NCBI GenBank assembly: GCA_035317045.1
Contig: DATHHT010000017.1
Source of the DNA: Terracidiphilus sp.
Lineage (GTDB): Bacteria; Acidobacteriota; Terriglobia; Terriglobales; Acidobacteriaceae
DNA: 64,000 nucleotides
Direction: 5' to 3' (one strand)
A program made the translations under genes and the position numbers. The notes beneath the pieces were generated by a model that had not been told where the DNA came from, did no database searches, and saw only the letters and a list, made by a program, of their open reading frames with translations. Positions 1-64,000 of this stretch are shown piece by piece (positions within the stretch are counted from its first letter, which is position 1; the number at the start of each line of letters is the position of its first letter).

Positions 1-1
1 T

Positions 2-256
2 CCGGAGACCGCGCTGACTGTGTCCTGGAAAAACGGCAAAGTCGCAACGACCGACGGACCCTATGTGGAAACCAAGGAACAGCTCGGCGGCCTTCAAATC
101 TTTGAGGCGCGAGACCTCAATCACGCCATTCAGCTTGTCTCACAGCTTCCAGGCTTCAAGTATGGACTTGGACCGATTGTGATAGGTCCGGCTGCGGATT
201 TGAACGAAATGATGAAGGAGAGCGAGCGGCGGCGACGAAAGAAAACCGCACGTTGA
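2..256 (+). CDS. YciI/DGPF-domain protein, 5'-truncated by the window edge
   Basis: Frame is open from position 2; TTDGPYVETKEQLGG...EARDLNHAI is the DGPF-type YciI motif. Confidence 0.8.
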   Translation, partial: PETALTVSWKNGKVATTDGPYVETKEQLGGLQIFEARDLNHAIQLVSQLPGFKYGLGPIVIGPAADLNEMMKESERRRRKKTAR

Positions 257-366
257 GTGCAGTCCCGGTATCGGCTTGATGCGACTGCTCCTCCTGATTC
301 AGTTTCTGGGGACTACTGCCAGTTGATTTTCCCTGTGCTCGGACGGGTCTACGTTATCATGCACGC

Positions 367-1812
367 ATGACAACGACGGGCCGGGTTACGACAATTGCAA
401 TCCTCGCGTCGGCCGTGCTGCACGCCCGTCTTGCAGCGCAAAGCGCCCCGCCTGCATCGGGCGCCGTCTGGCAACCTACGGGTGTTCAGGCTCTGGAACA
501 TGAACTCGCCGTCCGCCCACAAGAGGCTGTCGATCTCGTTCCCGACAAGACCTATACACTCCCCGAGTTGATCGACCTGGCCCAGCAGCACAACCCCGAG
601 ACGCGCGTCGCATGGCAGCAAGCAAAATCGAAGGCTGCCACTCTGGGCATTGCCCGCAGCGCTCTTTATCCCACCATGTCTGCAGTTGCACTTGCCGTCA
701 CCCTTCGTGACGCGGCCCTCGTCGGCGAATTCTTTCACCGCCAGACGGAAGGCATCTTTGAACCCGTTCTCCATGTCGAGTATTTGGTCTTCGACATCGG
801 CGGACGCATTGGAGAAATCGACGCGGCCAAAGCCAATCTGCTGGCTTCCGATCTCGCGTTCAACGATACCCATCGCCGCGTCATTTATCAGGTCGCATCC
901 GCCTACTACCGCCTCCTCAACGCCGAAGGCCAGCGCCAGGCAGCGGAAGTCAGCCTCGAAAACGCAAGAACCATCGAAGAGGACGCAAAGGCACGCCTCG
1001 CCAACGGGCTCGCCACCAAGCCCGACGAACTCGAAGCCACCGCCGCGCGTACCCAGGCGGACTACGACCGGCAGGCCGCCGCCGGAGCGGTCGACATCGC
1101 TCGCGGCGATCTTGCTACGGCGGTCGGACTCGCGCCAGGCACGGTATTCAAAGTCCAGGGCATTGACGAACTGAAGCCTCCTTCATCCATAGCCGCCTCC
1201 GTCGATCAGGAGATCGATCGGGCCCTCGGCCAGCGCCCCGATTTGCTCCAGCAATTAGCGCGTGTACGTGCTGCCAATGCTTCCATCAAACAGGCTCGAT
1301 CGAGCTACTTTCCTTCTCTCAGCTTCACAGGCGATGGAGGCCTGGCGCGGGCCTACGGACAGCAAGACCTTTTTCCAGGACACTACGCACAAGGCGAAGC
1401 CTGGAACGCGCAACTCGAGCTCAAATGGATCCTCTTCGACGGTGCGCGGCGTGAATACAACATCGCCCGGGCCACAGCCGACAAAAAAGCTGCGCAAGCC
1501 GAGATCGACGCGCTTCGCGACCAAATTGCCAACCAGGTATGGGCAGCTTACTCCGAAATGCAGACAGCGCTGCGGCAACAACAAGCGGCGGCTGCGCTCT
1601 TGGCCGCTTCGCAACAATCGTACGAAGCGGCACATGAAGCTTACGGCTATGGCGTCCGCAATCTACTCGATGTCGTTTCCGCACAAAAGTCCTTGGCGCA
1701 GGCCCGTTCCGAAGACATCGCGGCGCGCACGCAGTTGTTACTCCAGGTCACCAACCTCGCTTTCCGCACCGGCGACCTTGTTCAAACCCAGCACTGGAGC
1801 CCAGGCCCTTAA
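367..1812 (+). CDS. TolC/OMF-family outer membrane efflux protein (MdtP-like role)
   Basis: 481 aa with signal peptide and two OEP-like repeats (LPELIDLAQQHNPE; ARSSYFPSLS; YGVRNLLDVVSAQ). Confidence 0.9.
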   Translation: MTTTGRVTTIAILASAVLHARLAAQSAPPASGAVWQPTGVQALEHELAVRPQEAVDLVPDKTYTLPELIDLAQQHNPETRVAWQQAKSKAATLGIARSALYPTMSAVALAVTLRDAALVGEFFHRQTEGIFEPVLHVEYLVFDIGGRIGEIDAAKANLLASDLAFNDTHRRVIYQVASAYYRLLNAEGQRQAAEVSLENARTIEEDAKARLANGLATKPDELEATAARTQADYDRQAAAGAVDIARGDLATAVGLAPGTVFKVQGIDELKPPSSIAASVDQEIDRALGQRPDLLQQLARVRAANASIKQARSSYFPSLSFTGDGGLARAYGQQDLFPGHYAQGEAWNAQLELKWILFDGARREYNIARATADKKAAQAEIDALRDQIANQVWAAYSEMQTALRQQQAAAALLAASQQSYEAAHEAYGYGVRNLLDVVSAQKSLAQARSEDIAARTQLLLQVTNLAFRTGDLVQTQHWSPGP

Positions 1813-1822
1813 CCCCGAACTC

Positions 1823-2116
1823 ATGCGAATGGAGCGACGCAAAAACGTGAATCGCGTGCAACGATTTTTGACTCTCCCGGCAGCGCTGTTCGTGGCTGCA
1901 CTCACAGGGTGCGGCCGCTCACCCACGTTCAACATCCTCGGATCTTTCTTCCCGTCCTGGCTCATCTGCCTGGTTGCGGGTATCCTTCTGGCCGCGATCG
2001 CCAATCGCATCTTCGCCCGTTTCGCGCTCGACAAGGAACTGCTCTGGCCTGTGGTTGTCTATCCGTGTCTCGCGCTCTTTTTTGCCTGCTCGCTTTGGCT
2101 AATCCTGTTTAGTTGA
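1823..2116 (+). CDS. ytcA: YtcA-family lipoprotein
   Basis: Lipobox ALTGC followed by SPTFNILGSFFPSWLIC; lies between OMF and MFP as in ytcA-mdtNOP operons; start may be GTG 1847. Confidence 0.8.
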   Translation: MRMERRKNVNRVQRFLTLPAALFVAALTGCGRSPTFNILGSFFPSWLICLVAGILLAAIANRIFARFALDKELLWPVVVYPCLALFFACSLWLILFS

Positions 2117-2146
2117 TCTCCTGTTTCGTTGATTCGAGGAGGAACG

Positions 2147-3385
2147 ATGCCCTCTGACCCATCGCACAACCGCCTTCACATCGTCGGCCGCACCATCAGC
2201 ATCGCGGTGATGATCGGTACGGTTCTCATCTCGCTGCTGGTCGTTCACGAGGTCAATGCCAATCCGCGCACCGATGATGCCGAAGTCTTCGCGAATTACA
2301 TCGGCATGGCCCCGCTCGTCAACGGACCCGTGACCCACTTGTATGTCTCCGACAATCAGCAGGTGAAGGCCGGCGATCCGCTCTTCGATATCGACGAACG
2401 CCCCTATGCCTATGCGCTAGCCCGCGCCCGCTCCGACCAGCAGGCGCTCGAAGGCCAGATCAGCGACGAGCGCCGTATCATCGCCGCCAAATCGAGTGGC
2501 ATCGACGTGGCCAAGGCGAGTGTACTTGGCTCCGAGGCTGGCGTTGCCCGCGCCGCCGCTGCCATCGAACAGGCCAAGGCTGATGTTGCCGGCGCCAAAT
2601 TCGCCGTTGACCGCTCCGATGCAGAGCTCGTGTACGCCTCGAATAATCTCCACCGGATTGAACCGCTGCTGGCGCGCCAGTTTGTCACCGTCGACCAGGT
2701 AGACCAGGCGCGCACGTTGCAAATTTCGCGTACGCAGGCCGCCAACCAGGCCAAATCGCAACTCGAATTGGCCGAGGCAAGCCTCCTCGCCTCCCAGGCA
2801 CAGTACAAACAGGTGCAGGCCCTGCTTGATCAGAGCCACCAGCAAGTCCAGCAGGCAACGCACAACGTCACCACGCTCGAGCCGCTCGAAGGACAGATTC
2901 TCGGCAAGCAGGCTGCCATCGACACGGCAAAATACAACTTCGACAACTGCCGCATCCTCGCTCCCTTCGATGCCCGTGTCACCAACCTCACCCTTTCCCA
3001 GGGAGCATACGCAACCGCGGGCCAACACATCTTCACCCTCATCGACACGCGCGTCTGGTGGGTCATCGCCAATTTCCGCGAAACCCAGTTGCGCCGCATC
3101 CAGCCGGGAATGGCGGCCGACGTTTATGTGATGTCCCGTCCCGGCGTTCGCTATAAAGGCGTCGTCGACAGCGTCGGATTCGGAGTCACGCCCGACAGCG
3201 ACATCGTCGGCCATATCACCGCGCCAGGCCTTCCAGACGTCCAGCGCACCCTGAACTGGGTGCATCTGGCCTCGCGTTTTCCCGTGCGCGTGCGAATTCA
3301 GGACCAGCCCACTGACGTCTTTCGCCTCGGCGAATCCGCGGTCGTCATCATCCGCGGCAACGCGCCTCCGAAGATCGGGGAATAG
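2147..3385 (+). CDS. HlyD/MdtN-like membrane fusion protein
   Basis: N-terminal TM, PRTDDA motif, lipoyl half-motifs, coiled coil, WVHLASRFPVRV; GGAGG SD before ATG 2147. Confidence 0.9.
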   Translation: MPSDPSHNRLHIVGRTISIAVMIGTVLISLLVVHEVNANPRTDDAEVFANYIGMAPLVNGPVTHLYVSDNQQVKAGDPLFDIDERPYAYALARARSDQQALEGQISDERRIIAAKSSGIDVAKASVLGSEAGVARAAAAIEQAKADVAGAKFAVDRSDAELVYASNNLHRIEPLLARQFVTVDQVDQARTLQISRTQAANQAKSQLELAEASLLASQAQYKQVQALLDQSHQQVQQATHNVTTLEPLEGQILGKQAAIDTAKYNFDNCRILAPFDARVTNLTLSQGAYATAGQHIFTLIDTRVWWVIANFRETQLRRIQPGMAADVYVMSRPGVRYKGVVDSVGFGVTPDSDIVGHITAPGLPDVQRTLNWVHLASRFPVRVRIQDQPTDVFRLGESAVVIIRGNAPPKIGE

Positions 3386-3387
3386 AG

Positions 3388-5559
3388 ATGGCCTCCGAGG
3401 CAATCCACATCCCGCACGAGGAACACTTCAACCAGTGGTTCCCCGACTTCCTCAAGAACGAACTCGCGCCTTATCCCGGCCGCGGGGCGCTCGTCGCACG
3501 CATCGTCATCGCCGCCACCCTGACCATGATTCTCATCGTCACCTTCCGCATTCCCGGAGGTGTCGTGGGTGCATTGTCCGCCTTCATCTTCTCGCGTGAA
3601 AACCTGGTGGCCACCGCCCGCTCGGCAATCTTCCTGATCACCGCGTTTGCTCTCGGAACCCTCTTCATCCCCATCGGCGCACGTCTGTTCGCTTCCACTC
3701 CCGAGACGCATTTTCTGTGGGTGGCCGGCAGCCTGTTCATCGTCTTCTTTCTGCTCCGTTGCCTCGCCAATTACGCCGTCGCCTCCGGTATGGCGCTCGT
3801 CGTTGCCAACGTTGTCGGCATCTGGTACCTGCCCGGTCCTGCGGAAAGAAATGTCGAACTGACTTTGTGGAATGTCGCTGCCACTCTCATTGGTGCGCTC
3901 GTAACGCTATGCGTCGAAGTCGTCTATTACGCGCTGCATGGCCGCGACGACCTGATCGATGGCCTCGATACACGTCTTGCCCTGATTGAAGACCTCATGG
4001 CGGATTACGCTGCGGCACGGCCCATCTCCGCCGCCACACGCGCGCGCCTTCCGCAGTTTGCCATGGTGGGAGCCGGCGCCTTGCGGCGTCACGTGGCCCG
4101 CGGAAGCTACTCGCAGTTCTATCGCACCCGCATGAGTGCCCTGGTATCCCAGGTGGGGCGTTCCATTGATTTTGCTGCCGCCCTCGCCGACGCCTATCCT
4201 TTGCTGCCCGGGCTTGAGGAGCGCGCCGAGCGCCTGACTCGAAGCATCGCCGACATCCGCCATTGCCTTCACACCCACGGCCAACCCTGCGAGGCAGTCC
4301 TTGAGCCCCGGCCCAGTCCTGGCACCCCGCTCATGTCTGAGATTGAATCCATGGTCTCGCTCATGCCCTCCATCTTTAGCGAAGAGAACTCTCCCGATCC
4401 GGCCCTTCAGAGCATCGAGGACCCGCCCGATACTACGCGCATCTTCATCCCCGACGCCTTCTCCAATCCCGAGCATCTGCGCTACATCCTGGGAGGAACC
4501 GCGGCGTCCATGCTCTGCTACATCTTTTATGTGTCGTTGGACTGGCCCAACCTCTCTACCTCCGTCACCACCTGTGTGCTCACTGCACTTACCACCATCG
4601 GCTCTTCCCGTCAGAAACAGATCCTCCGCATGGCGGGATTCGTTCTCGGCGGAGTCATCTTCGGCCTCGGATCCCAGATTTTCGTTCTCCCCTTTCTCGA
4701 TTCCATCGGTGGATTCACGATCCTGTTCGCCACCGCAACCTTTGTCGCCGCGTGGATCGGGACATCGAGCACACGGCTCTCCTACGCCGGCCTGCAATTC
4801 GCATTCGCCTTCTACCTCATCCACCTCAGCGACTTTTCCATCCAGACCAATCTCACTATCGCGCGCGACCGCGTCCTCGGCGTCTTGCTCGGCATCACCA
4901 TCATGTGGCTCGTGTTCGAGCGGCTACTTTCCCGCTCCGCTGCCGACGAAATGGTGCGCATCTTTGTCGCCAATCTTCGCCTGCTGGCAGATCTCTTCTC
5001 ATCCACACCGCGTGCGGATGACCCGGCAGCCATTCTCAAGATTCGCCGCCAGCGCGATGCCGTCTATCGCCACTTCGGCGAAGTCAACGCCCAGTCCGAC
5101 GCCGTCCCCTTTGAAACCGGACCCTTGCGTGCAGGGGATATGGCGGCTCGCGACCGCATCCGGCGATGGCAGGCTCCCCTGCGCAGCGTTTATCTGCTCG
5201 AAGCCCCGCTCCTTCAGTTCCGCATCTTTGCCACGACCGATTTGAAGTCCCGGTCATTTACCGCATTCGAGGACGATTTTCGCTTTGAATGCTCGCGCAT
5301 ATTCCTGCATATCGCGGAGAGCCTCGAGAACCAGCTTGCCACGCGCACTCATCCCCCCGGCTCGATCGCAAGCATCGTCGATCGCCTCGATGCTTCGCCG
5401 GAAAAAATCGAAACCGAATTTTCCGAACGCGAACGCGCTCTCCTGCGCCTCACCCGGACCATCGCACAGCTTGTCGATCGGCTCCAGGGTGAAGTCGCAT
5501 TCGAAGGGCTCTACGAAGTCCAGATGCCCGCCGGTCCTGTAGCGGACCCTGGAGTCTGA
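3388..5559 (+). CDS. FUSC-family inner membrane protein (MdtO-like)
   Basis: 723 aa with two multi-TM blocks; ELAPYPGR and ARDRVLGVLLG motifs; coupled to the MFP gene. Confidence 0.85.
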   Translation: MASEAIHIPHEEHFNQWFPDFLKNELAPYPGRGALVARIVIAATLTMILIVTFRIPGGVVGALSAFIFSRENLVATARSAIFLITAFALGTLFIPIGARLFASTPETHFLWVAGSLFIVFFLLRCLANYAVASGMALVVANVVGIWYLPGPAERNVELTLWNVAATLIGALVTLCVEVVYYALHGRDDLIDGLDTRLALIEDLMADYAAARPISAATRARLPQFAMVGAGALRRHVARGSYSQFYRTRMSALVSQVGRSIDFAAALADAYPLLPGLEERAERLTRSIADIRHCLHTHGQPCEAVLEPRPSPGTPLMSEIESMVSLMPSIFSEENSPDPALQSIEDPPDTTRIFIPDAFSNPEHLRYILGGTAASMLCYIFYVSLDWPNLSTSVTTCVLTALTTIGSSRQKQILRMAGFVLGGVIFGLGSQIFVLPFLDSIGGFTILFATATFVAAWIGTSSTRLSYAGLQFAFAFYLIHLSDFSIQTNLTIARDRVLGVLLGITIMWLVFERLLSRSAADEMVRIFVANLRLLADLFSSTPRADDPAAILKIRRQRDAVYRHFGEVNAQSDAVPFETGPLRAGDMAARDRIRRWQAPLRSVYLLEAPLLQFRIFATTDLKSRSFTAFEDDFRFECSRIFLHIAESLENQLATRTHPPGSIASIVDRLDASPEKIETEFSERERALLRLTRTIAQLVDRLQGEVAFEGLYEVQMPAGPVADPGV

Positions 5560-5995
5560 TGGCTGCCTGGGAATTCCCGTTCAGTTTCCACGCTGAGACC
5601 TGGGAACCGCAGCCAGCGCTGTGCATGATAGCTTTCACATAGTTCGGGACGAAGAGCATGCTACTGACTCGAGCAGAAATGAGTCCTGACGATGGGCAAG
5701 AGAAGCGCATTTTTCAGGACCAATTTCACCCGGTTTCGCGTAAATAGCTGTCTGGGAGCGGTTTGGCTGGATATCACCGGCGGAAAATGAGACTTCCATC
5801 GAGTCGAACCTCTGAGTGCCTGGCAAAAGCTTTCGTGCAGCTGCGAACGCCTCTACCTTTCCCATAGACTCTCCAAAAAGGTTAGAAATTTGACAATTTG
5901 TTCGCGCCCGAGCTGATTTTTACTCACACCATCCAGAATTCCAAGATTTTCTTACATGAAACTTCCTTGCAATTTTCTGCTGGCTCGGTTATTTT

Positions 5996-6024
5996 ACTAA
6001 CCAGTTAGTTTAACTATTTGGTCA
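5996..6024. promoter_or_regulatory. Putative TetR autoregulatory operator
   Basis: Perfect inverted repeat ACTAAC-CA-GTTAGT (5996-6009) plus a related TAACTA-TT-TGGTCA directly upstream of the tetR start. Confidence 0.55.
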
Positions 6025-6026
6025 AG

Positions 6027-6782
6027 ATGAATCCTGATATCCAAAACGCATCCGTATCCACTGACCGATCCTCCGAAACCCGTGCGCGGATTCTCGATGC
6101 GGCTTTGCGTGAGTTCAGCGCACTGGGGATGGCAGGTGCTCGCATGGACCAGATTGCCGCGGCCGCGGGCGTGAACAAGGCGCTGCTTTACTACCACTTC
6201 GACAGCAAGGAGAACCTCTACATTGCCGCGGTGGAGATGATTTCGGCGAAGATACGGGATCTGTCGATGGCTGTTTTTCTCCGCGATGCTTCGCCGGGTG
6301 AGCGGTTGTTGAGAGCCGCACTTAACCATTTTGACCGCATCCTGGCGCAGGGCGAGTTTCAGAGCCTGATGCAGCAGGAGATGATGCGCATGCACCAGGG
6401 CGAGTCGGATGCTCTGCCGGTGCTAGTGAAGCGGGTTTTTGCTCCGCTGCAAACGATGTACCAGTCGATGATGCGCGAGGGAATTGCATCGGGCGAATTG
6501 ATCGACGTCGACTGGCTGCAGATTCATCTGGCTACGCTCGGCGCGAATGTTTTTTATTTTCTAGCAGCGCCGGTTTGGCGGATCTTGATGCCATTTGAGC
6601 CTTTCGCGCCCGATGCCTTGGCGGCTCGGCGGCGTGCGGTGGTGGAGTTTCTGGGACAGGCAGTCTTTATCGACCGCGCCCATGGCGCTGAATTAGCGGC
6701 TCGCGTGCTTGCAGATACGCCCATGCCGGAACTGCCGAGTACGCGGCATCTCTTTGGGAGAAACGATGAACGCAAGAAATAG
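6027..6782 (+). CDS. TetR/AcrR-family transcriptional regulator
   Basis: HTH motif ARILDAALREFSALGMAGARMDQIAAAAGVNKALLYYHF. Confidence 0.92.
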   Translation: MNPDIQNASVSTDRSSETRARILDAALREFSALGMAGARMDQIAAAAGVNKALLYYHFDSKENLYIAAVEMISAKIRDLSMAVFLRDASPGERLLRAALNHFDRILAQGEFQSLMQQEMMRMHQGESDALPVLVKRVFAPLQTMYQSMMREGIASGELIDVDWLQIHLATLGANVFYFLAAPVWRILMPFEPFAPDALAARRRAVVEFLGQAVFIDRAHGAELAARVLADTPMPELPSTRHLFGRNDERKK

Positions 6783-7833
6783 AGTTTTCATGATCCTCGG
6801 GCTGCTTACGCTGGGATCGTTCGTATGGTATCTGTTCACCGCCCGCACTTCGGGTGACCTGAAGCTGATTGGTACGGTGGATGCGAATGAAGTGCTGGTG
6901 AGCGCGAAGATTCCCGGACGCATTCAGACGCTGAGTGTGGACGAAGGGCAGACGGTGAAGGCCGGCGAGCTGATTGCGATTGTGGAGAGCGACGATCTGG
7001 CGGCGGCCGAAAAAGCGGCCCAGGCCAATGTCCAGAGCGATCAATCGAAGCTGGCGGAGACAGTTGAGACACAGCGGCAGAATGAAGGCGAAGTGTCGAG
7101 TGCGGCGACCAATGCCGAGGCGCAGGTGAAGGCGAGCGAGGCAGCACTTGCCCAGGCGCAGGCGAATCTTGCGCACCAGAGGGCAGACACGACGCGCACG
7201 GTAGCACTTGCCAAGCAGGGAATTGCGAGCGACCAGGCCAAGGACGAAGCCGTAACCAGCCTCAATGCTGCCGAGGCAGCAGTGGAGACGGCGAAGGCGA
7301 ACGTGGCGGCAGCGAAAGCGGCGCTGCAGCAGGCGCATGCGCATGAGTTGCTGGCGCAGGTTTCAGCGCGAACCGTGGCATCGACGCGGGGCATCGTGCA
7401 GAACGCGAAGGCGCTGGCCGATCAGGCTGGTGTGCAGCTTGGATATGCCAGGGTGTTTGCGCCTGTCTCAGGGCCGGTGAATGTACTGGCGGCAAGACAG
7501 GGCGAGGTGTTGACGGCGGGTGGGACCATCGCGACGATTATGGACCTGACGCAGACCTGGGTATATGCTCCGCTGCCGGAGACACAGGCCGACGCTGTGC
7601 AGGTTGGCGACAGCCTGCGGGTGGTGATGCCGAGCGGCGCGTCGGTGCAGGGAAAGGTGATTGCCAAGAGTGCGGAGGCGGATTTTGCGACGCAGCGCGA
7701 CATCAACGGCGGCCGCAAGCGCGACATCAGAACCGTGCGGCTGAAGTTGTTGATCGATAACCCGGATGAGAAGTTTGTGCCGGGGATGACTGCTGAGGTC
7801 TACGTGCCCAAGAACAAGCTGGTGAAGCAATGA
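6766..7833 (+). CDS. HlyD-family secretion/MFP subunit of an ABC exporter
   Basis: N-terminal TM, VSAKIPGRI lipoyl motif, coiled coil, FVPGMTAEV; overlaps the tetR stop. Confidence 0.9.
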   Translation: MNARNRVFMILGLLTLGSFVWYLFTARTSGDLKLIGTVDANEVLVSAKIPGRIQTLSVDEGQTVKAGELIAIVESDDLAAAEKAAQANVQSDQSKLAETVETQRQNEGEVSSAATNAEAQVKASEAALAQAQANLAHQRADTTRTVALAKQGIASDQAKDEAVTSLNAAEAAVETAKANVAAAKAALQQAHAHELLAQVSARTVASTRGIVQNAKALADQAGVQLGYARVFAPVSGPVNVLAARQGEVLTAGGTIATIMDLTQTWVYAPLPETQADAVQVGDSLRVVMPSGASVQGKVIAKSAEADFATQRDINGGRKRDIRTVRLKLLIDNPDEKFVPGMTAEVYVPKNKLVKQ

Positions 7834-8879
7834 CGTCGCACGCACATACCGTCACCCCTACGCCGGACCCTTTGCATGGCCATGCGTCGGCTGCGATTCG
7901 CGTGGAGAACATCTGCAAGAAATACGGCGATTTCGAAGCAGTGAAGAGCGTGAATTTCACCGTGGCTGACGGAGAGATCTTCGGACTGCTGGGGCCGAAC
8001 GGTGCCGGGAAAAGCACGCTGATCCGGATGATGACAACGCTGATTCCAGTGACGAGCGGGAAGGCGATTGTGGGTGGCCACGATGTGAGCAAGGAATCGG
8101 ACGCGGTGCGTCGAATGATCGGGGTGATTCCGCAGGCGCTGACTAGCGACCAGGATCTAACGGTCGAAGAGAACCTGAGTATTTATGCGAAGCTGTACAG
8201 CGTTCCGCGGGCGCAGCGGGAGAAGAATATTACCGATGTGCTGGAAGCTGTGGACTTGACCAAATGGCGGAGTGCGCAGACCAAGACACTTTCGGGTGGC
8301 ATGCGGCGGCGGCTTGAGATTGCGCGTGGGTTGGTGCATGATCCACGGATTTTCTTTCTTGACGAGCCGACAACCGGACTCGATCCTGTCTCGCGCATCG
8401 CGGTGTGGGAGATGCTGAACAATCTGAAGAAGACGCGCAACCTGACGATGCTGTTGACGACGCACTACATGGAAGAAGCCGACCGGCTTTGCGACCGCAT
8501 TGCGATTGTCGATCACGGAACGCTGGTGGCATTGGGCAGTCCGGTGGAGTTGAAGCAGAGCGTGCCGGGATCGAATGTGGTTGAAGTGCAATTCAATCGT
8601 GAGGATGCAGAGTGGAAGGCGCGGCTGGAGGCCCTTCCGGATGTGACGGAGGTGCAATCGCAATCAGCGGGCGTTTATCGCGTACTGACGTCGAATGGAT
8701 CGCAGACCACGACGGAGCTGGTGGAGATGGCGAAGGCATTGGGCGAGCAGCTGACTTCGCTGAGCGTGCAGAACACATCGCTCGATGACGTTTTTGTGCA
8801 CTACACGGGCAGGCAATTGCGCGATGAGCAGGTGAAGTCGGTCTTCATGATGCCGCCGCGTCCGGGAGCACAACCATGA
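7830..8879 (+). CDS. ABC transporter ATP-binding protein (DrrA/YbhF-like)
   Basis: Walker A GPNGAGKST, signature LSGGM, Walker B FFLDEPT, H-loop TTHYM. Confidence 0.95.
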   Translation: MTSHAHTVTPTPDPLHGHASAAIRVENICKKYGDFEAVKSVNFTVADGEIFGLLGPNGAGKSTLIRMMTTLIPVTSGKAIVGGHDVSKESDAVRRMIGVIPQALTSDQDLTVEENLSIYAKLYSVPRAQREKNITDVLEAVDLTKWRSAQTKTLSGGMRRRLEIARGLVHDPRIFFLDEPTTGLDPVSRIAVWEMLNNLKKTRNLTMLLTTHYMEEADRLCDRIAIVDHGTLVALGSPVELKQSVPGSNVVEVQFNREDAEWKARLEALPDVTEVQSQSAGVYRVLTSNGSQTTTELVEMAKALGEQLTSLSVQNTSLDDVFVHYTGRQLRDEQVKSVFMMPPRPGAQP

Positions 8880-9988
8880 ACAGGTTTATGGCGATTGTCG
8901 AGCGCGAAATGCGGAAGTTTTTCCGCTCGCCGGTGCTGATGATCATGTCGATGATGTTGCCGCTGGTGCAATTGATCATTCTGGGAAATGCTTTTGGCGG
9001 GAAGATTCGCGGGGCGAAGGTGGCGGTCGTTGACCACGATCATGGCCCGCAAGCGTTGAGGATTCGCGAGGCGTTCGATTCGGTTGCGGTGAACATTGCA
9101 ACGTTCACGACAGTCAATTACGACGATGAAACACAAGCGCGGGAGGATGTTCGGACCGGGAAGGTGGATGCGGCTGTGATCATCCCGGCACAGTATTCGC
9201 GGCGCGTCTATTCGCAGGATGCACCACGGATCGGGCTGGTGGTCGACAACTCCGATCAGTTTATGAGCGGCAGCCTTGAATCGGAGATGCAATCGCTGAT
9301 CGACGCGCTGAATCAGCCAGTGATCCAGGATCGGGTGGTGAAGAATATCGCGCTGGAGATTGTCGAGCTGTATCCCTACGTCGAGTACATGAAGTACCTG
9401 CTGTCGGGGTCGATTGCGCTTGCGATGTACATCTCGGTGATGATCGGCGGCGGGATGCTTTATATCGACGACAAGGCGCGCGGTGTGCACGAGGGATACC
9501 TGGTGACACCGATCAGCAAGCTTGAACTGGTGATGGGACTCAATGCGGCCGGCGCCATCAAGGCGGTGCTGGCGGGGATTTCGCTGACAGTGATTGGATC
9601 GCTGATGGCGGGGTTGGGCACGATTTTTCACCCTCTCGCATTGTTCCAGCTGTTCTTGCTGATCGTGGGAGTGTCGATCGCGTTCAACGGAATGATGTTT
9701 TTGATGATGGTGCGGGTGGACGATCCGCTGGTGCCGCGCGCGATGTTTGGGGTGCTGAATACGCTGCTGTTCTTTCCTTCGGGTGCGATTTATCCGATCG
9801 CGGCGTTTCCGAAGTGGCTGCGGGCTATCGCGATTGTCGATCCATTCACGTATGCGATTCATGGGTTCAAGGCGATCCTGCTGAAGGATGGCGGGTTCGT
9901 TGCGATTCGGGGAGATTTACTGTTTCTGTTTCTGTTTGGGATCGGCACGCTGCTGATTGCAACGCCGCTGTTCAAGAGGACACTTTAA
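8876..9988 (+). CDS. ABC-2 type permease
   Basis: N-terminal TM, periplasmic domain and 5 C-terminal TMs; DPFTYAIHG; ATGA overlap with the ATPase gene. Confidence 0.92.
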   Translation: MNRFMAIVEREMRKFFRSPVLMIMSMMLPLVQLIILGNAFGGKIRGAKVAVVDHDHGPQALRIREAFDSVAVNIATFTTVNYDDETQAREDVRTGKVDAAVIIPAQYSRRVYSQDAPRIGLVVDNSDQFMSGSLESEMQSLIDALNQPVIQDRVVKNIALEIVELYPYVEYMKYLLSGSIALAMYISVMIGGGMLYIDDKARGVHEGYLVTPISKLELVMGLNAAGAIKAVLAGISLTVIGSLMAGLGTIFHPLALFQLFLLIVGVSIAFNGMMFLMMVRVDDPLVPRAMFGVLNTLLFFPSGAIYPIAAFPKWLRAIAIVDPFTYAIHGFKAILLKDGGFVAIRGDLLFLFLFGIGTLLIATPLFKRTL

Positions 9989-9990
9989 GA

Positions 9991-10077
9991 ACAGTGGACG
10001 GTGAACAGAGAGCCGTGAACAGTGGACAGTGGACAGTGGACAGTGAACAGTGGACAGTGATCAGTGAACGGGACCAG
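9991..10077 (+). repeat. Heptamer tandem array (CAGTGRA)n
   Basis: aacagtggacggtgaacag...cagtggacagtggacagtggacagtgaacagtggacagtgatcagtgaac immediately after the permease stop. Confidence 0.9.
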
Positions 10078-10100
10078 TAGGCGAGAACAGCGAATAGGGA

Positions 10101-10268
10101 TTAGAGGTTTGAGTTTCCGGCGGGTAGGACGGTTAGTCCGGAATGCGATGAGGCGGTCCATTCCTTGTGGGAGGGTGGGCCGCCTTGGCGCTTCTGGAGA
10201 GTGCCCGCGGAAGACCTGATTGAGGGGGACCTGCGCTCCGGCGGTATATGCCGGCATTCGATGAACAT
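10101..10268 (-). CDS. Small ORF (55 aa, MFIECRHIPPERR...), possibly a decayed gene
   Basis: AGGAG SD 8 nt upstream of the ATG; lies at the end of conserved non-coding module A; below the ORF-track cutoff. Confidence 0.3.
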   Translation of the reverse strand: MFIECRHIPPERRSPSIRSSAGTLQKRQGGPPSHKEWTASSHSGLTVLPAGNSNL

Positions 10269-10299
10269 GGACGTGACTCCTTGGCCCTATTACTCACTC

Positions 10300-10580
10300 T
10301 CTCTGGGTAAAGATTTTATTTACATTGACTTGCAGACGAGGGTGGCGCTAAAGATCTGTGAGGCTTGGGGATCGCTATAGAGGTTTCTGCGGATTGGACT
10401 TAGCGGACAGGCGGTGCTGGCGGAGGTATCGGGCGCCATGCGCACGATCACGGAACTGGTGGATTCAATCACGATTCCATTGTGCGCCGGGAGGGGATAA
10501 TTACCTGCAAAATGGCGGGAAGTTTTTTGCGAGTGGAATGAGGGAGTTAGCGGGAATTTTCGCGAAGGGGGCTTGACGGG
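10300..10580. other. Conserved non-coding module, copy A
   Basis: Colinear similarity to about 60110-60395 with conserved box spacing (see findings). Confidence 0.7.
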
Positions 10581-10625
10581 TTATCGGAGTTAGCCGCGCT
10601 TCGCGCGTGATTGCGGAGTTAGTTC

Positions 10626-10749
10626 GTGCTTTCCCACCCAAGCGGAGCTTGGATGGGGCACCCTGGTTCGTACCGATGTCTGAATTTTCACGGCAGATCC
10701 TTCGACTCCGCCTGGCCGAATAGCCGGCCAAACTTCGCTCAGGATGACA
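10626..10749 (+). repeat. Composite REP element (GGGGCACCC hairpin + GCAGATCCTTCG...CAGGATGACA element)
   Basis: First 77 nt or so near-identical to the sequence starting at 38434. Confidence 0.85.
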
Positions 10750-10804
10750 GATCAATTCTGATGCGAATTTTAGAAACAGGACACTAGATCCGCAATTTCG
10801 AGCT

Positions 10805-11533
10805 TCATCGCGCCGTGGCCGCAGCGGCGGAGGTTTGTGCGGCATCAAGTGTGAGATTTTCCTGCAACGACATCTGGAATTGCCATCCCGCATCGAAGAG
10901 GATGAAGTCGGTGCTGCCGGCGTGGTGATGACCGATTACGAGGGAGAGCACGAGAATGCCTACGCCTGTGCCGATGCCGATGCCTGCCAGGGTTCCGGGA
11001 GACGGTCCTACGGAGGGCAGCGGCGGCAGCGGTGGAAGCGATGGAGGGTTCTGGCCTTCAGCGACGAACGCCTTGCCGAGGTATGGCGCGCCGTCGCGGG
11101 CGTCTGCGAGCAGATACGTTGGCTGTGTTTCCGCGCCCGGAACAGACAATTTAGCCTGCACGTTTGTGGCAACCAGCGGAACCGAGTAGCCGTTCGCGAA
11201 AAGAAGGCGGGTGAACCGAAGTTGTGCGGTCGCTGAGTTACCGGCTCTTGGGTGCGCATTCACCTTGTCGACAATTCCTTCAACGTAAGTGCCTGCTGGG
11301 ATGGCGACGCGCGTTCCGATTGCGAGAGGGAACGCCACAACAGCGCGCACCGGATCGCCCGGCCTGGTGGATTTGCTCTTGATGGAGGTGATGAGGTTGA
11401 GCGCAACGAGGGTTCCCATGGGCACTGTGATGGTGTTGGTGGTCGCCGCGGGATCGACAGGCTGCGGAATGGTAGGCGTTTGTGCAGCGCTGATGGAGGC
11501 GATCAGGAAGAAGGCAACAATTTTAAGCCGCAT
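10805..11533 (-). CDS. Secreted protein with TrbI/VirB10-like beta-barrel and a glycine-rich hydrophobic segment
   Basis: Signal peptide; VPMGTLVAL...GDPV...IPAGTYVEG...LRFTRL pattern; GIGIGTGVG segment. Confidence 0.6.
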   Translation of the reverse strand: MRLKIVAFFLIASISAAQTPTIPQPVDPAATTNTITVPMGTLVALNLITSIKSKSTRPGDPVRAVVAFPLAIGTRVAIPAGTYVEGIVDKVNAHPRAGNSATAQLRFTRLLFANGYSVPLVATNVQAKLSVPGAETQPTYLLADARDGAPYLGKAFVAEGQNPPSLPPLPPLPSVGPSPGTLAGIGIGTGVGILVLSLVIGHHHAGSTDFILFDAGWQFQMSLQENLTLDAAQTSAAAATAR

Positions 11534-11559
11534 GGTTTGTCTCCCGTTTGGCTAAAGCG

Positions 11560-12459
11560 TCAATGGTTGTTCGTGGATGAGGAGTTTGGGCTGCGAAGCG
11601 CGCTGTATGGAACGGGTACGCTCGATGTCACAATTGGCGGTCCGGGGCAGTTACTTCCAGGAAACCCCGATGTGCCGGGGATTCCCGGAATTACGGTTGG
11701 AGGTGTCGGCGGAGTCCCTGGGATGACAGTGTCAGGCATACCTGGGCCGCCGGGGATGGTTGTATCTGGAGTTCCCGGTGAGCCGGGGATCACGGTGTCT
11801 GGGGTGCCGGGGCTGCCAGGCGTGCCGGGGGTTGGACGGCACAGGGTTGCCGATTTGAACTTGCCCAGGTCGACCGTGCGACTGAGCGGAATCGCGGCCG
11901 CGACCTGTCTTGCGTCAAGCGAAATGGGAGCCGCGAGTGTTATATCGAATTGCGTGCCGTTATCGAGCAGCAGATCATTCGAAGAACTGACGTTGACGGT
12001 CAAGTCCATTACCGTTGGCGAAAGTGGCGAGGCTGCACCCTGGGTTTGAAGCGGATCTGCCGCTGGTTGTGCCGGACTGGCGGCTGTCGAGAGAACGGGC
12101 AGCGGGACCGCGTACCCATTCGCGAAAATGAGGGTCGTGAACAGCGCTTGAATTTGAGCGCGACCTTTGAAGCGCGATGGCCGGGCGATGGACTGAATCG
12201 CACCCTGCACATAGGTCCCGGCTGGAATGGCGATGACCTTTCCGGCGGTGACTGGAAAATCCACCTGCGTGTAGAGAGCGTCTCCGGCTTTTGCGGTGCG
12301 AGCCCAGACAGGTGCGGTGACGGCGAGTTCAATCTTCGTGCCGATGGGGAGGGTTGTTAAGTCTGTGCTTGTTGAATCTGGTTGCGCGGGGGCGGCGAAA
12401 CTCTGCCCACTTGCGCACACGATGAAAGCAAAGCCTGCGAACCTTGCGACCCGTTTCAC
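11560..12459 (-). CDS. Secreted paralog with TrbI/VirB10-like domain and a Pro-Gly-Thr repeat tail
   Basis: Shares IPAGTYV and FANGY.VPL with the neighbouring gene; GGAGG 7 nt before GTG 12459. Confidence 0.65.
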   Translation of the reverse strand: MKRVARFAGFAFIVCASGQSFAAPAQPDSTSTDLTTLPIGTKIELAVTAPVWARTAKAGDALYTQVDFPVTAGKVIAIPAGTYVQGAIQSIARPSRFKGRAQIQALFTTLIFANGYAVPLPVLSTAASPAQPAADPLQTQGAASPLSPTVMDLTVNVSSSNDLLLDNGTQFDITLAAPISLDARQVAAAIPLSRTVDLGKFKSATLCRPTPGTPGSPGTPDTVIPGSPGTPDTTIPGGPGMPDTVIPGTPPTPPTVIPGIPGTSGFPGSNCPGPPIVTSSVPVPYSALRSPNSSSTNNH

Positions 12460-12763
12460 GCTCACGCCTCCGTTTCGTCATCTATGGGTGAACCTTGACC
12501 AAGATGCGAAACTGCGACAACTGATATGGAGACGGTTGCGCGAGGCGGTTGGTTCTACGAAATTAGAAGGCCAGCTGCCGCCTCTGATTGTCACAGTAAG
12601 TCCGGTAGAACTTTTGATGCGACTGCAAGGCTTCTGCCTGCCAGGCGGCCATCGATAGAGCCATTGCTTCGAAACGAAGCATCACCAAAAAGTACCGTTA
12701 CCCTGCACGGTAGTGGCAGTTGTTGAAGAGCAGACCTGGGCTAACATCGGAAGAGAAACCCCT

Positions 12764-13321
12764 ATGCCTACGACAGCCCAAGCCCAAACCGCATCTGACG
12801 CGATTTCCAAACGCATCGCCGAGGTAACGAAGCCAGTGGACGGTCTTGCTGCGCCCGAGAAAAAGCGCGCCTTGACCTGGGAAGAAGAAGAGCTGCAGAA
12901 CTACGAGCCCAAGCGGGCCGTTGCCGTTGAGGAAAAACGGAAGGCGGACGGCAGGGCAGCGCTCCTGGTGCGACAGCTTCCGCACCAATGGAACGCCTTG
13001 TGCGAGGTTATGTCGATTCGTTGCGAAAGCGTCAACACCAAAGCGAGCCGCACTGTTTTGCGTGGGGCCATGCCCGATCCAAATCGTCTGGAAATCCGTC
13101 GCGAAGATGAAGAGGGATTTTTGATCCAGTTTGATCCCGACCGAAAGAAGGTTACCTTCAGCGGGAAAGTGCTTGGATTCGAGCGCGTATACGAGCTGGT
13201 GGTGCAGGACCGTGACGGCGTGGACGCGACCGCGTGGTTCTCTCAAACGACTTTGCTCACAGAGCAGACCGACGACCTGGCAAAGGGAATGATCTCCACA
13301 CTCATGCGATTTGACCAGTAG
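12764..13321 (+). CDS. Hypothetical protein
   Basis: Plausible soluble ORF filling the gap; start uncertain (12713 or 12764). Confidence 0.65.
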   Translation: MPTTAQAQTASDAISKRIAEVTKPVDGLAAPEKKRALTWEEEELQNYEPKRAVAVEEKRKADGRAALLVRQLPHQWNALCEVMSIRCESVNTKASRTVLRGAMPDPNRLEIRREDEEGFLIQFDPDRKKVTFSGKVLGFERVYELVVQDRDGVDATAWFSQTTLLTEQTDDLAKGMISTLMRFDQ

Positions 13322-13426
13322 GGCCGCATTTTCCAGAAGCAGGCCTGGTCATCGCTCATCCGGCGCGCTTTCCCTCAGCAGCCCTACCGCCTACAATGGG
13401 GACTGACTTCAATCAAGAGGACCCCA

Positions 13427-13609
13427 ATGCCGCTGTCTGGTGAAGCCATTCGACTGATGAACTATATTGATGATGTTGCGGTGACGCTGCGCCGCATTCT
13501 TGCGCTCATACCCACCCTCACGGCTGAAGAGCGCACACGGATCGCCGATCACCTGGAGCACTCCAGCCCGAACGCAGACGACGTGGCCAAGGCACTCGCA
13601 GCCAAGTAA
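13427..13609 (+). CDS. Small helical hypothetical protein (60 aa)
   Basis: GAGGA SD; amphipathic helical composition; 11 nt from the next gene. Confidence 0.7.
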   Translation: MPLSGEAIRLMNYIDDVAVTLRRILALIPTLTAEERTRIADHLEHSSPNADDVAKALAAK

Positions 13610-13620
13610 TCCGGAATCCA

Positions 13621-14172
13621 ATGCAAGTTGCCATTATCGGTGCTGGGCCTCTGGGCAGATGGCTCGCGCTCGCTGCGGCCCGCGCGGGCTACACGGTGCT
13701 GATGGAAGACATAATGCCCGCAAACCTGCACCATGCGCAGGAGTATCTGCGCCAGCAATTGGGGCCGGCGGCATTGCCTATGGTCAAGTTTGCTTCCACG
13801 ATAGAAGATGCGGTGCGCGAGGCCGACGTGGTAATCGACTGCGTGCCGGATGAACTGGAGTCGAAGCTGGAGATTTTCTGTCTGCTCGACCGTATGGCTC
13901 CGCCGCGAACAGTCTTGATTACGCCGACGACGAGACTCTCGATCGCGGACCTGGCGTCGTGTACTTATCGAGCGGATAAGTGTGTGGCGCTTGCCGTAGA
14001 AATGCGGGAGCTTGCCAGCTACTCGATGAAGGATGGCGACGAGAAGGGAAGCGGCGCGGGGATTCTGCTGCGAACACCACCGCAAGTGACGCCGGAAACC
14101 GTGGCGCTGGTGCGGGAGTTCTGGATGCGGGTGGGATTCAATCCGAAGTTCGAAGCCGACCGCACAGCGTGA
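13621..14172 (+). CDS. 3-hydroxyacyl-CoA dehydrogenase NAD-binding-domain protein (N-domain only)
   Basis: VAIIGAGPLG Rossmann motif; DVVIDCVPDELESKLEIF; no C-terminal dimerization domain. Confidence 0.8.
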   Translation: MQVAIIGAGPLGRWLALAAARAGYTVLMEDIMPANLHHAQEYLRQQLGPAALPMVKFASTIEDAVREADVVIDCVPDELESKLEIFCLLDRMAPPRTVLITPTTRLSIADLASCTYRADKCVALAVEMRELASYSMKDGDEKGSGAGILLRTPPQVTPETVALVREFWMRVGFNPKFEADRTA

Positions 14173-14192
14173 TCGAGCTTGCCAGGAGAAAG

Positions 14193-15332
14193 TCAACCGG
14201 CAAGCACCTCTTCGTAATACTTGATGTATTTGGGAACAACCAAAGAGGCGCAGAAGCGCTTCTGTGCGTCCTTGCGTGCTGCGTCGCGCATTGCATCAAG
14301 CCGCGGGCGATCTTTCAGGAGGGCGATGGCTCCGGCGGCCATTTCGTCTACATTTCCCACGGGAAAGAGCAGTCCAGTCACGCCATCTTCTATGAGTTCA
14401 GGAACGCCGCCAACACGGGTTGCGATCGCCGGAACCTTGCAAGCCATGGCTTCAAGGGCGGCCAGTCCGAACGATTCGAGCGAGCTGGGCATGACCATCA
14501 AGTCGGCGAGAGGAAGAAGCTCGTTTACGCGGTCTTGCTTGCCCAGGAAATGAACGCGATGGTTGATATTGAGGTCATGTGCGAGCCACTCGGCGGCAGA
14601 ACGATCGGGGCCATCACCAACAAGGATCAATTGAGCCGGAACTTCACGCACCACCTGGGCGAATACCTTTACCACGTCTACGACACGCTTGACGGGGCGG
14701 AAGTTTGACAAGTGGATAAAGATGGCTTCGTCGGGACTGGCAAATTTGGCTCGGGCATTGGCTCGAGTCTCTTCGTCGGCGATCGGCGTGTAGACATCGC
14801 AATTGACGAAGTTCGGGATGACTTCGATGGGCCGCGAGATTCCGAAGTCTTCGACGGTTTTTGCTTTGAGATAGTCTGAGATGCTGGTTACGCCGTCACT
14901 TTCCTGGATGGAATAGCGCGTGATGGGCAAGTAACTGCGATCAAGGCCGACGAGCGTGATGTCTGTACCGTGCAGGGTTGTTACAAAGGGCAGTCTTCGG
15001 TCGCGCACGGCCAGCATTTGCCGGGCGAGAAGGGCGCTGACGGAGTGCGGAATAGCGTAGTGAACATGGAGAAGGTCGAGATTGCAGAATTCGGCGACCT
15101 CAGCCATCCGCGAGGCCAGGGCCAGGTCGTATGGGGGAAATTCGAAGAGAGGATAGCTTGAGACGGGAACCTCGTGGTAGAAGATACCGTCGTCGCGACC
15201 GCTGAGGCGGAACGGCTGTGAATACGAAATGAAATGGACCTCGTGGCCCAAGGCGGCGAGTTCAATGCCGAGCTCGGTCGCGACCACTCCGGAGCCGCCA
15301 TAGGTGGGATAACACGTGATGCCGATACGCAT
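14193..15332 (-). CDS. bshA: N-acetyl-alpha-D-glucosaminyl L-malate synthase (bacillithiol biosynthesis, GT4)
   Basis: MRIGITCYPTYGGSGVVATELG, HVHYAIPH, HLSNFRPVKRV, ESFGLAALEAMA. Confidence 0.92.
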   Translation of the reverse strand: MRIGITCYPTYGGSGVVATELGIELAALGHEVHFISYSQPFRLSGRDDGIFYHEVPVSSYPLFEFPPYDLALASRMAEVAEFCNLDLLHVHYAIPHSVSALLARQMLAVRDRRLPFVTTLHGTDITLVGLDRSYLPITRYSIQESDGVTSISDYLKAKTVEDFGISRPIEVIPNFVNCDVYTPIADEETRANARAKFASPDEAIFIHLSNFRPVKRVVDVVKVFAQVVREVPAQLILVGDGPDRSAAEWLAHDLNINHRVHFLGKQDRVNELLPLADLMVMPSSLESFGLAALEAMACKVPAIATRVGGVPELIEDGVTGLLFPVGNVDEMAAGAIALLKDRPRLDAMRDAARKDAQKRFCASLVVPKYIKYYEEVLAG

Positions 15333-15434
15333 GCCGGTGCCTTACATTTCAGAGATCAGGTTTTGAGAGCCACCCTGCTCAGGTTTGACGCTTCGGGTTT
15401 GAAGGGGGATGCAAAACCCGCAATTTCTGTGATT

Positions 15435-16304
15435 TCAGTCAGCAGCTTTCTCCTGGATCGGGTGAGCGAGACTGGCAAATGATATGAGGTCGATGCCCTG
15501 GTAGTCCTTGATCGCCATGAGCGCGTTGCGCTCGATTTCACGCGATTCCAAGAGGCGGGTGTTTGTCTTTGCCAGATGTTCATCGCGATAGCCGGGGTGG
15601 GAGACCAGTTCGAATGTACCTTCGGGCATTGCGGTTATCAGCGCATTGACGGTTGCGATGTTGACGGTGCCGGTGGCCAGGACTCCGACGGCGCCATCGG
15701 TGGTCTGGAATCCTTCTTCTTCGACAATGCGGCGAAACTTTGACTCGAAGCGGCGCAACAGGACGACTTCAGCGCGGCGTAATTCAGGCGCATTGGTGGT
15801 GGCATTCAGACTCCAAATCGGCTCAAAGGGATTGCGGATGGTGTGGATGCCGGCCGTCTTCGCTGCGCGCAGCACAGACCGCAGGATTGAGGGAAACATG
15901 TGGATGTGCTTGTGGGTGTCAACATGCGTAAGTCGAAGTCCGTAACTCTGCAGAAGAGCTATCTGGGCGGAAGCTTCGGCTTCGACATCCGCGCTGCGGA
16001 TGCGCGCCGTGAAGGATCTCTTCAGGAAGGACCCAAGGCTCGGATAGAAATTCCCGGTTGTTCGATCGACGAGGGATGGAATCTTGTTCCTGTCAGAGAC
16101 CGGCGTGCCGTCGACCATAACAATATGACAACCTACTCCAAGTGTAGGCATCGCCAAGGCCATCTTTACAGCTTCTTCTGTAGCACTGGCCTGCGCCATA
16201 AGCGTGGCGCTGGTAAGCACCTCGGCAGCATGAAGCTCGAGGACGGCGCGATTGACACCTGGGGCGAGTCCGAAGTCGTCGGCATTCACGATGAGACGGG
16301 GCAC
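15435..16304 (-). CDS. ChbG/HpnK (YdjC-family) carbohydrate deacetylase
   Basis: LIVNADDFG, GCH, THVDTHKHIH and ELVSHPG motifs. Confidence 0.9.
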   Translation of the reverse strand: MPRLIVNADDFGLAPGVNRAVLELHAAEVLTSATLMAQASATEEAVKMALAMPTLGVGCHIVMVDGTPVSDRNKIPSLVDRTTGNFYPSLGSFLKRSFTARIRSADVEAEASAQIALLQSYGLRLTHVDTHKHIHMFPSILRSVLRAAKTAGIHTIRNPFEPIWSLNATTNAPELRRAEVVLLRRFESKFRRIVEEEGFQTTDGAVGVLATGTVNIATVNALITAMPEGTFELVSHPGYRDEHLAKTNTRLLESREIERNALMAIKDYQGIDLISFASLAHPIQEKAAD

Positions 16305-16390
16305 AAGGACTAGCTTATCAATCCAAGCGCCATGCCGCTGTGGGCTGTTCCAGAGGAATGCCAGCGGAATCCGCCTTGGAGTTCCAACGC

Positions 16391-16399
16391 TGGTATGAT
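16391..16399 (+). promoter_or_regulatory. Extended -10 promoter element for tRNA-Val
   Basis: TGgTATGAT about 35 nt upstream of the tRNA. Confidence 0.45.
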
Positions 16400-16433
16400 G
16401 AGCAAGGGCCGTTTTTCGGTCCTCAGCCTTTGG

Positions 16434-16510
16434 GGGCGGTTAGCTCAGTTGGTTAGAGCGCCTGCCTTACAAGCAGGAAGTCCGGGGTTCGAGTCCCTGA
16501 CCGCCCACCA
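16434..16510 (+). tRNA. tRNA-Val (anticodon TAC)
   Basis: Acceptor stem GGGCGGT/ACCGCCC, D-loop AGTTGGTTA, anticodon arm CCTGC-CTTACAA-GCAGG, GTTCGAG T-loop, encoded CCA; 77 nt. Confidence 0.97.
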
Positions 16511-17132
16511 TCCCCCATTCTTTCATTTCTCCCGAAAGCAACGGATTGTGCCAAGCTTCGGCATGATGCGGTGCGTTCGCGCTCCGAGAGGCGGAGAATT
16601 GCGGCAAAAGCAGCGCACGACATTTTACAAGCTGCGGAGATCAGGTTGAAGGGGCGCGAGAGTCTTCAGATTCGTGTGGCGAACGTGCCGCAAGTCAACG
16701 GAAGTTATAAAACACTTATCTTAAAAAGAGGCGCAAAGAGACTGCTTCCGAAACTCGCGAAGGACGCGGAAAGCGTTGAGACATCAGGGAATCCCCTATC
16801 TCGCCGATGCGAAGAGTTAGGTGCTCAAGTTACGAAAGATGACCGCTAACTCGGTTGAACTTTCCGAGTCAACGGAAGCCATATTCGCAAATACTCCGAC
16901 CACGATGGGCACTGAAAGCACCCAGCCATGCTGAGTTTCATCGGGAGTTATGATATCGCGGGTGATGTTGCACGCGCCAGGTGCGTTCTTGTCCTTGCGA
17001 TCGATTTATAACTCGAAGCGAATAATTTGCAACAAAGTTATGATGTCCCTGGTGATATCACCTGCGAGATTGCCAGTTTGTGCCCGAAGACAACGGAATT
17101 GAGAAAAGTTATGCAGTTAAAGTCATAGGTAA

Positions 17133-17372
17133 GTCGCATTAACACCAGTCAGGGTGCTGCCGCCGGGGCTTTCGTCCTCGAACCTTACAGTGTCGACCTC
17201 ATGGCCCGGTACAAACTCAACGGGCGGGACATGCGATTCGCAAGACGGGGCCAATAGCCCCAACTGCGTGGTGCAGGTCACGGTGGGTTACAGTTTCAAG
17301 TTTCCGCTGCCTTTCTTTGCGCGGACCACACTGCCGCTTTCGAGCTGCTCTTCCATGACGATTTCCCAATAG
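17133..17372 (+). pseudogene. 3' fragment of a TadE/TadG-like pilus assembly gene
   Basis: NLTVSTSWP...NSPNCVVQVTVGYSFKFPLPFF...LSSCSSMTISQ resembles a TadE C-terminus; in-frame TAA at 17130 and no N-terminal TM/pilin segment. Confidence 0.55.
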
Positions 17373-17451
17373 GCCAGCGGCCTAACGCCGTTTGGAGCCG
17401 TTCGCCGGCTGTGAGGGGCACATGGGCCCGCATTTGAGTTAAAGTGAGCGC

Positions 17452-18726
17452 ATGGGTATGTATTGCGCAGTCGGTGGAATCGACGTTGAGCTTGGCCCAG
17501 GGCAGTTGAAGGAGTTGCTTGCGGAGAGCCTTGGGAAACTTGGGCAGCGCGAGCGAGTTCTTGCGGTGCCACCGGACATGACGCGTCTGCATTCGCAGGC
17601 AGGCGTCTTGACGTGCGCGGCCAGGGAGCTTCTGGGCGATCGCCTGAAGGCAATTTTGCCGGCGATTGGGACGCATACGGCAATGACGCCGGCGCAGATT
17701 GACCACATGTATCCCGGGATGCCGCATGAGTTATTCCGGGTACACAACTGGCGAACGGATGTGGAGACGCTGGGCGAGGTTCCGGCGGAGTTTATTCGCG
17801 ATCAGTCGGAGGGGAAGCTGAGCTTTCCTTGGCCGGCGCAGACGAATCGGTTGATATCGCAGGGGGGATTTGATCTGATCCTCTCGATCGGGCAGGTTGT
17901 GCCGCATGAAGTGATCGGAATGGCGAACTACAACAAGAACATTCTTATCGGCGCCGGCGGGCGCCAGAGCATTAATCTTAGCCATTACCTGGGCGCGGTT
18001 TACGGGATGGAACGCATCATGGGGCGCGCGGAGAATCCGGTGCGCGCGGTGCTGAATTATGCTTCGGATCATTTTCTACGCGAACTGCCGATTGTGTATG
18101 TGCAAACTGTGGTTGGACGGCGGACGGATGGCGGGCTGGCGGTGCGTGGATTGTTTATCGGAGACGATGTGGAGTGCTTCCATCGGGCGTCGGAGCTGAG
18201 CCTTAAGGTGAACTTTGAGCTGGTTGCGGAGCCGATCAAGAAGGCCGTGGTGTATCTCGATCCGCACGAGTTTCATTCGACGTGGCTGGGAAACAAGGCG
18301 GTGTATCGGACGCGCATGGCGCTGGCCGATGGCGCGGAGCTGATTATTCTTGCGCCTGCGGTGCGAGAGTTTGGCGAGGACAAGTGCATTGATGCGTTGA
18401 TTCGCAAATACGGGTATCGCGGGACGCCGGCGACGCTGGCGGCGGTGGAAGCGAATGCCGATCTTGCGGCGGAGTTGGGTGCGGCTGCACACCTGATTCA
18501 CGGGTCGTCGGAAGGGCGGTTCACGATTACGTGGTGCCCTGGGCGAATGAGCCGTGAGGAAATCGAGGGCGTGGGCTTCAAGTACGGCAACTATACGGAG
18601 ACGTCGGAGCACTATAACCCGGATAAGTTATCGCATGGATATAACAGGCTAGATGGCGAAGAGCTATTCTTTGTTTCGAATCCGGGGCTGGGGTTGTGGG
18701 CGCATCACTCGCGACTGTCAAGTTAG
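17452..18726 (+). CDS. LarA-like lactate racemase-domain (DUF2088) protein
   Basis: VPPDMTR, AIGTH, IGQVVPHEVIGMANYNKNI motifs. Confidence 0.75.
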   Translation: MGMYCAVGGIDVELGPGQLKELLAESLGKLGQRERVLAVPPDMTRLHSQAGVLTCAARELLGDRLKAILPAIGTHTAMTPAQIDHMYPGMPHELFRVHNWRTDVETLGEVPAEFIRDQSEGKLSFPWPAQTNRLISQGGFDLILSIGQVVPHEVIGMANYNKNILIGAGGRQSINLSHYLGAVYGMERIMGRAENPVRAVLNYASDHFLRELPIVYVQTVVGRRTDGGLAVRGLFIGDDVECFHRASELSLKVNFELVAEPIKKAVVYLDPHEFHSTWLGNKAVYRTRMALADGAELIILAPAVREFGEDKCIDALIRKYGYRGTPATLAAVEANADLAAELGAAAHLIHGSSEGRFTITWCPGRMSREEIEGVGFKYGNYTETSEHYNPDKLSHGYNRLDGEELFFVSNPGLGLWAHHSRLSS

Positions 18727-18747
18727 CGCGGCATTTTGAGAATCTCA

Positions 18748-19563
18748 TTACCTGCCATGAGCCGTGAATCGAAGGCTAATTTCAACGCGAGCCGGTACGG
18801 GCTGGCCGTTGAGCATAGCGGGTTTGAAGCGCCATGTGCGCATGATTCCCGCGACTTGCTGTTCTCGGCCCGGTTGAGCGGTGTCGAGGATTCTGATGCT
18901 TTCGGGCATTCCATTGCGATCCACCAGGACGGAAACTTTGTAGTCGCCGAGATCGAGAAGCCCGCGGGCAAACGCCATCGCGTCTGCTGATGGAGGGAAC
19001 GTATGGGGCGCTTTGACATCGCCGCCGACTTTGTAGACAAGCGGATTCGGCTCTTCGGGATTTGGAGTGACCCCATTTCCAGAGACGAGCACCACCTGCT
19101 GAGGCGGATCAATCGGAGGCTTGAGTTCCTGTTCGGGCTCAGCGGCCAGGTGAAGCACCATGCGTTTCTGGCTGTGTGCATCTTTTTCGTCGCGCAGACA
19201 GGTACGCATGGATACATCGAGCGACCCGGCGACAGCAACGGGCTGGCCGTTTAGGGTGCCTGGTTTGAAGCGGTCTTCCGCGACGTGCCTGAGGGCCAGC
19301 ACATCGAGGTCATTGCCGAGGGGTTGGAGAAAGAAGATATTACGGGGCGTGCCGCCGGCATCGACGATGAGCGAGAAAGAGATCTTGCCCTGCTGATCGC
19401 CGGTGCAATGGTCGGAGACATACGGATCCGACATTTGATGAGGCAAAAGCTCCGGGGCGGTGACGCCGGGGCCGGAGGTGTAGATCTTGACTGGATCGCT
19501 TTGCGCGGTTTGCGCGGCGAGGAATGAGGGGGCGAGGAGGATGATGAGGAAGGCGGATTTCAT
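18748..19563 (-). CDS. Energy transducer TonB C-terminal-domain protein (two TonB_C domains)
   Basis: Signal peptide MKSAFLIILLAP; two RFKP(G/A).LNGQPV motifs; the ORF-track extension to 19710 is translated REP DNA. Confidence 0.8.
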   Translation of the reverse strand: MKSAFLIILLAPSFLAAQTAQSDPVKIYTSGPGVTAPELLPHQMSDPYVSDHCTGDQQGKISFSLIVDAGGTPRNIFFLQPLGNDLDVLALRHVAEDRFKPGTLNGQPVAVAGSLDVSMRTCLRDEKDAHSQKRMVLHLAAEPEQELKPPIDPPQQVVLVSGNGVTPNPEEPNPLVYKVGGDVKAPHTFPPSADAMAFARGLLDLGDYKVSVLVDRNGMPESIRILDTAQPGREQQVAGIMRTWRFKPAMLNGQPVPARVEISLRFTAHGR

Positions 19564-19626
19564 GCTGATTGGAGGAAGCAAGAGACACTTTATCACGCGG
19601 GATGGGCGTAGCGGGAAGCGCGAAAA

Positions 19627-19910
19627 GCAACTGCAGGTTCCTCCACTCCCTTCACTCCGTTGCGGTCGGTCGGAATGACAGCGGGCAGTTTTATTGGTGG
19701 TGGGAGTCACATCGAGAGAAGAGAAAGCAGATCATTCACTCAGCACCCCCAAACTGAACTACGTTTGGGGCTCCTTTGGCTCAGGATGATACCTTTAACT
19801 TTTACTCCCGAACTGAACTACATTTGGGGTCACGTTCCCTCAGGATGACGCCTTCAACTTTTATTGTGAACTTCGCGCATTTACGAACTTCGCGCATTTA
19901 TGAATTTCGT
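19627..19910 (+). repeat. REP cluster with nested tandem duplications
   Basis: GCAGGTTCCTCC...GGAATGACA (19627-19680); two CCC(A/G)AACTGAACTACRTTTGGGG...CAGGATGA units; gaacttcgcgcattt x2. Confidence 0.8.
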
Positions 19911-19920
19911 GGACTGGATA

Positions 19921-22167
19921 CTAGCTTAGCAATCCGAGTTCGCGGAGGAGGAAGGCGTAGTCGAAGGCGATCTCCTTCAAGTAGTCGTAGCGGCCGCTGG
20001 CGCCGCCGTGGCCGGCTTCCATGTTGGTGACTAAGAGAAGCGGATTGCCATCGGTTTTTAGTGCGCGGAGTTTGGCTACGTACTTTGCGGGTTCCCAGTA
20101 CATGACCTGGCTGTCGTTGAGCGAGGTCTTGACTAACATGGCTGGATAACTTGCTGATTTCAAGTTATCGTAGGGCGAGTAACTCAACATGTATTTGAAG
20201 TAAGCTTCCTGATTGGGATCGCCCCACTCTTCGTATTCGGGCACGGTGAGCGGGAGAGACGCGTCAAGCATGGTGTTCATGACGTCGACGAAGGGGACGT
20301 GGGAGAGGACGGCACGAAAGAGATCGGGGCGGAGGTTGGTGACGGCGCCCATGAGGAGTCCACCAGCGGAGCCACCCTCGATGGCGACGCGGGCGGGATC
20401 GCCGTAGCCGTTGGCGGTGAGGTGCACGGTCGCCGAGATGAAATCGGTGAAGGTGTTCAGTTTAACGAGCATTTTTCCGGCGTCGTGCCAGGGCTTGCCG
20501 AGGTCGCCTCCGCCGCGAATGTGGGCGTAAGCGATGACGATGCCGCGATCGAGGAGGCTGAGGCGGTTGGAATTAAAGCCGAGCGGGAGGGCGTAGCCGT
20601 AAGAGCCGTATCCGTAGACATAGAGCGGTGATCGATTCGCATCGTGGCTGGTTGAGTCTTGAGCTTTCCCACTCTCGACCCGAGAAGACTGTGTCGAGGA
20701 TGGGGCACCCAGGTTCTTTGCAAATCGGTCGCGGCGATAGACGAGGGATATAGGCACTTGGACGCCGTCGGGTGCGGTGGCGTGGATGCGCTCGCTGGCG
20801 TAAAGGGTGCGGTCGAATCCGCCGGGGACTTCCTGCTGCTTGAGGAGATCGGACTGGCGGGTCTCGAGGTCGTATTCGTAGACGGATCCCGGGGTGACAA
20901 GGGACTGGTAGCCGTAGCGGAAGAGTTTCGTCTCCCAGATGCGGTTGATACCGGATGAGGCGCTGTAGGCGGGCTCGGGGAAGGCGATTTCGCCGGCGGG
21001 ATTGGCATCGGGAGTTTCGTCCTGGAACTTCCAGAGGCGGAGGCGCGGCAGGCCATCTTCGCGTTCGCAGGCGACAAAGAAGTTGGCGAAGAGATCGATG
21101 TCTTCGAGCATGACGGTGTCGCGGTGAGGGATGCGCTCGACCCAGTTTTCACGCGTGGGCGCATTGAGGGGTGCGGTGACGAGGCGGAAGTTGCGGCCGC
21201 GATCGTTGGTGCGGATGAACCATTGGCCGTTGCGGTGGTCGACGGAGTATTCGTGCTCGTCTTCGCGGGGACTGATGAGGATGAACTCGCCGCTGGGCTG
21301 GTCGGCGGGGAGAACGCGGCACTCGGTGGTGGTATGGCTGCCGGATTCGAGGATGATGAACTTGCCGTCGCGCGTGCGGCCTGCGCCAATGTTGAAGCGC
21401 TCGTCGTCATCCTGGTAGACGAGGACGTCGGAGGCGTGAGGCGCGTGGAGGGTGTGGCGGAAGAGTTGGAACTGACGCTTCTGTTCTTCGTCTTCGACGG
21501 AGTAGAGGAGCGTGATGTTGTCGGACGCCCAGGTTACGGAGCCTACACGCTCGACTTTGCCTGGAAGGGTTTCGCCGGTCTTGAGGTCCTTGATGTGGAG
21601 CGTGTATTGGCGGAAGCCGGTGAAGTCCACGGTGTAGGCGAGCCAGCGGCCATCGTCGGAGATGTCGGTGGCGCCGATAGAGAAGAAGGCCTGGCCTTCG
21701 GCGAGCTGGTTGCCGTCGAGGATGATGTTTTCGGGAGCGTCTGGTCCGGGTTGAGTGTTGCGGTCTCCCACCCTTGACAGCGATGAAGCTGCTGTCAAGG
21801 ATGGGGCGCCCGGGCTTGATGGGGCATCCGGGTTTGTGTCAGATGCGCGCTTGCGGCAGAAGATGGAGTATTGCTTTCCCTCTTCGGTGCGGATGTAGTA
21901 CCACCAGTCGCCTTCGCGGTAGGGGGCGGACTCGTCGGTCTGCTTGATGTGGCTGAGCATCTCGTTGTAGAGCTGATCGCGCAGGGGAGCGAGGTCGGCG
22001 GTGTCGGCTTCGGCGTAGGCGTTTTCAGCGTTTAGGTAGGCAGTGACTTCAGGATTTTCCTTGTCGCGGAGCCAGGCGTAGTCGTCGGAGAGGGTGATGC
22101 CGTGGAGGACGGTTTCGTGGTGGTCCTTGCGAGCGATGGGCGGTGTGAAGGATGTTTGGTCGGTCAT
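19921..22167 (-). CDS. ptrB: Oligopeptidase B (S9A)
   Basis: DDYAWLRD, GYGSYG, HIRGGG; catalytic GGSAGG, NDSQV and GHGGA; start MTDQTS at 22167; carries two REP-derived inserts. Confidence 0.93.
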   Translation of the reverse strand: MTDQTSFTPPIARKDHHETVLHGITLSDDYAWLRDKENPEVTAYLNAENAYAEADTADLAPLRDQLYNEMLSHIKQTDESAPYREGDWWYYIRTEEGKQYSIFCRKRASDTNPDAPSSPGAPSLTAASSLSRVGDRNTQPGPDAPENIILDGNQLAEGQAFFSIGATDISDDGRWLAYTVDFTGFRQYTLHIKDLKTGETLPGKVERVGSVTWASDNITLLYSVEDEEQKRQFQLFRHTLHAPHASDVLVYQDDDERFNIGAGRTRDGKFIILESGSHTTTECRVLPADQPSGEFILISPREDEHEYSVDHRNGQWFIRTNDRGRNFRLVTAPLNAPTRENWVERIPHRDTVMLEDIDLFANFFVACEREDGLPRLRLWKFQDETPDANPAGEIAFPEPAYSASSGINRIWETKLFRYGYQSLVTPGSVYEYDLETRQSDLLKQQEVPGGFDRTLYASERIHATAPDGVQVPISLVYRRDRFAKNLGAPSSTQSSRVESGKAQDSTSHDANRSPLYVYGYGSYGYALPLGFNSNRLSLLDRGIVIAYAHIRGGGDLGKPWHDAGKMLVKLNTFTDFISATVHLTANGYGDPARVAIEGGSAGGLLMGAVTNLRPDLFRAVLSHVPFVDVMNTMLDASLPLTVPEYEEWGDPNQEAYFKYMLSYSPYDNLKSASYPAMLVKTSLNDSQVMYWEPAKYVAKLRALKTDGNPLLLVTNMEAGHGGASGRYDYLKEIAFDYAFLLRELGLLS
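20663..20710 (+). repeat. GGGGCACCC-family REP inside ptrB (in frame)
   Basis: gctttCCCACTCTCGAC...GTCGAGGATGGGGCACCC. Confidence 0.8.
21767..21811 (+). repeat. GGGGCACCC-family REP inside ptrB (in frame)
   Basis: CCCACCCTTGACAGC...GCTGTCAAGGATGGGGCGCCC. Confidence 0.8.
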
Positions 22168-22288
22168 GGCAACTTCAAGTGTAGAAGAGCAGGGATCAGG
22201 GATTAGGGGACTAGGGAACGTGAGCGAGGTGCGCTGGCGGTCTGAATGCGTGGTGGTATAACGGGCACACGGACGAATGAGGTGGGCT

Positions 22289-23008
22289 ATGAGAGAAAAC
22301 TTTGAAGGCAAGGTGGTGCTGGTGGCGGGCGGAACGGGCGGACTGGGACGAGCGGTGAGTCTCGCGTTTCTGGCTGAGGGTGCGGCGGTGGTAGTGACGT
22401 ATCGAAGCGAGGAGGAATTTGCGGCATTGAAGAAGTCGGCGGGAGCTGCGACAGCATTGCTGGAAGGGTTTCGCGTTGACGTGACCGATGAGAGCGCTGT
22501 CGGCAAACTTGTCGATGGGATACTTGGGTCGCACGGGCATCTGGATGCGATGGTGAATACGGTGGGCGGTTATGCCGGGGGCATCAAGCTTTGGGAACTC
22601 GAGACGAAGACCTTTGACCAGATGCTGGCTCTGAATCTGCGAACGGGCTACGCGCTGTCGCGCGCGGCGATTGTGCCGATGCTGAAGCAGAAGCATGGAT
22701 CGATCGTGAATGTTGCGGCGAAGGCGGCGGTGGATCATGGCGCGGGCGCTGCGGCCTATGCGGCATCGAAGGCGGCGGCGGTGGCGATGATGGATTCCCT
22801 GGCAGCGGATGTGAAGGGGAGCGGCGTGCGGGTGAATTCGATTCTGCCGAGCATTATCGATACGGAAGCGAATCGGAAGGCGATGCCGGGCGCTGACTTT
22901 GCGCAATGGCCGAAGCCGGAGGATATCGCGAAGGTGATTCTGTTTTTGTGCAGCGAGGATGCCAAGGTGGTGCATGGGGCGGCGATTCCGGTTTATGGGG
23001 ATAGCTAG
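22289..23008 (+). CDS. SDR-family oxidoreductase
   Basis: GGTGGLG, NTVGG, YAASK, VNSILPSIIDT; GAGGTGG SD. Confidence 0.92.
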   Translation: MRENFEGKVVLVAGGTGGLGRAVSLAFLAEGAAVVVTYRSEEEFAALKKSAGAATALLEGFRVDVTDESAVGKLVDGILGSHGHLDAMVNTVGGYAGGIKLWELETKTFDQMLALNLRTGYALSRAAIVPMLKQKHGSIVNVAAKAAVDHGAGAAAYAASKAAAVAMMDSLAADVKGSGVRVNSILPSIIDTEANRKAMPGADFAQWPKPEDIAKVILFLCSEDAKVVHGAAIPVYGDS

Positions 23009-23105
23009 TCGTGGTCAGTCTTGTTTGCCGACGCGAGAACAAAAAGTAAAAGCAGTGGTTGGATGGCGCTCCCGCGTCGCAGATGAAGACGCGCTGGATT
23101 CGGAC

Positions 23106-23352
23106 GTCCCTCCGGGATTGGGTTCATGTCGTCTGCTATCCCCAGGGTTCCGCTGCGCTCCACCCTGGGCTATTTTCCTGCGTTCCCTCCCGGAACTTCG
23201 TGGAGGCCGTTTGCTCAGAGTGACAGGGCAGAGGTGAAAGGCCCCGTGCGCCCGCTGTTCTGATTCGGACCGGCCCTACGGGGCGGGAGGCGATGGCTCG
23301 GATTTGTCCCAGGGTTTCACCCTGGGCTATTATCGGACGTCCCTGCGGGACC
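23106..23352 (+). repeat. CCCAGGG/CCCTGGG-type REP doublet
   Basis: Two CCCAGGGTT...CACCCTGGGCTATT hairpins; CGGCCCTACGGGGCGG (23271-23286) shared with 42417-42432. Confidence 0.75.
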
Positions 23353-23396
23353 GGTGCGGGAACTTTGGGGTGGGGTGGAACGTACAATTGAGTGCG

Positions 23397-24224
23397 ATGG
23401 AAGGCTTTCACCGCACGAGTTCGACGATGTTCCGGCTGATGCTGGCGGCTCTTTTCCTTCTTCTTCCTTTGCAGATTGCGATAGCCGAGCAAGCCAGCAG
23501 TCTGCCCAAGCCCAATGACTACGTAAATGATTATGCGCATGTGCTGTCGCCGGATGCCGTGGCGAAGCTGGACCGTATTTGCGCGGAGCTGGACCACTCG
23601 CAGGCGAACGCGCAGGTGGCAGTGGTGACGGTGCGTAATCTGGATGGCGATGACGCGGCCGATTGGGCGAATGAGCTCGAAAACAAGTGGCACATGGGCA
23701 AGAAGGGGTCGGATCGCGGCGTGCTGGTGCTGCTGGCGGTGGACGATCACAAGTACCGAATCGATGTGGGATACGGGCTTGAGGGGATTCTGAACGACGC
23801 CAAGGTGGGGGACTTTGGGCGGGCGATGGTGCCGTCGCTGCGAGCGAAGGATTATGATGCCGCGATTCTGGGCGCGGTAGGGCAGGTGGCACAGGTGATC
23901 GCGACGGATGCGCATGTGACGCTGAGCGATCAGTTGCCGGTTCCGCCGCCGGTACCGCAGCGGCATCGCTCGGGCGGACTGGCGAATTTGATTCCATTCA
24001 TCTTTCTGATTCTGATTTTCAGCGGGTTTGGCGGACTGCGGTTGCTGTTTGCGATGGGATTGCTGAACAGCGCGCTGGGCGGACGCCGGTACTATGGCGG
24101 AGGCGGGCCGTTTATGGGTGGCGGGGGATTTGGAGGCGGCGGGGGCGATTCGGGTGGAGGCGGTGGGTTTGGCGGTTTTGGTGGGGGAGGTTTTGGAGGC
24201 GGGGGAGCGGGGGGAAGCTGGTAG
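23397..24224 (+). CDS. TPM-domain protein with Gly-rich tail
   Basis: YVNDYAHVLS, QVAVVTV, RIDVGYGLEG, GGGGFGGGGAGGSW; start 23397 or 23427. Confidence 0.9.
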   Translation: MEGFHRTSSTMFRLMLAALFLLLPLQIAIAEQASSLPKPNDYVNDYAHVLSPDAVAKLDRICAELDHSQANAQVAVVTVRNLDGDDAADWANELENKWHMGKKGSDRGVLVLLAVDDHKYRIDVGYGLEGILNDAKVGDFGRAMVPSLRAKDYDAAILGAVGQVAQVIATDAHVTLSDQLPVPPPVPQRHRSGGLANLIPFIFLILIFSGFGGLRLLFAMGLLNSALGGRRYYGGGGPFMGGGGFGGGGGDSGGGGGFGGFGGGGFGGGGAGGSW

Positions 24225-24228
24225 GAGC

Positions 24229-24277
24229 GGGGAACGACGGGAACGAGAGAACAAGGGACCAGGGACTAGGGACGTAA
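24229..24277 (+). repeat. Heptamer-like array (GGGAAC/GGGAC[CT]A)
   Basis: gggaacgacgggaacgagagaacaagggaccagggactagggacgt right after the stop codon. Confidence 0.6.
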
Positions 24278-24314
24278 GGAAAAGAAATTTGAGGTCGGAG
24301 GAGAAGGGAACGGT

Positions 24315-24893
24315 ATGAGCAAGGGAATGCTGGTTGTGCTGGGTGTGGTGGGTGTGATCATTGTGGCGCTGCTGCTGGTGGGTGGGAGCTATGTAAGCGC
24401 CAAGAACCAGATGGTGGCGAAGGACCAGGCGGTGAAGCAGTCCTGGTCTGAGGTGGATGTACAGCTGGAGCGGAGAGCGGATTTGATTCCGAACCTGGTG
24501 GAGACGGTGAAGGGGTTCACGAAGGAAGAGAACTCTGTGTATGCCGATATCGCGAATGCGCGGGCGGGGATGTTGAACGCGCAGACTCCGCAGTCGAAGA
24601 TTGCGGCGAACGGGCAGTTGGATGGGGCGCTGGGACGCTTGCTGCTGTTGACGGAGAACTATCCGCAACTGCGGTCGAGCGAGCAGTTCATGCGGCTGCA
24701 GGATGAGCTGGCGGGGACTGAGAACCGGATCGGCGTGGCGCGCCGGAGCTATAACCAGGCGATCCAGGACTACAACACGTTTATCGGACAGTTTCCGAAC
24801 AGCATCTGGGCCGGGATGGCGGGATTCCACACGAATGATGCGTACTTCAAGGCAAGCCCGGCGGCGCAGCAGGTGCCTAGCGTGAAGTTCTAG
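24315..24893 (+). CDS. lemA: LemA family protein
   Basis: N-terminal TM; WSEVDVQLERRADLIPNLVETVKG, ENYPQLRS, ELAGTENRI. Confidence 0.95.
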   Translation: MSKGMLVVLGVVGVIIVALLLVGGSYVSAKNQMVAKDQAVKQSWSEVDVQLERRADLIPNLVETVKGFTKEENSVYADIANARAGMLNAQTPQSKIAANGQLDGALGRLLLLTENYPQLRSSEQFMRLQDELAGTENRIGVARRSYNQAIQDYNTFIGQFPNSIWAGMAGFHTNDAYFKASPAAQQVPSVKF

Positions 24894-24896
24894 AAA

Positions 24897-25025
24897 CAGT
24901 TTTCAGTTATCAGTTTTCAGTTAGCCGATCCCAGGTCTCAAAAGCGAGACCTGGGGCACCCAGGTTGGTGTTTCCGCTTGGTGCATTCAGCTTTCCCACC
25001 CTTGCTTCGCAAGGATGGGGCACCC
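24897..25025 (+). repeat. CAGTTWT heptamer array plus two GGGGCACCC REPs
   Basis: CAGTTTT CAGTTAT CAGTTTT CAGTTAG; cccaggtctcaaaagcgagacctggggcaccc; cccacccttgcttcgcaaggatggggcaccc; between convergent genes. Confidence 0.85.
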
Positions 25026-25057
25026 GATTCTGTTGCTTATGTGAATCACCAAGATCT

Positions 25058-25711
25058 TCAACTTCCGCGGACGGCAGCTTTTGCCTTGATACCGGACCAG
25101 GCCATGCGGTGGAAGATTGCGTCCACTTCTTTGGGATCGGTCTTCATGCCGCGATCGATCCACCAGTCGATGAGTGCGAAGAGGCTGCCTGCAAGGGCGT
25201 GCGCCTGGGCGGCTAACTGTGTGGGCTCAGCATGGATGCCGGCAAGACGGAGACGCTCATCGATGGAGCGGGCGAAGAATCCGCGACCGAGTGCGAGCAC
25301 GTCATTCACTTTGCCCGAAGCAACGACGGCGGCGTAGAAGTCGCGTACCTCGGAGAGGTGGGTCAGGAATTCAGCCACAGGAGCGAGTCGGCGGGGATCA
25401 GCCCCGTTGCGTGTAAGCGCTGTGGAGAAGAGCTGGAAGAAGTCTTCGACATCGCTGAGGAACAAGTCGTGTTTGTCGCGATAGTGGGTGTAGAAGGTGG
25501 AGCGTCCGACTCCGGCGCGATCGAGAATTTCCTGCACCGTGATGTTCTCGAAGGGTTTCTCGTGCATGAGTTCGACGAGGGCGTCGCCGAGGGTGTCGCG
25601 GGTGCGAAGAATGCGGCGATCGGTTTTTGTTGTCTCGGGTCGTGCTGATTCAGGTTTCTCCGCTTGCGGCTTTGCGGGCTCGGGTTTGAGTGCGGCGAGG
25701 TTGTCGGACAT
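25058..25711 (-). CDS. TetR/AcrR-family regulator
   Basis: DRRILRTRDTL...ITVQEILDRAGVGRSTFYTHY. Confidence 0.92.
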   Translation of the reverse strand: MSDNLAALKPEPAKPQAEKPESARPETTKTDRRILRTRDTLGDALVELMHEKPFENITVQEILDRAGVGRSTFYTHYRDKHDLFLSDVEDFFQLFSTALTRNGADPRRLAPVAEFLTHLSEVRDFYAAVVASGKVNDVLALGRGFFARSIDERLRLAGIHAEPTQLAAQAHALAGSLFALIDWWIDRGMKTDPKEVDAIFHRMAWSGIKAKAAVRGS

Positions 25712-25793
25712 TTCGCGGTCCTTTGTTCAGTATCGCGTCGCTGCTTGAAGATTGGGCACCACGCGCGCTGGGATTCCCTCTACAGTACCTCAC

Positions 25794-26501
25794 ATGACAG
25801 ACGATCGTAAGGCAGGTTTGGCGTTCATTGCCGGTTCCATTGGCGGCATGGTAACGATGGCGATTCACCCAACGAGTGCTGGAGTGCTGACGCCGGCGCA
25901 GTTCGAGCGGCTCGCGGTGGTATCGGGGATTGCACACTCCTTGGCGATGGTGAGCTTTCTGGTGATGTTTTTGGGAGCGATCGGTCTGACGAGGCGGCTC
26001 GCGGCGCGAGAGGGCGAGCGGCAGGATCGGCTGGCGATTTCCGGGTTGGTTGGCTATGGATTCGGCGCTGTTGCTTTGCTGCTGGCTACGGCAGTAAGCG
26101 GCTTCATTGTTCCGGACATCATGAGGCACATGATTCGCGACGGCGCAGCGAATGTTTCGCAGTGGCGGATGATCATTGATGCGGTCTTCCAGTTCAACCA
26201 GGCGTTCGCGCGGATCTACTCGGTGGCAGCGTCGGTGGCGGTGATGCTCTGGTCGGTATCGGCGCTGCGGAATGGCGGGTTGGGAAAGGTGATTGCTGTT
26301 TATGGATGCTTGATTGCGCCGGTGTTGATTGTGCTGATCGGTGTGGGGCATCTGCGGCTGGATGTGCATGGGATGGCGGCGGTGGTGCTGGCACATGCGA
26401 TCTGGTTTGTGGGGGTGGGGGTGGAGATGTGGAAGGCAGTCTCTCATGTAGACATCGCTTCCCAGATCTCAGAAGCGAGACCTGGGGCTCCCAGGCAGTG
26501 A
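25794..26501 (+). CDS. Multi-pass membrane protein (about 6 TM); last codons supplied by a REP
   Basis: Hydrophobic segments throughout; divergent from tetR; C-terminal SQISEARPGAPRQ is translated REP (26461-26492). Confidence 0.8.
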   Translation: MTDDRKAGLAFIAGSIGGMVTMAIHPTSAGVLTPAQFERLAVVSGIAHSLAMVSFLVMFLGAIGLTRRLAAREGERQDRLAISGLVGYGFGAVALLLATAVSGFIVPDIMRHMIRDGAANVSQWRMIIDAVFQFNQAFARIYSVAASVAVMLWSVSALRNGGLGKVIAVYGCLIAPVLIVLIGVGHLRLDVHGMAAVVLAHAIWFVGVGVEMWKAVSHVDIASQISEARPGAPRQ

Positions 26502-26710
26502 CATTGGTCAGTGAGCAGTGCTCAGTTGTGTCAGTCGCTTGCTAGGGGCTGTCAGTTTCTTCAGTTGTGGCCGGAGTGGCGATGCTGCTCTGGCCTGATG
26601 TTTTGGGCGGGGAGAATTTGAGTACCTTCGATTTAGTTGGAGTGCGATAAATCACAGTAGATCGGGCTGACTTCTGGCAGATTGGAGGCAGGGGAAGGCT
26701 GGGTGTTGCT

Positions 26711-26933
26711 GTGTTCCGGTTAGATTATTTCTTGTTTGCTAACGGTGTTTTCGACGGTTCTGGTGGGGCGCAAGCGGTGGACTGGGCTCGTTGTAGCGAG
26801 CGTGAACAGCGTGATCGTTTGCGTCATCGGCATGCGCACGGGGCAGCTTGGGTTTATTCCGGCGAATCTGTTTTGCATCGGCGTGTATGCGGTGAGCATC
26901 CGGTCGTGGGTGAGGCCGGAAGGCAGTGCTTAG
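26711..26933 (+). CDS. Small membrane protein, possibly frameshifted near 26735
   Basis: Hydrophobic frame 26736-26933 (LTVFSTVLVGRKRWTGLVV...GFIPANLFCIGVY); upstream MFRLDYFL lies in another frame. Confidence 0.5.
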
Positions 26934-26971
26934 TTTGCGTTGGTTGCGTCACAGATAGAGACAAAGACAAA

Positions 26972-27187
26972 GCAGATTCTTCGCGCCGCTTACCCCATGA
27001 GCGCTGGCGCGTTCTCAAGGCCCCAAGCGTGCGGCACTCAGGTTGACACGAATGGAGTGAGCATTGTGCTTTTCCACCCTTGCTTCGCAAGGATGGGGCT
27101 GCACCCAGAGAATTTGGACTTCATGGTTCTGATTTCGTAGTTTTGCCACTCATGGCGCGATGAGTCTACGCCATGAATGGGGCACCC
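26972..27187 (+). repeat. REP cluster (one GCAGAT...TGACAC element plus two GGGGCACCC hairpins)
   Basis: Copies at 26972-27049, 27066-27106 and 27146-27187. Confidence 0.8.
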
Positions 27188-27239
27188 AGATTTTGGAAAT
27201 CTCGACCGACCGAAATGCAAAGGGGTCTAGAAAGCAAGA

Positions 27240-27262
27240 GGGCCATCCGCGGAGGATGGCCC
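27240..27262 (-). terminator. Intrinsic terminator of the anti-sigma/STAS operon
   Basis: 9-bp stem GGGCCATCC/GGATGGCCC followed on the minus strand by TCTTGCTTTCT. Confidence 0.65.
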
Positions 27263-27369
27263 TGGAGTGTCTGAAGAAAAACGGGCAGGGGGCTGCTCTG
27301 CCTTACTTTGATGGCGCGATACAAAATGAGATCGCGAACTTCGACTCACGGAACGAGCATACGGACCGG

Positions 27370-27714
27370 CTATTTGTAGGAGGCGATGGCGCTGGCTTCG
27401 TCGTCGTAGATGTCGAACACGGTGTAAAGCTTGGTGAGCTGCAGGACATCCTTGACCTTGCGGGTCAGGTTGAGCAGTTTGAGAGCGGCACCCTGGTTCT
27501 TGGCTGTGGTGTAGGCGCCAACGAGTTCGCCCAGTCCCGAGCTATCGATATAGTTCACATCGCCCAGATTCAGCAGGATATTTTTGGATCCCTTGCTGAT
27601 CAGGTCGCGAATCGCTTCGCGCAGCTGCACACTGCCCTCGCCCAGAGTGATCCGCCCGCTGAGGTCCAGGACGGTGACGCCGTCCAATTCACGGGAAGCA
27701 ATAGTAAGTGCCAC
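27370..27714 (-). CDS. STAS-domain anti-sigma factor antagonist (RsbV/SpoIIAA-like)
   Basis: LDLSGRITLG, VNYIDSSGLGELV; AAGGAGG SD before GTG 27714. Confidence 0.93.
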   Translation of the reverse strand: MALTIASRELDGVTVLDLSGRITLGEGSVQLREAIRDLISKGSKNILLNLGDVNYIDSSGLGELVGAYTTAKNQGAALKLLNLTRKVKDVLQLTKLYTVFDIYDDEASAIASYK

Positions 27715-27843
27715 GGAAATTCCTCCTTTGTGAGTCATACAAGTTATAGCATCTGACACCCCGCAAACGAACATCAGTTTGCGGGGCGCCTCTGGGCCAT
27801 AGCGCAACTGCGCAATCCACAGAAGTGATGAGACAGAGATGCG

Positions 27844-28317
27844 TCAGGTTATTTTCTGCGCCGGGACGAGATGCTTGACCAGAGTCAGTTCTGTTCCGGG
27901 TTCGAGTTGACGGAAGTGGACCTCATCCATGAAGGAGCGGATGAGGAAGATGCCGCGGCCAGTGCCGCGCAGGAGATTTTCAGGAGCGAGCGGATCGGGG
28001 AGGTGTTCCCAGTCCACTCCCTTGCCTTGGTCGGCGACGGTGAAGACGAGCGATTTTCCGTTGTTTTCGAAGCTGGCGGTGACTTGTTTGGCGGGGTCGT
28101 AGTCGTTGCCGTGAAGGACGGCATTGACGGCGGCCTCGCGCACGGCCATGGTGATGCGGAAACGTTCTTCTTCGTCAATGCCAGCGTCTTCGGCCAGCTT
28201 GTCCGCGGCGGCTTCAATTTCGCCGACGCTCTCCATCGTAGAGGGTAGCGAGAAGCTCCGCTTACCTGGTCTGGGCTCGATCAAAGGCTTCGTCTCCGCC
28301 TGTACCGGGAATGGCAA
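27844..28317 (-). CDS. Anti-sigma factor Ser/Thr kinase (RsbW/SpoIIAB-like)
   Basis: EAAVNAVLHGN, VADQGKG, GRGIFLI; start uncertain. Confidence 0.9.
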   Translation of the reverse strand: MPFPVQAETKPLIEPRPGKRSFSLPSTMESVGEIEAAADKLAEDAGIDEEERFRITMAVREAAVNAVLHGNDYDPAKQVTASFENNGKSLVFTVADQGKGVDWEHLPDPLAPENLLRGTGRGIFLIRSFMDEVHFRQLEPGTELTLVKHLVPAQKIT

Positions 28318-28328
28318 AGCCCGGCTCT

Positions 28329-28366
28329 GACCCCACGAACCAGGACCTGTTCGCAGGGACCCCGCG
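28329..28366 (+). repeat. CCCCACGAAC...GTTCG-type REP
   Basis: gaccccacgaaccaggacctgttcgcagggaccccg; related copy at 45104-45133. Confidence 0.6.
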
Positions 28367-28607
28367 ACATACCGCGAGAGGAAGTAATTTGGTTTTCCTA
28401 GTTGAACGGGAAAACGTGTATAGAGGGCAGTTTCATAGCTAAGGGGCGTTGTGTCAAGAACTGGTTTGAGTTAGGCGAGGTTTGGGTGGGATCGCGAACC
28501 GGAAAAGTGCCGAGGGGAGTGACAAGAATTTGAAGCGGTCAACATGAGGGATTTCGATATTGAACGTGAGCAGCATCGATGATCGATTTGCGGCGTGTGA
28601 AGGAAAA

Positions 28608-28663
28608 GCAACTGCAGGTTCCTCCGCTCCACTCGTTGCGCTTGTGATTGGTCAGAATGACAC
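28608..28663 (+). repeat. GCAGGTTCCTC...GAATGACA REP
   Basis: Same ends as the copies at 19627, 41718, 42543 and 63673. Confidence 0.7.
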
Positions 28664-28746
28664 GTTCCCGGCGTGGCGAGGGAAGGACGCGGGGGAGGGA
28701 GGATGCAGGTGGATCACGTTGGAGTTCTTCGCAGTACACTCAGCAT

Positions 28747-30003
28747 ATGAATCAGCGCACCACAAGGCGCGTGAGTTTGACGGCACTGTTGGGGACGCTG
28801 GTGACGGATGCGCAGGGACAGGTGCGCGGCAAGCTGAAGGACGTTGCCGTCGCGACAGGGGCTGAAGCGGGGCAGGTTGCAGGACTGGTGCTGAAGACGC
28901 GCACGGGTCTGTTGCTGGTGCCTTCGCAGGATGTGCATGAGACGCCTGCGGGAACGCTCGAACTGACGTCGACGGATACGCTGGTGCCGTTGCAGGACCA
29001 GGGCAACTACCTCTACCTGCAGCAGGATTTGGTGGACAGACAGATCATCGACATTCACGGGCGCAAGGTGGTTCGCGTGAATGACGTCGATCTGGAGTGG
29101 AAGGAAGAAGGCACCAAGCATACGCTGCGGGTGGCCGAGGTGGAAGTAGGGCTGCGCGGGGCATTCCGGCGGGTGTTCAAAGGATTGCTGCCGAGGACAT
29201 CGCTCGAGGTGCTGTCGCGCAAGTTCAAAGAGCGCGGGATTCCGTGGCAGTTTGTGGATGTGATCGAGGTGGATCCGGCGCGGCGGGTCAAGCTGCGCAT
29301 CGAGTACGAGCGGCTGGCTGAGATGCACCCGTCCGACCTGGCGGAGATTCTGGAAGACCTGGCTCCCGCGGAGCGCGACGCCGTTTTTACATCGCTCGAT
29401 GAAGAAGTGGCGGCGGAGACACTGGAGGAGGTCGATCCAAAGCTGCAGATTTCTCTGCTCGAGAAACTGGACGAAGAAAAGATCGCCGACATTGTGGAGG
29501 AGATGGATCCTGGAGCGGCGGCGGATTTGCTGGCCGAGCTTTCGGAGGAACGGTCGGACGCGATTCTGGAAGAAATGGAACCGGAGGAGCGGCAGGAGGT
29601 CGCAGAGTTGCTCGAGTTTGACGAGCACTCGGCGGCCGGCGCGATGACGACGGACTTTGTCTATCTTGGCACGGATGCGACGGTATCGCAGGTGGGGCCG
29701 GCGCTGCGCAGCTTCGACGGGGACATTGAGACGGTGACCGAGATTTATCTCCTGGACGAGAAGCGCGTGCTGAAAGGGTCGGTTCCGCTGGCGCGGCTGG
29801 TAGTGGCGCAGCCGGATGCACGTCTTTCAGTGCTGGCGGAGGCGCGGGTGCTGTCGTGCCCGGCGGACATGAAGCAGATCGATTTGGCGGAGATGTTCGA
29901 TAAATATAATCTGCATGCGCTGCCGGTGGTGGATACGCAGGGGCGCATGGTGGGCGTGGTGACGGCCGATCACGTGATCAGTTTCCTTCGCGAAAAATTG
30001 TAG
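28747..30003 (+). CDS. Soluble MgtE N-terminal/PRC-barrel/CBS-pair protein (no TM domain)
   Basis: QIIDIHGRKVVRVND, LAEMHPSDLAEILE, SAAGAMTTDF, KYNLHALPVVD; ends without membrane helices. Confidence 0.88.
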   Translation: MNQRTTRRVSLTALLGTLVTDAQGQVRGKLKDVAVATGAEAGQVAGLVLKTRTGLLLVPSQDVHETPAGTLELTSTDTLVPLQDQGNYLYLQQDLVDRQIIDIHGRKVVRVNDVDLEWKEEGTKHTLRVAEVEVGLRGAFRRVFKGLLPRTSLEVLSRKFKERGIPWQFVDVIEVDPARRVKLRIEYERLAEMHPSDLAEILEDLAPAERDAVFTSLDEEVAAETLEEVDPKLQISLLEKLDEEKIADIVEEMDPGAAADLLAELSEERSDAILEEMEPEERQEVAELLEFDEHSAAGAMTTDFVYLGTDATVSQVGPALRSFDGDIETVTEIYLLDEKRVLKGSVPLARLVVAQPDARLSVLAEARVLSCPADMKQIDLAEMFDKYNLHALPVVDTQGRMVGVVTADHVISFLREKL

Positions 30004-30020
30004 TTGCCTTTGCGGAGGTC

Positions 30021-30191
30021 GTGTTACCCTTCACAGAAATCTGCCTTGAAACGATCAAAGAATACATACTTGGAACGATGCTCTTCGTCGTGTTGACCAT
30101 CGATGTGGCCGCGATTGTGGTTTTGGCGAGGCGCGATGTATTCAAGGCGTTCTCGGTCGAAGGTGACGATACGCAAATGCTTTGGATGTGA
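30021..30191 (+). CDS. Putative small single-TM protein (up to 56 aa)
   Basis: Open frame with TM-like YILGTMLFVVLTIDVAAIVVLA; start uncertain (GTG 30021 or ATG 30078). Confidence 0.3.
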   Translation: MLPFTEICLETIKEYILGTMLFVVLTIDVAAIVVLARRDVFKAFSVEGDDTQMLWM

Positions 30192-30218
30192 GTGGACATT
30201 TAAACCATCAGGAGGAGT

Positions 30219-30749
30219 ATGCCGCCATTACAACCGATCAAGACGTATGTACCGCAGCAGACGCAGACAGGGCCAAATCGCGAACGCGGCGATCATGTGG
30301 AGCAATACAAACTGCCGACGCTGATCCGGGTGTTTATCTGGCTCCTGGTGTTTCGTTCAGTGGTAAACCTGATATTCGGATTGACGTTGGGGTTGGCGCC
30401 GGACACGGATGCGGCGAACTATATTCTGGCGAATTTTGATCCGTGGCCGAAGGCGGTGTCAGCTGAAGCAGTTTTCTACATCACGGCGCTGCTCTACGGT
30501 GTGATGGCGTGGCGGTGGTATAGCCGCGACTGGAAGGTGCGGTGGGTGGTGATGTTCATGTCCGGAGCGACAGCAATAAAGCTGCTCATCAATTATGCCG
30601 CCAACCAGGCGGCAGGAAATCCGACGCCGATGTCGCCGGGGCAGGAAGCGGCGCTCTTCATCAGTGTGGGGGTCAATTTTCTGATTTGCGGATACCTTGC
30701 GTTCTATCCGGGGATGGCGCAGGCATTCAAGGAGACACCGTGGGATTGA
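30219..30749 (+). CDS. Hypothetical membrane protein (4 TM)
   Basis: AGGAGG SD and four hydrophobic segments. Confidence 0.75.
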   Translation: MPPLQPIKTYVPQQTQTGPNRERGDHVEQYKLPTLIRVFIWLLVFRSVVNLIFGLTLGLAPDTDAANYILANFDPWPKAVSAEAVFYITALLYGVMAWRWYSRDWKVRWVVMFMSGATAIKLLINYAANQAAGNPTPMSPGQEAALFISVGVNFLICGYLAFYPGMAQAFKETPWD

Positions 30750-30886
30750 GACGGGATTGCTCAGTCCCGTCAGTCAGTTAGCAGGCCGGTTGATCAGCCA
30801 TTCGGGTGATGCGGAGTTTGACTGATACGCACTGGTTACCAGCTTCACTGGCAGCTCCAAATTAAAGACCGATATCGAACAGAATA

Positions 30887-30902
30887 TGTGAAACAATTCA
30901 AG
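30887..30902. promoter_or_regulatory. Possible Rex- or CRP/FNR-type site
   Basis: TGTGAA-ACAA-TTCAAG overlapping the start region of the flavoenzyme gene. Confidence 0.3.
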
Positions 30903-30903
30903 G

Positions 30904-32382
30904 ATGGTCCAACTTCCACGGATTATTCAAGGCGGAATGGGTGTCGGTGTGTCCAACTGGCGCCTGGCGCAGACCGTCTCAAAACTGGGACAGCTTGGCG
31001 TCGTGTCGGGTACTGCGGTTGACCAGGTACTGGTGCGGCGGCTGGCCGATGGTGACAAGGACGGCCAAATGCGCAGGGGATTGGACGCTTTTCCGTTCCC
31101 CGAGATGGCGAGGAAGATCTGGAACGACTACTTTGTTCCCGGCGGAAAGCCGAGTGGAATACCGTATCCGACGACGCAAATGCACCAGCGGCGCGACTCG
31201 CGCAACCTGCTTGAATTGCTGATGGTAAGCAACTTTGTTGAAGTATTTCTTGCGCGCCAGGGGCACTTGAACAAGGTTGGGGTGAACTTTCTGGAAAAGG
31301 TGCAATTGCCCCATTTGGCGTCGATATATGGAGCGATGCTGGCGGGTGTGGGGTACGTGCTGATGGGCGCGGGAATCCCGCTGCACATTCCGGGGGTGCT
31401 GGACAATCTGGCCGCGGGAAAGCCGGCGGAGTACCGGCTGGCGGTGACGGGAGCTGCTGCGACCCAGGACACGATGATGCGGTTCGATCCGGCGGAGTTT
31501 GCGGACGGACGGGTGCCGCTTTTGGAACGGCCGCGGTTTCTGGCGATTGTCTCGTCGAATACGCTGGCAACGACCATGCTGCGGCGTGCAAGTGGGCGCG
31601 TGGACGGACTGGTGATTGAGAGCCCGACGGCGGGAGGGCACAATGCTCCGCCGCGCGGAAAGCTGCAGCTGAATGAAGCGGGCGAACCGATCTACGGCGA
31701 ACGGGACAAGGTGAATATTGCGGAGATGCGCGAGCTGGGTGTTCCCTTCTGGCTGGCCGGCGGCTATGGGCATGCGGACAAAGTGAAGGAAGCCGTCGAC
31801 ATGGGCGCAGCAGGCGTGCAGGTGGGTACGGCGTTTGCATTCAGCGAGGAATCGGGGATGCGGGCGGACTTGAAGCGGACCCTGCTGGGGCAGGCGATAG
31901 CGGGGACGGGGAAGGTGTTCACGGATCCACTGGCATCGCCGACGGGGTTTCCGTTCAAGGTAGCGCAGCTTGCCGGGTCCTATTCAGACGAAGGCGTTGC
32001 GCAGGCGCGGACGCGGGTTTGCGATCTGGGGTATTTGCGTGAACCGTACGCGATAGGCGAGGACAAGATCGGGTATCGCTGCTCGGCCGAGCCTGTGGCA
32101 AACTATGTAGCCAAGGGCGGCAAGATTGAAGACACGGTTGGCCGGAAGTGCTTGTGCAATGCGCTGATGGCGAACATTGGCCACGCGCAGACGCGCAAGG
32201 ACGGTTCGGCTGAACCGCCATTGGTAACGATCGGCGACGATTTGAATACCGCGTCGCAGTTTCTCGAGGCGGGTCAATTGAGCTATTCGGCAGTGGACGT
32301 GGTGAACGAGCTGCTGAGCAAAGTTGATTTGGAGCCGCAACCGCTGCAGATGCAGGCTGAATTTGAAACCGCAACGGCCTGA
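30904..32382 (+). CDS. Nitronate monooxygenase / FabK-like flavoenzyme
   Basis: IIQGGMGVGVS, AGGH, LAGG, GVQVGTAF; C-terminal CDLGYLR...CLCN. Confidence 0.85.
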   Translation: MVQLPRIIQGGMGVGVSNWRLAQTVSKLGQLGVVSGTAVDQVLVRRLADGDKDGQMRRGLDAFPFPEMARKIWNDYFVPGGKPSGIPYPTTQMHQRRDSRNLLELLMVSNFVEVFLARQGHLNKVGVNFLEKVQLPHLASIYGAMLAGVGYVLMGAGIPLHIPGVLDNLAAGKPAEYRLAVTGAAATQDTMMRFDPAEFADGRVPLLERPRFLAIVSSNTLATTMLRRASGRVDGLVIESPTAGGHNAPPRGKLQLNEAGEPIYGERDKVNIAEMRELGVPFWLAGGYGHADKVKEAVDMGAAGVQVGTAFAFSEESGMRADLKRTLLGQAIAGTGKVFTDPLASPTGFPFKVAQLAGSYSDEGVAQARTRVCDLGYLREPYAIGEDKIGYRCSAEPVANYVAKGGKIEDTVGRKCLCNALMANIGHAQTRKDGSAEPPLVTIGDDLNTASQFLEAGQLSYSAVDVVNELLSKVDLEPQPLQMQAEFETATA

Positions 32383-32431
32383 TTTCTCATTTTAAAAAAG
32401 ACGATGCGTCGGGATGAGATTGAAGGATGAA

Positions 32432-32505
32432 GCAGATCCTTCGCGACGCTTACCCCGTCGCGTTTCCGCGTCAGGGCCCCAGGCGTGTGTCGCTCAGGAT
32501 GACAC
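32432..32505 (+). repeat. GCAGATCCTTCGCG...CAGGATGACAC REP
   Basis: Same subfamily as 26972 and 40194. Confidence 0.8.
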
Positions 32506-32528
32506 AGTTGCAAGTCAGCGCCTCGCGG

Positions 32529-33071
32529 TCAGGATGGTTTGTTGGATTGAAACATCCAGCGGACGCCGAACTTGTCGTTGAGTGCGCCGTAGGCTCCGAA
32601 GAACATTTCCCGCAGAGGATCGGTGACATCGGCGCCTTCGGAAAGTTTTTCGAAGAGGGAGTCCAAGTCCTCGAACGTTCCACCACTCAAGTAAAGACAA
32701 ACCGTGTTGCCACGAACCGGGGTGCGATTGGGCATCAGCCAATCGGATGCCGAGATTTCAATCGCACTGCTGCGCAGACGAGCGTTGATCGTCTTGTCCT
32801 GCTGGAACGCGGGCATGTGGTCCTTCGCGGGCGAATCCTTCACTTTGGTTGATGTGAGTTCTCCGCCGAAGACGGATTTGTAGAACTCCATGGCGTCGTG
32901 GCAGGTGCCCTCGAATAAGAGGTAAGGGGTCAGGGTCATCATGTCTTCTCCTTGTGAGGGCGCGATGGGGGCGCCGGCAATTGAGGGCGCGGGTAAGGTT
33001 GCCAGCGCAGCGGCTGGAACTGCGATGGCGACGAATTTGCGGCGCGAGAGGCTGGTGAATTTGGGCATCAT
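32529..33071 (-). CDS. VOC/PhnB-like protein, optionally with a Tat-like leader
   Basis: LTPYLLFEG.C.DAMEFYKSVFGG, FFGAYGAL.DKFGVRWM; strong SD start at 32942; upstream in-frame SRRKF leader from 33071. Confidence 0.85.
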   Translation of the reverse strand: MMPKFTSLSRRKFVAIAVPAAALATLPAPSIAGAPIAPSQGEDMMTLTPYLLFEGTCHDAMEFYKSVFGGELTSTKVKDSPAKDHMPAFQQDKTINARLRSSAIEISASDWLMPNRTPVRGNTVCLYLSGGTFEDLDSLFEKLSEGADVTDPLREMFFGAYGALNDKFGVRWMFQSNKPS

Positions 33072-33140
33072 CTTTTCTCTGAAGGCGATGCAATCCTGAC
33101 GCTGGAGCGGAATTAAGTTGGCTGGCCGAACTGGTAGATT

Positions 33141-33171
33141 CCCACCCTTGCTACGCAAGGATGGGGCACCC
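33141..33171 (+). repeat. GGGGCACCC REP
   Basis: cccacccttgctacgcaaggatggggcaccc. Confidence 0.85.
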
Positions 33172-33180
33172 AGATTTTGG

Positions 33181-33540
33181 CTAGCGGGCTTCGTCTTCTT
33201 CAGCTAAAAATGCGCCGAGGCGATCGAGCTTTCGTTCCCAGGCGGTGCGATGATCGCGAATCCATTGCTCGAGTGCGCGAAAGCCGACGGGCTCAATGCG
33301 GCAGGTTCTTACGCGGCCGAGCTTCTCAGTGTGCACTAGCCTGGCCTCCGCGAGGATCTGCAAGTGCTGCGCGACGGCGGTGAGTGTGACGCCGAGGGGT
33401 TCCGCAAGACGCGAGACGGACATAGGACCGCTGGTGAGGCGGTCGAGGATCGCACGGCGTGTGGGATCTCCGAGTGCATGGAACAGGAGGTCGATTTGCT
33501 GCGGCGTTGTGGGTATTGCGTGTTTGATTTTGGGCGACAT
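33181..33540 (-). CDS. ArsR/SmtB-family regulator
   Basis: FHALGDPTRRAIL...AVAQHLQILAEARLV...GRVRTC. Confidence 0.92.
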   Translation of the reverse strand: MSPKIKHAIPTTPQQIDLLFHALGDPTRRAILDRLTSGPMSVSRLAEPLGVTLTAVAQHLQILAEARLVHTEKLGRVRTCRIEPVGFRALEQWIRDHRTAWERKLDRLGAFLAEEDEAR

Positions 33541-33542
33541 GG

Positions 33543-34013
33543 TCAGCTTGCCAGGTTTTTTGCGAGGCGGTCGAAGAGGCTGCGCCAGCCTTGCTCAATC
33601 ATTCCCGGGCCGTCGGGCCAATCGATGTACGTTCCTTGATTGGTAAATACGAGGTTAGTGCCGGATGCTGAGGGGACGAACTCGAAGGTGAGGACTGCGA
33701 TCAGGATGGGCTTGCCGTTCAGGGACATTTTCGTGGTGGTGACGATTCGATTCTCGGGAGTGATGTCCTGGTAGGTGGACTCGTTGGCGATTTCAGAGCC
33801 GGCGATGGGGTGGCCTTCCTTGAAGCGGTAACGGAAGCGCTCGGTGCCGCCAACGCGGAATTCCATCTCGAATTCTTGAATTTCGTGATCGCCTTCGGCG
33901 TACCAGCGGCGCTTGCGGGCGGGTTGGGTGAAAGCTGCGAAAACGCGGTCAGGGGGTTGGGGGTAGTTGCGATCGATAACGAAGGTGCTGTGAACGACGG
34001 TTGGATCGGACAT
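33543..34013 (-). CDS. SRPBCC/AHSA1-domain protein
   Basis: HSTFVIDRNY..PPDRVFAAF, EFRVGG, EQGWRSLFDRL. Confidence 0.9.
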   Translation of the reverse strand: MSDPTVVHSTFVIDRNYPQPPDRVFAAFTQPARKRRWYAEGDHEIQEFEMEFRVGGTERFRYRFKEGHPIAGSEIANESTYQDITPENRIVTTTKMSLNGKPILIAVLTFEFVPSASGTNLVFTNQGTYIDWPDGPGMIEQGWRSLFDRLAKNLAS

Positions 34014-34035
34014 TTGGATACCTCCTGCGTATTTA

Positions 34036-34083
34036 ATAGTGAAGCAACTACTTCAGTATCGGGCAGACCTGGAAAATTGTCAA
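34036..34083 (-). promoter_or_regulatory. Sigma70-like promoter with overlapping ArsR operator
   Basis: TTGACA (34078-34083), 17 nt, then GATACT; palindrome ATAgTGAAG-CAACTA-CTTCAgTAT at 34036-34059. Confidence 0.6.
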
Positions 34084-34152
34084 GTGGGGACTTCAGTATT
34101 TTGGGGAGTGTCCGAAGAACCTCATTTAGGAGATCCTTCGGCTTGCATCCCT

Positions 34153-34184
34153 CCCAGGTCTCAGAAGCGAGGCCTGGGGCACCC
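34153..34184 (+). repeat. GGGGCACCC REP (CCCAGGTCTC variant)
   Basis: cccaggtctcagaagcgaggcctggggcaccc. Confidence 0.85.
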
Positions 34185-34206
34185 GGCGTGATTTATTCGG
34201 GGAGTT

Positions 34207-35097
34207 CTAGGTGCGGGTGGCGCTGACGATGTAGTAGGCAAGGGGACCGATGGGGTGGCCGACGAAGGGCAGGAGGATGGGGGCGAGAATGTTGTTCCAG
34301 CGGGCTCGGGTCATTTTTCGTTGGCCGAAGATGACGGAGGTCAGAAGGAATTTGAGGGTGACCCAGGGGACGTGAAGGACGGACGGAGTGACACGGGATT
34401 GGATCTGTTCGATTGCGATTTCTGTGAAACCGGCGCGTTGAAGTTCGCGGGTGAATGCGTGAATCTCGCCAAGGTCTTCGATGACCCAGCAATCGCAGAG
34501 TTTTCGATAGATGGATTGTTGCAAGCCGCGGAGTTTTCCGGCACCGAGAAAGCCGTCAGCGACGACGAAGCGGCCTCCCGGGCGAAGGAGACGATAGGCT
34601 TCGCGGATGAGGCGGGATTTGCTGCGGCCGGCGCTGTAGCAGCTGCTCTCAATGGCGCAGATGGCGTCGAAGGATTCTGAAGGGTAGGCTGTGTGTTCGT
34701 AGTTGCCGAGATTCAGGGTGATGTTTGTCGATTGCGGGGTGGATTGGTTGAGGAGACGGCCTTGCTCAAGCTGCCAGTGAACGAGAGTGATGCCGTGCAG
34801 ATCGGCTGTGGGAAGGCGGCGGGCGAAGCTGCGGAGCGTGGCGCCAAGGCCGCAGCCCATGTCGAGAATGCGGGGATGATCGCTGGAGGTTTGCAAGCGA
34901 TCAAGGACTTCGCGATTCATCTGCTCGAGCATCGCTTCGCGATTGAAGGGATTCATGCAAGAGCGGAAGAATCCGAAGTGCATGTTGAAGTGCGGGCTCC
35001 ATGCAGCGTAGTCGGGGCCGGCTTCTTCATAGTATCGCTGGAAGTTGTCGGAAGTGTATTCGACTTTTGGTGCGATGGCGGTGAGAGTGGCAGGCAT
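34207..35097 (-). CDS. Class I SAM-dependent methyltransferase (sterol/tocopherol-MT-like)
   Basis: NMHFGF, ILDMGCGLG, FDAICAIES, LLRPGGRFVVAD. Confidence 0.88.
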   Translation of the reverse strand: MPATLTAIAPKVEYTSDNFQRYYEEAGPDYAAWSPHFNMHFGFFRSCMNPFNREAMLEQMNREVLDRLQTSSDHPRILDMGCGLGATLRSFARRLPTADLHGITLVHWQLEQGRLLNQSTPQSTNITLNLGNYEHTAYPSESFDAICAIESSCYSAGRSKSRLIREAYRLLRPGGRFVVADGFLGAGKLRGLQQSIYRKLCDCWVIEDLGEIHAFTRELQRAGFTEIAIEQIQSRVTPSVLHVPWVTLKFLLTSVIFGQRKMTRARWNNILAPILLPFVGHPIGPLAYYIVSATRT

Positions 35098-35642
35098 TAG
35101 TCCAACCTCCGTCTGCGGGATTTGGGGAGGAAGCGGGTGATGCCGCTGCCGATGCTGATGAGGGAGTGAAGGCTGGCGGGCGGCAGCTTTTTGATTTGGG
35201 TGTACCAGCCGTGGAGTTCTTCGAGGAAGAGCTGCATGGCGGTGATGCGGGCGGTGACGAGAGGCTGTGCGGGGCGCTCGGCGCGGGTTTGGACGACGAG
35301 GCGTTGGAGCATCGTCATGGTAGGGATGATCTCGCGTTCGACGCGCTGATCGACGACGGTGAGGAAGAGCGTCCAGACGTCGGCGTTGGTGCGGAAGTAG
35401 TCGCGGCGGTCGCCCATGCGGCTGTCGATTTGAACGAGGTTCCAGTTCTGCAGTTCCTTGAGGCTGTTGCTGACGTTGGAGCGCGCGACGGAGAGGGCGT
35501 CGGCGATGTCTTCGGCGATGAGGGGTTCAGCGGAGAGGTAGAGCAGGGCGTGAACCTGGGCGACGGTGCGGTTGACTCCCCAGCGAGCGCCCATTTCGCC
35601 CCAGTGGAGGATGAATTCCTGCATGGAACTGGTCAGCGTCAT
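35097..35642 (-). CDS. GbsR/MarR-family regulator
   Basis: FILHWGEMGARWGVNRTVAQVHALLYL, RSNVSNSLKEL, DRRDYF. Confidence 0.9.
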   Translation of the reverse strand: MTLTSSMQEFILHWGEMGARWGVNRTVAQVHALLYLSAEPLIAEDIADALSVARSNVSNSLKELQNWNLVQIDSRMGDRRDYFRTNADVWTLFLTVVDQRVEREIIPTMTMLQRLVVQTRAERPAQPLVTARITAMQLFLEELHGWYTQIKKLPPASLHSLISIGSGITRFLPKSRRRRLD

Positions 35643-35651
35643 GCGTTCATT

Positions 35652-35689
35652 ATATCAGATATTTCTGTCATGACTGAAATATCTGATAT
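35652..35689. promoter_or_regulatory. 38-bp palindromic operator of the GbsR-like regulator
   Basis: ATATCAGATATTTC-T-GTCATGAC-T-GAAATATCTGATAT with one mismatch; overlaps TATAAT at 35649-35654 (minus strand). Confidence 0.8.
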
Positions 35690-35721
35690 TGCAGATTAAT
35701 TTGGAGTTCGGAGAATTAGAA

Positions 35722-35786
35722 GCGCATCCTTCGCTTACCACCCCCGAACTGAACTACGTTTGTGGCCCCTTGCGCTCAGGATGACA
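35722..35786 (+). repeat. GC(A/G)CATCCTTCG...CCCCGAACTGAACTACGTTT...CAGGATGACA REP
   Basis: Same subfamily as 19727 and 43031. Confidence 0.8.
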
Positions 35787-35826
35787 GCGGCTCGGGCGGT
35801 GGGGTGCGACAGGCGGTGGGACGGCC

Positions 35827-38244
35827 CTACTCGGAGCGCAGGGCTTCGACGGGATCGACGGAGGCGGCGCGAACGGCGGGGATGCTGACAGCGAGAAGGG
35901 TTACCAAGATGAGGGCGGAGATGGAAATTCCGAGCGAGAGGGGATCGGTGGGGCTGGTCTGGAAGAGCAGGCCATTGATAAGGCGGGCACCGAGGAAGCC
36001 GGCGAGAAGACCGGCGCAGATGCCGATTCCAGTGGATCCGGCAGCCTGACGCAGGATGAGTCGAAGGATGTCGCCGCGATTGGCGCCAATGGCCATGCGG
36101 ACGCCGATTTCGCGCGTGCGCTGGGCGACGGAGTAGGAGAGAACGCCAAAGGATCCGATGGCGGCGAGCAGGAGAGTGATGAGCGCGAAGGAGCCGAGAA
36201 GCGTGGCAGTCATGCGCTGGCGCGCGACGGAGTCAGCAAGGACTGTGTCGATGTCTTCGACGTGATAGACGGGCTGGGTGGGATCGGCGGCGAGGACTGC
36301 ATTCCGAACCAGCGTTGCAGCCGCGTCGGGGGCGAGTGAGGAGCGGACGAGGAGGACGGCGTGAAGGCCGAATCCGGGGAGGTAGATTTCCGGCTCAGGA
36401 TCAGTGTCGATGCCGAGGTCGCGAGCATTGGAGACTACGCCAACGACGGGAATCTTACTCGGAGCGGGACTCATGACGCCGATGAGAATGTTGGCGCCGA
36501 TGGGATCTCTTGCGGAGAGATAGTGGCGCGCAAATGCTTCGTTGACGACGAAGAAGCCAGTAGTGCTGTCGATGTCGCCGCGGGTGAAGGTTCTGCCTTT
36601 GAGGAGGCTGATGCCCATGGTGCGGAAGTAGTCAGGGCTGACGAATCGGATCTGCGTATAAGGGAAGGTGCCGGGTGCGAGCGGGGGAGCGCTTTCGATG
36701 AGAAAGCGCGTCATCAACTGTGAAGGCCGGAGAGGAACTTGCGTGGTGGTGGCGGCGGAAAGGACTCCGCCTGACTGCGAGATTGTTTCGAGGACCTGCT
36801 CGTAGAAGCGATTGGTGAGAACGCTGTCGTTATAGCGGGGAGTGGGCAGAGTGATTTCGGCAGTGAGGACGTGATCGGTACGGAAGCCGGGATCGATGGC
36901 AATCAACTTTTGAAAGCTGCGGACAACGAGCGAACTGAGAAAAACGACGACGACTGCGATGGCGATTTCGGCGGTTACGAGAATAGCGCGGCCGCGATGG
37001 CTGTGACTGCTGCTGCGATCGCCGGAACGGAGGACATCGACCAGTGGTGAGGATGTGCGGGCAGCGGGGAGAAGTCCAAAGAGGAACGCCGTGAGCGTGC
37101 ATATGGCGAGGGTGAACAGCAGCACAGGAAGATTGAGGCCGATGGATTGGAGGAGCGATTCGTCGAAGCCTTCGGTATGGGCGAGCGCTACGTGTAGAAG
37201 AGGAAGGGCTACGGAGGCCAACAGAACGCCGAGCGATCCGCCGAGCAGGGAGAGCACTAGCGTCTGGACGAGGAACTGGCGGAAAAGATGCTGGCGGTCG
37301 GCGCCCAGTGCCTGGCGGACTGCTACTTCGCGTCGGCTCTCGGTGGCGCGCACCAGGAGGAGATTGGCGACATTGACGCATGCGACGATGAGCACGAGAA
37401 CAACCGCGCCCATGAGGCACAGCATGGCGGGACGGAGCGTGCTGACGAGGTCATCGTGCAGCGGGGCGAGTGCGACGCCTTCATTGCGGTTGGTGGCGGG
37501 ATAAGCGGCAGAGAGGCGCTGCGCAATGGTCTGCATGTCAGCACGCGCGGCAGAGAGAGAGGCGCCGGGACGCAGACGGCCGAGAACTTTAACTGAGTGC
37601 CAGACGCGCGATGCCTGGGTGGGTTGGTCGAGGAGTGAGAGGGGCAGCCACACTTCACCATCCGCCGGGAACGACGCATTCGATGGGAGCACGCCGATGA
37701 GCGTGTAGTTGGTGCCGTTCAAAGAGAGAGACCGGCCGATGGCGCCGGGATCACGTCCAAAGTAGGTAGCCCAAGCGGATGCGCTGAGAACTGCGACGTG
37801 ATCTTTGCCGGTGATGTCGTCCTGACTGTTGAAGAGGCGACCGGCGAGGGGAGAGACACCGAGGAGCGAAAAGAAATTGCCGGAGGCCAGCACGCGATGC
37901 ACCTGTGCCGGCTTGCCATCGAGCAGAAGAGAAACGGATTCCGGGTTGAGGGTTGTGTAGGCGGCAACCTGGCTGAAGCTGATCTGCTGTTTGCGCCAAT
38001 CGAGATAGTCGAGGTAGGTGGCTTCGCTGCCGCCCTTCACCTGCGAGTTGGTTTCGGAGATGGTGATGATGCTGTGCTCATCCTGGAAGGGAAGAGATTT
38101 GAGGAGAAGGCCATAGACGCAACTGAAGATGGCGGTGGTGGCTCCGATGCCGAGCGCCAGGGTGAGAACAACCGTGATGGCGAATGCGGGAGATTTGCGG
38201 AGTTGACGGGCGGCATAGCGAAGATCGCGCAGAAGGGTTTGCAT
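35827..38244 (-). CDS. ADOP-family (acidobacterial duplicated orphan) ABC permease
   Basis: LRYAARQLRKSPAF...LALGIGATTAIFS; two MacB/FtsX repeats; QRTREIGVRMAIGA; DPVEALRSE. Confidence 0.93.
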   Translation of the reverse strand: MQTLLRDLRYAARQLRKSPAFAITVVLTLALGIGATTAIFSCVYGLLLKSLPFQDEHSIITISETNSQVKGGSEATYLDYLDWRKQQISFSQVAAYTTLNPESVSLLLDGKPAQVHRVLASGNFFSLLGVSPLAGRLFNSQDDITGKDHVAVLSASAWATYFGRDPGAIGRSLSLNGTNYTLIGVLPSNASFPADGEVWLPLSLLDQPTQASRVWHSVKVLGRLRPGASLSAARADMQTIAQRLSAAYPATNRNEGVALAPLHDDLVSTLRPAMLCLMGAVVLVLIVACVNVANLLLVRATESRREVAVRQALGADRQHLFRQFLVQTLVLSLLGGSLGVLLASVALPLLHVALAHTEGFDESLLQSIGLNLPVLLFTLAICTLTAFLFGLLPAARTSSPLVDVLRSGDRSSSHSHRGRAILVTAEIAIAVVVVFLSSLVVRSFQKLIAIDPGFRTDHVLTAEITLPTPRYNDSVLTNRFYEQVLETISQSGGVLSAATTTQVPLRPSQLMTRFLIESAPPLAPGTFPYTQIRFVSPDYFRTMGISLLKGRTFTRGDIDSTTGFFVVNEAFARHYLSARDPIGANILIGVMSPAPSKIPVVGVVSNARDLGIDTDPEPEIYLPGFGLHAVLLVRSSLAPDAAATLVRNAVLAADPTQPVYHVEDIDTVLADSVARQRMTATLLGSFALITLLLAAIGSFGVLSYSVAQRTREIGVRMAIGANRGDILRLILRQAAGSTGIGICAGLLAGFLGARLINGLLFQTSPTDPLSLGISISALILVTLLAVSIPAVRAASVDPVEALRSE

Positions 38245-38433
38245 CGCTGCTCCTGATAGGACGCGCAGATGTTTCTACGGTAATCGAAACGACGCGTTCT
38301 TAGGGGGAAAGTGACGGACGGCGGTTGGCGCGAGGCGAGCGGCGCGGGGCGTTTAAACAGTTCGAGAGAAACAGCAGTCGTGGATGTCGCTGCGCGACAC
38401 CCGGAAAGAACAAGAATCACTGTTGGTTAGATC

Positions 38434-38535
38434 GTGCTTTCCCACCCAAGCAGAGCTTGGATGGGGCACCCTCGTTCGTGCCGGTGTCTGAAATTTCACG
38501 GCAGATCCTTTGAATTCGCTCCACTCAGGAGGACG
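38434..38535 (+). repeat. Composite REP element, sister of 10626-10749
   Basis: gtgctttcccacccaagcagagcttggatggggcaccctcgttcgtgccggtgtctgaaatttcacggcagatcctt. Confidence 0.85.
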
Positions 38536-38544
38536 GGATTGAGC

Positions 38545-40062
38545 TCAGCACTTGCCGCTGGGGCGGACGGGGGAGCCTGATTCCTGTGTGGGCATGGTCT
38601 GCGTGGCTGGAAGGGTGAAGCCAGCGAAGCCGGCGAGGTTGTTGGTGCATTCGGTGAGGATGGACTGGAGGGCGGCGACGGTGGAGGGCAGTGAGGGGAT
38701 GGACGTGTCGGGCCTGGTGAAGTTGAAGGCGCTGGTCATGTCGCCAACAGTGGCGCGACGCCAGGCGGAGAGATTGGGAACTTCGGCGCCGAAGCGCGTT
38801 TCGAGGAAGCGCAAGACCGAGGTGTGGTCGAAGAGATCGGAGGAGATGAATCCGCCGCGAGTGAAGGGCGAAATGATGAACATGGGCACGCGGAAGCCGA
38901 GGCCGATGGGTCCGTTGATGGAACCTTCGACGGTGGGGTCGGGGACTGACGGTGCGGTGATGTATTCGCCGGCTGTACCCGGGGGCGCAGTGACGGGCGG
39001 GACGTGATCGAAGAAGCCGCCGTTTTCGTCGTAGGTGACGAAGAGGACGGTCTTCGCCCATGCGATTGGGTTGGCGGTCAGGGCTGTGATGATGGCGGAG
39101 AGCGTGTTCTCGCCGAAAAGCGAGGGCGATGGAGGATGGTCAGAGGTGATGACGGAGCCGGTGATCCACGAGACCTGCGGGAGATTGCCGGAGAGTGCAT
39201 CGGCAACAAAGTCGGTGGGGAACACAGGGTTGAATGCGTTCTTGTAGAGCGTTGTTGTCGTGTCCTGAAAAATCTTGAAGTAGGGGAGGACGTTGTCGGT
39301 TTCGAGAGAGCCGAATGCACTCTCGTCAGGGGTGGAGTAGATCTTCCACGAGATGCCGCGGGTCTGTAGCTGCTCGGGCATGGTGGTGTACGTGAGCTTG
39401 CCGAACATGGTGGCGCGATTAGAGACGAGCGTTTGCAGGAGCGGGCCTCCGTTTTTGCCATCGGGATCGATGGATGCGGCCATGGTGTAGAGACGATTGG
39501 GATCGGTGGGTCCGATGACGGAGCAGCAGTAGTTGTCGCAAAGGGTGAAGGCGTCGGCGACTGCGTAATAGTAGGGCAGGTCGGCGCGGGTGTAGTAGCC
39601 CATGGAAAGGACGGCGTCGTTCGCATTGATGGAGAGGCGCGAGGTGACGAAGCCATCCATCGCGCCGTTGTCCCAGCTTTGGTGCTGCGGGATCCAGTCG
39701 TGCGTGATGTCGTGTGTGCAGGCGGCGTTGGTCTGCGTGGTGTCGAGGTGGAAGGGCAGGAGCACGCCGGTGGGAGAGCTGGAAGTATTGCCGGGATAGG
39801 GCTGGTTGAAGGCTGCGCTCGCATCGGCGAATCCGCGAACACCGCGATAGCTGCCGAAGTAATGATCGAAGGAGCGATTTTCCTGGATGAAGATGACCAC
39901 GTGATCGATGTCGGTGATTTTGGCGCAGGTGGAGGTTCCGGGAGGTGTGGGTACGGCGGGGCGTCCGCCGCAACTGTTGAGCAGGGAGCCGGTAAGGCCT
40001 GCCGCTCCGGTTGCGGCTGCGATTTTCAATATTTCGCGACGGGTTAATCGTTTGGGTGGCAT
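38545..40062 (-). CDS. Phosphoesterase / phospholipase C-family protein with Tat-lipoprotein signal
   Basis: TRREIL twin-Arg; LLNSC lipobox; HVVIFIQENRSFDHYFG, TDPNRLY, YDENGGFFDHV. Confidence 0.9.
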   Translation of the reverse strand: MPPKRLTRREILKIAAATGAAGLTGSLLNSCGGRPAVPTPPGTSTCAKITDIDHVVIFIQENRSFDHYFGSYRGVRGFADASAAFNQPYPGNTSSSPTGVLLPFHLDTTQTNAACTHDITHDWIPQHQSWDNGAMDGFVTSRLSINANDAVLSMGYYTRADLPYYYAVADAFTLCDNYCCSVIGPTDPNRLYTMAASIDPDGKNGGPLLQTLVSNRATMFGKLTYTTMPEQLQTRGISWKIYSTPDESAFGSLETDNVLPYFKIFQDTTTTLYKNAFNPVFPTDFVADALSGNLPQVSWITGSVITSDHPPSPSLFGENTLSAIITALTANPIAWAKTVLFVTYDENGGFFDHVPPVTAPPGTAGEYITAPSVPDPTVEGSINGPIGLGFRVPMFIISPFTRGGFISSDLFDHTSVLRFLETRFGAEVPNLSAWRRATVGDMTSAFNFTRPDTSIPSLPSTVAALQSILTECTNNLAGFAGFTLPATQTMPTQESGSPVRPSGKC

Positions 40063-40193
40063 TGAGTATCGACGTCCCACTTAACTAGGATGCTGATTGG
40101 ACCATGGGAAGCGTTATTGGTGAGGTGTGCAGGGGGCCTGCGAACTTTTTTGGGGGATGATTGGGATTCAGTTTTGGAGAGAGGGCAGTAAAA

Positions 40194-40389
40194 GCAGTCC
40201 TTCGCGCCGCTTACCCCACTCTGTGAGACCCCAAGCGTGCGCGGCTCAGGATGACACGGGCTGGGTTTGTCCAACGGCTGGGGTGTGTTCGTGCTTTCCC
40301 ACCCTTGCTTCGCAAGGATGGGGCACCCGGCAACGGCTGGGGTGGGTTCGTGCTTTCCCAGCCTTGCTTCGCAAGGATGGGGCACCCGG
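40194..40389 (+). repeat. REP cluster with a 59-bp tandem duplication
   Basis: CAGGATGACAC-type element at 40194-40257; units 40272-40330 and 40331-40389 differ at 2 nt. Confidence 0.9.
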
Positions 40390-40391
40390 CT

Positions 40392-41579
40392 TCAACTCGA
40401 CATGATGAGTTTTGGGACGCGGGATTCGGGGGGCGGGAGTGCTGGGAAGTCGGCGTGGGGCTCGGTCTGGTACCAGTAGGCGACGGAGTAGAAGTCGTCG
40501 GCACGGTCGTTGGCGTGGCCGTGTTCGATCGTGACCTTGATGGACTTGTCGAAGGTGATGAAGCTCTCGGTGTGCCAGCGGTAGAGGCAATAGCGGCCGC
40601 CGGTGCGTTCCGGGTCGATGATGTAGGGCGCGCCCTGGCGGAGATTGGCGAAGGCGTTGCCGTAGAAATCCCATGCGCCGTTGTAATAGTCCTCGGTACC
40701 GGTGCCGTCGATGGTGGGCTGTGAGTCGCCATCGATGAAGAACATATCGTCGCCTTCGCCGAACCAGCCGTCGGCGTTTTGGAGGACGCCGTGGGTGACG
40801 CCGACGAAGTGTCCGCGACCGGTGGCTTCGAGGAAGACGTAGTTGTCATGGCCGTTGAGATTTTTGCCGCTGGCGTTGGCGGATTTTTTGCACGGCGCGG
40901 CTTGGCGATATTGAGCGTGGAAGCGGCCGAGGTTAGCTGGTAATGCAGAGACGGCGGTGTAATCGATGGCGTAGTAGAGATTGTTGGTTCGGACTTTGCC
41001 CTCGTTGCTGATGGTGATTCTGGCAGCGGTGTCGAAGGGCATCTGGAAGTAGGCGTTGAGGGCCTTCATGGGAGCGACGACGAGCAGCGCGGACTGGTAG
41101 ACGAAATAGTCGCCGAGCATGAGGCCGTAGAAGTCGCCGATTGGAGCTTCGATGGAGGGAGAAGATTCGCCGTCCCACCATGCGCGGAGGACGAGATTCT
41201 TGAGATGCATGTGGTCATCGGAGTTGATGGTGAACCAGATGTGTGTGATGACGCCGGGACCCTTGACGTCGAGCAAGGTGGCGGTGGCGCCGGGATCGAG
41301 GGGGATGAAGTCGCCGTTGCCGCCGGTGCGATCCCAACTAGAGGAGCGGCGACATTTGTAGTCGCGCAGGCGGGCCATGGAGACGAGGGCGTCGGGCGCT
41401 GACGGCAGAGTGGGAGCGGGCGGTTCGGCCTCTTTTTTTGTGGTAGCGGCAGAGGATGTGGCGGCGTCGAGGCCGAAGAGGGCGCCGGCGGCGGCGAGGG
41501 TGCCGAGCATTTTGCGGCGAGTGGGAGCGGCGGTGGTGTCGGTGTTGGCGAGATTGTCGGAGGGAATTTCGCTGGACAT
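40392..41579 (-). CDS. DUF2961 (GH172-like) glycoside hydrolase with Tat signal
   Basis: TRRKMLG; SSWDRTGGNGD, GPGVITHIW, WFGEGD, GTGTEDYY, IEHG. Confidence 0.88.
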   Translation of the reverse strand: MSSEIPSDNLANTDTTAAPTRRKMLGTLAAAGALFGLDAATSSAATTKKEAEPPAPTLPSAPDALVSMARLRDYKCRRSSSWDRTGGNGDFIPLDPGATATLLDVKGPGVITHIWFTINSDDHMHLKNLVLRAWWDGESSPSIEAPIGDFYGLMLGDYFVYQSALLVVAPMKALNAYFQMPFDTAARITISNEGKVRTNNLYYAIDYTAVSALPANLGRFHAQYRQAAPCKKSANASGKNLNGHDNYVFLEATGRGHFVGVTHGVLQNADGWFGEGDDMFFIDGDSQPTIDGTGTEDYYNGAWDFYGNAFANLRQGAPYIIDPERTGGRYCLYRWHTESFITFDKSIKVTIEHGHANDRADDFYSVAYWYQTEPHADFPALPPPESRVPKLIMSS

Positions 41580-41717
41580 GGTGCTGCTCCTTGAATAGAG
41601 GAGGAGATTGTTGTGCTCGGCTGCGTGTCTGGCGCAGTTTGAAAAGACTCTCCAATATAGCAGGGCGGTGCGGTCGTTGATTTGTTTCGAAATGTGTGCG
41701 CAACAGCAAATGCAAAG

Positions 41718-41761
41718 GCAACTGCGGGTTCCTCGACTCCCGTTGGTCGCTCGGAACGACA
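41718..41761 (+). repeat. GCGGGTTCCTCGACTCCCGTTGGTCGCTCGGAACGACA REP
   Basis: Near-identical to 42543 and 63673. Confidence 0.85.
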
Positions 41762-41819
41762 GTGCATTTTGGTTTTGAGCTTTTCAGCTTTAGCCGACGG
41801 TTGAGAGATCGAAGGAAAA

Positions 41820-42356
41820 CTATCGTCTACGTGCGGCGAGGTAGGTGTCGATCGATCGTTGCCAATCTTTCGCGGCGGTTTTGTCGGTGGCGGTGAATGT
41901 GGTGACGTGGTCGTTGCCCTCAGATGTCAGGGCGGTGCGGGTGTAGGCGACGTAAACCTGGGTAGTGGCTGAATTGGAGGACGTGAAACGCACGTCGATT
42001 GTCGTGACCATGATGTCGGGGATGAAGTAGGCGTAGATGAAGTGACGAGCTTGGAGATCGAAGAGCGTATTAACCCAGAGGTCGGTGGCGGAGCCGTGAC
42101 GGACAGTGAAGACGGCGCCTTGTTCGTCGTGCGCGGGCTGGGGGTAGAGAAATTGCGGGTTCCAGTGTTTGCCGGCCCAGGAACGTTCGCCTTCGGGGCC
42201 GAAGAGCGGCGCTGCTTCGGCATACGGCAGGTTAACTACGATGTCGAAAGCGGTTTGGGTTCGCAGGAGTCGCGGTGATGGGGGTTGGGCGAGTGCGGAT
42301 GCGCTGATGGCGGTTGCGGCGGCGATGATCGCGCCGGCGGCGTGGTTGAGTTTCAT
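41820..42356 (-). CDS. Secreted hypothetical protein, possibly SRPBCC-like fold
   Basis: Signal peptide MKLNHAAGAIIAAATAISASALA; FGPEGERSWAGKHWNP. Confidence 0.75.
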   Translation of the reverse strand: MKLNHAAGAIIAAATAISASALAQPPSPRLLRTQTAFDIVVNLPYAEAAPLFGPEGERSWAGKHWNPQFLYPQPAHDEQGAVFTVRHGSATDLWVNTLFDLQARHFIYAYFIPDIMVTTIDVRFTSSNSATTQVYVAYTRTALTSEGNDHVTTFTATDKTAAKDWQRSIDTYLAARRR

Positions 42357-42395
42357 TATTTGCAACTCCTTTGGCGAGCGAACAAACGGATCCTT

Positions 42396-42586
42396 GCAAC
42401 GCAGCCGGGTTCAGTCCGGCCCTACGGGGCGGAAAGATCTGTGGCCAATTGAATTCCCTGATTTCATCCTTGGCTATTTTCGATTGCTCCCTCCGGGAGC
42501 CTTTATTCGCAGTAGAAATGCGACGCGAGAGCGAAGACAAAGGCAACCGCAGGTTCCTCGACTCCCGTTGGTCGCTCGGAATGACA
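42396..42586 (+). repeat. CCCAGGG-type REP (degenerate) plus a GGAATGACA REP
   Basis: cggccctacggggcgg shared with 23271; gcaggttcctcgactcccgttggtcgctcggaatgaca at about 42550-42586. Confidence 0.75.
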
Positions 42587-42651
42587 ATCTGTGGAAGGCA
42601 AGTTCCGGAGCACTAGCGGCTTGAGACATGGAGCAAGCTCATGGTTGGAAA

Positions 42652-42927
42652 TCATCGTTTGCGCTCCTTGAGGTGATGGCTGTCAGAGGCTTTGAGGGAC
42701 ATGCCGTAGAGGGATTTGAACTGCTCGATCTCTTTCAGGGTCTGCGGCGAGAAGGGTGCTTTGCCTTCGAAGGCGTGAAGGACGATGCCCTCTATGAGAT
42801 CGCCGAGGGTCATGTCTTTTTGTTCGGCGATTGCTTTGAGGACCTTGAGCATGCGCTTTTCGAGGCGAACGCCGGTCTGGACGCGCTCGACTTCGACGAG
42901 AGGATGATCTTGCTTTTCCTGTACCAT
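42652..42927 (-). CDS. Small ribbon-helix-helix-like DNA-binding protein
   Basis: ERVQTGVRLEKRMLKVLKAIAEQKDMTLGDLIEGIV fits the strand-helix-helix RHH pattern. Confidence 0.7.
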   Translation of the reverse strand: MVQEKQDHPLVEVERVQTGVRLEKRMLKVLKAIAEQKDMTLGDLIEGIVLHAFEGKAPFSPQTLKEIEQFKSLYGMSLKASDSHHLKERKR

Positions 42928-42938
42928 TGGTACCAATG
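42925..42938. promoter_or_regulatory. Perfect 14-bp palindrome over the start codon and -10
   Basis: CATTGGTACCAATG. Confidence 0.6.
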
Positions 42939-43030
42939 TACCAAAATACACAGGTGTGCGCAAGAAGATTGCGAGATGACCGTTGTGGCAAGCCGCGGCT
43001 TGGCACCAGGCGAGGTCACGAAGAACTGAA

Positions 43031-43153
43031 GCAGATCCTTCGCTCACCACTCCCAAACTGAACTGCGTTTGGGGCCCCGTTCTTTCAGGATGACACCGCT
43101 GATGCCACCCGAAACGGAAAGCGTTCGGGGCCCGTGCTTGGGATGACACCGCT
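43031..43153 (+). repeat. REP with a tandem second unit ending GATGACACCGCT
   Basis: gcagatccttcgctcaccactcccaaactgaactgcgtttggggcccc...caggatgacaccgct...gggatgacaccgct. Confidence 0.8.
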
Positions 43154-43263
43154 TTCTTTCGCAACGTGCGATGGACGCGAGCTGGTCACTCGCCAATCGG
43201 CGGTCCGCCTGTTATGGTCGTGAAGGCAGAAGAAAAATGACCCCACCCTAGGAACCCGCAGCC

Positions 43264-44514
43264 ATGTGGAAGCGCTGGCGAATCCGGATACTGCTGTTCC
43301 TGGCCGTTCTCGGCCCCGGATTTATTACAGCCAACGTCGATAACGATTCGGGTGGCATCCTTACCTATTCCCAGGCAGGCGCGCAGTACGGTTACAGCCT
43401 GCTGTGGACCATCATTCCAATTACGATTGCGCTGATTGTGGTGCAGGAGATGTGCGCCCGCATGGGCGTGGTCACGGGCAAGGGTCTGAGCGACCTGATC
43501 CGCGAAGAGTTTGGCCTGCGCCTGACCTTCGTGCTGATGCTGCTGCTGGTGTTTGTGAACTACACGAACGTGGTGACGGAGTTCATCGGCATCGCGGGAT
43601 CGCTGCACCTGTTTCACGTGACCAAGTTCATCTCCGTGCCCCTGTGTGCGTTGCTGGTGTGGTTCATGGTTGTGAAAGGGAACTACAAGAGCACGGAAAA
43701 GATTTTCCTTGTCGCTTCGGTGGTCTATATTGCGTACATTTTTGCCGGGGTTCTGTCGCAGCCGAGCTGGAGCCAGGCACTTCATGCAACCATCCAGTTG
43801 CCCGGACGCAGCGTGTGGCACGACAAGGCGTACATCTACATGGCCATCGGGATTGTAGGCACAACGATCGCGCCGTGGATGCAGTTTTATCTGCAGTCGT
43901 CGATTGTGGAGAAGGGCATTCGCGTGAAGGATTACGGGGCCTCGCGGCTTGACGTAATTGTGGGGAGCTTCTTCACGGATATTGTGGCGTGGTTCATTAT
44001 TGTGGCGTGCGCGGCCACGCTTTTTGTGCATGGGATGGGCGCAATCCAGGTAGCGGCGGATGCAGCGGAGGCGATGCGGCCTCTGGCGGGCGACTACGCA
44101 TTTCTTCTTTTCGCATTCGGATTATTCAACGCATCCCTGTTTGCGGCTTCGATTCTTCCACTGTCGACGGCGTACACAGTGTGCGAGGGCCTTGGATTCG
44201 AGTCGGGTGTGGATAAGAGTTTCAAAGAGGCGCCGACGTTCTACTGGCTCTATACGCTGCTGATCGCGGGGGGCGCGGTGACAGTGTTGATGCTGCCGGA
44301 TGCGCAGCTAATCAACTTTGCGATTCTGTCGCAGGTATTGAATGGCGTGCTGTTGCCGGTTGTGATCATTTTGATGCTGATGCTGATCAACCGTCAGGAC
44401 CTGATGGGCAAACACCGCAATTCGCACGTGTGGAACGTGGTGGCGTGGAGCACCAGCATTATCGTGATCGGGATGACGGGAGTGATGCTTTGGGGGATGA
44501 TTCCGGGGCACTAG
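43264..44514 (+). CDS. NRAMP-related divalent metal transporter (NrmT/Mg2+-type clade)
   Basis: GPGFITANVDNDSGG and GTTIAPWMQF replace the canonical DPGN and MPH motifs; about 11 TM. Confidence 0.88.
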   Translation: MWKRWRIRILLFLAVLGPGFITANVDNDSGGILTYSQAGAQYGYSLLWTIIPITIALIVVQEMCARMGVVTGKGLSDLIREEFGLRLTFVLMLLLVFVNYTNVVTEFIGIAGSLHLFHVTKFISVPLCALLVWFMVVKGNYKSTEKIFLVASVVYIAYIFAGVLSQPSWSQALHATIQLPGRSVWHDKAYIYMAIGIVGTTIAPWMQFYLQSSIVEKGIRVKDYGASRLDVIVGSFFTDIVAWFIIVACAATLFVHGMGAIQVAADAAEAMRPLAGDYAFLLFAFGLFNASLFAASILPLSTAYTVCEGLGFESGVDKSFKEAPTFYWLYTLLIAGGAVTVLMLPDAQLINFAILSQVLNGVLLPVVIILMLMLINRQDLMGKHRNSHVWNVVAWSTSIIVIGMTGVMLWGMIPGH

Positions 44515-44516
44515 AT

Positions 44517-44660
44517 GCAGTGGTCAATGAACAGTGGTCAGTTTTGAAAGAAGCTTTCAGGCTTCAGCTATCAGCTTTATCGAGGTAAAGCTACAGCAAT
44601 GGCACTCCTCGGGGATTTACCGGCCACGGACAAAGAGCTGACGGCTGATAGCTGATCGCT
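44517..44660. repeat. Heptamer arrays, including the inverted pair TCAGCTA / TAGCTGA
   Basis: cagtggtcaatgaacagtggtcag; ttcaggcttcagctatcagc ... gctgacggctgatagctgatc. Confidence 0.65.
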
Positions 44661-44693
44661 ACTCGGGGATATCGGGATGGCAGGGGGCATTCG

Positions 44694-45770
44694 ATGAGTA
44701 CAGTTCTTGTTACGGGTGGTTCGGGATTTATTGCCAGCCATACGATTGTGCAACTACTGGCGGCGGGATACCATGTGCGGACTACGGTGCGGAGTCTTTC
44801 GCGCGAGGGCGATGTGCGCGCGATGTTGAAGAACGGGGGCTGCGATCAGGCGAGCCGCCTCTCCTTTGTCGCGGCGGATCTGATGAACGATGCGGGGTGG
44901 CCGGCGGCGGTCGCTGGTTGCGAATTTGTGCTGCACATGGCTTCGCCGTTTCCTGCAAAGCTTCCGAAGGATGAGGATGAGTTGATTGTTCCGGCGCGCG
45001 AGGGTGCGCTACGGGTACTGCGCGCGGCCAGGGATGCGGGCGTGAAGCGCGTGGTGCTGACGTCGTCGTTTGCCGCCGTGGGATATGGGCATCCTCCACG
45101 GCGCGAACCGGGACCTGTTCGTGGGGGACCCGGTCCAGAGCAAGAGGAGGTTTTCACGGAGAAGGACTGGACTGATCCGACACAACCGGACGTAATGCCG
45201 TATACGAAATCGAAGACGCTGGCGGAACGGGCGGCGTGGGATTTTATCGCGCGCGACGGTGCGGGACTTGAGTTGGCTGTGGTGAATCCGGTAGGGGTGT
45301 TCGGACCGGTGCTGGGGCCGGATTATGCGACGTCGATTCTGCTGGTGCAGAAGATGATGGACGGTGAGATGCCGGGAGTTCCGCGGATGTGTATCGGCGT
45401 GGTGGATGTGCGCGATGTGGCGGATCTGCATTTGAAAGCAATGATGAATCCGCTGGCGAAGGGCGAGCGATTCCTGGCGGTGACAGGAGACTTCATGTGG
45501 CTGGTGGAAATCGCCAAGGTGATTAAAGCGCGGCTGGGCGACGCGGCGAAGCGGGTGCCAACGCGGCAGTTGCCCAACTGGCTGATGCGGCTGGCGGTGT
45601 TGAAAGAGCCGGCAGTGAAGCAGATTATTCCCGAGTTAGGCAAATGGAAAAATGCTACGAGCGAGAAAGCGCAACGCGTGCTGGGGTGGATGCCGCGTTC
45701 ACGCGAAGATAGCGTGGTGGCTACGGCGGAAAGCATGATACGGCTGGGGCTGCTGAGGAACAGGGACTAG
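44694..45770 (+). CDS. NAD-dependent epimerase/dehydratase (extended SDR, aldehyde reductase-like)
   Basis: VLVTGGSGFIA, LHMASP, VVLTSS, YTKSK; contains a REP-derived insert near 45100-45135. Confidence 0.9.
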   Translation: MSTVLVTGGSGFIASHTIVQLLAAGYHVRTTVRSLSREGDVRAMLKNGGCDQASRLSFVAADLMNDAGWPAAVAGCEFVLHMASPFPAKLPKDEDELIVPAREGALRVLRAARDAGVKRVVLTSSFAAVGYGHPPRREPGPVRGGPGPEQEEVFTEKDWTDPTQPDVMPYTKSKTLAERAAWDFIARDGAGLELAVVNPVGVFGPVLGPDYATSILLVQKMMDGEMPGVPRMCIGVVDVRDVADLHLKAMMNPLAKGERFLAVTGDFMWLVEIAKVIKARLGDAAKRVPTRQLPNWLMRLAVLKEPAVKQIIPELGKWKNATSEKAQRVLGWMPRSREDSVVATAESMIRLGLLRNRD

Positions 45771-45900
45771 GGACTAGGGACGTAACGACCATGGTCGAGG
45801 GAGTAGGGAGCATCAGGCTGATTCTGCGGAATGCGGCGCTGGTCAAGTGGAATGACCGTTGAGGCGGTCGCTTCTTGTATTCACTTCTGGTGTTCTTAGA

Positions 45901-46761
45901 TCATGGTTGGGGTGAATCTGTGGAAGAGGCCTTCTTCTCTTCGTTCTCTTTGCGGGTTTGCATGGCTTTGTGCGCCCACTCTTTTGCCTTGGCAACGTCT
46001 TCGTCGCGCAGGGCGGGGTTCTGGTAGTCCACATCGGCCTGGCGACGATAGACCAGATTCATGTACGCCATCGCGTCATCGTAGTTGGGCCGACCCTCGA
46101 TTGCACGCCTGAGGTATTGGAGACCTTCTTCGACCAATGCGCGGTTCTGCCGGCTTATCGATTCGAGCACCTCTGGCGGCGCATCGTGGTTGCCTTCACC
46201 GTCATCCTGTAAGCCAGCCACGGTAAGCGCAGCTAGTGCATGGGTGTGCGCCCGGGTCCAGTCGATGACGCCGATGGTGTAGGCGGCTTCGGAATCGTTG
46301 GGATCTTCCGCTAGAACTTTCTTCTGCCATTCCCGGGCATCGTCGAAGCGCATTGTGCTGAAGTAGACGGCGGCGACCTGCTTGAGGCTGTTGATATCGT
46401 GCGGATTCTGGGCGAGAACGACCTTGAAGTTCTCGACGGAAGCATCTGCGGTTTTCAAATTGTCGGGCGTGTGGAGGCCGGGGACCACGTTTTGAGCTTG
46501 GGCAGTACCTAAATACGCTCGGGCGAGCGTGAGACACGGAGCGAGTTCAGTCGCTTTTTGAAAATGACTGATGGCTTCAGAATAGCGAGCACCCTTATAG
46601 GAGTCGACGCCCTGATTGAGCTCTTCGCGGGCTGCCGGGTTATCCGATGCGCTCGAACCCAGACAGTTTGGAGTTTGTCCTGGTGAAGGGACGGAGAGAA
46701 GGAAGAGTGAACTGAAGACTGCAAGAGGAACCTGGCGGAGCACCCATTTCAACATGCGCAC
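45901..46761 (-). CDS. Secreted TPR-repeat protein
   Basis: Signal peptide; TPR-like helices (YSEAISHFQKA, EAAYTIGVIDW, YDDAMAYMNLVYR). Confidence 0.8.
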   Translation of the reverse strand: MRMLKWVLRQVPLAVFSSLFLLSVPSPGQTPNCLGSSASDNPAAREELNQGVDSYKGARYSEAISHFQKATELAPCLTLARAYLGTAQAQNVVPGLHTPDNLKTADASVENFKVVLAQNPHDINSLKQVAAVYFSTMRFDDAREWQKKVLAEDPNDSEAAYTIGVIDWTRAHTHALAALTVAGLQDDGEGNHDAPPEVLESISRQNRALVEEGLQYLRRAIEGRPNYDDAMAYMNLVYRRQADVDYQNPALRDEDVAKAKEWAHKAMQTRKENEEKKASSTDSPQP

Positions 46762-46835
46762 CTTCGGTCAAACGGAATGGCGGACAAGCCATCATAGTTC
46801 GAAATGATGGATTGGATTGTGACGGGGTCGAGAAA

Positions 46836-47276
46836 CTAGAGAAGTTTGCCGGCGGCGAGGTCGCGGATGAGTCCGCGATCGGCGGCGAGGAATTCGTAAT
46901 CGGGGAGTTCTTCGAGTTTGACCCACTTGAACTGGTGGAAGATCTTGTTCTCCAGTTCGCCCTTGAAGGAGGGTATGGAGAAGAATTGCAGGTCAACCGC
47001 GCCGCCGTGGCGGTAGTTATGGCGGATGTGCGTGACGCGCGGTCCGATTGTGGCGGAAATACCCAGTTCTTCCTGGAGTTCGCGAAACAAAGCCTGTTCG
47101 GGGCTTTCGCCCTGCTCGATTTTGCCGCCGGGAAACTCCCACTGGAGGGCCATGGGCTGGTCGGGGCGGCGCTGGCAGATGAGGACAAGACCGTCGCGAA
47201 GCAACAAACCTGCGACGACAAAACGTAGCGCAGGACCCGGGGGGCGCGGGTTTAGTAGAGGCTGCGGTTCTTCCAC
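46836..47276 (-). CDS. MutT-like NUDIX hydrolase
   Basis: Nudix box WEFPGGKIEQGESPEQALFRELQEELG; likely GTG start at 47276. Confidence 0.9.
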   Translation of the reverse strand: MEEPQPLLNPRPPGPALRFVVAGLLLRDGLVLICQRRPDQPMALQWEFPGGKIEQGESPEQALFRELQEELGISATIGPRVTHIRHNYRHGGAVDLQFFSIPSFKGELENKIFHQFKWVKLEELPDYEFLAADRGLIRDLAAGKLL

Positions 47277-47540
47277 TTCTCCAGTGTAAATGCTTTGCAG
47301 TACAAGTTGGTGTGACGTGGGCAACGCATGTTTCAAGGATTCAATTGAAGACCGCATGTTTTGTTGTTTGTATTTACAAATAATTCTTTCACAGGGCGAG
47401 AATCGTTGGCGGATTTAAACAGAGTGCGAGGTTTTTGTTCTGACAAATACAGCAAGTTAGCGATCGCTTCGCGATCAAGCGAGTCAGCAGGTCAGCGGCG
47501 AAGGAAGTTCCACCGTGAACCTTGATTCCGAACCAGAAAC

Positions 47541-48287
47541 CTATTCGCCGGCGATGGGGGCCGGCAATTCTTCAGCTTCGCGGGGGCGGAAATAGCCCCA
47601 GCCGCGTTTGGCGCATTCTTCGAGAAGTGCGGATGAGGGGTTGATGGGGAACGGATGGGCGGCGATCTCGAGCATGGCGAGGTCGTGGAGCGAGTTGCCG
47701 AAGACGGCGTCGGGACGGGGAAGGCCGATGCGGCGAAGGGCCGCAGCTTTTGCCGGCCCGGTGGGCACGTCGACGAGTTCGCTGGTGATCAGGCCGTCGA
47801 CCACTTTAACTTCGGCGGCGAGGACGCGTTCTTCGGGAATGCCGAAGCCGCGAACGCCTTCGGAGACGACCCATTTGTTGGTGGAGCTGACGGCCCAGAG
47901 TTCGATGTTGCGTTTTCGCAACGTTTCGATGAGCGCGGCCAATTCCGAAAAGATGTTGGGGCGCACGTGCTCGTTGAAGTAGCGCGCCGCGGCCTCGCGG
48001 AGTTCCTGCTCGCGAAGGCCCGCATAGATCTGAACCATCTCTCCGCAGATCTGGGCCTCGTCTACTTTTCCAGCGACGTAGGCGCGATAGCGCGTATCCA
48101 TCCAATCGGTGGTGGAGCGGGAGACGAGGCCCTGGTCGATCGACCAGACCATAAAACCGTTGCCGGAATCTCCACTCCAGAGGGTGCCGTCGCAGTCGAA
48201 GACGGCGATTCGTGGAGAAGCCGCGGTGACGAGGCGTTCGAGTTGTTGTGCGGTCCAGCGGGTTACTTCAAGTTGCGCAGATGACAA
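47541..48287 (-). CDS. HAD-IB-family hydrolase
   Basis: AVFDCDGTLW, VSST, K, FGNSLHDLAML; start uncertain (TTG 48287 proposed). Confidence 0.85.
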   Translation of the reverse strand: MSSAQLEVTRWTAQQLERLVTAASPRIAVFDCDGTLWSGDSGNGFMVWSIDQGLVSRSTTDWMDTRYRAYVAGKVDEAQICGEMVQIYAGLREQELREAAARYFNEHVRPNIFSELAALIETLRKRNIELWAVSSTNKWVVSEGVRGFGIPEERVLAAEVKVVDGLITSELVDVPTGPAKAAALRRIGLPRPDAVFGNSLHDLAMLEIAAHPFPINPSSALLEECAKRGWGYFRPREAEELPAPIAGE

Positions 48288-48651
48288 GAGATTCGGTCCT
48301 TTTTCAAAGCGTCCACCTCTATTCTCGTCGATCACAGCCTGGGAGCGCACCTGGCCATAGAATGAACGGTTACCTACGGAGTCATCGATGCGGTAAAGCA
48401 GTTCAGGGCGAGACGGATCTGCTTCTCCTGGAAATGAACTGGAGAGAGTCCTTGATTCCGAATAATCGATCGGCCAGCTCGATGCGCATATCGCGCGCGG
48501 CCGGCGGCATTCTGAGGCGGCTGGATCTGAAATAACGAGAATCCGATCCTTGTCTGGCGGGATCGGCATCTAAGCCACGAGATTGGTTATTGACTCGCGG
48601 GAGAGGCGAACGGACTGCGCTTTCGCGAAGGCCCAGGTGGTGAAACAAGGC

Positions 48652-49389
48652 ATGGATCACAGGCTCTCGCGATTGTCAGTACTGATGATGTGCGCGCTTG
48701 GAGCGGTGAGCTTGACGGCGGGTGCGCAAGATCCATCGCATGTGCTTCCAGATGCGCCCACACCGAATCCGATTCCTCGCACGGCTGTGCAAGGTGGGTC
48801 CATCGGGCGCAGCGCTGTGCCGATGCCGACGCGACCGCCGGTTGCAATGGCGAGGCTGAGCGGGCGGCAAAAGTATGCTCTGGCGTATCGGAGGATTGTG
48901 TCTCCGCAGACTCCCTTGAAGGCGGCGTTGGACTCAGGGTTCGAGATGGCGGCGGGGACGGGCCCGGATTTTCAGAGGAATGGATTGAGTGCATTTGGGA
49001 AGAGGGTCGGCTACAACGGGCTGAATATTTCGACCGCAATCTTTTTCGACACGGCGTTTGTGCCGGCACTGGTGCATCAGGACCCGCGATACCCGGTGCT
49101 CGGGCAGGGCCCGGTGAAGACGCGGGTAGCGTGGGCGATCAAGCACGAATTTGTGGCTTTCAGGGATGATGGGCGGGAGATGCCGAATTACGGCAACCTG
49201 GTAGGACTTGGATTGGCATCACTTACGGCCAATGCGTATACGCCGCGCGACAGTGTGGGCTACGGCGACACGATGGAGGGGTACTTGATCAATATTGGCG
49301 TCAGCACCGCGTTGAATGTGGTGATGGAGTTCAAGGTTTTTGATCAGGTGAAGACGCTTGTGCGCCACTCGAAAGCCGACAAGGATTGA
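48652..49389 (+). CDS. Secreted/outer-membrane hypothetical protein
   Basis: Signal peptide, Pro-rich linker, FGKRVGY...LVHQDPRY...PNYGNL. Confidence 0.75.
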   Translation: MDHRLSRLSVLMMCALGAVSLTAGAQDPSHVLPDAPTPNPIPRTAVQGGSIGRSAVPMPTRPPVAMARLSGRQKYALAYRRIVSPQTPLKAALDSGFEMAAGTGPDFQRNGLSAFGKRVGYNGLNISTAIFFDTAFVPALVHQDPRYPVLGQGPVKTRVAWAIKHEFVAFRDDGREMPNYGNLVGLGLASLTANAYTPRDSVGYGDTMEGYLINIGVSTALNVVMEFKVFDQVKTLVRHSKADKD

Positions 49390-49477
49390 GTTAACGAACT
49401 TGAGGCCTTGATGAAGCAGGTTCGGTAACTCCGCAAGATGACTCAGGTCACCTCATTCGGCGCGGATAATTGATCGT

Positions 49478-50548
49478 GTGGGCGTTGAAAACAACATCGG
49501 GCTCCTAAAGGACTACCAAGCTTACTTGCGGGTGGAAAAGGGGTTGCGCCCACTGACCTGCGAGGCCTACGACGGCGATCTCAAGACGTTCGCCGAGTTT
49601 CTGGAGGGCCGGCAGGGCGTGCTGGTGACGGCGGTGCAGCAGGATGTGGCCGCGTTTCTGGAGCATCTGCGCAAGCATTCGATTGATTCGCGCAGCGCGG
49701 CGCGGAAGCTGAGTTGCCTGCGGGGATTCTACAAATGGCTGCTGCTGGACCGGCGCATCCATCACGATCCAACCGTGAATATTGAGTCGCCCAAGTCGTG
49801 GAAGGTGTTGCCGAAGTCGCTGGCGGAGCCGGAAGTGGCGGAGATGCTGGAGCGCGCGGCAATGACTGCAGAGCATCCGCAGGCGCAGGCGACAGCATTG
49901 CGCGATAGCGCGATTCTGGAGTTGCTGTATGCGGGCGGGCTGCGGGTTTCGGAGATTACGGGATTGGGTACGGGCGATCTGTCGCTGGATGCGGGGCGGG
50001 TGCTTGTGCGCGGAAAGGGCGACAAGGAGCGAATTGTACCGCTGGGGCGCACGGCAGTGAAATCGCTTGAGACGTACTTGCGCGAGGGCCGTCCGCACCT
50101 GGCGCGTATCAGCACGAAGCCAAAGACGATTCCTTCGCGTCAGGATGCGACACGGCTGTTTCTTTCATTGCGCGGGATGCCGCTGACGCGGCAATGGGTG
50201 TGGCACCTGGTGAAGATGGCGAACAAGGACGCAAGTCCGCACAAGCTGCGGCATAGCTGCGCGACGCACATGGTGGAACATGGCGCGGATTTGCGCAGCG
50301 TGCAAACGATGCTTGGGCACGCGGACATTTCGACGACGCAGGTGTATACGCACCTGGCGCTGGGGCGGTTGAAGGCGGTGCATCGCGAGCATCATCCGCG
50401 AGCGAAGACCAGGATGCAGGCCGAGAATGCGACAAAGGGCGAGGCTGTGCGGGGAAGCTCGCTGCGCATTATTCACGGCGGCAAGGAGAAGAAGCGGGTC
50501 GGCGACCAAGGCGAGAACGCGAGCAGTGGTGACAAGGAGCAGAAATGA
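49478..50548 (+). CDS. xerD: Site-specific tyrosine recombinase XerD (with C-terminal extension)
   Basis: LRVEKGL N-domain, [49 protein letters not shown]. Confidence 0.88.
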
Positions 50549-51552
50549 GCATCGCGCAAGATGCGTTGGATGAGCTGGAAACGCCGGCGCAACTCGCACC
50601 GCCGCCGCTTGCCGGGTTGGTGGAAGAGTATCTGCGCATGCTTGAGTTCGAGCGTCGCTCATCGGAGCACACACTGCGCGCGTATCGGCGGGAGTTGATG
50701 GGATTTGCTGTGTATGTTGCGAAGCGGCATGCGGCACTGAAAGCAGTGGATCAGATCGAGCATACTCATATTCGCGCTTATCTTGGGGCGTTGCTGGAGC
50801 GTGGATTGTCGAAGGCTTCGACGGCGCGGGCGCTGGCGGCGATTCGAAGCTGGTTCAAGTGGCTGGCGCGGACGGGGCGCGTGGAACAGAACGAGGCTTC
50901 GCTGGTGGCGACTCCGCGACTGCCGAAGCTTTTGCCGCGCGTGCCATCAATCGAGCAGATGAATCGCGTGGTGGACAGCGTTGAAGAAGATGCAGCGAGC
51001 TGGCCGGCCCGGGACAAGGCGATTCTGGAATTGCTGTATGGATGCGGTATCCGAAATGCGGAATTGACGGGATTGAATCTGAACGATATTCACTGGGCCA
51101 ATGAGGCGATCCTGGTACGTGGCAAGGGACACAAGCAGAGGCTGGTTCCGCTAGGGGATGCGGCGGCGCTGGCGCTGCGTGCGTATCTCGGTGAACGGGC
51201 TGCGCGGTTGACGGCGAAGTTGGCTGGAGGGAAGGGGCAATCAACTCCGGCACTTTTTTTGAGCCTGCAACTGCGCGGGTTGGGAAAGCCGGGCGGTGAG
51301 GCGCGGCTGACGACGCGGAGTGTGGGGCGGATTGTGAAGCGGGTGGCGATTCTGCGCGGGCTTTCAGCCGATGTGCATCCGCATACGCTACGCCATGCGT
51401 TCGGCACACATCTGCTCGAAGAGGGCGCGGACTTGCGGGCGATTCAAGAGTTGCTGGGGCACGAGAGATTGTCGACGACGCAGCGATACACGCAATTGAC
51501 GACCTCGCAATTGGAAGCGGTCTACGACCGGACGCATCCGCGGGCGCGATAG
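50545..51552 (+). CDS. xerC: Site-specific tyrosine recombinase XerC
   Basis: [53 protein letters not shown]; ATGA-coupled to xerD. Confidence 0.88.
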
Positions 51553-51569
51553 CGTTTAGCCATCGAGTG

Positions 51570-52451
51570 TCATTCCGGCAAGCTGAAATCGAAGATGCGG
51601 CCGGTGGCGGCACCGCCCGTGCCGCGTCCTTCTGTGCCGTTCACCTGCTGGCCGGTGGCCATGAAGAACCCGTATTCGCCGGGTTTCAGATCCTGGCTCA
51701 GCGTGACCTTGTAAGTGCGTATGCCCACGTGCGCCGATTCGAACGGAATCTCTTTGTCCGATTTCAATCCCGCCTTGCCGCCGCCAAACTTGCCTCCCAA
51801 ACCACCAACCTGGAATTCGCGGCGATTGCCTTTCTTGATCAGCTTCAATAACGCATAGTCGGAGGAGCTGCCGCCATCGGGAACATACAGATAGAACACG
51901 GGGCGGCGATCTCGAACGATGTGGCTGGAAGTCGGGCCACTCAATGTCGCATCCCAGTGAAGCCCGCGAACACCATACGTGAACATACTGCCTGCCTTGC
52001 CGCCGATCTTGGTGTTACTCAGCACGTGCCCATCGATCAGGACGAAGCGGCTCTCGTCTCTCCAATACACGCCGACCTCGGGTGGCGGCAGGTTGGGATC
52101 GAGGGTCATTGGAGCCGCCCCTTGTGCAACGAAAGTTGCCGGTGGTGTGGGATTGATCATTACCCGCATCACTCCGTCAGGTACGCTTGCAGTTTTCAGA
52201 GCTTGCAGGGCCTGAACGCTGGTGTCGAATCGCAACGAGCCTGGATCTGCCGCATTCATGGCGCGAATCTTCGCGGTGATGACCTCCTCGGAGAGACCCA
52301 TCTGCACCATGCTGACAACGTCATCGTTGGTGAAGCGCTTGTGCGCAAGCTCGGAATCCTGAGCATGCGCGGCCAAACCTGATATAAGCAGCACAATCAT
52401 CAAGCACGCTGGAAGCAGAGGAGCTGACCGAAGACTTTTCATGAGGGGCAC
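51570..52451 (-). CDS. Secreted hypothetical protein
   Basis: Signal peptide; NDDVVSMVQMGLSEEVI helical domain followed by a beta-rich domain. Confidence 0.75.
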   Translation of the reverse strand: MPLMKSLRSAPLLPACLMIVLLISGLAAHAQDSELAHKRFTNDDVVSMVQMGLSEEVITAKIRAMNAADPGSLRFDTSVQALQALKTASVPDGVMRVMINPTPPATFVAQGAAPMTLDPNLPPPEVGVYWRDESRFVLIDGHVLSNTKIGGKAGSMFTYGVRGLHWDATLSGPTSSHIVRDRRPVFYLYVPDGGSSSDYALLKLIKKGNRREFQVGGLGGKFGGGKAGLKSDKEIPFESAHVGIRTYKVTLSQDLKPGEYGFFMATGQQVNGTEGRGTGGAATGRIFDFSLPE

Positions 52452-52455
52452 CTTT

Positions 52456-53751
52456 TCATTTCGATGTTTTGGAGTGATTCGGACTTCCGGAGCGCGCGAG
52501 CGTCACCATGATCGTCCCGCCGCCCGGTATATCTACCGAGGTATGGATATTGTTGGGATCCTGCATATTCCCAGACAGCGGGCCTGTCAGGTGAAGAGAC
52601 GGCATATAAACGTCATCTTCCCGCGGAAAGCAAACCCATTTTCCATCGTTGAGGCCGCAACTGGATTGATGCGACTTCCCGATGATCGGAGGAGGCATTG
52701 GTGCTCCACTGGGCCCCACGAACCCGGCAATCCATATGGAGTATGTTCGGTGGGCATCATCTACCGCGATGCCTAACTTTACCCGGCGATCTCCGTCTGC
52801 GTTTCCATCCATGGTTTCCGCGCTGATCTTCTGAAGATGGTAGGCGCGGCCTCCATCGGACACTCGCACGCGACCCTGGGCCTGGACTGTTCGCTCGACA
52901 TGGCCGTGATAGTTTGCGGTGCCATCCTGCACGTCGATCATGACGGTATCCTGCAAAGCGCTGGACACATCATTCAGTTCGTTGTGGGTCTCAACCCGCG
53001 TGCGCGGCCCCCAGTAGGAGATCTGGCCGCTCCACCTGGGAAGCTTCAATTCGCATCCGCAGCTCTCGTCTCCCTGGAACTTTCCCCCCATGGCGTCAAT
53101 CCAGTCTCTGCCTATCTGTATAAACGCATCGTGGGTGATGGAAGGCGGCGCTGGCGCTATGTATGCTGGATTGTCTTTGTCCAAATACTGGTCAGCGTCG
53201 AGGCCTCGCGTGCCGAGGAACGCTGTGCCTGCAAAATTAGTTCCTCCATCATCATTCTGAAGATGGCGCATGAACCCATCAGCCGTTCCCGTCGACCTCT
53301 TGATCTGACGGCATAGCGTTATCGCATCCTTGTGCGGGAATGAAAGGAAGCTGGGAGCGAGCGTCCAGTTGCTATCTCGCCCGGGTGCCATGTTGCTGTG
53401 GCAATCTTTGCAGCCACGATCCATCTCGGCCGTACCGTCCGCTGGATTTACGTTGTGTTCGTGAGGTTCACGTCCTCCGCCATGTTGCACCTCCGATGCC
53501 GGAGCATTGGGGTCGGCGGGATCGAGTCCAACGCCATCGATGTATGGATTGACCCGTCCATGGCAGTTCACGCAGCGCGGCTCATTGACTATGAAAGCGG
53601 AGATCTTTGCCCAGGCTGCGACTGCCTTGCTGCTTTGGGCCTCGGTTAAAGGGCAGGACGAACCTTTTTGCGCAGAAACTTGCAGTGGTGCGAAAGCAAC
53701 AGCCAACGTCGCCAGAGTTCCTATTACGACCTTGTGATCACGACCGTTCAT
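52456..53751 (-). CDS. Secreted di-heme c-type cytochrome-domain protein with an extra C-terminal domain
   Basis: Signal peptide; CVNCH (53560-53574) and CKDCH (53398-53412); W.LAP...LCRQIK. Confidence 0.75.
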   Translation of the reverse strand: MNGRDHKVVIGTLATLAVAFAPLQVSAQKGSSCPLTEAQSSKAVAAWAKISAFIVNEPRCVNCHGRVNPYIDGVGLDPADPNAPASEVQHGGGREPHEHNVNPADGTAEMDRGCKDCHSNMAPGRDSNWTLAPSFLSFPHKDAITLCRQIKRSTGTADGFMRHLQNDDGGTNFAGTAFLGTRGLDADQYLDKDNPAYIAPAPPSITHDAFIQIGRDWIDAMGGKFQGDESCGCELKLPRWSGQISYWGPRTRVETHNELNDVSSALQDTVMIDVQDGTANYHGHVERTVQAQGRVRVSDGGRAYHLQKISAETMDGNADGDRRVKLGIAVDDAHRTYSIWIAGFVGPSGAPMPPPIIGKSHQSSCGLNDGKWVCFPREDDVYMPSLHLTGPLSGNMQDPNNIHTSVDIPGGGTIMVTLARSGSPNHSKTSK

Positions 53752-54000
53752 CTATGGCCTTTGGAGTAAAGAATGGGACAGCGGGAGGCAAAACTCAGGA
53801 AACGCCGAGGCACGGTGAACTCCTTTCGAATTTCTTCGCGGGGAAGGTGCTTTCGATCAAGAAGATCGAACGCGCCGAGCTGTTCCCGAGTGGCTTCTAC
53901 TTTGAGAAACGTAGAATCGCGCACAATCGGCTCACCAGAGAGAAAAAGTAGTTATTGGCGGTTGGATTCGAGGCTCGGGAGCTTTGATGCGCCGCACCAC

Positions 54001-54047
54001 TTGACAATCGAGAGGTGTGATGGGTATACCTCTTGATTATCTAGTGG
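54001..54047 (+). promoter_or_regulatory. Promoter and PadR operator
   Basis: TTGACA (54001), 18 nt, TATACC; imperfect inverted repeat CCTCTTGA-TTA-TCTAGTGG (54029-54047). Confidence 0.55.
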
Positions 54048-54057
54048 TGGAGAGACG

Positions 54058-54387
54058 ATGGGTGATGAATCGCGGGAACTGGTGCAGGGAACCCTGGAGA
54101 TGCTGGTCTTGAAGACGCTGGCCCTGGAGCCGATGCATGGATACGGCATTGCTTTGCGGATCGAGCAGATCAGCGCGGGTGTTTTTCGCGTGAATCCCGG
54201 ATCGCTATTGCCGGCGCTGAATCGCATGGAGCGGGCGGGACGGGTGAAATCGGAGTGGCGCGTGTCGGCAACGAATCGGCGCGCGAAGTATTACGTTTTG
54301 ACAAAACGCGGATTGAAGGCCCTTGAAGAGGAACGGCAGCAGTGGGATCGCCGGACGGCGGCGATCGGCAAAATTCTCGAAGCATAA
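54058..54387 (+). CDS. PadR-family regulator, acidobacterial type
   Basis: LVQGTLEMLVLKTL...MHGYGIA, GSLLPALNRME, RRAKYY. Confidence 0.93.
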   Translation: MGDESRELVQGTLEMLVLKTLALEPMHGYGIALRIEQISAGVFRVNPGSLLPALNRMERAGRVKSEWRVSATNRRAKYYVLTKRGLKALEEERQQWDRRTAAIGKILEA

Positions 54388-54396
54388 GGAGATGGC

Positions 54397-57150
54397 ATGC
54401 TGTTCCAAAGTTTCTTGAGTGGGATCAAGTCACTGTTCCGCCCGAGCGCCCGCAATGCCGAGATCGAGGCCGAGGTGCAGGGCTTCCGCGAGGCGGCGGT
54501 GGAACACAGAATCCAGCAGGGAATGAGCCGGGCGGATGCAGAGCGGGCAGCGCGGGCGGAGATCCGCAGCTCGGAAATGATTCGGCACAACGTGTGGACT
54601 TCGAGTTGGGAGTCGCGCGTGGAATCGTTGTGGAAGGACGTGCGATACGGTTTTCGGCAGCTTCTGCGGTCGCCGGGATTGTCGGTGGTGGCGGTTCTTT
54701 CGCTGGCGCTCGGGATTGGCGCAAACACTGCGATCTTTACGGTGATTGACGATTTGCTGTTGAAGCAATTGCCGGTTCAAGATCCGCGCATGCTGGTTTT
54801 GTTCGGCGATGGAAGCGACAACGGAATTATCGCTTCCAGTAGTCCGGGACCCTACGACATTTTTCCGTACGACTTCTATCGACACATCGGCGGGGACAGG
54901 AAAGAGTTCGAGGGAATCTGTGCGTTTGCGAGCTTTCCGACGATGGTGAGCGTGCGAACGGGATCGGGTTCGGCGGGCCCAGCGACGCAGGCAAAAGGGC
55001 ATCTTGTCTCGGGAACGTTCTTCAGTGTGCTTGGCGCGCAGCCGTTGATGGGCCGTGCGTTGAATGCAGACGATACGGCGACGGAGGGAAGCAATGCGGT
55101 TGCGGTAATCAGCTATCGCTACTGGCTGGAGAATTTGTCGGCTGACCCGAATGCCGTGGGACGCTCGATCACGATCAACGGAACTTCGTTCATGGTGGTT
55201 GGCGTAATGCCGGCGACATTTTATGGAGTGGATCTGAACGAGCAGATGCCGGACATGTGGCTGCCGATCACGATGCAGGCGCAAGTGATGATGCAGCCGT
55301 CACTGTTGAAGCCGGACGGCCTGTTCTGGATTCACATGATGGCGCGGCGAAGGCCGGATGTTTCGGTGGCGCAGGCGCAGGCTTGGACGACAGTGGAGTT
55401 TCAGCGCTTTCTTACGCTGCGAGAGGGGACACAGATTTCGGCGTTGCGACGGCAGCAGATCGGCGGGACGTTCATTCCGATCTTGCCGGGGGGAGCGGGA
55501 ATGTCGTACATGCGCTCCGAGTACCAGACACCATTGAAAGTGTTAATGGCCATGGTGGGGGTGGTTCTGCTGATTGCGTGCGCGAATCTCGCGAATCTGC
55601 TGCTGGCGAAGTCGGCATCGCGCGAGCGGGAGTTTTGTGCGCGTCTTGCGCTGGGATCGAGCCGAGGACGAATCGCGCGCCAGATCCTGATGGAAGCGCT
55701 GGCCCTCGCGATGGTTGGCGGGGCGCTGGGGCTGGTGCTGGCTTTCTGGGGAACGCAGGTTCTGATTCATTTCATTGACAAGGGTGCGGCGCGGACGGCG
55801 CTTTCGGCGACGCCGGATATGCGTGTGCTACTGTTTACGTTTGGCACGTGCATCGTTACGGCCGCCTTGTTCGGGATTGCTCCGGCGATGCGCAGTTCGC
55901 GCACGAATGTGGCGGGTGCTCTGAATGCAAATGCGCGCAACTCGGGCGGCACGAGCGCGGGTTCCCGCGGGTTGTTGCCAAAGATATTGATAGTGACGCA
56001 GGTGACGCTTTCGCTGGTGCTGCTGAGCGTTGCGGGACTGCTGCTGCGGACGCTGCAGAATCTTCGTTCGGAGGACATGGGGCTGAGTCGTTCAAATGTG
56101 CTGCTGGTGAATACCAATCCGAAGTTTGCGGGTTACCCGCCGGAACGATTGAACGCGCTGTACGAGCGCATTATCAGTAGGGTGGATGAACTGCCCGGAG
56201 TTCGTTCTGCAAGCATGTCGGGAGGGCCGCCGGTGAGCCGGGGAAACTGGGGATCGCCTATAGATATTGATGGGCGGCCAACGCCACCGAACGAGAACAT
56301 CAGCACGCTGCTGAATCGGGTGTCAGCGGGATACTTTGAAACGCTTGGGATTCAACTGCTGCGCGGGCGAACGATCGTACCAGCGGATGCGGCGGATGCG
56401 GTGAAATCTGTCGTGGTGAACAAGACATTTGCGGATCGCTACTTTCCCAATGGCGATGCGATCGGGCACAGCTTCACGATTGCCGATCCTGCGGCTCCGG
56501 GGGTGTGGCACATCGTGGGCATAGTGCGGGATTCGAAACACAGAAGTCCCGCGGAGAAACTGGAGCCGTTTGCATTTCTGGCTGTAACCCAGCTTACGGG
56601 CGACGATCAGTACGCGTATTGGCTGCAAGTGAAAAGCGTGGGCGATCCAGCCAAGATTACGGAAGAAGTGCGGTCGGCGCTGGTTGAGATCGATCCGAAT
56701 TTGCCGGTGCTCAAGACGCTGACCATCGACGAACAACTCGATGATCTTATCGATTTGCAGGTGTTCGTTTCGAAGCTGGCGGGATTCTTCGCGCTGCTGG
56801 CACTGACTCTTGCTGGGATCGGACTCTACGGAGTGATGACGTACAACGTGGTACGGCGGACGAACGAACTGGGCGTTAGGATGGCGCTCGGTGCGCCCAG
56901 GACCGGGCTCCTGTGGATGGTGCTGAGGGAAGCATTGGTGCTGCTGGGGATCGGCGTGGCGCTGGGGATCCCGATGAGCCTTGCGGCGAGCCGGGCCATC
57001 AAGTCTGGCTTATTCGGCGTCAACCCTGCGGACCCGATTACGCTGATTGCCGCGGTGGCGATTGTGAGCGCTTGCATGCTGTTTGGTTCCTACATGCCGG
57101 CGCGCCGGGCGACGAAGATCAATCCGATGGTTGCGCTACGGTACGAGTAG
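54397..57150 (+). CDS. ADOP-family ABC permease with N-terminal prefix domain
   Basis: AEIEAEVQGF...ARAE prefix; LALGIGANTAIF; RRTNELGVRMALGA; NPMVALRYE. Confidence 0.93.
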   Translation: MLFQSFLSGIKSLFRPSARNAEIEAEVQGFREAAVEHRIQQGMSRADAERAARAEIRSSEMIRHNVWTSSWESRVESLWKDVRYGFRQLLRSPGLSVVAVLSLALGIGANTAIFTVIDDLLLKQLPVQDPRMLVLFGDGSDNGIIASSSPGPYDIFPYDFYRHIGGDRKEFEGICAFASFPTMVSVRTGSGSAGPATQAKGHLVSGTFFSVLGAQPLMGRALNADDTATEGSNAVAVISYRYWLENLSADPNAVGRSITINGTSFMVVGVMPATFYGVDLNEQMPDMWLPITMQAQVMMQPSLLKPDGLFWIHMMARRRPDVSVAQAQAWTTVEFQRFLTLREGTQISALRRQQIGGTFIPILPGGAGMSYMRSEYQTPLKVLMAMVGVVLLIACANLANLLLAKSASREREFCARLALGSSRGRIARQILMEALALAMVGGALGLVLAFWGTQVLIHFIDKGAARTALSATPDMRVLLFTFGTCIVTAALFGIAPAMRSSRTNVAGALNANARNSGGTSAGSRGLLPKILIVTQVTLSLVLLSVAGLLLRTLQNLRSEDMGLSRSNVLLVNTNPKFAGYPPERLNALYERIISRVDELPGVRSASMSGGPPVSRGNWGSPIDIDGRPTPPNENISTLLNRVSAGYFETLGIQLLRGRTIVPADAADAVKSVVVNKTFADRYFPNGDAIGHSFTIADPAAPGVWHIVGIVRDSKHRSPAEKLEPFAFLAVTQLTGDDQYAYWLQVKSVGDPAKITEEVRSALVEIDPNLPVLKTLTIDEQLDDLIDLQVFVSKLAGFFALLALTLAGIGLYGVMTYNVVRRTNELGVRMALGAPRTGLLWMVLREALVLLGIGVALGIPMSLAASRAIKSGLFGVNPADPITLIAAVAIVSACMLFGSYMPARRATKINPMVALRYE

Positions 57151-57157
57151 TCGATTC

Positions 57158-57241
57158 AGTGAACAGTGGACAGTGAAGAGTGAAGAGTGGAGCGAACAAG
57201 GAACAGAGTGATAGTGAACAAGAAAGGAAAAGGGAACAGTT
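57158..57241 (+). repeat. CAGTGRA-type heptamer array, degenerating to the right
   Basis: cagtgaacagtggacagtgaagagtgaagagtgg...gaacagagtgatagtgaac directly after the stop codon. Confidence 0.75.
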
Positions 57242-57272
57242 GTCTGTGAGAAATGATGGGGATCGAGCAAGG

Positions 57273-57300
57273 AAAAAGCCCGGCCGGAGCCGGGCTTTTT
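57273..57300. terminator. Bidirectional intrinsic terminator
   Basis: AAAAAGCCCGGC-CGGA-GCCGGGCTTTTT between convergent genes. Confidence 0.9.
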
Positions 57301-57319
57301 GTTGGTGGCTCAAATTGAG

Positions 57320-58123
57320 TTAGACCATCGCCGCCACTTGTTGAGGGGTTGAAGGGGCGGCGGGGGTAACGGAATCCACGGAAGTCTGCGCCGGGACGTG
57401 AGCGCCGCGGGTGAGGCGGTGCACGAAATGATACGGCGGCCAGGGGCCGGAGAGCTGCATCTGGCAGTCGCGCATCATGGCACAGGTGGTGGTGAACTTG
57501 TTCTGATAGCGTTCCACGTACTTGCGGTCGATCAGGTGAGCGATATCGAGGACCATCTTGCCGGTCTCGGTGAGGCGGCAGCTGACTTCCTCATCCAGGG
57601 GTGCAAAGAGGCGATGCATCTGGAAGCTGACGGCGCGGGCTCGGGTCTGGCGTTCGCGCTGGCGGGATGCCGTTTCGCGAAGATTGGTGAGATAACCGCG
57701 ACCCACTTTGTCAGTCGAAAGCTGGGCGAGCTCGCGCCCGCAGCAATCGTCCACGAGGATCTTGAGGTGCATCTCGGTTTTGCCGCGGAGTTTATCGATG
57801 TTGCCGAGAAACTGACGCTGGTTGGACCGGATGGATTTGCGGAGGCTTTCGTCGTCGTTGAATACGGTGCCAAAGCGGAAGGGAAGGACGGTGGAATGTT
57901 TGAAGCAGTCAGCGATGACGCGAGCATGATCCACACCGGATTTCTGATTTAAGGATTCTGTGGGATTGTGTTCGCTGACAATAACGGCTAGATCACTGGC
58001 TGGGTAAAGGAAGACCTGATTTCCGCTGACACCGTGTACTGACTCGAGCGGAACTGGTTTTCGGTGACGGGCTAGTTCTGGGAAGGCTTGTTTTTCACCA
58101 ATGCAGTAGGCATACCATGCCAT
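57320..58123 (-). CDS. GvpL/GvpF-family protein (orphan)
   Basis: WYAYCI, LAVIVS, HARVI...VLPFRFGTVF, SGPWPPYHFV; GGAG SD. Confidence 0.85.
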   Translation of the reverse strand: MAWYAYCIGEKQAFPELARHRKPVPLESVHGVSGNQVFLYPASDLAVIVSEHNPTESLNQKSGVDHARVIADCFKHSTVLPFRFGTVFNDDESLRKSIRSNQRQFLGNIDKLRGKTEMHLKILVDDCCGRELAQLSTDKVGRGYLTNLRETASRQRERQTRARAVSFQMHRLFAPLDEEVSCRLTETGKMVLDIAHLIDRKYVERYQNKFTTTCAMMRDCQMQLSGPWPPYHFVHRLTRGAHVPAQTSVDSVTPAAPSTPQQVAAMV

Positions 58124-58451
58124 ATGGAGGCACTCCGTGTGCGGACGCCCGGTAAGCGCGCCGCTCGTTAGTGAAGCTCTGTGAACTCAGTTAGAACAGC
58201 GTTTTGACACAGGGCGGAAGATCCCCAATTGAACTACGGACTGAATACTAGACCGCACATAAGACGACTGACAATGTCCTGCATCACGAAGATCGTAAAA
58301 GGTGAGTAGAGAGGCCAAAATCGCTTTTACGAAATCGAATGTAATATTGCGGATATCAAAATCACTTCAATTGTGGTCCGAATTGTGGTGTGACGAAGAT
58401 CTTTGGGGGGATTTAGGGAGTTATGGGGGGCGGTAGGAGCCATCCGGCTGG

Positions 58452-59255
58452 TCAAAATCGAATGAGGTAGGCAATTCGGACGCAGAGCAGGGCGGTGAAA
58501 AGGATAGAGACGACCAGTAGGATGGTTACGAGGCGCATGAAGGACGAGGTGCGTTTGGCGAGTTTGGCTACGTGCTCGATGAGTTCGGCCTGATCGGCGG
58601 CGTTCTTCTGGACTGCTTCCTGAACCACGGTGAAGTCGTCTTCGAGGCGTTGGAGCGCGCGTTTCTGCTCACCGGAGTGGAAAGCCAGGGCGCGGTGCTC
58701 GGACTGGAGTCGGGAAATCGATTCCTCAAGAGGCTTGAGATTGACTTCGTGCATGGGCCGGTTGGCGAAGAGATTCGAAGCGGCTGAGACGACGTTGCCT
58801 TCGAGCAGGGGAAGCATCTTGCCGACGATGGGGAGGACGGTCCTGGCCACACTGATGGCGCGCTCTAACTTGGTGGGTTTCGGTGGTGTGGGGCGGGCCA
58901 AAGCGGTGGTGGTGGGCCTGGGTGAGGGTCTCGGGCCGGGTTTTGGAGCGGGGGGCAGCGCGGAAGCGACGGGTTCCGCAGTCGGAATCGGGAGGGGTAC
59001 TTCTTCAATTCGCGGCGGTGCTCCTTTGCGAGCCATGATCTGGACGCGGGGCGATCCTTCGTTGCTGGGCGAATTTTCAATGCGAGGTGATTGTTCCTTG
59101 CGAACCTGGGCTTCAGGACTGTCGTAGTTGGCGTAGCGGACCTTGGGCCGGAGGGGAGCGAACGATCCCGGAGTCTCGAATTCGGAGACAATTTCGGCGA
59201 CTCGCCGGGAAGAGTTGGCGGGGTCAGCAGGATCGGGGCCAAGGGGATCAATCAT
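58452..59255 (-). CDS. Hypothetical protein: Pro-rich N-terminus, coiled coil, C-terminal TM anchor
   Basis: Composition and the terminal hydrophobic LVTILLVVSILFTALLCVRIAYLI. Confidence 0.75.
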   Translation of the reverse strand: MIDPLGPDPADPANSSRRVAEIVSEFETPGSFAPLRPKVRYANYDSPEAQVRKEQSPRIENSPSNEGSPRVQIMARKGAPPRIEEVPLPIPTAEPVASALPPAPKPGPRPSPRPTTTALARPTPPKPTKLERAISVARTVLPIVGKMLPLLEGNVVSAASNLFANRPMHEVNLKPLEESISRLQSEHRALAFHSGEQKRALQRLEDDFTVVQEAVQKNAADQAELIEHVAKLAKRTSSFMRLVTILLVVSILFTALLCVRIAYLIRF

Positions 59256-59354
59256 CGAATTGCCACTCTCTTAACTATAGGGGAAGGTGGGGGAAAGCCC
59301 AATTCTGAAAAACCGGGGCGCAATTCTCGTATGCTCTGGAGCAGGAGCTGACAA

Positions 59355-60026
59355 GTGAACCCGGTCATTGCACGAGGATTACGGAGTCTGCAGCGCAACA
59401 TCCTGGCGGGAATCATCACGGTGGGGCCGCTATTTGTGACGTGGCTGATCTTCAGCTTTGTGCTGGGCAGCCTGGCGAAGGCAGGATTGCCGCTGGTGCA
59501 GCTGCTGGCGGCCATCTTTCCCGAGGATTGGCTGGCGCGGCCGGTGATGCAGTCGGTTCTGGCAGTGGTGCTGACGCTGGTGGTGCTGTATGTGCTGGGG
59601 CGGGTGACGTCGCTGGTGATCGGACGGCAGGCGTTCAGCTTGTTTGAGTCAGTGCTGGAGCGGCTGCCGTTTGTGGCGAAGGTGTATTCGTCGGTGCGGC
59701 AACTGCTGGACTCGATGATGGCGAAGAAGGATACGAACCAGCGTGTGGTGCTGGTGGATTTTCCGATCGCAGGGCAGAAGAGCATCGGGTTTTTGACGCG
59801 GACGCTGGTGGACTCGAACACGGGCGAGGAACTGGCGGCGGTATTGCTGCCGAATGCGATCAATCCTACGTCGGCGTTTCTACAACTGCTGCCGCTGAGC
59901 CGGGTGACGTTGACGGATCTGACGATGGAGCAGGCGATGAGCATGCTGATGACGGGAGGGGCCGTGGCGCCGGACAGGATGGTGTTCTCGCAGCGGCAGG
60001 AAGACACGGTTACGCCGAGGAGGTAG
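59355..60026 (+). CDS. DUF502-family membrane protein
   Basis: LAGIITVGPLFVT, ERLPFVAKVY, NPTSAFL, EQAMSMLMTGG. Confidence 0.88.
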   Translation: MNPVIARGLRSLQRNILAGIITVGPLFVTWLIFSFVLGSLAKAGLPLVQLLAAIFPEDWLARPVMQSVLAVVLTLVVLYVLGRVTSLVIGRQAFSLFESVLERLPFVAKVYSSVRQLLDSMMAKKDTNQRVVLVDFPIAGQKSIGFLTRTLVDSNTGEELAAVLLPNAINPTSAFLQLLPLSRVTLTDLTMEQAMSMLMTGGAVAPDRMVFSQRQEDTVTPRR

Positions 60027-60104
60027 CGGCTGGTGAGCGCAAGATTTCCCGCTGCAAGATACGCAATCTAACGGTTGCATGTTGCCCTCCCCCCTCCCCC
60101 CCCC

Positions 60105-60395
60105 GTACTCTGCAAGAAAGATCGTGATTGCAAAGAAGTTGCCAGTGTGGTCCGACGCCAAAGTCTTCCAGGTATTGGACTTAGCCGTAGAGTCTTCTCA
60201 GGAAATGACTTAGCGGTGGAGGTTTGTCGCTGTGACGCTTGAATCCGAGGGCGATCTGCTGGTGGAAATGCCCGGATACTGGCTCATGATTCAAGGATAG
60301 CAATTTTGCGGAAATGACCTGCAAATGCCAGGGAAGTTTTTGACGAATGGCCTCAAGGGTTTACGGGAAATGTGTGGGACCAAGGGGTTGACAAA
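60105..60395. other. Conserved non-coding module, copy B, preceded by a poly-C tract (60085-60104)
   Basis: Colinear similarity to about 10300-10580. Confidence 0.7.
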
Positions 60396-60962
60396 GGATT
60401 TTGAACCGGCGCGGAAGCTGGAGGCGCGGGAGTTTTTGCCACTCCCACTCACGCCTTGCCCGTTCTATTTGGTGACGTCTCCAACCCCGAACATAAAAGC
60501 GTCTAAAGACTCCAACGGGCTGAAGCCGAACTCACCGCTCTCTAAGGCTTTTCGGGAGTGAGAGTAAAACAGCCGCCTTCTGTTGTCTGAATTGCCCCGG
60601 GAATCTCTGACTCAGAGAGTACCGTTCTGGAGCCACCTATCAACATGTTTGTTTCCTGTGCTCGCGCTACAACAAGTAAGAGCGACATGAGGCTTGCTAC
60701 TACCCAGCGCCAAGGCTGACCGTGTTCCGCGGACCATGCGAAGGCTCTCCCCATGCAGCCTGAAACCTGCAAATATGAAATCACAGCCCAATCGCCTGAA
60801 GTGTGCTGCTCAGCACACATCGGTTTGGTCGCTGCGAAAAAGTGCTCCGCGAGAATCGTGGACGATTCGGCAATGGACCGTGTTGAGAATCGGACACGCT
60901 TTGTCACTTTGCCGTTTTATGATGGACCTTCTTTAATTTTGCTGGAAGGGAACAACGCTAAA

Positions 60963-62180
60963 ATGCGCTTTCGTGTTGCTGTGTTTTTGTTCATTGCTGC
61001 TGCCGCCGTTTCTGCTCAGTCGCCTTCGACTAAATCGGTACCTGCACCATGGGTGGGAACATGGGCTGCCTCGGCGTTCGACGGCGATCCGTGGCACACG
61101 GTGCCGACACTGGTGGATTCCACGCTGCGCGAGATTGTGCACACTTCGCTGGGCGGCAACACAGTGCGCGTGCGGCTGACGAATGAGTTTGGCACGGAGC
61201 CACTGCGCGTGGATGCTGCGACGATTGGGGTGAGTGCAGGGGTAAGCAGTGTGGACGCGGCGACGTTGCACGATCTCACGTTTGGCGGTTCGCCCTCGAT
61301 CGTGATTCCGCCCGGTGCGGAAGTGGTGTCCGACGCTGTCTCGATGGCTGCGCCGGCATTTGCCAATTTGGCGGTCAGCATCTACCTGCCGCTGCAGCAG
61401 GTGAGCGACGTTACGGTGCATTCGAGTGCGCAGCAGGACAACTTTATCCAGACTGGCAACCATGTGCGGGATGCTTCATTTGCTTCTCCGGTGGTGGTGG
61501 GATCCTGGTATTTCCTGAAGGGCGTGGATGTTGAAGCGACGAGCACGCACGCCGCCGCAGTGGTGACGTTTGGCGACTCGATCACGGACGGAGCGTTGTC
61601 AACGGAAAATGCCAACCATCGCTGGCCGGACTATCTCGCGGTGCGGCTTCAGAATAATCCTGCGACTGCTCATCTTTCGGTGCTTGATGAGGGTATCGGG
61701 GGTAACTGTGTTCTGATTCACTGCGTCGCAGCGAATGCGCTGGCCCGGTTCGATCGCGATGTGCTTTCACAGGCGGGCGTGAAGTACGTAATCGTGATGG
61801 AGGGAATCAACGACATCGGCAGGCTGCATGAGCCCAACCAGCCCGACTACAAACTCACAGCCGAGGATCTTGAGCAGGGGCTTGCGCAACTTGTGGCGCG
61901 GGCACATGAGCACGGGATCAAGGTCTTCGGAGCGACGCTGACGGGATACAAGGGCGCGGGCTACTTTACGGAGAAGGGCGAACAGATACGCGAGGCGGTC
62001 AATCACTGGATTCTGACTTCGGGCGTGTTTGACGGAGTGATCGATTTCGATAAGGCGACGGGCGATCCGGCGAATCCGCTGATGTTCGCGCCGCAATACG
62101 ATAGCGGCGACCATCTGCATCCGAAGGATGCGGGGTATGCCGCGATGGCGGATTCGATTGATTTGGGGTTGTTCCGGTGA
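60963..62180 (+). CDS. Secreted SGNH/GDSL hydrolase
   Basis: Signal peptide; VGTWAAS, FGDSITDG, EGIGGN, EGINDI, DHLHP. Confidence 0.92.
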   Translation: MRFRVAVFLFIAAAAVSAQSPSTKSVPAPWVGTWAASAFDGDPWHTVPTLVDSTLREIVHTSLGGNTVRVRLTNEFGTEPLRVDAATIGVSAGVSSVDAATLHDLTFGGSPSIVIPPGAEVVSDAVSMAAPAFANLAVSIYLPLQQVSDVTVHSSAQQDNFIQTGNHVRDASFASPVVVGSWYFLKGVDVEATSTHAAAVVTFGDSITDGALSTENANHRWPDYLAVRLQNNPATAHLSVLDEGIGGNCVLIHCVAANALARFDRDVLSQAGVKYVIVMEGINDIGRLHEPNQPDYKLTAEDLEQGLAQLVARAHEHGIKVFGATLTGYKGAGYFTEKGEQIREAVNHWILTSGVFDGVIDFDKATGDPANPLMFAPQYDSGDHLHPKDAGYAAMADSIDLGLFR

Positions 62181-62188
62181 AGGCGGAG

Positions 62189-62400
62189 ACAGTGAACAGT
62201 GAACAGCGCGCGAATCGGCTGTTCGCTAGGCTGTCCGCGGAATAAACAAAAGCAGATCCTTCGGGACACTTACTCCATCGTCCGCTGCTGCGGACGATGG
62301 GGCCCCAGGCTTGTGTCGGGCAGGATGACACCATCCGGAAAGAATCAAGATGACACCATCGGGAAAGAATCTGGATGACAGCGGCCAGGGAACAATGATG
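62189..62400 (+). repeat. Short CAGTGAA array, REP (62252-62330) and 25-bp tandem outgrowth
   Basis: GATGACA at 62324, 62349 and 62374 with CCATCSGGAAAGAATC between. Confidence 0.8.
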
Positions 62401-62432
62401 ATCGTGCCAAGGAACAGGGGAAATTTTCAGTC

Positions 62433-63557
62433 CTATAGCGGCTCTGGATTGGCGGCGGCTGGCGGATCTGTGGGGATGTGTTCGGCTTCTTCTTCGCTTT
62501 CGTGAGTGACCTTGCGCAGGCTGATGTGCTCGAACTGCGCCCAGATGAGACCGATGGGTATAGTTCCCAGAAATGTGACCAGCAGGAGAGTTGCGGCACA
62601 AGCCGTGGAGGCCTCAGGAGAGGCGCCGAAGAGGCCGGTGATGGCGGCGGCGACGATGCCGATCTGGGTGAACCAGCCGAGGACGGGCAACTGGAAGATG
62701 CTGGCTCCGCCGCTGGCGATCATGAGGAGAACGCATTTCTGTGGAGATATGGCGACGAGTTGCGGGCTCCCGCTGAATGCCCGGCAGGTGATGAAGTAGG
62801 CAAAGGCAATGAGGAGCCACATGCCAAGGGAGAGAGCGGCGGTGGCTGCGAACTCGCCGAAGGTGCGCATGGTGTCAAGGCCGGAGTGGAAGGTGCGGAT
62901 TTTTTCTCCGACGGCGACGCCGAGCTTTTTTGAGACGAGGCCGAATGTGTGCTCGAAGAACGTGGCGACCGCCTGACCCGAGAGGCGGACAGCAACGAGG
63001 AAGATGGCTCCGGCGAGGGTCAAGACCAGTCCTCCATAGCGGGCGAGGATGGTGCCGAGAAGCGGGGAGTGCTTCTGCATGGAAGCGATCATGCCGGAGT
63101 GGCTGGTGGCTCGTGCGATGTCAGCCTCAGGAATCCATAACATGGCCATGGAAAAGATCAGCGCCATCGAGCCGGCGTCGAAGAGGCGTTCGACGATGTA
63201 GACGGCGAACTGGGAACTGAGAGGTAGGCCGGTTTTCCTTGAAACGAGGTAGGGGCGGACGGGGTCGGCAACGCGGCCGATGAGGGCGATGGCCGTGAAG
63301 CCCATGATCTGGGGTCCGAGCAGGGACATGGGCGAGACCTTCTGGTGGTGCTTGAGGAGGCGGGCCCAGCGGAAAGCGCGAAAGAAATAGGCGAAGTAGA
63401 TGCAAAGCAGGCCGATGAGGATCTTGCGCCAGTCTGCCTGGGCGATCTGTTCACGGAAGACGTGGAAATCGAAGTGGAATTTCTGCCGGCCCCAGAGGAA
63501 GAGCGCAACAAAGGCAGCAAGCACGAGCAGACCCAGGATCCATTGCTTCTTTTTCAA
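62433..63557 (-). CDS. Lysylphosphatidylglycerol synthase TM / UPF0104 flippase-like protein
   Basis: FRAFRWARLL, GRVADPVRPYLV, VERLFD; multiple TMs. Confidence 0.88.
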   Translation of the reverse strand: MKKKQWILGLLVLAAFVALFLWGRQKFHFDFHVFREQIAQADWRKILIGLLCIYFAYFFRAFRWARLLKHHQKVSPMSLLGPQIMGFTAIALIGRVADPVRPYLVSRKTGLPLSSQFAVYIVERLFDAGSMALIFSMAMLWIPEADIARATSHSGMIASMQKHSPLLGTILARYGGLVLTLAGAIFLVAVRLSGQAVATFFEHTFGLVSKKLGVAVGEKIRTFHSGLDTMRTFGEFAATAALSLGMWLLIAFAYFITCRAFSGSPQLVAISPQKCVLLMIASGGASIFQLPVLGWFTQIGIVAAAITGLFGASPEASTACAATLLLVTFLGTIPIGLIWAQFEHISLRKVTHESEEEAEHIPTDPPAAANPEPL

Positions 63558-63649
63558 GCGTTCTCCGTTTGAAGTACTGCATTTGATTTTAGGGGAAGAA
63601 CCGGAATTGGTTTATTCGATGTTGGTGTGAGGATTAACAGGGTGCGGAT

Positions 63650-63815
63650 TTTGGCAGGCAGGCGTCGAAAAAGCAACTGCAGGTTCCTCGACTCCCGTTG
63701 GTCGCTCGGAATGACAGTGTGGAGGGGATGTGGCGGAGCGGCTAGGGGTTTGGCAGGCGAGCGTCGAAAAAGCAGCTGCAGGTTCCTCGGCTCCCGCTGG
63801 TCGCTCGGAATGACA
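63650..63815 (+). repeat. Two 67-bp REP-containing direct repeats, 99-bp period
   Basis: tttggcaggc..gcgtcgaaaaagcaRctgcaggttcctcgRctcccgYtggtcgctcggaatgaca x2. Confidence 0.9.
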
Positions 63816-63836
63816 ATTCTAGCCGGGGGAACGGAG

Positions 63837-63998
63837 TTAGTTAGTGGGCTGGGAAGGCCGGAAAGGAGGCGGTGCGGATTGACGGGCTTCGGCCTGGCGG
63901 GCTAGGACACGGCGGTTGAACTCGTGGATTACGCGGGCTACGTAGGCGCGGGTTTCGTGGTAGGGCGGGATGCCGCGATATTTGTCGACCGCAGCGGG
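63837..63998 (-). CDS. Lytic transglycosylase (SLT), C-terminal part; 5' end outside the window
   Basis: AVDKYRGIPPYHETRAYVARVI motif. Confidence 0.8.
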   Translation of the reverse strand, partial: PAAVDKYRGIPPYHETRAYVARVIHEFNRRVLARQAEARQSAPPPFRPSQPTN

Positions 63999-64000
63999 GC

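Follow-up and report, generated by a model that had tools for sequence, protein, structure and literature searches.

Here we present a previously undescribed family of dispersed non-coding elements from a group of soil Acidobacteriaceae, recognised through two homologous members of one repeat family, copy A and copy B, that lie in the same window (the whole 64,000-nt stretch of a Terracidiphilus sp. contig analysed here). In kind the family is ordinary, a bacterial interspersed repeat; what is unusual is its strand polarity, its module of fixed length, its link to a protein gene and its use as an IS target. Our tentative reading, held at somewhat less than even confidence, is that the element is an interspersed intergenic mosaic that provides a DNA-level platform for DNA-binding proteins, and that it is neither an RNA gene nor a classical transposon. 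In the Acidobacteriaceae, which are abundant in soil, genome organisation and regulation have hardly been studied, and the family adds up to a large body of non-coding DNA, clearly under selection and tied to a very large unannotated protein family.

Two copies in the window and a genome-wide family

The initial annotation had pointed to two colinear non-coding stretches in the window. In direct comparison the pairwise signal is weak: BLASTN of copy A against copy B returned a single 59-nt match (76% identity, E 0.13), and identity in a MAFFT alignment of the two is patchy. Profile searching demonstrated that the stretches are nevertheless homologous, since copy A alone, used as a single nhmmer query against the whole 5.29 Mb genome, retrieves copy B at E 1.2e-6; the iterated nhmmer family profile recovers both copies with far lower E-values (Table 1). 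The module thus exists, but the length of ~280 bp first given for it does not stand, and the limits of the two copies are those listed in Table 1.

Copies on contigs C23, C25 and C35 of the same genome share 79-84% identity with copy A. Copy A occupies a long intergenic gap between the end of an ABC-2 permease gene at 9988 and the end of a convergent gene at 10805. This intergenic region is a patchwork in which several other repeat families are also present. Copy B, a diverged solo copy, likewise lies in a long intergenic gap, with a DUF502 gene (end 60026) on one side and a GDSL-type hydrolase gene on the other.

As had been proposed, a profile was built from the copies and the genome was scanned with it. 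The iterated nhmmer search converges at 70 hits, which merge into 66 loci distributed over both strands of the 5.3 Mb genome, and further copies were found in related genomes. The window by itself reveals neither the link to a gene nor the strand polarity nor the IS1595 insertion site described below. About 45 of the 66 loci are near full length, the element measuring 310-400 bp. According to the codon-usage gene calls made in this analysis, all copies are intergenic, and the arrangements of their neighbouring genes are of every type (14 tandem, 12 convergent, 11 reverse tandem and 5 divergent). Solos make up the majority of copies, copy B among them, and in some copies only the distal module is present.

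For counting copies across species we used R1, a sequence-only covariance model of the distal module. With this model the genome contains 57-59 copies, 38 other species of the same GTDB genus (the Terracidiphilus/Telmatobacter group) contain 0-42, and a few weak matches appear in 9 of 60 other genera of Acidobacteriaceae. Family DNA adds up to roughly 20 kb per genome, and elements are distributed at about one per 100 kb. A literature search for an Acidobacteria repeat already described returned nothing relevant.

Architecture of the element

Read on the + strand of the window from the gene-proximal end, the element consists of an end box, three tandem direct-repeat boxes, a variable spacer and a distal module of ~108 bp (Table 1). 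At the left end a C-run precedes TATTATCCCGTCTCT or the variant CCCCCCATACTCTG, and in the solos the left-hand similarity stops just outside the C-run. At the right end, similarity stops directly after GGGGCTTGAC(A/G). When the end box is read on the gene strand, it presents a -10-like GATAAT followed by a G-run.

Each of the three direct-repeat boxes finishes in TTAC or TTAG, and boxes 2 and 3 are retained in the orthologous copy of another species. The box starts first reported, at 10309/10350/10379 in copy A and 60117/60160/60189 in copy B, were recovered in both copies as conserved columns of the family. The same is true of three further motifs, TCAYGATTC, ACCTGCAAA..GGGAAGTTTTT (at 10503 and 60317) and GGGG(C)TTGAC, all of which are present in both copies and conserved across the family. 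Also, the pattern described for the two copies, in which the linkers have diverged while the box spacing is kept, is found in the family alignments.

The distal module is 105-110 nt long and has almost no indels despite a mean column identity of 63% (alignment A4). Within it AAT, CTGCAA and TTGAC are invariant, and a T-run, TGGAAT and TTAG are near-invariant. The centres of its boxes lie roughly 20, 12, 11.5 and 26.5 nt apart, values near multiples of the helical turn as judged by eye from the alignment, without statistics. A coding role for the module was rejected, as stop codons occur in all frames on both strands. In copy A the module is followed by a subfamily-specific extension, which overlaps the start of an unrelated repeat of ~90 bp.

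Table 1. Features of copies A and B in window coordinates
Feature	Position	Strand	Details
Copy A, whole element	10239..10637	+	Family profile positions 6-407, E 1.1e-103; small-gene-linked subfamily
Copy A, decayed small-gene remnant	10101..10268	-	First 8 codons (MFIECRHI) homologous; nucleotide homology to intact paralogues ends near 10246
Copy A, Shine-Dalgarno (SD) AAGGAG	10277..10282	-	8 nt before ATG 10268; conserved in gene-linked copies
Copy A, gene-proximal end box CCCTATTACTCACTCTCTC	10285..10303	+	Consensus C-run + TATTATCCCGTCTCT; solo copies terminate here
Copy A, direct-repeat box 1	10309..10336	+	Last 8 bases CTTGCAGA (10329-10336) align with octamer GTTAC(A/C)GA
Copy A, direct-repeat boxes 2 and 3	10349..10406	+	Two ~29 nt tandem units, consensus AGAGTyTTCT-N6-AAGGACTTAG
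Copy A, variable spacer	10407..10472	+	Unalignable between most copies; heptamer repeats in some
Copy A, distal module	10473..10577	+	R1 83 bits; alignment A4
Copy A, invariant boxes of distal module	10479-10488 (ATTGTGCGCC); 10567-10577 (terminal GGGGGCTTGAC)	+	In order: ATTGTGCGCC, AATTACCTGCAAA, T-run, TGGAATGAG, GTTAG, terminal GGGGGCTTGAC
Copy A, hairpin	10496..10531	+	CCTGC 10504-10508 pairs with GCGGG 10515-10519; T-run 10523-10528; 58.9 bits
Copy A, subfamily-specific extension	10578..10637	+	GGAGTTAG repeats around a GC hairpin
Copy B, whole element	60080..60406	+	Family profile positions 41-354, E 8.5e-47; diverged solo without gene remnant
Copy B, three direct-repeat boxes	60117..60216	+	
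Copy B, distal module	60290..60393	+	R1 55.4 bits; R2 23.1 bits, E 0.043; terminal GGGGTTGACA 60384-60393
Copy B, hairpin	60318-60332; T-run 60337-60341	+	CCTG 60318-60321 pairs with CAGG 60329-60332

Age, turnover and selection

Judging from their sequence divergence, the copies within the genome are old: in the distal module the best pair is about 91% identical, and most pairs are 60-75% identical. About 12 solos form a lineage-specific subfamily with 72-85% identity, indicating that new copies arose in this lineage. Five congeners lack copy B behind their DUF502 orthologue; the intergenic DNA there is too diverged to fix the exact ends.

Several copies are orthologous between this genome and that of Telmatobacter sp. 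DSM 110680, where they have syntenic flanks. In the two orthologous solo pairs that were aligned, one of which is a distal module only, the boxes are kept whereas the sequence between them is unalignable, which is direct evidence that purifying selection acts on boxes at a fixed locus. It is mainly this box conservation at orthologous loci that leads us to rank a DNA-level function above pure selfish turnover. The proposal that selection acts on something other than coding is likewise implied by the conserved boxes, the kept spacing and the diverged linkers.

The linked gene for a small Cys/His-rich protein

The complete form of the element lies directly upstream of a gene for a Cys/His-rich protein of ~170 aa, unassigned to a family, and stops ~20 nt before the SD/ATG of this small gene. 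A scan for the small protein in species-representative genomes yielded 78 loci in Acidobacteriaceae, and at 62 of these the element immediately precedes the gene in the same arrangement, including loci with a protein identity of only 30-45%. In the present genome, ~10 copies run on, along the minus strand of the window, into an SD, an ATG and a Cys/His-rich frame (MFNECRHILTSGHKCKAAALRG.AFCYYH...). This frame is intact (100-170 aa) in four of them and decayed in the rest; intact paralogues of that length are located on contigs C35 and C2.

The initial annotation had reported an SD and a minus-strand ATG beside both copies. The one at 10268 is indeed a homologous small-gene start, belonging to a decayed gene, but the ATG at 60080 is not homologous: it is part of an unrelated palindrome, and the frame it opens enters the adjacent DUF502 gene in antisense. 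The idea of a regulated 5' leader is apt for the complete form, in which the element directly precedes the small gene.

No conserved surroundings of the element + gene unit were detected, either as neighbouring genes or as sequence past the stop codon. Five genomes rated 96-100% complete have 8-20 well-scoring elements and zero copies of the small gene, from which we conclude that the element is independent of the gene. In the complete genome of Telmatobacter sp. DSM 110680, one of the 33 copies found by the family profile is gene-linked.

The small protein is annotated as hypothetical in every record. It has no match in Pfam, NCBIfam or PHROGs, ten longer members of its family contain no Pfam domain, and tblastn searches of plasmids and phages revealed no relative. 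PADLOC gave a marginal match to a single member only (E 0.0076), and the comparison with WhiB was non-significant (E 0.22). Searches at the structural level, with a PDB sequence profile and with an AlphaFold model of medium confidence (pLDDT 77) in Foldseek, produced neither an assignment nor a fold match. Among 1.8 billion representative proteins, the profile of the protein gathers 4467 clusters (E up to 0.001). Residue conservation is suggestive of a zinc finger at the N-terminus and of a cluster of the form C-x5-C-x2-C-x5-C.

RNA structure, terminators and promoters

With its conserved boxes, and with the complete form immediately upstream of a gene, the element could represent a family of structured non-coding RNAs or act as a riboswitch-like leader for the small gene, but we regard this as highly improbable. 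An Rfam scan of the window at the gathering threshold returned only tRNA-Val and Acido-Lenti-1, both outside copies A and B, and E-value scans of both regions (E up to 5) gave nothing relevant, in keeping with the initial annotation, which knew of no named element and had asked for this search. RNAalifold on the profile columns found no consensus structure (energy about -2, covariation penalty positive), mapping of helices onto the same columns gave no consistent helices, and for each of three parts (left, middle, right) the fold z-scores on either strand fall between -0.6 and 0. Furthermore, solos and distal-module-only copies are found in every gene context. Given these results, and a level of covariation equal to that of shuffles, the ncRNA family put forward among the initial proposals did not hold up.

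The sole recurring structural signal is a short hairpin on the + strand, CCTGC-loop-GC(G/A)GG, situated between an A-run and a T-run. With a small covariance model and pair counting, the hairpin pairs in 81% of cells, compared to 34-65% with the partners slid, and stems of at least 5 bp are present in 32% of copies versus 5% of shuffles. Among 189 stem pairs, 44 are G-T on the + strand, which are A-C mismatches on the opposite strand, and the mean fold z of the hairpin segment is -1.18 on the + strand versus -0.67 on the other. Also, a terminator-like site is predicted in copy A (10504-10519 plus the T-run), and 22 of 33 solos lie behind the 3' end of a co-oriented gene. All of these observations favour a 3'-UTR or terminator-insulator on the + strand of the window, in which transcription of the upstream gene would stop at the A-run/T-run hairpin and the boxes would serve as signals in RNA or DNA that govern termination, processing or stability.

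We nevertheless consider the terminator reading improbable. Covariation in the hairpin is not above shuffle controls, and measured against an intrinsic terminator the stem has just 4-5 GC-type pairs and the T-run is 3-5 nt away from it. The 22:11 bias among solos is non-significant (binomial p about 0.08) and depends on crude gene calls, and the gene-linked copies receive no transcription from that side. Finally, ~200 bp of conserved boxes upstream of the hairpin and 55 bp downstream of it would be left unexplained.

Several promoter and binding motifs were considered as well. TTGACA was rejected as a sigma-70 -35 box, a TAnnnT at spacers of 15-19 nt being present in 0 of 64 copies, and sigma-54 and ECF-type motifs, compared by eye, were discarded because their GG and GC positions are unconserved. 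Canonical promoter prediction called none in the regions of copies A and B, and the -35 region upstream of GATAAT on the gene strand is poor. Two motifs of the initial annotation had to be withdrawn: the minus-strand -10 at a fixed offset, as CACAAT belongs to a box restricted to one subfamily, and the IHF-like box, which does not fit the IHF consensus WATCAANNNNTTR.

Strand polarity and mobility

In 49 of 61 copies in this genome (p about 2e-5), the + strand of the element coincides with the strand that is locally G-rich by GC skew; for comparison, 54% of long genes lie on that strand. In the complete genome of Telmatobacter sp. DSM 110680, 28 of 34 copies match the skew of the surrounding 20 kb (p 2e-4). 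The gene-linked copies obey the same orientation in nine cases out of ten. Mean coding-strand skew is +0.08 for co-oriented genes and -0.08 for anti-oriented ones, indicating that the skew is a regional strand property and is not due to gene orientation. If the skew reflects replication, the small gene would usually be on the lagging strand. The polarity of the element could help to orient contigs relative to replication.

An alternative that we judge less likely is a non-autonomous mobile element without terminal inverted repeats (TIR) or target-site duplication (TSD) that moves in a strand-specific manner, for example via single-stranded DNA at the replication fork in the way of IS200/IS605-type elements. 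The element with its small gene would then be the autonomous form, or some other enzyme would mobilise it, and the boxes would be needed in cis. In its favour are the ~66 dispersed intergenic loci with discrete ends, the orientation to the G-rich strand in two genomes, a copy number that varies from 0 to 57 across the genus, the expansion of a subfamily in this lineage, the lack of copy B at the orthologous site of relatives, and the presence of the element + gene unit in unrelated contexts. The ends themselves also fit: the left end (C-run + TATTATCCCGTCTCT) is not the reverse complement of the right end (GGGGCTTGAC), and in 21 solos the longest word common to both flanks has a mean length of 4.6 nt versus 4.9 nt for random flank pairings, which reveals no TSD. 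Additionally, the genome contains three Y1 transposase genes (PF01797 matches), the nearest of which is 1-3 kb from a copy and none of which is flanked by copies.

Set against mobility is, first, the age of the family, as no pair of copies exceeds about 91% identity even in the best-conserved module, and orthologous solos have been retained with their boxes intact since the split of the two species. Conservation extends over the whole element and not the ends alone. There is no folding signal at the element ends that would represent subterminal hairpins of the IS200/IS605-PATE/REPIN type, a left-end G-run/C-run hairpin being found in only about 8 copies, and a search of the genome for a tnpB-type gene gave no match. 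The small protein, which lacks a Pfam, NCBIfam, PHROG or fold match, bears no transposase, HUH or recombinase signature, and genomes without the small gene still have 8-20 well-conserved elements. Within the genome, no empty sites (paralogous joined flanks) were found that would form a filled/empty pair, and strain look-ups by identical flanking proteins returned the same arrangement only, or a contig ending at the repeat.

Two more specific candidates were tried and rejected. A MITE would have TIR, TSD and a parent IS with identical ends, and none of these was found. An IS1595-family element was considered as parent, but its insertions lie inside the element and have inverted repeats of ~28 bp and an 8 bp duplication of their own.

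These insertions are instructive in their own right. Five of the eight IS1595-family transposase genes in the genome adjoin an element that is cut at one identical profile position. In the two cases in which both junctions are readable, the ~28 bp inverted repeats are bordered by the 8 bp duplication, GTTACAGA or GTTACCGA, the duplicated octamer being the stretch conserved at the end of box 1. Identity among the inserted elements is only about 70%, so the insertions were separate events; moreover, in an orthologous Telmatobacter copy an IS end is found at the same box-1 octamer site. The box-1 octamer is, then, a repeated IS1595-family insertion site, and such repeated targeting of one octamer provides a clean example of a "safe-haven" target.

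A possible platform for DNA-binding proteins

Among the functions proposed initially, a putative nucleoprotein assembly site fits best. In the platform model, the boxes would be bound by proteins, with those of the distal module phased near whole helical turns. The complete form would serve as the upstream control region of the ~170 aa Cys/His-rich gene, and its gene-proximal end may be an activator-dependent promoter. Solos would persist because the bound complex plays a local, strand-polar role. Copy A is an element + gene unit in which the gene has decayed.

Some features of the family are not readily accommodated by this model. A promoter or operator role does not account for the bias in strand orientation, which strand-specific mobility fits equally well or better. 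The mechanism of copy gain, as reflected in the subfamily expansion and in the missing copy B of five congeners, is left open by the model. Also, a version in which the element is a promoter for its neighbours predicts a co-oriented gene next to it, and such a gene is downstream of just 11 of 33 solos according to our own crude gene calls.

A bolder proposal, which we regard as a long shot, is that the family is a new strand-polar chromosomal cis-element recognised by small proteins of a new family that bind Zn or Fe-S. It would act either as a polar barrier or organiser of replication or transcription, or as the cis part of a new class of mobile elements without TIR and TSD, with the ~170 aa protein as a recombinase of a new type.

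If the boxes are protein-binding sites, the family would offer 60 natural sites and a set of invariant motifs for finding new DNA-binding proteins in the phylum. If instead the element is mobile, it would represent a transposition system that lacks inverted repeats, duplications and any known transposase.

Comparison with known systems

Reused or "mobile" promoters are homologous upstream regions that stand before unrelated genes and form highly similar groups (PMC3575422). Like them, the element is an upstream block that is present in many places, detached from its original gene, and that ends near the expected transcription start of this gene. It differs in having no recognisable sigma-70 promoter, in that a co-oriented gene follows only about one solo in three, and in that its distal-module-only copies lack the promoter-proximal part altogether. 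Furthermore, mobile promoters form groups of high similarity, whereas the copies of the element are old and diverged.

With MITEs, IS200/IS605-derived PATEs and RAYT-mobilised REPINs, the element has in common that it is small, non-coding, intergenic and multi-copy. Elements of the IS200/IS605 type have no TIR and no TSD, and their orientation is tied to replication; the element resembles them in the absence of both and in its orientation bias (49/61 and 28/34 copies with the skew). In contrast to MITEs, it has no TIR, no TSD and no parent IS sharing its ends, and in contrast to PATEs and REPINs, it has no subterminal hairpins, no tnpB match was found in its genome, and the Y1 genes do not adjoin copies. 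The element also differs from all three in that its conservation is internal and phased, and is not limited to the ends.

The BIMEs of enterobacteria, including the IHF-binding RIP/RIB type, ERIC/IRU and the rhizobial RIMEs are mosaic repeats. BIMEs and similar repeats are extragenic, occur in tens to hundreds of copies, often after the 3' ends of genes, are thought to be platforms for host DNA-binding proteins, and are used by specific IS elements for insertion. The element differs from them in having no REP-type palindromic unit, the genome having separate REP-like families, and in being much longer (310-400 bp), with tandem direct repeats and an indel-free module of 108 bp. It also differs in that its orientation tracks strand composition and that, when complete, it forms the region upstream of one particular protein gene. 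In sequence the element and these repeats show no similarity, and the likeness is one of kind only. The element too is extragenic and multi-copy, has conserved motifs in a fixed mosaic with variable linkers between them, and is an insertion site for a specific IS, the IS1595 family. Among known systems, its closest analogues are the BIMEs of enterobacteria, those of the IHF-binding type among them, together with mosaic repeats of a similar kind.

Mobile elements associated with the repeat

The octamer GTTAC(A/C)GA, carried by different copies of the element, is a common insertion site of IS1595-family insertion sequences, which have inverted repeats of ~28 bp and generate a target duplication of 8 bp. 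The insertions found at this octamer are diverged, with a mutual identity of ~70%, and an insertion of the same family likewise occupies the octamer in Telmatobacter sp. DSM 110680 (sequence L126). Three matches to Y1 (IS200/RAYT-type) transposases were also found in the genome; one has an internal stop codon and two lie 1-3 kb away from an element copy, and none of the three has element copies on both sides.

Features of the window and of other contigs (C-numbers denote contigs of the same genome)
Feature	Location	Remarks
IS1595-family insertion in element copy	C27:15681-18309	
IS1595-family insertion in element copy	C23:114735-117095	
IS1595-family insertion in element copy	C11 near 237030	
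IS1595-family insertion in element copy	C11 near 470800	
IS1595-family insertion in element copy	C41 near 11445	
Y1 transposase match	C34:23319-23633	
Y1 transposase match	C25:40320-40589	
Y1 transposase match	C25:43930-44223	
Palindrome GATAyGCAAC-N4-5-GTTGCrTATC	window 60058-60081	about 28 sites genome-wide
Tandem heptamer array	window 9991-10078	
First repeat family right of copy A	window 10618-10712	
Second repeat family right of copy A	window 10690-10788	
tRNA-Val(TAC)	window 16434-16510	
Acido-Lenti-1 RNA (Rfam RF01687)	window 23308-23352	40.4 bits

Adjoining palindrome and downstream protein family

In 7-8 element copies, including copy B, the gene-proximal end is directly adjoined by a palindrome that resembles an operator; other sites of this palindrome occur without the element.

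P0001, the small Cys/His-rich protein encoded directly downstream of the complete form of the element, belongs to a very large, uncharacterised family that lacks a Pfam model and comprises 4467 clusters at E values up to 0.001 and 2607 at E values up to 1e-10. Its conserved residues include a C/H motif in the N-terminal part and a cluster of the form C-x5-C-x2-C-x5-C. The Acido-Lenti-1 RNA and the tRNA-Val(TAC) of the window are unrelated to the element.

Genomic setting and neighbouring repeats

Both this genome as a whole and that of the complete relative, Telmatobacter sp. DSM 110680, show a very strong regional GC skew (about +/-0.08 to 0.18) that does not depend on gene orientation. Along the Telmatobacter chromosome the sign of the skew changes many times and two replichores are not formed, a pattern suggestive of numerous inversions or of an unusual history of replication.

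Just past the stop codon of the ABC-2 permease gene to the left of copy A, a 7 bp unit of the CAGTGAA/CAGTGGA type is arrayed in tandem; arrays of comparable heptamers are found on many contigs, and some copies of the element have them in their variable spacer. A metagenome contig carrying an identical permease gene (ENA ERZ27267892 k141_674018) ends 778 nt past the stop codon, within the repeat-rich region of copy A, probably because the repeats interrupted the assembly there. To the right of copy A lie two additional repeat families. The first, ~90 bp long and including GGATGGGGCACCC, has copies 85-93% identical on at least 15 contigs, among them two further ones in the window near 11020 and 53021, and appears to be a REP-like family.

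Follow-up and report, generated by a model that had tools for sequence, protein, structure and literature searches.

The gene for oligopeptidase B (ptrB) in the analysed DNA, a stretch of 64,000 nt referred to here as the window, carries two palindromic repeats of one REP family (family A), each within an insertion that keeps the reading frame. A preliminary description had proposed that two such palindromes lie in ptrB without breaking its frame, and this is borne out: the ORF is uninterrupted over 748 aa, and both insertion lengths (87 nt and 75 nt) are divisible by three and free of stop codons. These insertions are very probably family-A copies of a REP-RAYT system (RAYT, a HuH/Y1 REP-associated tyrosine transposase) that entered ptrB in an ancestor, kept the frame and came to lie in tolerant loops. 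This type of event is known from other bacteria; here, the same two loops have been struck repeatedly in related species.

PtrB is a member of the prolyl-oligopeptidase family S9, with Pfam matches to Peptidase_S9_N (PF02897; residues 9-445, 9.6e-110) and Peptidase_S9 (PF00326; residues 532-745, 9.1e-64). Its closest solved relative is oligopeptidase B (OpB) 7ywp (2.4e-168), and an AlphaFold2 (AF2) model of the protein (mean pLDDT 77) aligns with OpB 7zjz at a Foldseek TM of 0.91. It thus combines a beta-propeller with an alpha/beta-hydrolase domain, as do OpB/S9A enzymes, and its nearest characterised protein is OpB. The catalytic triad of Ser600 (GGSAGG), Asp685 and His720 occupies invariant columns in an alignment of 71 Acidobacteriaceae orthologs. 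The gene is under purifying selection, dN/dS being about 0.1 (0.10-0.11 for pairs with inserts, 0.12 for pairs without). Since the triad columns are invariant and dN/dS is low in both kinds of pair, the enzyme is probably functional, as far as can be judged from sequence.

Both insertions contain a hairpin of the pattern gtgcttTCCCACCC..stem-loop..GGATGGGGCACCC (Table 1). The two hairpins had been placed at 20663-20710 and 21767-21811; their presence was upheld, while their exact ends were revised. Beside the N-site hairpin lies the remnant of a second element, in which GGGTTTGTG matches the consensus of the family-A 3′ flank; in one related ortholog (L034), a second element at the same position is still complete.

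Table 1. Location of ptrB, its insertions, REP hairpins of families A and B and RAYT genes (window positions unless a contig, C25, is named)
Feature	Position	Strand	Description
ptrB ORF	19921-22167	-	748 aa
C-site insertion	20638..20712	-	75 nt = 25 aa; aa 486-510; peptide LGAPSSTQSSRVESGKAQDSTSHDA; joins the last strand on the propeller side (VYRRDRFAKN) to the first of the catalytic domain (PLYVYGYGSYG)
Family-A REP hairpin in C-site insert	20667..20710	+	TCCCACTCTCGAC-13 nt loop-GTCGAGGATGGGG-CACCC; stem partly decayed
N-site insertion	21754..21840	-	~87 nt = 29 aa; ~aa 110-138; peptide DTNPDAPSSPGAPSLTAASSLSRVGDRNT...; loop of first propeller blade, flanked by FCRKR and PENIILDG
Family-A REP hairpin in N-site insert	21766..21811	+	TCCCACCCTTGACAGCG-atgaagc-TGCTGTCAAGGATGGGG-CGCCC; near-perfect 15-17 bp stem
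Second-element remnant adjoining N-site hairpin	21818..21840	+	GATGGGGCATCC then GGGTTTGTG
Family-A hairpin	10632..10663	+	intergenic
Family-B hairpin	24929-24961	+	
Family-A hairpin	24994-25025	+	
Family-B hairpin	26460-26492	+	
Family-A hairpin	27144-27187	+	
Family-A hairpin	33140-33171	+	
Family-B hairpin	34152-34184	+	
Family-A hairpin	38440-38471	+	
Family-A tandem pair	40297-40328 and 40356-40387	+	59-nt period
Intact RAYT	C25:~40286-40826		Pfam Y1_Tnp; NF047646
Inverted family-B hairpins around intact RAYT	C25:40195-40227 and 40782-40814	- and +	
RAYT paralog	C25:43700-44330		family-A hairpins on its flanks

The peptides quoted earlier for the inserts are present in PtrB exactly as given (...VYRRDRFAKNLGAPSSTQSSRVESGKAQDSTSHDANRSPLYVYGYG... 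and ...FCRKRASDTNPDAPSSPGAPSLTAASSLSRVGDRNTQPGPDAPENIILD...). Insert-spanning stretches include FCRKRAS..GAPSLTAASSLSR..ENIILDGNQLAEGQ and DRFAKNLGAPSSTQSSR.., and the sizes found (25 aa at the C site, 29 aa at the N site) agree with the proposed loop insertions of roughly 25-30 aa. From the conserved open frame it may be supposed that the inserts are translated. Mapped on the AF2 model, they form low-confidence loops of the OpB fold: pLDDT is below 50 across residues 487-507 at the C site, which are modelled as coil, and across residues 111-141 at the N site, where secondary structure is absent. Both inserts are accordingly predicted by the model to be disordered. They have in common the tetrapeptide GAPS, which is the translation of the first hairpin arm (GGT GCC CCA TCC). 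The peptide SRV, which follows both inserts, was considered as the second arm read in one and the same frame, and this was rejected, the arm being read as ..GTG GGA.. in one case and ..AGT GGG.. in the other. GAPS as a convergent motif selected at the protein level was likewise discarded as the origin of the repeats: the DNA hairpin is mostly intergenic, its stem co-varies and it adjoins RAYT genes. An intrinsic terminator was also dismissed; a run of T follows the element in neither orientation, and the position is mid-gene with the frame kept. An Rfam search of the whole window at E up to 1 left the hairpin unmatched, the matches elsewhere being a tRNA and two Acido-Lenti-1.

Family A has the general form GTTCGTGCTT-TCCCACCC..stem-loop..GGATGGGG-CACCC, with a unit of about 57-65 nt. 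In the window, the 13-mer GGATGGGGCRCCC occurs nine times, compared with 0.35 expected, a count reached in none of 100 shuffles. Genome-wide, GGATGGGGCACCC occurs 74 times and its reversed control not once. Of the 179 good hairpins in the genome, 81 belong to family A and 74 to family B. Family A has 49 distinct left arms with 91% of positions paired, and its stems co-vary between copies (TTGC/GCAA, AAGC/GCTT, ATGCC/GGCAT and others). Conserved flanks are found on either side of the hairpin, GTGCTT at the 5′ side (exact in 31/81) and CACCC at the 3′ side; at the hairpin foot, no consensus for the GTAG or CGTC tetranucleotide typical of REPtrons was found. Like REPs, which are short imperfect palindromes numbering tens to hundreds per genome, the copies are predominantly intergenic, with about a dozen inside verified genes, a lower bound derived from stop-to-stop ORFs and Pfam that includes some uncertain cases: two ORFs of this census are likely spurious (C33:146468-148186 and C25:40833-42065), and C27:82451-84937 probably precedes the true start.

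A scan of the genome's ORFs for the hairpin, suggested in the preliminary description, disclosed further in-frame copies between or within Pfam domains of uvrA (two), uvrC (three), uvrD and a second uvrA, as well as in a FAD-oxidase/Fe-S protein and a penicillin amidase. The hairpins are mostly single or in direct tandem with periods of 59-65 nt; inverted pairs are found near RAYT genes. All twelve family-A and family-B hairpins of the window, the two ptrB copies included, are on the plus strand, and for 138 of the 155 hairpins of both families the ..TGGGGCACCC strand is the G-rich strand (GC skew; Fisher p = 3.7e-24). Such an orientation bias is expected from single-strand transposition at replication forks.

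Two RAYT genes were identified. One is intact (NF047646 at 105.5 bits, cut-off 80) and lies between inverted family-B hairpins, the arrangement of a RAYT gene flanked by inverted repeat copies that characterises REPtrons. Its paralog, flanked by family-A hairpins, contains an in-frame TAA and has the HVH motif changed to HVD, and on its sequence is a pseudogene in this genome. Unless the family-B RAYT cross-mobilises it, the present-day mobility of family A is therefore extinct. As to the present activity of family A, its own RAYT is broken, yet an intact RAYT with the sister family B exists.

Comparison with orthologs separates filled from empty loops. The alignment to 7ywp is interrupted exactly at PtrB residues 110-148 and 485-513, the loops of this solved OpB being short at both sites. 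The N-site loop measures 13-22 aa in 52 of the 71 Acidobacteriaceae orthologs and 42 aa in PtrB of the window, and the C-site loop 8-15 aa in 53 of the 71 compared with 35 aa. The expectation that PtrB orthologs have short loops at both sites was thus correct for most of them, and orthologs lacking REPs do not have equally long loops there. Alignment with close relatives confirmed the indels. The C-site insert is present in four orthologs (L031-L034) and absent from five others (L035, L036, L038, L040 and L041), and the N-site insert is shorter in L031-L033 (57-60 nt). Where orthologs lack an insert, the N-site loop measures 13-15 aa. At the N site the filled and empty states can be matched to the nucleotide, with GGCAC|CACT in L035 and 57 nt between the same positions in L032. 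No convincing target-site duplication was seen between filled and empty sites, with CAC as the only possible one; this is compatible with Y1-type transposition but proves nothing. Both inserts are common to this genome and four related Acidobacteriaceae species, and because these species are separated from it by dS 0.42-0.70, the inserts are old.

The same comparison bears on whether the inserts could be an artefact, in which repeats were misassembled into ptrB or the gene is a pseudogene with an open frame by chance. The genome is a draft of 44 contigs and repeats are a classic source of misassembly; however, four other genomes, each assembled independently, have the inserts at the same sites, which, with five assemblies in all, argues against misassembly, and the intact ORF, invariant triad and dN/dS of 0.10 are at odds with a pseudogene. 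An artefact is therefore highly improbable.

Many other orthologs have independent inserts in the same two loops, either of family A or of other repeat families. Mapped on the 71-ortholog PtrB tree, the N loop requires at least 11-14 changes of state and the C loop at least 12. Sister taxa may differ in the family that they carry, which is A in L042 but B in its sister L066, and B in L044 but A in its sister L077. Both loops appear to be permissive, and different species have thus repeatedly acquired, exchanged or lost elements there. An alternative, and a fairly improbable one, is that the elements spread without RAYT, through homologous or microhomology recombination, gene conversion or template switching, with a resident copy or its GGGTGCCCC core drawing in more. 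It would account for the clustering of inserts (in L034 the N site contains three elements and the C site two, and the gene studied here keeps a partial second core), for the tandem arrays with their 59-65 nt periods and, by replacement through a shared core, possibly for the different families at one site in sister species; the broken family-A RAYT of this genome also fits. However, recombination leaves unexplained the first arrivals in empty loops, the replication-linked orientation bias and the REPtron arrangement at the RAYT genes.

Insertion by a REP-RAYT system, the preferred reading, can be set out as follows. RAYT, the putative mobilising enzyme of the hairpins, would recognise the hairpin in single-stranded form, together with its conserved foot (TCCCA/TGGGG) and tail (CACCC), and may move or copy the element while the DNA is single-stranded at the replication fork. 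Movement coupled to the fork would set the orientation of each copy relative to replication. The majority of insertions within genes would be lost, and those surviving would be free of stops, would keep the frame and would lie where 20-30 extra residues are tolerated, in surface loops or in linkers. Insertion into ptrB would have taken place in an ancestor of the present species and the four related Acidobacteriaceae species, its products being read as disordered loops rich in Gly, Ala, Pro and Ser (..GAPS..) in an enzyme that would remain functional. Under this scheme the inserts would be neutral for ptrB.

The divergence of the hairpin DNA is not what neutrality alone would give. Compared with L031-L033, the ptrB hairpins differ at 0.08-0.10 per site, while four-fold sites of the same gene differ at 0.26-0.36 (p = 0.0025 to 3e-7), making the hairpin three to four times more conserved. 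In the N-site stem, the sole two differences from L032 and L033 constitute a compensatory change of a T-A to an A-T pair (TTG..CAA to ATG..CAT). This low divergence and the compensatory change suggest that selection on the hairpin, gene conversion or re-insertion is also involved, and pure neutrality fits poorly. It is possible, though unlikely, that the hairpins are selected as cis-acting DNA or RNA elements, for instance as a stem-loop that stabilises the mRNA or makes ribosomes pause, or because RAYT, gyrase or a nucleoid protein binds there, or that the encoded loops have gained a role in PtrB. Besides the conservation and the compensatory pair, such selection is favoured by the retention of the inserts over the dS given above and by the N-site stem, whose mRNA-sense fold is highly stable (-38.3 kcal/mol, z = -5.05; equalled by none of 200 shuffles). 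The C-site stem, however, has decayed (-22.8 kcal/mol, z = -1.44), close relatives (L035-L041) thrive without either insert, sister species have different element families at the same place, and gene conversion with other copies or re-insertion could also give high identity. A broader proposal, in which the hairpins are kept by selection at the nucleic-acid level while being translated, the loops serve as landing pads and REP-RAYT exchanges loop segments, is unlikely. If it is true, intragenic REPs would act in cis, whether for mRNA stability, for translational pauses that let domains fold or for protein binding, rather than being tolerated junk; the PtrB loops and the uvrA/uvrC linkers would be recurrent landing pads, and REP-RAYT a lineage-wide generator and exchanger of protein loop segments.

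With ancestral insertion by REP-RAYT as the preferred explanation, selfish DNA inside protein genes, first described in Rickettsia, is also found in free-living soil Acidobacteriaceae, in a RAYT-linked REP family. As a natural experiment PtrB is unusually clean: over 70 orthologs of a single conserved enzyme can be compared at two loops, each with at least about a dozen independent gains, losses or swaps. Which frames and peptides are tolerated, and whether hairpins are constrained once they become coding, can be measured in it. Inserts of this sort matter in practice for annotation and homology modelling, because they break up HMM and BLAST alignments, as seen with PtrB, and inflate the lengths of proteins in acidobacterial genomes and MAGs.

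In-frame REP insertions outside Rickettsia have already been published (Di Nocera, De Gregorio and Rocco 2013, BMC Genomics 14:522, PMC3733652), and the phenomenon is therefore less novel than the preliminary description assumed. The intragenic REPs reported there lie wholly within ORFs, in frame, add about 20-30 aa, are often present as two copies per gene and stand out by their frequency in repair genes, among them uvrA, uvrC and uvrD. The copies in ptrB (25 and 29 aa), uvrA, uvrC, uvrD and the second uvrA are of this kind; like the published REPs, the family consists mostly of extragenic palindromes, and the uvr genes of this genome are the same targets. The published families have a GTAG/CGTC tag and come mainly from Proteobacteria, Opitutus and Rickettsia, whereas the present family, from an Acidobacteriaceae host, is flanked by GTGCTT on the 5′ side of the hairpin and by CACCC on the 3′ side. 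In the portions of that paper drawn on here, oligopeptidase B is not mentioned among the targets, nor is recurrent use of two loops of one enzyme in dozens of species.

REPtrons (Nunvar 2010; Bertels and Rainey 2011, PMC3116915; Quentin et al. 2018, PMC6006769) have a single-copy Y1/HuH transposase of the TnpA_REP type, to which the RAYT described here corresponds in its motifs (HVH, WQ and YMHRNP; NF047646). As in REPtrons, RAYT lies between inverted copies of the repeat that it putatively mobilises, each repeat family has one RAYT paralog of its own and the repeat passes vertically through a genus. The system departs from REPtrons in lacking the GTAG tag and in having a pseudogene as one of its two RAYTs. 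Its copies, nearly all co-oriented with replication, stand mostly alone or in direct tandem rather than in the inverted doublets known as REPINs, with inverted pairs seen near the RAYT genes. Elements of the IS200/IS605 family (IS608, ISDra2; PMC6006769) use a Y1 HuH enzyme acting on subterminal hairpins of single-stranded DNA, with an orientation coupled to the lagging-strand template. The orientation bias observed here is compatible with such single-strand transposition, although these hairpins are far shorter and lack a transposase gene.

Rickettsia palindromic elements (RPEs; Ogata et al. 2000, as cited in PMC10969869 and PMC3733652) are described in these sources as about 100-150 bp long, AT-rich, restricted to Rickettsia and without a known transposase. 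Like RPEs as presented there, the elements of this study are selfish palindromic DNA lying in frame in conserved housekeeping genes at positions compatible with the fold, and the ptrB inserts are in frame in a conserved gene at structurally tolerated sites. The preliminary description had inferred an RPE-like process active in this lineage. The comparison holds as a description of behaviour because other genes and the same PtrB loops in relatives are affected; present activity is less well served, the inserts being old and the family-A RAYT a pseudogene here. Going by their description, the elements fall outside RPE-1 to RPE-10, with a unit of about 45-65 nt, a GC-rich composition, a RAYT association and an Acidobacteriaceae host, and on that basis the ptrB elements are REPs tied to RAYT and not homologs of RPEs.

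A minus-strand ORF of the window (table) encodes a protein carrying Pfam domains of the prolyl-oligopeptidase family (Peptidase_S9_N, 9.6e-110; Peptidase_S9, 9.1e-64), whose top solved relative is oligopeptidase B (OpB) of Serratia proteamaculans (HMMER; 7ywp, 2.4e-168). The HMMER alignment of this protein, PtrB, with the solved OpB is interrupted exactly at residues 110-148 and 485-513 (N and C sites), and most tblastn matches of PtrB among 24 same-genus genomes are split at these sites too. A hairpin lies within the gene at each site, and the two insert peptides quoted in the preliminary description were both found in the PtrB translation. Eighty further orthologous Acidobacteriaceae loci were collected (labelled Terracidiphilus, Occallatibacter savannae or MAGs), 70 of which were aligned with the query to give 71 proteins. 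The N site measures 13-22 residues in 52 of the 71 proteins versus 42 in the query, and the C site 8-15 residues in 53 of the 71 versus 35. The proposed in-frame insertion into loops that are short elsewhere is borne out by both the relatives and 7ywp; at empty sites the orthologs do not have loops as long as the filled ones.

When ptrB was aligned at the DNA level with its nearest orthologs lacking inserts, the net insertion came to 87 nt at the N site and 75 nt at the C site. In one clean case, ortholog L035 reads GGCAC-CACT at the empty site, and ortholog L032 has 57 nt more between the same positions. Both inserts occupy the same positions in L031-L034, the four orthologs nearest to the query (86-90% identical as proteins), and are therefore older than these species (dS 0.42-0.70); their presence in five independent assemblies argues against misassembly. 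The query N insert has an additional GATGGGGCATCC-GGGTTTGTG, which is the leftover of a second, adjoining element that is complete in L034. In the L034 ortholog the N loop contains three elements and the C loop two; one of these is of a further repeat type, encoding LKGHDFSRA..GALAP, that is also seen in orthologs L103 and L105. The length of PtrB family members ranges from 691 to 835 aa, a spread due purely to such inserts.

Features of the query genome and of one ortholog locus (bare coordinates, window; C numbers, contigs; L034, ortholog)
Feature	Location	Strand	Details
ptrB	19921-22167	-	748 aa
C-site hairpin	20667-20710	+	TCCCACTCTCGAC-loop-GTCGAGGATGGGG-CACCC, within ptrB
N-site hairpin	21766-21811	+	TCCCACCCTTGACAGCG-atgaagc-TGCTGTCAAGGATGGGG-CGCCC, within ptrB
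L034 ptrB	L034:1462-3966		835 aa
Family-A tandem array	40297-40387	+	direct
Family-A tandem array	C2:242116-242343		direct
Acido-Lenti-1	23141-23197	+	30.7 bits (below gathering score)
Acido-Lenti-1	23308-23352	+	40.4 bits (above gathering score, 37)
Third-type hairpin	45094-45131	+	CCACGGCGCGAACCGGGACCTGTTCGTGGGGGACCC
Epimerase/dehydratase-like ORF	44694-45770	+	NAD-dependent
Similar to third-type hairpin	28336-28364		
Intact RAYT	C25:~40286-40826		NF047646, 105.5 bits (cut-off 80); PEHVHLL, WQPRYYD, YMHRNPV
Family-B hairpin	C25:40195-40227	-	brackets intact RAYT
Family-B hairpin	C25:40782-40814	+	brackets intact RAYT
RAYT paralog, pseudogene	C25:43700-44330	-	in-frame TAA; HVD instead of HVH; family-A hairpins on flanks
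Third Y1_Tnp gene	C34		NF033573 (IS200/IS605 transposase), 50.6 bits (just under cut-off, 55); no match to REP-associated model
uvrA	C43:13407-16625		two family B: AGAPGLDSETGDG; C-terminal KLGAPGLASETWEG
uvrC	C43:19733-21847		one family A, encoding DLGAPSLMESRVGNN; two family B
UvrD-type helicase	C42:110939-113758		one copy
Second uvrA	C18:6108-9125		one copy
FAD-oxidase/Fe-S protein gene	C27		one copy, NLGAPSLRRCSDARVG
Penicillin amidase gene	C12		one copy

The repeat family greatly exceeds chance expectation: GGATGGGGCRCCC, with one mismatch allowed, occurs nine times in the window versus 0.35 expected, and the genome (5.29 Mb) contains 74 copies of GGATGGGGCACCC (reversed control, 0). Copies share the layout gtgctt-TCCCACCC-variable stem-loop-GGATGGGG-CACCC, and their stem variants are complementary (TTGC/GCAA, AAGC/GCTT, ATGCC/GGCAT and others). 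A genome census yielded 179 good hairpins with the TGGGGCACCC end. Family A (81 copies, TCCCACCC..GGATGGGG) has stems of 11-19 bp with a conserved GGGTTCGTGCTT in front, and family B (74 copies, TCCCAGGTCTC-6 nt-GAGACCTGGGG) is nearly always 33 nt long; in both, the foot is TCCCA/TGGGG and the tail is CACCC. Among family-A copies there are 49 distinct left arms, and 91% of stem positions are paired, the remainder being mostly a conserved C-A mismatch. Most same-genus genomes contain tens of copies of the 13-mer, whereas those of the sister family contain essentially none. Family-A units also form direct tandem arrays with a period of 59-65 nt, suggesting a unit of about 60 nt, which matches the 57-60 nt net insertion in ptrB of L031-L033. 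An Rfam search of the window gave no family match to these hairpins. It did match Acido-Lenti-1 (RF01687) at two intergenic positions directly downstream of the SDR gene neighbouring ptrB; this pair is a second repeated hairpin module, unrelated to the REP hairpins. A third type of hairpin lies in frame in an epimerase/dehydratase-like gene, encoding RREPGPVRGGPGP between YGHPP and EQEEVFTEKDW, with a single other genome copy within five mismatches (C33).

Three Y1_Tnp genes were identified in the genome. The intact REP-associated tyrosine transposase (RAYT) is bracketed by inverted family-B hairpins, the downstream one encoding its last residues (..KTQVSNARPGAPSSL). The two RAYT paralogs lie approximately 3.5 kb apart (loci C25:40195-40826 and 43572-45059), each flanked by a separate hairpin family. 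The TGGGGCACCC strand is the G-rich strand for 138 of 155 copies, orientation tracking local GC skew (Fisher p = 3.7e-24), and the window's 12 family-A/B hairpins (10632-40387) are all on the plus strand regardless of gene direction. The GC skew of this contig is unusually strong (+0.154). Single-strand, replication-coupled Y1 transposition predicts skew-linked orientation (PMC6006769), and the orientation seen here is as predicted.

Among the orthologs, the N loop holds family A in ten (LGAPSLRLxSGARVGD) and family B in nine (LGAPGLxxETWE), while the C loop holds family A in five and other repeat-like inserts in 13 (VSQVPESGPGAP, VAPxSxPAVxGxSRP, LKGHDFSRA..GALAP). On a PtrB tree built after removal of the loop columns, at least 11-14 state changes (N loop) and 12 (C loop) are needed, and well-supported sister pairs carry different families in the same loop (L042 A/L066 B; L044 B/L077 A). 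Both loops are hot spots across species.

Besides ptrB, other real genes of this genome carry in-frame copies, between or within Pfam domains (table), and seven of approximately 12 intragenic copies fall in just three genes. The C-terminal extension of uvrA on C43 reads through a hairpin. Di Nocera et al. (PMC3733652) describe a repair-gene bias in Opitutus, Thauera and Rickettsia, where the REP families are unrelated to those here; the targets named there are uvrA, uvrC and uvrD, and the same repair genes are hit here. The first-arm reading common to ptrB, uvrA, uvrC and the FAD-oxidase/Fe-S gene is GGT GCC CCA (G-A-P), in which the gene runs opposite to the element's TGGGGCACCC strand. Since five of the six family-B frames are without stop, this preference exceeds mere stop avoidance, albeit in a small and partly non-independent sample.

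Compared with L031-L033, 8-10% of sites differ in the hairpin segments of the inserts versus 26-36% of four-fold degenerate sites of ptrB (p = 0.0025 to 3e-7). The N-site stem differs from that of L032/L033 at two positions only, which form a compensatory pair; in the mRNA sense it is very stable (-38.3 kcal/mol, z = -5.05), whereas the stem at the C site has decayed (z = -1.44). Viewing the hairpins as neutral passengers does not fully account for this pattern; it could have been produced by selection acting on the hairpin, by gene conversion with other copies as donors, or by re-insertion.

An AlphaFold2 model computed from the 71-sequence alignment (mean pLDDT 77; TM 0.91 on OpB 7zjz) places the N insert in a loop of the first propeller blade and the C insert in the connection immediately ahead of the catalytic-domain strand PLYVYGYGSYG. 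For residues 111-141 and 487-507, pLDDT is below 50 and the model shows no regular secondary structure. Ser600, Asp685 and His720 are invariant columns of the alignment. The dN/dS of ptrB is alike against insert-bearing (0.10-0.11) and insert-free relatives (0.12), indicating that purifying selection on the gene has remained normal in the presence of the inserts.

Literature searches found no account of this repeat family or of intragenic REPs in Acidobacteriaceae. In-frame palindromic insertions (RPEs) are known from Rickettsia, according to PMC3733652 and the review PMC10969869; the elements described here differ in size and host and are not RPE homologues on those criteria. In-frame insertions of GTAG- and CGTC-tagged REPs in several phyla, including double insertions in uvrA and further cases in uvrC and uvrD, are likewise described in PMC3733652, but the tag of those families is not present here. 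Good descriptions of REP-RAYT systems exist (PMC3116915, PMC6006769), and the elements resemble these systems in RAYT association, copy number and orientation, the REPtron arrangement being that of the RAYT genes on C25. What this case adds is a single enzyme with two loops that are used recurrently, two RAYT paralogs each paired with its own hairpin family, and a hairpin conserved inside coding sequence.
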